Below the pieces are notes generated by a model. The model did not search any database and was not told the origin of the DNA. It saw only the letters and a program-made list of their open reading frames with translations. Shown piece by piece: positions 1 through 16,019 of a DNA stretch of 16,019 bases; position 1 is the stretch's first letter, and each line of letters begins with the position of its first letter. Position numbers and translations under genes: made by a program. Source of the DNA: Gemmatimonadota bacterium (lineage in GTDB: Bacteria > Gemmatimonadota > Gemmatimonadetes > Longimicrobiales > Gaopeijiaceae); contig JBDHHQ010000117.1 of NCBI GenBank assembly GCA_039589315.1, forward strand, positions 1 through 16,019, written 5' to 3'.

Positions 1-69
1 GCCTCTCTCGCTCTCGGCCGCTGATGGGGGCTTGGGAGACCGTGCACAATCGGGTCACCGCGAATGTGC

Positions 70-81
70 TGAATCGATTCA
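70..81. promoter_or_regulatory. Perfect 12-bp palindrome TGAATCGATTCA, possible LacI-family operator
   Basis: Palindrome seen directly in an intergenic stretch; central AATCGATT resembles LacI-family operators. The target gene would lie left of the window. Confidence 0.4.
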
Positions 82-224
82 AGCAGGTTTGCGAGTGGCG
101 GTTCGAGCGGATGCAGGAGGGGTGAGTCGACGGGGTTTCTCCCACGCCGACCTCGAGTAGAACAGGCGGCTTCCGGCCTACCGCCCGCCTTGCCCCGGTG
201 GTTCGGGGTCTCAGGCCGGGGGGC

Positions 225-1184
225 TCAACCGCTCAGGCACTGCGTCTCCTCGCCACGCACCCAGGCGGCCAACATCCGCCACTCCGGGTCGTCCTGGCTG
301 AGCCAACGGCGACCCCCGCTGTGGAAGTGATCCCCTCCAGCCTCGGGGGCCAGCGGGTGCGTCAGAAGGCGGCTCCTGAGCGGATACTCCGGCTCGACGT
401 ATCGCCGGATCACCTCGAAGTTCTGCAGCGACTCTTCGAGGTTCCAGAACACCCGTCCCTCGGGGATCTCCCGGGCGAAGTTGCGCGGGCCGGACCCGTG
501 GCAGTGGACGCACTCCATGCGCCCTTCCCGCTTGTTGAGGAAGATCTGCTGCACGCAGGTGCGGAAGAACTGGAAGTCCAGCGGCGGCGGTGCAGTCTCG
601 GCCGCCTCCAAGTCCCCCGGAGACTCGGCGGTGCGCACCCAGTCGGCCATCGTCTGCCACTCGGGATCGGCCTGAGAGTCGAAGAACTTGCCGCCCACGT
701 GGAAGGGGGCCCCGCCCGCCTCGACCGCCAGCGCCTTGCGCAGCAACCGGCTCCGTTCGGGCCGCCCTGGTACGACCAGGCGTGACACGACCTCGAAGTT
801 CCGCCGGGAGTCCTCCTCCGACCAATACACCCCCCCGTCATCACTTTCCTGAAGTGGCTGCAGCTTGAGCGGCGTCCCGTTGTGCACGTGGCAGGTGACG
901 CACGGCGACATACCCGGCCCATGTCCTCCCCGGGGCGCCAGGAAGACCGGCTCGACGTCGGCGCGATACCGCGCGAAGTCCAGTGCCTGCTGCGCCCATG
1001 TGGATACGGGTGCAGCCAGGAGAACAACGGCTGCGATCGCCGTCGAGCCGCCGACGCGGAGGAGGAGGTGGACTGCCCGGGTCGACGAGGAGTTGGTGGC
1101 GTGGGCATTGCTCGGCGCCCCACCAGGGACGGGTAGAGACGCGGCCACGGCCTTCCCGGGGCCCACGCTGCACCGCGCCCTCAT
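225..1184 (-). CDS. Exported diheme c-type cytochrome with two tandem homologous domains (planctomycete cytochrome c-like)
   Basis: Two CxxCH motifs (CVTCH 888-902, CVHCH 498-512), each followed by SRLL..(P/A)LA.EAGG..FHxGG...DPEW..(M/L)A.WVR; hydrophobic signal-like segment ending TWA-QQ. Start placed at ATG 1184, which overlaps the upstream stop (ATGA), not at 1427; a later start is possible. Confidence 0.8.
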   Translation of the reverse strand: MRARCSVGPGKAVAASLPVPGGAPSNAHATNSSSTRAVHLLLRVGGSTAIAAVVLLAAPVSTWAQQALDFARYRADVEPVFLAPRGGHGPGMSPCVTCHVHNGTPLKLQPLQESDDGGVYWSEEDSRRNFEVVSRLVVPGRPERSRLLRKALAVEAGGAPFHVGGKFFDSQADPEWQTMADWVRTAESPGDLEAAETAPPPLDFQFFRTCVQQIFLNKREGRMECVHCHGSGPRNFAREIPEGRVFWNLEESLQNFEVIRRYVEPEYPLRSRLLTHPLAPEAGGDHFHSGGRRWLSQDDPEWRMLAAWVRGEETQCLSG

Positions 1185-2206
1185 CGGAGCACCGCCGTGT
1201 GGTTTCGCTTCGGCACCTGCCCGACCCGGATCCGGGCAATTTCCACCATTTGCTGCGTGTCGATGACGGACACGTCGTTCGAGCCGGCGTTTGCCGCGTA
1301 GAGGTATCTCGAGTCCGGTGTCATCGTGAGCCAGTCCGGATGATGTCCAACACCCACGCCATCCAGGAATTCGAGGTCGGGGAGGGACCACGCATACACG
1401 TGGTTGTTCGGCTTGCTCGTGGACCACAGCATCGTCCCGTCGGGCGAGACGGCGAGGCCGTGACCCGGTGAGCCCTGGAGCGCATCGTTGTCTACGCGGC
1501 TGAACGGCAGCTCGGGCATCGAGACCTTGCCGACGACCAGGCGCTTCTCGAAGTCCACCACGTAGACGCCGTGGAAGTTCGAGATCTGGACGAAGATCCT
1601 CTTGGTTGAGCCGTCCGGGTTCTGATCGAATGCCATGGGGCGCACGCCGCCGTCGAAGTGCAGGGACCAGAGGGGCTCGTCCGTCTCGGTATCGATCACG
1701 GTCAGGGTCCTGGCCGCGATCATGCCCGCCACCACGTGCTTGCCGTCCGGGGTGGTGAACACGTTGTGAACCCCGCCGAGCGTCCGGATGCTCTTCACCA
1801 CCTCTCCGGCCTCCAGGTCGATCACGTCGACATGGGCGGGTCCCCGGATGGCGACGTAGACCTTCTCGCCGTCAGGGGTGATGGCAATGTTGTTCGGCCG
1901 GCCCGAGAGCGGGATTTGCTGCACCACCCGGAGTGTCTTCGTGGGGACGACGTCCAGCGTGTGCTCCACCTCGTTGCTGAAGTAGAGAGCACTGCCATCG
2001 GGCTGCGACGTCACGCCATGGGCGATCGGGAGGCCCATGATCACGTCCACGATCTCGTTGGTGGTCGGGTCGATGATGTGGGCGTTGTCGCCTGCGGCGT
2101 TCGTCTGGATGATGCGGACCGCGCCGGTCTGGGCGCCCAACGGAGCCGCGATCGAGACGATCAGAAGCGAGAGGGCGGGGAGCTGCGTGAGGCGGGCGCT
2201 CGTCAT
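1181..2206 (-). CDS. Secreted YVTN/YncE-family beta-propeller protein
   Basis: Signal peptide (..APLGA-Q), repeated blades (TPDGEKVYV, TPDGKHVV, SPDGTMLW, TPDSRYLYAANAGSNDVSVID), GGAGG RBS upstream of ATG. Confidence 0.88.
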   Translation of the reverse strand: MTSARLTQLPALSLLIVSIAAPLGAQTGAVRIIQTNAAGDNAHIIDPTTNEIVDVIMGLPIAHGVTSQPDGSALYFSNEVEHTLDVVPTKTLRVVQQIPLSGRPNNIAITPDGEKVYVAIRGPAHVDVIDLEAGEVVKSIRTLGGVHNVFTTPDGKHVVAGMIAARTLTVIDTETDEPLWSLHFDGGVRPMAFDQNPDGSTKRIFVQISNFHGVYVVDFEKRLVVGKVSMPELPFSRVDNDALQGSPGHGLAVSPDGTMLWSTSKPNNHVYAWSLPDLEFLDGVGVGHHPDWLTMTPDSRYLYAANAGSNDVSVIDTQQMVEIARIRVGQVPKRNHTAVLR

Positions 2207-2412
2207 CTGAACCTCCGCGGTAGGCGTAGGGAGGAAGGGGTAGCCTCTTTGTACACGAATCGCCAGGCCGAACCTGCCGCCCGCTGGTCAGGAAGGTCAA
2301 CTCGATCGCACCCGGGCCAGCGACTCCAGAGGGCCCCGAGGAAGTCCCAACCGCCGCCTGAGCGGTGGCGAGTACCGAGAAGAGCGGGTTCCTCTGGGGC
2401 GGTACAAACGCG

Positions 2413-2448
2413 GCCGGGCGACGAGTCTCGAGAGGCTCACCGCCCGGC
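2413..2448 (-). terminator. GC-rich hairpin downstream of the ScyD/E-like gene, possible terminator
   Basis: GCCGGGCG (2413-2420) pairs with CGCCCGGC (2441-2448), inner GAGTCTC/GAGGCTC; only a weak T-tract follows on the minus strand. Confidence 0.35.
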
Positions 2449-2484
2449 AGTCCGTCTCAGGGCCCGAGCTGAGGCCCCGCCCGA

Positions 2485-3570
2485 TCAGGGCAACGGGTTT
2501 ATGTCAGCGGCTCCTCCGAGGGAGGCGTTCTCCGCGATCCATGGGACTCCCTCGAGGTCGAAGGTCAGGGCCAGGGGCAGGCTGAGGCCGGCCGCGACGA
2601 CGGCGCAGGTCCCGGCAGCGACATCGCAGGCCTTGACCGTCCCGCCGGCCACCGCGCCGCCGGCAATCTCGATCGCGAGCCACCCGAGAGCGTCGAGCTC
2701 GAGCACATAGAGCATTCCGTCGGGTCCGAACGCCATGTCGACGATCGATGTCAGGCCACCGAGAGCCTGCGTGCAGCTCGCGCTGGGACATACCACGTGC
2801 CGACTACCGGCGGGGACGCGCCACACCCGCGAGATTCCCGGCGTTCCGGGGAAGCCGGTCAACTCGCCGACGTAGATGTGACCGTCGGGCCCCACGGCCA
2901 CGGACGTGGACACGGGCTGCGCCGGGATCGCATCGGGAAGAAAGCAGATGTCTGCGGGGCCCGATGGGCAGCCCACAAAGTCTTTGAGGGGCTGGGTCGT
3001 GGCCAACTGGGGCGTCAGGACCGCCACCCAGTCCACCGCTCCGTGGGTGTCGACGTGCAGTACGGCGTTGGCCGCAGCGTCCGCTACCAGGGCAGCGCCT
3101 CCACCCAGCCCGACCATGTTGTACGGGTTGGAGTCCGGTTCGCCGGTATTCCAGATCTGGTCGGGGTTCACGGTCTCCTCGAACTCGCCGAGGTCTGCGA
3201 CTTCCCGGATCTGGCCCCCGGACATCCGGAACATCCGACGAGCCACGTGATCCGGTCCGAACCCGCCACCCGTGATGGCCAGGTGGTTGCCTCGGCCGTT
3301 GGGCGCGAGCCCGGTGACGCCGGTCAACTCGGCCAGGAGGTCCGCCCCACCCTTTCGCAGCTCCACGACTCCAACGAAGGTCTCGGCGGCGAGCAAGCTT
3401 CCGTCGGGGTTCGTTGCCAGATCGAACACCGAGGAGCCCAGGACGGTCGGCGCGTTGGAAAGGCTTGCCGACATCTCGGGTGGAGAGAGGAGCTCCGGAG
3501 TATCGCCGCAGGCCGAAGCGGCCAGGAGGGTCACGACGAGCGGAGTCAGCCAGCGATGAGCAGTATTCAT
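2485..3570 (-). CDS. ScyD/ScyE-family beta-propeller lipoprotein
   Basis: Lipobox-like LAASAC; family-typical motifs DSNPY, VADAAAN, QPVSTSVAVGPDGHIYVGELTGFP, FGPDGMLYVLE; GGAGG RBS. Confidence 0.8.
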   Translation of the reverse strand: MNTAHRWLTPLVVTLLAASACGDTPELLSPPEMSASLSNAPTVLGSSVFDLATNPDGSLLAAETFVGVVELRKGGADLLAELTGVTGLAPNGRGNHLAITGGGFGPDHVARRMFRMSGGQIREVADLGEFEETVNPDQIWNTGEPDSNPYNMVGLGGGAALVADAAANAVLHVDTHGAVDWVAVLTPQLATTQPLKDFVGCPSGPADICFLPDAIPAQPVSTSVAVGPDGHIYVGELTGFPGTPGISRVWRVPAGSRHVVCPSASCTQALGGLTSIVDMAFGPDGMLYVLELDALGWLAIEIAGGAVAGGTVKACDVAAGTCAVVAAGLSLPLALTFDLEGVPWIAENASLGGAADINPLP

Positions 3571-3783
3571 AGAGCCTCCGAGCGAAGAAGGTGGGGAGCC
3601 CCGCAGGCGACGTCCTCACCTTCACGGCTGCGGACCGAGTGGGGGGAACCAGGGCGAGCCGCTTCTCCAGAATACCGTCGGAGCGGCCCGCAACGCCAGA
3701 TCCATTGAGATGAGCTCCACCTGGGTCGCGACCGCGTGCGGGCCGGCGAGGCCAGCCGCGGCAGCCAGCCACGGGAGCGCCCA

Positions 3784-5319
3784 TTACGCGGCTTCCACAG
3801 ACCATTGGACCCGCTCGGCGAGGAAGCGCGCGAAGGGCTCAATGTCGCTTCCCACGCTTGCGACCTCCAACGCAGAGAGGTAGGCGTCACGGTCCTCGAT
3901 ACGAATCACCGTCCAGGGATAGCCTCCTGAGGCCAGCATCGCGTTCATCAGGAATCGGGCGATGCGGCCGTTCCCATCAGGGTAGGGATGGATGTAGCCG
4001 ACCATCCAGTGCCCGATTACTGCACGGACCGACGGCTCCTGCTCCTCTTCGAGCAGGTTGAAGAGAACGGGCATGGCGTCCAGTAGGGACTCCGCGCGCG
4101 GCGGCACGTGCCGGGACCCACGGAGGTAGACCGGATCGCTGCGATACCCGGCAAGGGCCGCGGCCGGGATCACCCCTGCACCCACGAACGGCTGAAACAG
4201 CTCCCGGTACCACTCCCGGTGGCTCGTACGCACGAGCGCTCCAGGGTTCGCTCCCGTGAGGATTCGGCGGACGTCGGTCTTGACGACCTGGAAAGCCTGC
4301 CAGTATCCGCGAGCCGCAAGAGCGTCACGGTCCTCCCGATCTTCTGGGCGCGATTCGGGATCCCAATTACCCGCTCGCACTCGCTCGATCAACTCGGGAG
4401 TGACCGAATACCCCTCGATGGAAAGGGAGTGGTAGGCATCGCTTCGATAGATATCTTCGACGAACGCCAGGTATGCGCGTTCGTCTTCGGGGAGTCCGGG
4501 CGCCGCTGGGAATTCCTGGATGACGGTGTTACGCATAGCTTGCCATAGGCCGCGTACCCGTCCGGCGAGTGGGGCCACTCGTGGGTGGACTTCCCCGAAT
4601 GACTGTTCAGGCAAGAAGGGATCGGATTCCCGGATGTCGTAGTCGGCGGCCTTCATCGCTGCGAGGATCTCGTCGGCGACGTCGGCCCGGCCGATCCGTC
4701 GAAGGGCGCCGGCGAGTCGGCCGGCGACAGCGGAGCGACCGCCCTCGAGGAGAGGACGCAGCAGCTCGGAGGCATCCTTGATGCTCACCAACACGAGCTG
4801 AGCCTCCACCGGGTAGCGCGCGAAGAACCCATCGGGCACCTTCATGAGCGCTGCGGCCGGTGAGTACAGGCGCAGTCCGCGTAGCTCCGTAAGATCGGCC
4901 CTCGCCGGCATGGCTGGCTGCTTCAGGTCGTAGAGACTGGTGCCGAACAACAACTCGATCGTGTTGTTCGTGCCGTATGGGCTGTATATGACCACCTGAT
5001 CGGGGATCGTCGTATCTTCCGCGTGGATGAGGATCGACAGTTCAGGTGACAGATGCCACTCCTTCCCGAATCGACTCTCGCAGTACCTGGCGCAGAATTC
5101 CCAGAGGGAGGCGTACCAAGGAGTCGTGTCGCCCGGACCGGTCTCGGGACCCGAGGAGATCAGCCAGCCCTTGATGACTTGCTGAAGAAGGCTGTGCTTG
5201 AGAAGGCGCTCGCGGTGGACACGCGTGAAGTCACTGGATCTGAAGACCCGTCGGCCGCCTCTTTGGAGGCCTTGGAGCACCTCGAGGGACGAGGCGAGCT
5301 TCTCGCTTGGAGTAGCCAT
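3784..5319 (-). CDS. Fic-family protein (class II, intramolecular inhibitory helix) with long AbiEi-like N-terminal region
   Basis: Fic motif HPYPDGNGRIAR (3955-3990); inhibitory (S/T)xxxE(G/N) motif SLSIEG (4411-4428) N-terminal to the core; 511 aa. Confidence 0.9.
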   Translation of the reverse strand: MATPSEKLASSLEVLQGLQRGGRRVFRSSDFTRVHRERLLKHSLLQQVIKGWLISSGPETGPGDTTPWYASLWEFCARYCESRFGKEWHLSPELSILIHAEDTTIPDQVVIYSPYGTNNTIELLFGTSLYDLKQPAMPARADLTELRGLRLYSPAAALMKVPDGFFARYPVEAQLVLVSIKDASELLRPLLEGGRSAVAGRLAGALRRIGRADVADEILAAMKAADYDIRESDPFLPEQSFGEVHPRVAPLAGRVRGLWQAMRNTVIQEFPAAPGLPEDERAYLAFVEDIYRSDAYHSLSIEGYSVTPELIERVRAGNWDPESRPEDREDRDALAARGYWQAFQVVKTDVRRILTGANPGALVRTSHREWYRELFQPFVGAGVIPAAALAGYRSDPVYLRGSRHVPPRAESLLDAMPVLFNLLEEEQEPSVRAVIGHWMVGYIHPYPDGNGRIARFLMNAMLASGGYPWTVIRIEDRDAYLSALEVASVGSDIEPFARFLAERVQWSVEAA

Positions 5320-5404
5320 GGCTTTTCGTTATGGGCTGGCCGCCCGCGGGTCGGCCTGGGGTCGAGTGGGTATCGAAGCTGACGATGACGCGAGCGAGTG
5401 ATCC

Positions 5405-5500
5405 CAAGTATGAGATGTCGTGTGGATACAAGTATTAAGTGTTGTGATGAAACAAGTATAAATCGCCGTGTCGATGCAAGTCAATGATGTCGGAGACCAC
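5405..5500. repeat. Four imperfect direct repeats with exact 24-bp period (core CAAGTAT), putative operator array
   Basis: CAAGTAT at 5405, 5429, 5453 and CAAGTCA at 5477; units also share a YGYYG(T/G)G segment at the same offset; AT-rich relative to the flanks. Confidence 0.8.
5455..5484 (-). promoter_or_regulatory. Sigma70-type promoter for the Fic gene
   Basis: Minus strand TTGACT (5484-5479) - 18 nt - TATACT (5460-5455); both hexamers match consensus at 5/6 and face the Fic start at 5319. Confidence 0.65.
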
Positions 5501-5720
5501 ATTCCTATTGAGCTTTCCCGCCGTCGGGTTGCCCATGCGGTCTCCGCAAATGAATAGACAGATTCGATCCATTCTCTCATTTCGCGAATCCAGCAAGGGT
5601 GCCGCAAAGCCGGTTAGACGGCGCCATGATCTCAGCATCGTCTCGAGATGGCCCACTTCATCCATGAAGACGCATGTCGGAGGGCGTGACGTGCACTCAG
5701 GGGACTTTGCTGACACCGGT

Positions 5721-5740
5721 TTGTCACCCACCTTGTCACC
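5721..5740. repeat. Direct repeat TTGTCACC x2 (12-bp period), resembling integrase arm-type sites
   Basis: TTGTCACC at 5721-5728 and 5733-5740; related CTGTCA at 5751 and inverted TGACA at 5711; about 60 bp upstream of the tRNA. Confidence 0.45.
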
Positions 5741-5798
5741 GAGGAACACACTGTCAAGGGAAGGTGAGCTCACTAATCAGCGGTAGGACAGACACTTC

Positions 5799-5883
5799 GC
5801 CGGGGTGGTGAAATCGGTAAACACAGGGGACTTAAAATCCCCCGGGCGTAACGCCCTTGCGGGTTCGAGTCCCGCCCCCGGCA
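5799..5883 (+). tRNA. tRNA-Leu, anticodon TAA
   Basis: Acceptor stem GCCGGGG/CCCCGGC + discriminator A; D-loop with GG; anticodon stem GGGGA/TCCCC with loop CTTAAAA (TAA at 5833-5835); long variable arm GGGCG-TAA-CGCCC; T arm GCGGG-TTCGAGT-CCCGC. CCA not encoded. Confidence 0.97.
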
Positions 5884-5937
5884 TAGACGCAGTGGACAGA
5901 TCGTGAGACGGCACCCTGCCCGGGGGGGACGGCCTGC

Positions 5938-7344
5938 CTAGACGGCCGCGTCCCTTCGCTGCTCGATGACGCCGAGGGCGGCCGCGACGTTCCTTTCCCG
6001 GATGCCCAGCTTCTCATAGATGCGTAGCTGCCGCTCCACGGAACCGAGAGCCTGGTCACCAGCCCGAGCCAGCGCGTTCCGATAGTACTTGGCGACGACG
6101 CCGGGCTTGCTGGACGTTAGTGACTTCAGGTCGGCCTGGCTGATGAGGAGCCACGGGTCCTCTTTGCCTTGGCGCTCGTTTCTCGCCAGTGCGGCCTCGA
6201 TGGACGCCTCCACCATCGCCTCGAGCTTCGCCCGACGCCGCTCTTCCTTTGCAAGGAGCTGGGCGCCGTCCTCGTCCTCGTCGAGCTCCGCCTCCCAGAT
6301 GTCCGGGTTGGCCTGGGCCAGCTCCACTCGAACGGTCACGAGGCCCAACGCGTTCAGCCCGGAGTAGTAGTGGTTGAGATCCTGCTGGAACCCGTTTTCG
6401 TATGCGTCGATCGATCTCAGCAGGAAGGGTGAGGTCAGAGCGGCCTCACGTCGTGATTCGGCGTCCGCGGCGCTCTGCCAGTCTGCCAGCCAGCGGGTCT
6501 TCGCGTTGCTGGCCTCCAGCGATCGTAGCTCCGCGATCTCGTCTTGTGTCGCGTCCTGTCGCTCGTGAATGCGCAGCAGCGCTTGGTCCGACCTGGTGAG
6601 GTCGTTCATCTTCGCGTAGATGGTCCCGAGCCGGCTGTTGGCCTCGAAGTCCGTGGGCTCCAGCTTGCGGACGGCTTCCCATGCGTCGGCGGCCTGCAGC
6701 CAAACCTGCAGCCCGAACAGCGCCTCAGCCGTGAGACGCAGACCTTTGGCCTCCCACTTGGGCTTCTCGTCACGCACGCGGTGCGCCATGCCGGCCAACT
6801 CGTCGGTGTCTCGTTCCCGCTCCGCCGCCCAGACCGCCTCCCGGAAGCTCCGCGGCACTGCCATGAGACGCACGGGGTCCTGGGATTCGAGACCGGGGAG
6901 CATCTTGAAGACGGGGCTGTCGGGGCCCTCGTTCTCCATGGTCGCCTCGAGCACCTTGACGAGCTCGTCGACGTGATTCTCGGGCGCGTTGACGTCGTAC
7001 CAGCAATAGCGATCGGTCAGCAGGTCGAAAGGCACGTCATCGGCTCCGTTGTTGATCAGCACCGTGCGCTTTTCCCGAACGGCGTGGCGGATGCCCAGCT
7101 CGTAGAAGACGTTCGCGTTGTGGATGGAGATGTCGGCGATCACGACGTCAGCCGTGCAGATGAGCTCGAACATGTCCTCCCTGATGTTGCCCGCCTCGAT
7201 GATCTCGACCGTGGTGCCGCCGCCCAGGCCCGCAGCGTCGATGGCGGGCCCGATGAGCTTGGCGTGGATGTCCTCGAAGTCGACCTCGTTACCCTTGGAG
7301 TCCTTCTTCTTGTTGAACGGCCGGATCGTGAATGCGCGGGCCAT
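5938..7344 (-). CDS. Nucleoside 2-deoxyribosyltransferase-like (DRHyd-type) domain fused to TPR-S/DUF4071 helical repeats
   Basis: N-terminal AF.I.PF...VDFE.I...I.PA, ADVVIADISIHNANVFYELGIRHA and PFD motifs; C-terminal YYSGLNA, DPW and S..RQL motifs typical of DUF4071/TPR-S; GGGAGA RBS. Confidence 0.8.
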   Translation of the reverse strand: MARAFTIRPFNKKKDSKGNEVDFEDIHAKLIGPAIDAAGLGGGTTVEIIEAGNIREDMFELICTADVVIADISIHNANVFYELGIRHAVREKRTVLINNGADDVPFDLLTDRYCWYDVNAPENHVDELVKVLEATMENEGPDSPVFKMLPGLESQDPVRLMAVPRSFREAVWAAERERDTDELAGMAHRVRDEKPKWEAKGLRLTAEALFGLQVWLQAADAWEAVRKLEPTDFEANSRLGTIYAKMNDLTRSDQALLRIHERQDATQDEIAELRSLEASNAKTRWLADWQSAADAESRREAALTSPFLLRSIDAYENGFQQDLNHYYSGLNALGLVTVRVELAQANPDIWEAELDEDEDGAQLLAKEERRRAKLEAMVEASIEAALARNERQGKEDPWLLISQADLKSLTSSKPGVVAKYYRNALARAGDQALGSVERQLRIYEKLGIRERNVAAALGVIEQRRDAAV

Positions 7345-7412
7345 GTGATCTCCCTAATTAAGTTGCTGGCTCCGCTGCCAGGCGAAGTGAGCGGGCCCGG
7401 AGCGATGACTCC

Positions 7413-8573
7413 TCACCGCAGGTCGAAGCGCTTCGGGAAGTGTTTCGCTTCGATCTTGCTCATGCCGTCGATCTCTGCCAACTCGTTGAGCAGGGGCATG
7501 TTGTCGGGCTCGTCCATCTCGGTGAGAGACTCGAGGGTTTCCTTGTCGATCCCGGGCTTGAGGCCGTCTACGGACTCCCGGGTCAGAGAGAGGTCGTAGC
7601 GCTGGTAGGTGAAGCTCGCACCGCCGCCGACGTGGTCGTCGCGCAAGTTCCCGATCTCGCGATCGATGACGCGATGCGTGTCCCCCTCGGACAGCCATTG
7701 GACGAGCGTCTCCACGAGGGCACCGGAGTCGTCCATGAGCGAAAGGAGCGACTGCATCGCCCCTTTGGCCGTGATCCATGTGGGCTCCTTGCCTGGGTGT
7801 CCGCGGCCGGTCCCGATGGACACGACCAGGAGCTTGTCGGGACCAGTGTCCCATCCGACATGGGACCCCTTCAATGTCGCGTACATGAACGCTTGGAGGG
7901 TGGGGTTGTTGAAAGGGCTCACGCCGCCGTCGACGAACTCGCCCTTCACGGTCTTGAAGCCCTTCTGCTGCTTGATGGTGATCTTCTCGGGGTCGAAGAA
8001 GCTGGGGGCCGCCGTGGAGGCGCGCACGACCTTCCACAGCGGGTAGTCCTTGTTGGAGATCCAGTCGTCGCCTCTGCCGGCCTGGTAGTACGCTCCCCTG
8101 GGATTGTTGCCCAACGGCCAGGGGCTCCCCGTATCCATTCGCTTGGTCATGACCAGCAGGCCGGTCTTGAGCTCCTGACCACCGAGCGTCGTGTCCTTCC
8201 CGAAAACGGCGCGCAGGTGCTCCGTGAGTCGTTCGTGGCTGTACCGGGCGCGAAGGATGCCCTTCCTCCAACGACTCCTGCGGAAGACCTCCCGACCGAG
8301 CCGCAGGTATATCTCGGTGAGCTCGTCGACCGACATCCCCAGCGCGCTCGCAGCGGCGATGATGGATCCCGTGGAGGTACCGGCGATGAGATCGAAGTAG
8401 TGACACAGCCGGAAGTCGTCTCCACCGCCATGACGGCGCCGGAGCAGATCCTCGATCCGTTTGAGGTATCCCAGGGTGACGATTCCACGGAGCCCTCCAC
8501 CGTCGAGGGCGAGAATCCGTTTGGGCCCTGGTGTCTGGAAGTGCTGATTCCGCGTGAGCTTCTTGTAGGGCAT
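7413..8573 (-). CDS. Patatin-like phospholipase (CapV-like/patatin group)
   Basis: RILALDGGGLRG oxyanion loop, nucleophile GTSTG, ASTAAP and catalytic DGG. Start set at ATG 8573 (MPYKK) with GGAGA RBS, rather than 8768. Confidence 0.9.
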   Translation of the reverse strand: MPYKKLTRNQHFQTPGPKRILALDGGGLRGIVTLGYLKRIEDLLRRRHGGGDDFRLCHYFDLIAGTSTGSIIAAASALGMSVDELTEIYLRLGREVFRRSRWRKGILRARYSHERLTEHLRAVFGKDTTLGGQELKTGLLVMTKRMDTGSPWPLGNNPRGAYYQAGRGDDWISNKDYPLWKVVRASTAAPSFFDPEKITIKQQKGFKTVKGEFVDGGVSPFNNPTLQAFMYATLKGSHVGWDTGPDKLLVVSIGTGRGHPGKEPTWITAKGAMQSLLSLMDDSGALVETLVQWLSEGDTHRVIDREIGNLRDDHVGGGASFTYQRYDLSLTRESVDGLKPGIDKETLESLTEMDEPDNMPLLNELAEIDGMSKIEAKHFPKRFDLR

Positions 8574-8869
8574 GGGGTCTCCGGTCAGCGCGTACGGTCG
8601 GTCGGGGGCGGCTGGGGCGACTGGGTGTCCTCGAGGTGCGGACGTACCCAGCCCCCGGCACCGTGTGCGGGGTCCTTGTTCAGGGCTCGGGTTTACCGTT
8701 GTCGCGGGTCGCCATGTGCGAAGGGGGGACGTCAATGATCCGGAGCAGGAGCCGGTCGGGTCAAGCAAACTCTTGTTTCTGGATGCAGCTCCGGGTCCTT
8801 CGCGGCCATGGACTCGGGCACCCGCAACAGATGGGCACCGGATTCACGACCGAGAGCCGGACCCGAGCC

Positions 8870-9976
8870 TCACTCTCCCCAGACCGCCTCGAAGACCCGT
8901 AGGTAATTCCCGCCCAGGAACTTCAGGATCACCTCGTCGGAGTGGCCCCGGGCGGCGAGGGCCTCGGTGAGGCGGGGCACCTCGCTGATGTCCTCGAGGC
9001 CCGCCGGGGCGAGCTCCAGCCCGTAATGGTCGCTCCCGAGCCCGACGTGGTCGGGCCCCATCACGTCGAGGGCGGTCTCGATATCGCGGACCACGCTGTC
9101 CAGATCTCGGTGGGCGACGTGGATGAGACCGACGACGCCCCCGTTCCCGGCGATCGCCTCGAGTGTCTTCCGGTCTCGGGGCAGCTCCAGGCGGGGACGG
9201 GGGAGCTTCCCTCCCACCAGGTCCTGGGCGTCGGGAGCGGTGTCGGGGAACATGGTGGGTGTCGTGTGGGAGAGGATGACAGGCCGCTCGGCGAGCTCGA
9301 GGATCTCCCAGAATCCGACCTCGCCGATGTGCACCAGGTCGATCACGATCCGGAGCCGGTCCAGGCGCTCCACCACCTGCCTGCCCAACGGCGTCAGGCC
9401 ACCCTGCCGGTCCGCCGCCCAACAGCCGTCGGCGAAGAGGTTGCGCCGTGTGTGTGTGAGGCTCGCGGACCGGAGTCCCAGCGCGTGGTAGAGATCGAGG
9501 AAGCGTGGGTCCGTTCCCAGGGCGTCGCACCCCTCGAACGTGAGCACCAGGGCGACCTTGCCGTCTTCCTTGGCCCGGCGGATGTCGCGGACCGTGGTGG
9601 CGAGCATCAGATCATCGTGCCGTGTGATCTGGTCGTGGAAGTTCCACACCATCTCCATGCCGCGCCGGAAGGGATCCCTGAGCCAGTCGTCGTCGAGGTA
9701 GACCGCGCACAGTTGAGCGGTGACTCCCCCCTCCCTCCAGCGGGGCAGGTCGTACTGCCCCATGCAGCCGAACCAGGCGGTGTGGGGACCCATGCCGAAC
9801 TTCACGATCGGGTGGCGCTCGAGGCCTGGAGGCCCCTGCCAGTCGAGCCCTGGGACCTCGACCCGCTCGCCCAGAGACATCTTGCCCTCGGTCACCGGGA
9901 TCAGGATGTCACTGTGGCCGTCGACGACGATGGCGCGGTGGTGTAACGCTCGGGCGCGAGCGCCGATGCCGGTCAC
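8870..9976 (-). CDS. Membrane dipeptidase (peptidase M19)-like amidohydrolase
   Basis: DGHSD, LTFEG, SLTH..RN, GGLT..G, IDLVH, SHT and HVGLGSD motifs, C-terminal GGNYLRV. Start at GTG 9976 overlapping the coxE stop (GTGA). Confidence 0.85.
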   Translation of the reverse strand: MTGIGARARALHHRAIVVDGHSDILIPVTEGKMSLGERVEVPGLDWQGPPGLERHPIVKFGMGPHTAWFGCMGQYDLPRWREGGVTAQLCAVYLDDDWLRDPFRRGMEMVWNFHDQITRHDDLMLATTVRDIRRAKEDGKVALVLTFEGCDALGTDPRFLDLYHALGLRSASLTHTRRNLFADGCWAADRQGGLTPLGRQVVERLDRLRIVIDLVHIGEVGFWEILELAERPVILSHTTPTMFPDTAPDAQDLVGGKLPRPRLELPRDRKTLEAIAGNGGVVGLIHVAHRDLDSVVRDIETALDVMGPDHVGLGSDHYGLELAPAGLEDISEVPRLTEALAARGHSDEVILKFLGGNYLRVFEAVWGE

Positions 9977-11178
9977 GGATGGAGCCCCACGGCGGAGCGG
10001 TGGGACCAACCCGTCGCCAGCGCGTCGGCGAGCGCCTCCAGGCTCTCGAGATTGTGGACCGGCCGGTGATCGTCCACGTGGGGGAGGAGCGCCCGGATGC
10101 CGCCGGCCAGCGGCTCGAAGCCCTCGTAGCGGAGTAACGGGTTGAGCCACACCAGGCGACGGCAGGACCCACGAAGGCGCTCCGCCTCACGGCCGACCTC
10201 GGCGCCACCTTCTCGGTCCAATCCGTCCGTGATGAGCAGGACGTTGGCTCCCTGGCCCAGGACGCGTCTGGACCAGTCCCGATTGAAGGCCCGGAGGCAG
10301 GCCCCGATCCGGGTACCGCCCGACCAGTCCTGACACGCCTTCCCGACACGGTCGAGAGCCAGGTCCACGTCCCGATGGCGGAGGGCCCGTGTGACGTTGG
10401 TGAGACGAGTGCCGAAGAGGAACGTGTGAACCCGGTCCCTGGCGTTGGTCAGCGCGTGGATGAAGTGCAGCAGCATGCGGGCATACCGGTCCATGGAGCC
10501 CGAGACGTCACAGAGCACAACCAGGGGCGGAGGTCGGAGGACGGGTGAGCGCCACCGAAGCGGGATCAGCGCCGATCCGGAGCGGAGGCCGGTCCGCAGC
10601 GTGGACCGCATGTCCACCCGCGCCCCCGTGGGATCAGGCCGGAAACGACGGGTGGGCCTGGGACGGATGGCGAGAGCCATGCGTGCCATCGCGGCCCGCG
10701 CCGCGTCCATCTCCTGCCGTGACATCTCCTCGAAGTCCCGGGTGCGTAGGCTCTCCTGGTCCGACCAGGTCATGACCAGGTCCACGCGCTCAGCGGCTCG
10801 ACGCGGTGCTGATCGGGGCCGCTGCCCGGCAGCTTCGGCCAGTCGGCGCGAGACGGGTCGCGCACGAGGCCTGCGGAGCTCCTCCACGGTGGGAAGCAGA
10901 TCTGCCAGGGGGGCGGGTGCCGCCAATGGGTCACGCCAGAAGATCTGGAAGGCCTGACGAAAGAGCTCCCGGTCCTCGGGTCGACTGACCAGGACCGCGT
11001 GGAGCGCCCAGAACATGTCGGTGCGTCGCTCCACGCCTACGGCCTCGACCGCGCCTACCGCGTCCAAGGTCCGGCCGGTGCCGACGGTGAAGCCCGCGGC
11101 CCGGAGCAGGCGGACGAAGTGCATGATATTGGCGGCGAGCACCTCCGCTCCACCGCCGGGCACCTCGACGCTATTCAC
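9973..11178 (-). CDS. coxE: CoxE-like VWA domain protein
   Basis: MIDAS DVSGSM, FLFGTRL, WSGGTRIG, ITDG, VWLNPL; follows the MoxR ATPase with a GTGA overlap. Confidence 0.9.
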   Translation of the reverse strand: MNSVEVPGGGAEVLAANIMHFVRLLRAAGFTVGTGRTLDAVGAVEAVGVERRTDMFWALHAVLVSRPEDRELFRQAFQIFWRDPLAAPAPLADLLPTVEELRRPRARPVSRRLAEAAGQRPRSAPRRAAERVDLVMTWSDQESLRTRDFEEMSRQEMDAARAAMARMALAIRPRPTRRFRPDPTGARVDMRSTLRTGLRSGSALIPLRWRSPVLRPPPLVVLCDVSGSMDRYARMLLHFIHALTNARDRVHTFLFGTRLTNVTRALRHRDVDLALDRVGKACQDWSGGTRIGACLRAFNRDWSRRVLGQGANVLLITDGLDREGGAEVGREAERLRGSCRRLVWLNPLLRYEGFEPLAGGIRALLPHVDDHRPVHNLESLEALADALATGWSHRSAVGLHP

Positions 11179-12140
11179 GCCCCCGGCGCGGCGGCCAGCT
11201 CACGCTCCACGTCCCGGAGCGTCTGCGCCGCTTCGTCACCTCGAAGTCGCTCCACGTCGTCCTGGTACTTCAGCAGCACACCCAGCGTGTCGTTCACCAC
11301 GTCGGGATCCAACTCCACCTGATCCAGAGCCAACAGCGCACGGGCCCAGTCGATGGACTCCGCTACGCCGGGCACTTTGAACAGGTCGGCGTCCCGTAGG
11401 CGCTGTACGAATGCGACCACCTGCCGCGAAAGGCGCTCTGGCGCCCCCGGTACCTTGACCTGAAGGATCTCCAGCTCCCGGGCCGCATCCGGGTAGTCGA
11501 TCCACTGGTAGATGCAGCGGCGCTTCAGCGCGTCATGCACCTCCCGGGTGCGGTTGGAGGTGATGACCACCAGGGGAGGATGCTCGGCCCGGATCGTGCC
11601 GACCTCGGGCACGGTGACCTGGAAGTCGGACAGCACCTCGAGCAGGAACGCCTCGAAGGGCTCATCGGTCCGATCGAGCTCGTCGATCAGCAGCACGGGC
11701 GGACCCTCGATGTGGGGCTCCAGCGCCTCCAGGAGAGGGCGGCGGATGAGGAAGTGCTCGCTGAAGATGTCCGCCGAAAGACGATCCCGGTCCATGCCTT
11801 CCGTGGCCTCGACGATGCGGATCTCGAGCATCTGGCGGGCGTAGTTCCACTCATAGACGGCCGACGCCAGATCCAGCCCTTCGTAGCACTGGAGACGGAT
11901 CAGCCGTCGCCCCAGCGCTCCTGCCAGGGTCTTGGCCAGCTCCGTCTTGCCCACGCCCGCCTCACCCTCGAGGAAGAGGGGGCGCTCCAGGGTGAGCGAC
12001 AGGAAGAGAGAAGTGGCGAGGCCCCGGTCGGTGACGTATCCGCCCGACGCAAGAAGCGCCAGGGCCGGGGACGGGACGGGGTGGGTCTCGGCCGGCCGGC
12101 CTCTCTCCGTGCGAGGAGTCGGACGGGCCCGCTCCCGCAC
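11175..12140 (-). CDS. coxD: CoxD-like MoxR AAA+ ATPase
   Basis: Walker [16 protein letters not shown], Walker B LLIDELD, TSNRTRE, DALKRRC. Start position uncertain. Confidence 0.9.
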   Translation of the reverse strand: MRERARPTPRTERGRPAETHPVPSPALALLASGGYVTDRGLATSLFLSLTLERPLFLEGEAGVGKTELAKTLAGALGRRLIRLQCYEGLDLASAVYEWNYARQMLEIRIVEATEGMDRDRLSADIFSEHFLIRRPLLEALEPHIEGPPVLLIDELDRTDEPFEAFLLEVLSDFQVTVPEVGTIRAEHPPLVVITSNRTREVHDALKRRCIYQWIDYPDAARELEILQVKVPGAPERLSRQVVAFVQRLRDADLFKVPGVAESIDWARALLALDQVELDPDVVNDTLGVLLKYQDDVERLRGDEAAQTLRDVERELAAAPGA

Positions 12141-13020
12141 CCATGGAATCGCTCACCTTCCGGTACCTGGAACGAGGCGGTCGCCGGGCCGCCGCGGGGC
12201 TTCTGGGCTCCCGCGTTCGGCGGGGTGGACCCGGTGGCGCTGCCCGGGTCCGATCAGCCGCATCCCGCCACGGCCCGGCGAATTCGGCGGACGCGTCCAG
12301 GTCCGCCATGAGATCCGCCGCGTCCACGCCGGTCGTCGTTATGGCCTCCGGGGCGAATGTGCCGGCCAACGCCTGCTCCACCTCGCTCGCACGGAAGACG
12401 CCGGTGGCCGCTCCTGTGACGGCCACGCGCACGCCGTCACCGGTCCGGGCGACGAAGACGCCCACGATGGCGTACCGTGAGGCCGGATTCGGGAACTTGG
12501 CGTAGCACGCCGCAGCCGGAACGGGGAAGCGGACCGCGGTGATCACCTCATCGGCCTCCAGGGTCGTGTCGAACATGTGGCCGAAGAAGTCGTCCGCGGC
12601 GATCTCCCGTCGATCCGTCAAGACCGTCGCCCCCAGTCCCACCAGCGCTGCCGGGTAGTCGGCCGCGGGATCGTTGTGGGCGACGGCGCCTCCCAGCGTC
12701 CCCCGGTTCCGCACCTGGGGATCGCCGATCCCTTCCGCAAGGTCGGCCAGGGCGGGGATGGCCTCCCGCACCACCGGGGACTCGGCGACGGCCCCGTGCG
12801 TGGCCATGGCCCCGATCACGACGGAGTCGCCCTCACGTGAAACCCCGTCGAGTCCTTCTATCCCCGACAGGGACACCACGTCGCTGGGCGCCGCCAGCTC
12901 CAGTTTCATGACCGGCAGAAGGCTCTGGCCCCCCGCCAGGAACTTCCCGTCCGAGGCGGCGGTCATGGCCGCGATGGCCTCCTCGACGGAGCCCGGTCGG
13001 TGGAATTGGAAATCTCGCAT
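11962..13020 (-). CDS. coxM: CoxM/CutM-like FAD-binding subunit, apparently frameshifted near residue 247
   Basis: [35 protein letters not shown] motifs. Homology stops at ~12280; the native-looking tail [12 protein letters not shown] (12280-12254) is in another frame, and as sequenced the ORF runs on into coxD. Confidence 0.85.
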
Positions 13021-13032
13021 GGTTCGTCTCCG

Positions 13033-15390
13033 TCAAGCCTGTGCGTCCCGGATCGCCCGCCACACCCGCTCGGGCGTGGCCGGCATGTCGATGTGCCGCA
13101 CGCCGTACTCGGACAGCGCGTCCACGATGGCGTTGATCACCGCCGGTGGCACGCCGATGGATCCCACCTCGCCCACGCCCTTCACCCCCAGCGGATTGTG
13201 GGTGCAGTCCGTGTTGTGCATGCCCAGCGTGAAGAAGGGCAGGTTGTCGGCCCGGGGCATGGCATAGTCGAGGTAGGAGCCGGTAAGCAGCTGCCCGTAC
13301 TCGTCATACTGACCGTGCTCGAGGAGCGCCTGGCCGATGCCGTGTGCCAGGCCTCCGTGCAATTGACCGTCGACGATCATGGGGTTGATCACCCGGCCTA
13401 CGTCGTCAGCGCACGCGACGCGCACCAGCTCGACGTGCCCCGTCTCGGGATCGATCTCTACCTCCACGGCGTGGGTTCCTGCCGGGTAGGTGAAGTTCTT
13501 CGGATCGTAGAACGCGGTCTCGTCCAGGCCCGGCTCGAGGTCCTCCGGGTAGTCGTGGGGGACGTACGCGGCGAGGGCCACCTCGCCGAAGGACTTGGAC
13601 CGGTCGGTGCCGGCCACGGTGAACGCCCCGTCCTCGAACACGACGTCGTCGGCCGAAGCCTCGAGGAGATGGGCCGCGATCTTCTTGCCCTTCTCGATCA
13701 CCTTGTTCAGGGCGAGGACGATGGCCGATCCACCCACCGCGATGGAACGGGAGCCGTAGGTTCCCATGCCGAACGACGACTTGGCGCTGTCGCCGTGGAC
13801 GACGTCGATTTGGTCGGCGTCGATGCCCAGGTACTCCGAGGCGACCTGGGCGAAGGTCGTCTCGTGCCCCTGTCCGTGACTGTGCGAGCCGGTGAAGACC
13901 GTCACGCTCCCGGTAGGATGAACGCGGATCTGCCCGGATTCGTAGAGAGCAGCCCTCGCGCCCAGGGACCCTACGACCGCGGAAGGGGCGATGCCGCACG
14001 CCTCCAGGAAGGTGGAGACGCCGAAGCCGCGGAGCTTGCCCCGCGCCTTGGCCTCGGCGCGGCGCTCCTCGAACGTGCTGTGCTCCGCGAGGTCGAGCGC
14101 CATGTCCAGGGTCGCGTCGTAGTCGCCGGTGTCGTATTGGAGGGCCACCGGCGTCTGGTAGGGGAACTCCCGGATGAAGTTCTTCCTCCGGATCTCCACC
14201 GGATCCATGCCCAGTTCCCGTGCAGCCGTATCGACCAGCCGCTCGATCATGAACGAGGCCTCGGGGCGCCCCGCACCGCGGAGCGCGTCCAAGGGCGCGG
14301 TGTTCGTGAAGATCGCCTGGACGTCGCCGTAGACGGCGGGGGTCGCGTACGGACCTGCGAACAGAGTGCCGTAGAGGTACGTAGGCACCGCCGTCGAGAA
14401 GGTGGACAGATAGGCTCCCAGGTTCGCCTTGGTGTTCACCCGCATGCCCAGGAAGGTGCCTTCGGTGTCCAGAGCCAGCTCGATGTGCGTGATGTGGTCG
14501 CGACCGTGGGTGTCCGTCAGGAACGATTCGGAGCGCTCTGCCGTCCACTTGACCGGCCGACCGAGCCGCTTCGAGGCCCATGTTACGATGACCTCTTCCG
14601 GGTAGTGGGGGATCTTCGAGCCGAACCCACCCCCTACGTCGGGGGCTACCACCCGGAGCTGGTGCTCGGGAATCCCCATCACGAACGCTCCCAGGAGGAG
14701 GCGGATGAGGTGTGGGTTCTGGCTGGTCGTGTATAGCGTGTAGTCGCCGCTCGCCGCGTCGTACTCCGCCAACGCCGCCCTGGGCTCTATGGCGTTGGGA
14801 ATGAGCCGCTGGTTCCTGACATCCAGGGAGACGACGTGATCCGCCGCTTCGAATGCCGCGTCGGTGGCTGCCCTGTCGCCGATCTCCCAGTCGAAGCAGA
14901 CGTTGCCCTCTGCCTCGGACCAGACGAGCGGTGCCCCTGGGGCGAGTGCCTGCTCGAGCGTTCCCAGTGGGGGCAGCTCCTCGTAGTCCGCCGCCACGAG
15001 GTGGGCAGCGGCCTGGGCCTGCTCGCGGGTTTCGGCGAGCACCACCGCTACCGCGTCACCCACATAGCGCACGGCGTCGGCAGCGATCGGCGCGTGGGGC
15101 GGCTCGACCATGCTGGAGCCGTCCTTGTTGGTGATCAGCCACCCACAGGGGAGGCTGCCGAACCCCTCCTCGGCCATGTCCTGGCCCGTGAGCACCGCCA
15201 CCACGCCGGGCGTGGCGAGGGCCGCGCTGGTGTCGATGCCGCGGATGCGGGCGTGAGCCACGTTGGAGCGTACGATGTGGGCATGAAGCTGCCCTGGCCG
15301 GTTGATGTCGTCCGTGTACCGACCCTTCCCGGTGAGAAAGCGGTCGTCTTCCTTGCGCTTGAGGGCAGCGCCGATTCCCGTGCTGGCCAT
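13033..15390 (-). CDS. coxL: Molybdopterin-binding large subunit, form II CoxL / xanthine dehydrogenase family
   Basis: [25 protein letters not shown] loop, GQGHET, GSRS, GVKGVGE, DMPATPE; start at ATG 15390 (MASTGIG), 2 bp after the coxS stop. Confidence 0.9.
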
Positions 15391-15392
15391 CG

Positions 15393-15860
15393 TCAGCCTC
15401 CCATCGCGTTCGCGCCGGCCTGAACGGCCTTCACGATGTTGTGGTAGCCCGTGCAGCGGCAGAGGTTGCCCTCGAGCCACTCCCGCACCTCGTGCTCGGA
15501 CGGGTCGGTGTTGCGGTTGGCCAGATCGATGGCCCCGAGCACGACGCCGGGAGTGCAGAATCCGCACTGAAGCCCGTGGTGCTCCTTGAAGGCGGCCTGC
15601 ATCGGGTGAAGCTCACCGTTCGTGGCCACGCCCTCGATCGTCGTGACCTGGGCGTCCTCGGCTTCGGCTGCCAGCATCGTGCAGCTCTTCACCGACCGCC
15701 CGTCCACGTGCACCACGCAGGCGCCGCACTGGCTCGTATCGCAGCCCACGTGGGTGCCCGTGAGTCCCAGGGCGTCGCGCAGGTAGTGGACCAGCAGAGT
15801 CCGGCCCTCGACCTCAGCCGACCGCTCGGTCCCGTTCACGGTCATGGAGATGACTGGCAT
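15393..15860 (-). CDS. coxS: CoxS-like 2x[2Fe-2S] small subunit
   Basis: [13 protein letters not shown] and [16 protein letters not shown] motifs; AGGAGG RBS at 15868-15873. Confidence 0.93.
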
Positions 15861-15949
15861 CGCTTTGCCTCCTGACGTCCGTCTGATGACCCGATGCCCC
15901 GTGCGCCAGGGGGTGGCGACGAGGTGGCTCGCGTTTCGCGGGGAAGGAC

Positions 15950-15978
15950 AGAGTGAGGAGGGAAGGGGGCCCGGTCAA
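15950..15978 (-). promoter_or_regulatory. Possible sigma70 promoter for the cox operon
   Basis: Minus strand TTGACC - 17 nt - CACTCT, ending ~90 bp upstream of coxS; the -10 is weak. Confidence 0.3.
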
Positions 15979-16019
15979 GCTGGTGCGGCCCTGGCCCGAC
16001 GGCTCGGCACCAGAATCAC

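Follow-up and report, generated by a model that had tools for sequence, protein, structure and literature searches.

How is a stand-alone patatin phospholipase switched on when its neighbor is a predicted glycosidase joined to a TPR region and neither a CD-NTase nor a TIR gene lies nearby? A two-gene locus of a Gemmatimonadota bacterium raises this question. Two preprints disagree on the part that such a neighbor plays: a glycosidase-TPR protein either makes a cADPR-type signal (BcTpr; 10.1101/2023.05.26.542521) or only answers it (ThsI; 10.64898/2025.12.03.692087). The pair described here has neither a TIR nor a SLOG domain and is the smallest natural construct for deciding between generator and effector. 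The window, 16,019 nucleotides long, is a whole contig of a 6.67-Mb, 95%-complete genome, and the features of the locus are as follows.

7413..8573, minus strand: patatin, 386 aa from the ATG at 8573, with S67, D215 and the Gly-rich loop intact
7345..7412, minus strand: spacer of 68 bp, with an AGGGAG ribosome-binding-like site before the second gene
5938..7344, minus strand: head-TPR gene, 468 aa
6880..7344, minus strand: predicted NDT/MilB-like (DRHyd) N-glycosidase head, residues 1-155
5938..6879, minus strand: all-helical TPR region with TPR-S (residues 216-333)
5799..5883, plus strand: tRNA-Leu(TAA), convergent with the pair, given as context only

The first-pass annotation described two co-oriented genes, each with its own ribosome-binding site, between a housekeeping-type operon and the 3' end of a tRNA, and the layout bears this out. 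Both genes are minus-strand ORFs, and the ribosome-binding-like motifs GGAG and AGGGAG stand just 5' of the patatin and head-TPR starts, respectively. A gap of 296 bp separates the patatin from an upstream dipeptidase gene, and 54 bp lie between the end of the head-TPR gene and the 3' end of the tRNA. The upstream operon, also on the minus strand, contains CO-dehydrogenase/xanthine-oxidase-like genes, a MoxR-type ATPase, a CoxE-like VWA gene and the dipeptidase. GC3 of the two genes (0.84 and 0.86) is similar to that of the neighboring genes. In a congener (G001), the pair sits beside the same upstream operon, with synteny over 10 kb at 85%. This synteny stops exactly at the head-TPR stop codon; the downstream gene is different, and a search of the congener gave no counterpart of the window's left part. 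Insertion targeted to the tRNA is unsupported, because a search of the contig for a copy of the tRNA end found no att-like repeat and because the congener differs downstream.

The patatin is matched by PF01734 with E 1.5e-28 (100.8 bits against a cut-off of 27.7), and its catalytic motifs DGGGLRG, GTSTG (S67) and DGG (D215) are intact, as had been proposed. Its best match among solved structures is the CBASS lipase CapV (E 3.4e-16), which is described in PMC12480259 as a sensor-less patatin activated by cGAMP and which shares the stand-alone build and the same catalytic dyad. However, the score against the NCBIfam CapV model is 115.2 bits, under the cut-off of 200, and no CD-NTase accompanies the lipase, so that membership in CBASS was rejected. 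SMODS (PF18144) had no match in the host genome, in the congener, or in G725, a further genome with a pair of this kind. Membership in DS-2 was also rejected, because the patatin scores under that cut-off as well.

Overlaying the CapV signal site on the window patatin gives a mixed picture. The cGAMP contacts F147, K149 and D159 of AbCapV align near patatin residues W152-P158 and N174, and all 50 of the 50 clade members keep W152, P158 and N174 unchanged. The CapV contact residues F147, K149, D159 and E207 are themselves not conserved in the patatin, where E207 aligns to Y231, a position that is mostly M in the clade. As far as an alignment can indicate, the invariant stretch at the CapV contact positions is suggestive of a signal pocket, but the conserved residues may be structural rather than ligand-binding. 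Long homologs of the patatin include TIR-patatin, ParA/nSTAND1-patatin, patatin-SLATT and patatin-TPR-S-SLOG fusions, the last making up 3 of 23. The lipase is an immune-type effector of general use, for which a head-TPR protein is a frequent but not the sole partner.

The domain calls made for this partner at the outset, an NDT-like domain followed by TPR-S, were upheld by different lines of evidence. TPR-S (PF20308) is found at residues 216-333 with E 7.3e-10. A Pfam search of the head (residues 1-155) gave no match, and the head was assigned from an AlphaFold model of these residues folded alone (pLDDT 89.8). Foldseek matched this model to NDT (E 8.8e-5), the CMP glycosidase MilB (TM 0.64) and DNPH1, all ahead of TIR folds, which places the modeled head closest to the NDT/MilB/DNPH1 flavodoxin-like five-strand fold; with the whole 468-aa model, Foldseek returned TPR proteins only. 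Sequence-only support for this fold is weak (DNPH1 at E 0.11; PF05014 in 4 of 41 sequences, best E 0.012). The glutamate of the FYELG motif is kept, as first noted: E82 aligns to the YELG of DNPH1 and is invariant in 48 of 48 aligned sequences, together with N76, N78, Y81, R8, R86 and H87. Across 268 proteins the motif reads YE in 244 and YQ in 2, with 22 unmatched. The suggested likeness to ASK1 holds for relatives, in which PF13281 (MAP3K_TRAF_bd, DUF4071) exceeds its cut-off (for example, E 2.2e-11 and 8.3e-8), but not for the window protein, which has no match at E<=0.1.

Head-TPR proteins form a large family, with 2033 homologs among 8000 proteins scored and 269 at E<=1e-30 in a library of 50% representatives. 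In hhalign, the family of the window protein matches, with a probability of 99.5, the TPR protein encoded in an operon on a plasmid (a TRAFs-binding protein, together with two TIRs and DUF4231). The substrate of the head may differ from that of BcTpr, because the window protein is only 27-31% identical to TIR-associated relatives and has an invariant Arg8 where BcTpr has Met11.

A difference between the window protein and the three-domain DRHyd-TPR-S-SLOG family is the C terminus, a point that the first-pass annotation missed. The window protein ends where most relatives, at ~660 aa, run on into an extra domain of ~200 aa that starts LLFTGH...GGASGGD. From its motif we take this domain to be a YpsA-like SLOG; a library search added a weak PF10686 match on a homologous domain, below cut-off at E 4.9e-4. 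The tail is present in 114 of the 120 homologs listed, in 114 of the 130 representatives that are full-length (contig ends may have cut some of the 16 others) and in 80 of 80 GTDB loci, three of them with it split over two frames. These 80 are the best of 592 loci confirmed among the first 600 of ~2000 matching stretches.

In the window protein the tail is absent, and a SLOG profile search of the host genome gave no match. The loss is real and old, because 8 of the 10 members of the protein's cluster have the same 468-aa length, because a clade with 100% support joins it to proteins of 466 and 472 aa at 75% and 62% identity, and because both genes are under purifying selection. The cluster members and the supported SLOG-less clade also rule out an assembly artefact behind the missing domain. 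Compared to the congener, synonymous-only codon changes number 111 in the head-TPR gene and 95 in the patatin, versus 42 and 36 that alter an amino acid. G725 has, within a stretch of 17 kb, another pair free of SLOG and TIR; its head-TPR gene is more distant, and ThsB-like TIRs occur elsewhere in that genome. In some relatives it is the lipase that carries the SLOG domain: on a Rhodococcus plasmid, a SLOG-patatin fusion comes directly after a head-TPR gene that lacks SLOG, and patatin-TPR-S-SLOG fusions show the same association.

The pairing expected from the first analysis is widespread. Among the best 80 of 592 loci, 50 have a patatin no more than 1.5 kb from the head-TPR gene, all these patatins belonging to one clade and two of them being broken (one a fragment, one split), and 30 loci have no patatin; of the 64 among the 80 that are flanked by 2.5 kb or more on either side, 44 are paired. 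Within the same best 80 of 592, the 50 patatins stand upstream on the same strand in 42 cases, downstream on the same strand in 5 and convergent in 3, and spacing is tight, with 44 of 50 pairs within 200 bp. Paired loci come from Acidobacteriota, Pseudomonadota, Bacteroidota, Myxococcota and other phyla. When identities are compared pairwise over 48 pairs, divergence of the one protein tracks that of the other (r 0.64, against 0.28 for the top of 999 permutations), a correlation for which shared ancestry alone could suffice. The pair is a conserved cassette.

Seen from the patatin, the association is looser. A reciprocal search of 702 genomes from two phyla found 19 strong matches (E<=7e-78), with four weak ones (E ~1e-32) set aside. 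Without the 3 genomes already in the query alignment, 16 independent strong patatins were counted. A head-TPR or TPR-S gene lies no more than 1.5 kb from 4 of them, another 4 neighbor a TIR, CHAT, caspase or SLOG-SLATT gene, and the remaining 8 show no such neighbor. Of 6 patatin matches on plasmids, 2 have a head-TPR or TPR-S partner. In the host lineage, a full-length head-TPR gene occurs in one congener only among 60 relatives, and 0 of 400 genomes of the phylum have one at E<=1e-20, a patchy spread that is typical of mobile immune genes.

The proposed association with defence islands stood in part. Home-made profiles, built partly from the same loci, detect TIR, SLATT, CHAT or STAND genes at 34 of the best 80 of 592 loci (TIR 25, SLATT 7, CHAT 6, STAND 8), but 21 of 37 well-flanked pairs, like the window, have no match to five immune profiles; within the window itself the TIR, SLATT, CHAT and STAND profiles gave no match. 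The 25 loci with a nearby TIR compare with ~1 expected at the host density of 5 in 6.67 Mb. Independently, Pfam placed TIR_2 over cut-off in 13 loci, from 186 near-neighbor sequences (a subset of 267 ORFs plus a few extra segments). SLATT adjoins the head-TPR gene in 7 of the best 80 of 592 loci, 4 of them without a patatin. The absence of a CD-NTase or TIR partner was confirmed: none is nearby, and the 5 TIR_2 matches in the host genome are on other contigs, where they fall within open frames 347-935 aa long, and one of them neighbors a STAND ATPase. ThsB_TIR (PF08937) has no match in the 95%-complete genome. We conclude that the pair is probably immune in role.

The suggestion that this was a different, as yet unnamed circuit did not survive comparison with published systems. 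The pair is a variant of a predicted, partly tested class and not new in kind, because Patatin-Tpr assemblies are listed in 10.1101/2023.05.26.542521 and because ThsI has the same architecture. The former preprint counts 4 Patatin-Tpr and 5 YpsA-Tpr among 78 operons after Burroughs and Aravind 2020, and the window fits the description relayed there, a patatin gene next to the glycosidase-TPR core. The same text reports that BcTpr, whose head is MilB-like and joined to a TPR region, lowers NAD+ and yields a cADPR isomer, that N82A and E86A impair both activities, that it binds cADPR with a Kd of 1.9 uM, that the isomer is high at all time points with BcTpr alone, and that BcTpr does not protect without BcTir (10.1101/2023.05.26.542521). 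The window protein shares this core and the N-x-N-x3-E motif, in which the spacing of BcTpr N82/E86 equals that of window N78/E82, a match by motif spacing and not by sequence alignment. The TIR-paired form is the only one tested in that preprint; the window has no TIR.

ThsI is a CMP-hydrolase plus TPR protein that is reported as the cADPR-activated effector of type VIII Thoeris, with the SLATT protein ThsH as the cADPR-responsive effector of type VII (Yirmiya et al., 10.64898/2025.12.03.692087). The window protein shares with ThsI the CMP-hydrolase (MilB/NDT fold) head and the TPR region, with homology drawn through the TIR-operon stand-in and not ThsI itself. It differs from the type VIII system (ThsB + ThsI), as there described, in having no ThsB TIR in the operon or genome, a patatin partner, 27-31% identity (to the stand-in relatives) and a longer TPR region. 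The word 'patatin' is absent from the main text of that preprint. In type I Thoeris, the SLOG of ThsA (SIR2-SLOG) senses an ADPR-type signal and gates the effector (PMC9503650); this gating parallels the SLOG-patatin fusion of the Rhodococcus plasmid, although the ThsA effector is a sirtuin and that of the window a lipase with no SLOG at all. A search of non-subscription literature, to which the two Burroughs/Aravind surveys do not belong, found no published test of a patatin with a head-TPR partner.

We hypothesize that the patatin is activated by a cADPR-type signal, which the head of the glycosidase-TPR protein would generate from NAD+ by cleavage, a tentative reading to which we give a little less than an even chance. 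Infection, or a little cADPR, would trigger the head-TPR protein, which would cleave NAD+ at E82 to an ADPR/cADPR-type product. This product would switch on the patatin, with SLOG as the intermediary where there is one and directly where, as here, there is none; the active lipase would hydrolyze membrane phospholipids, and membrane damage together with NAD+ loss would abort the infection. By analogy with BcTpr, the head would cleave NAD+ and produce a cADPR isomer, and by analogy with CapV, the patatin would kill on a nucleotide trigger. We infer the trigger and the direction of signaling, and the SLOG-less lipase would do its own reading of the signal, in the position that cGAMP occupies in CapV. 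The most minimal form of this relay, a TIR-, cyclase- and SLOG-free defence in which the CapV-equivalent pocket of the patatin directly reads a messenger, ADPR-type or otherwise nucleoside-derived, that comes from an NDT-fold enzyme, is possible but on the unlikely side.

Counting for the relay are the conserved pairing, the correlated divergence, the 33 of 50 patatin loci that are TIR-free and the absence of a ThsB-type TIR from the genome, along with the BcTpr mutants and motif match, the SLATT neighbors, the SLOG shift onto the lipase, the G725 pair, the pocket invariance and the codon changes under purifying selection. Against it are the need of BcTpr for BcTir in protection, TIR enrichment near relatives, a patatin clade not tied to the head-TPR partner, the 30 of the best 80 of 592 loci without a patatin, pocket residues unlike those of CapV, and the distance of the head from TIR-associated relatives (27-31% identity, Arg8 versus Met11). 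That the head makes a signal, as first suggested, is plausible given BcTpr, but the direction is in question, as ThsI, of the same build, is reported as an effector answering TIR-made cADPR and not as a generator.

This last point counts for the main rival reading, which we consider unlikely overall and in which the pair is an orphan type VIII Thoeris-like cassette and TIR-made cADPR in trans activates a nucleotide-pool-draining glycosidase and a lipase as parallel effectors. The reported cADPR activation of ThsI (10.64898/2025.12.03.692087) and cADPR binding by BcTpr (10.1101/2023.05.26.542521) fit it, as do a patatin that can fill the same slot ahead of TPR-S-SLOG, the TIR near 17 of 50 patatin loci (best 80 of 592), the TIR-patatin fusions and the five TIR_2 matches elsewhere in the host genome. 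However, the DNA fetched around the other 33 of 50 patatin loci (best 80 of 592) contains no TIR, and the host genome offers no ThsB_TIR match, its TIR matches lying in long frames. Direct contact, with the TPR protein controlling the lipase as a guard or antitoxin-like partner and the glycosidase serving as a second output or nucleotide sensor, is a good deal less probable. Tight spacing, correlated divergence, the patatin-TPR-S fusions and a SLOG loss that is tolerated repeatedly speak for such contact, but 3 of 50 pairs are convergent (best 80 of 592 loci), partners are exchanged (SLATT, CHAT-lipase, TIR), and the window patatin groups with patatins whose partners scatter on the partner tree. 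A diffusible link therefore fits better.

The pair could also be a truncated remnant, or a non-immune lipid/nucleotide housekeeping pair, whose SLOG-less form no longer signals. The near-universal SLOG tail (80 of 80 in the best of 592 loci, 114 of 120 homologs listed), the lack of a SLOG match elsewhere in the genome, the housekeeping flanks and the break in synteny at the stop codon are in keeping with decay, but the stable 468-aa form in 8 of 10 cluster members, the fully supported clade with the 466- and 472-aa proteins, purifying selection on both genes and the patchy, mobile-like spread (0 of 400 phylum genomes) make this very doubtful. Least credible of all is a Panoptes-like decoy circuit, in which a signal made constantly by the glycosidase holds the lipase off until phage sponges or degraders of cADPR-type signals release it. 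The steadily high isomer with BcTpr alone (10.1101/2023.05.26.542521) and the lack of a separate phage-sensing TIR in most pairs would suit a decoy, but 12 of 16 clade patatins have no head-TPR partner, which a constitutively toxic lipase should not tolerate.

If the minimal, direct form of the relay is true, the patatin would be the first cADPR-type-activated phospholipase, and ThsI-like proteins could act as generators or amplifiers of the signal in addition to being effectors. Protection by the pair on its own that depends on E82 as well as S67 would mark the head as the generator and a patatin as a lipase that an NAD-derived messenger can drive.

Other collections show how the components are distributed. 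On viral contigs, where patatin, SLOG and TIR were searched for and none was found, the head domain occurs by itself at 24 loci. A metagenome scan with the single head-TPR protein returned 5 loci, none of the SLOG-less clade. On a FastTree tree, from which the split genes of L027 and L056 were left out, patatin presence and SLOG loss show only weak clustering, with 26 of 500 shuffles scoring as low.

The patatin gene is not the only partner found beside the gene for head-TPR-SLOG, the form of the protein in which the NDT/MilB-like glycosidase head and TPR region are followed by a C-terminal YpsA-like SLOG domain. In five loci (L008, L025, L029, L049 and L060), this gene adjoins one encoding a 1700-1850-aa DUF7379/alpha-beta-hydrolase/CHAT/TPR-S protein, which replaces patatin in four of them and is a further lipase-like partner of head-TPR-SLOG. 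A small gene of the PGDYG family repeatedly lies immediately upstream of the head-TPR-SLOG gene in a cluster of four loci (L057, L060, L061 and L062; Pfam E 2.7e-7 in L061 and 5.7e-6 in L062).

The same domains are also found fused. Three long patatin homologs (P0286, P0287 and P0291) carry Patatin-TPR-S-SLOG in one polypeptide, without the glycosidase head, and five Acidobacteriota loci (L018, L023, L037, L041 and L073) have a second, divergent TPR-S-patatin fusion slightly upstream of the cassette. ParA-nSTAND1 modules are joined either to head-TPR-SLOG or to TPR-S-patatin in three loci:

L011:6408-10007, ParA-nSTAND1 module fusion
L013:6417-10004, ParA-nSTAND1 module fusion
L037:1948-6300, ParA-nSTAND1 module fusion

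These fusions are similar to the TIR-ParA systems described in 10.64898/2026.10.19.760177; in L011 and L013, a TIR gene lies upstream.

Two plasmids carry head-TPR and patatin genes:

L094:2990-6101, SLOG-less head-TPR-S gene and, overlapping it, a SLOG-patatin fusion (Rhodococcus sp. JS3073 plasmid, NZ_CP113952.1, a record without annotation)
L093:2027-9649, Rhizobium plasmid island (CP050566.1)

A long WD40-repeat gene lies upstream of the Rhodococcus pair, whose host is in culture and usable for tests. The genes of the Rhizobium island encode a stand-alone SLOG, a head-TPR protein, DUF4231, a muramidase, a patatin and DUF4071, and one further gene of 345 aa is unnamed; a TIR gene lies on the opposite strand.

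The glycosidase head alone is encoded in 24 loci on viral contigs (L133-L156), where most of the frames are some 240-365 aa long, and no patatin, SLOG or TIR match lies near these genes.

Two other genes of the window deserve mention:

3784-5319, minus strand, Fic-domain gene, 511 aa (PF02661, E 4.8e-12; PADLOC SoFic, 1.3e-20)
225-1427, minus strand, ORF, 400 aa, with two CxxCH-like motifs, adjoining a beta-propeller gene

The Fic-domain gene, on the far side of the tRNA from the patatin/head-TPR pair, has a lower GC3 (0.75) and is accompanied by a sigma-70-like site (5484-5455) inside a spacer of reduced GC. No counterpart was found in G001, the congener holding the same pair. The 400-aa ORF, which has no Pfam match, is possibly a c-type cytochrome.
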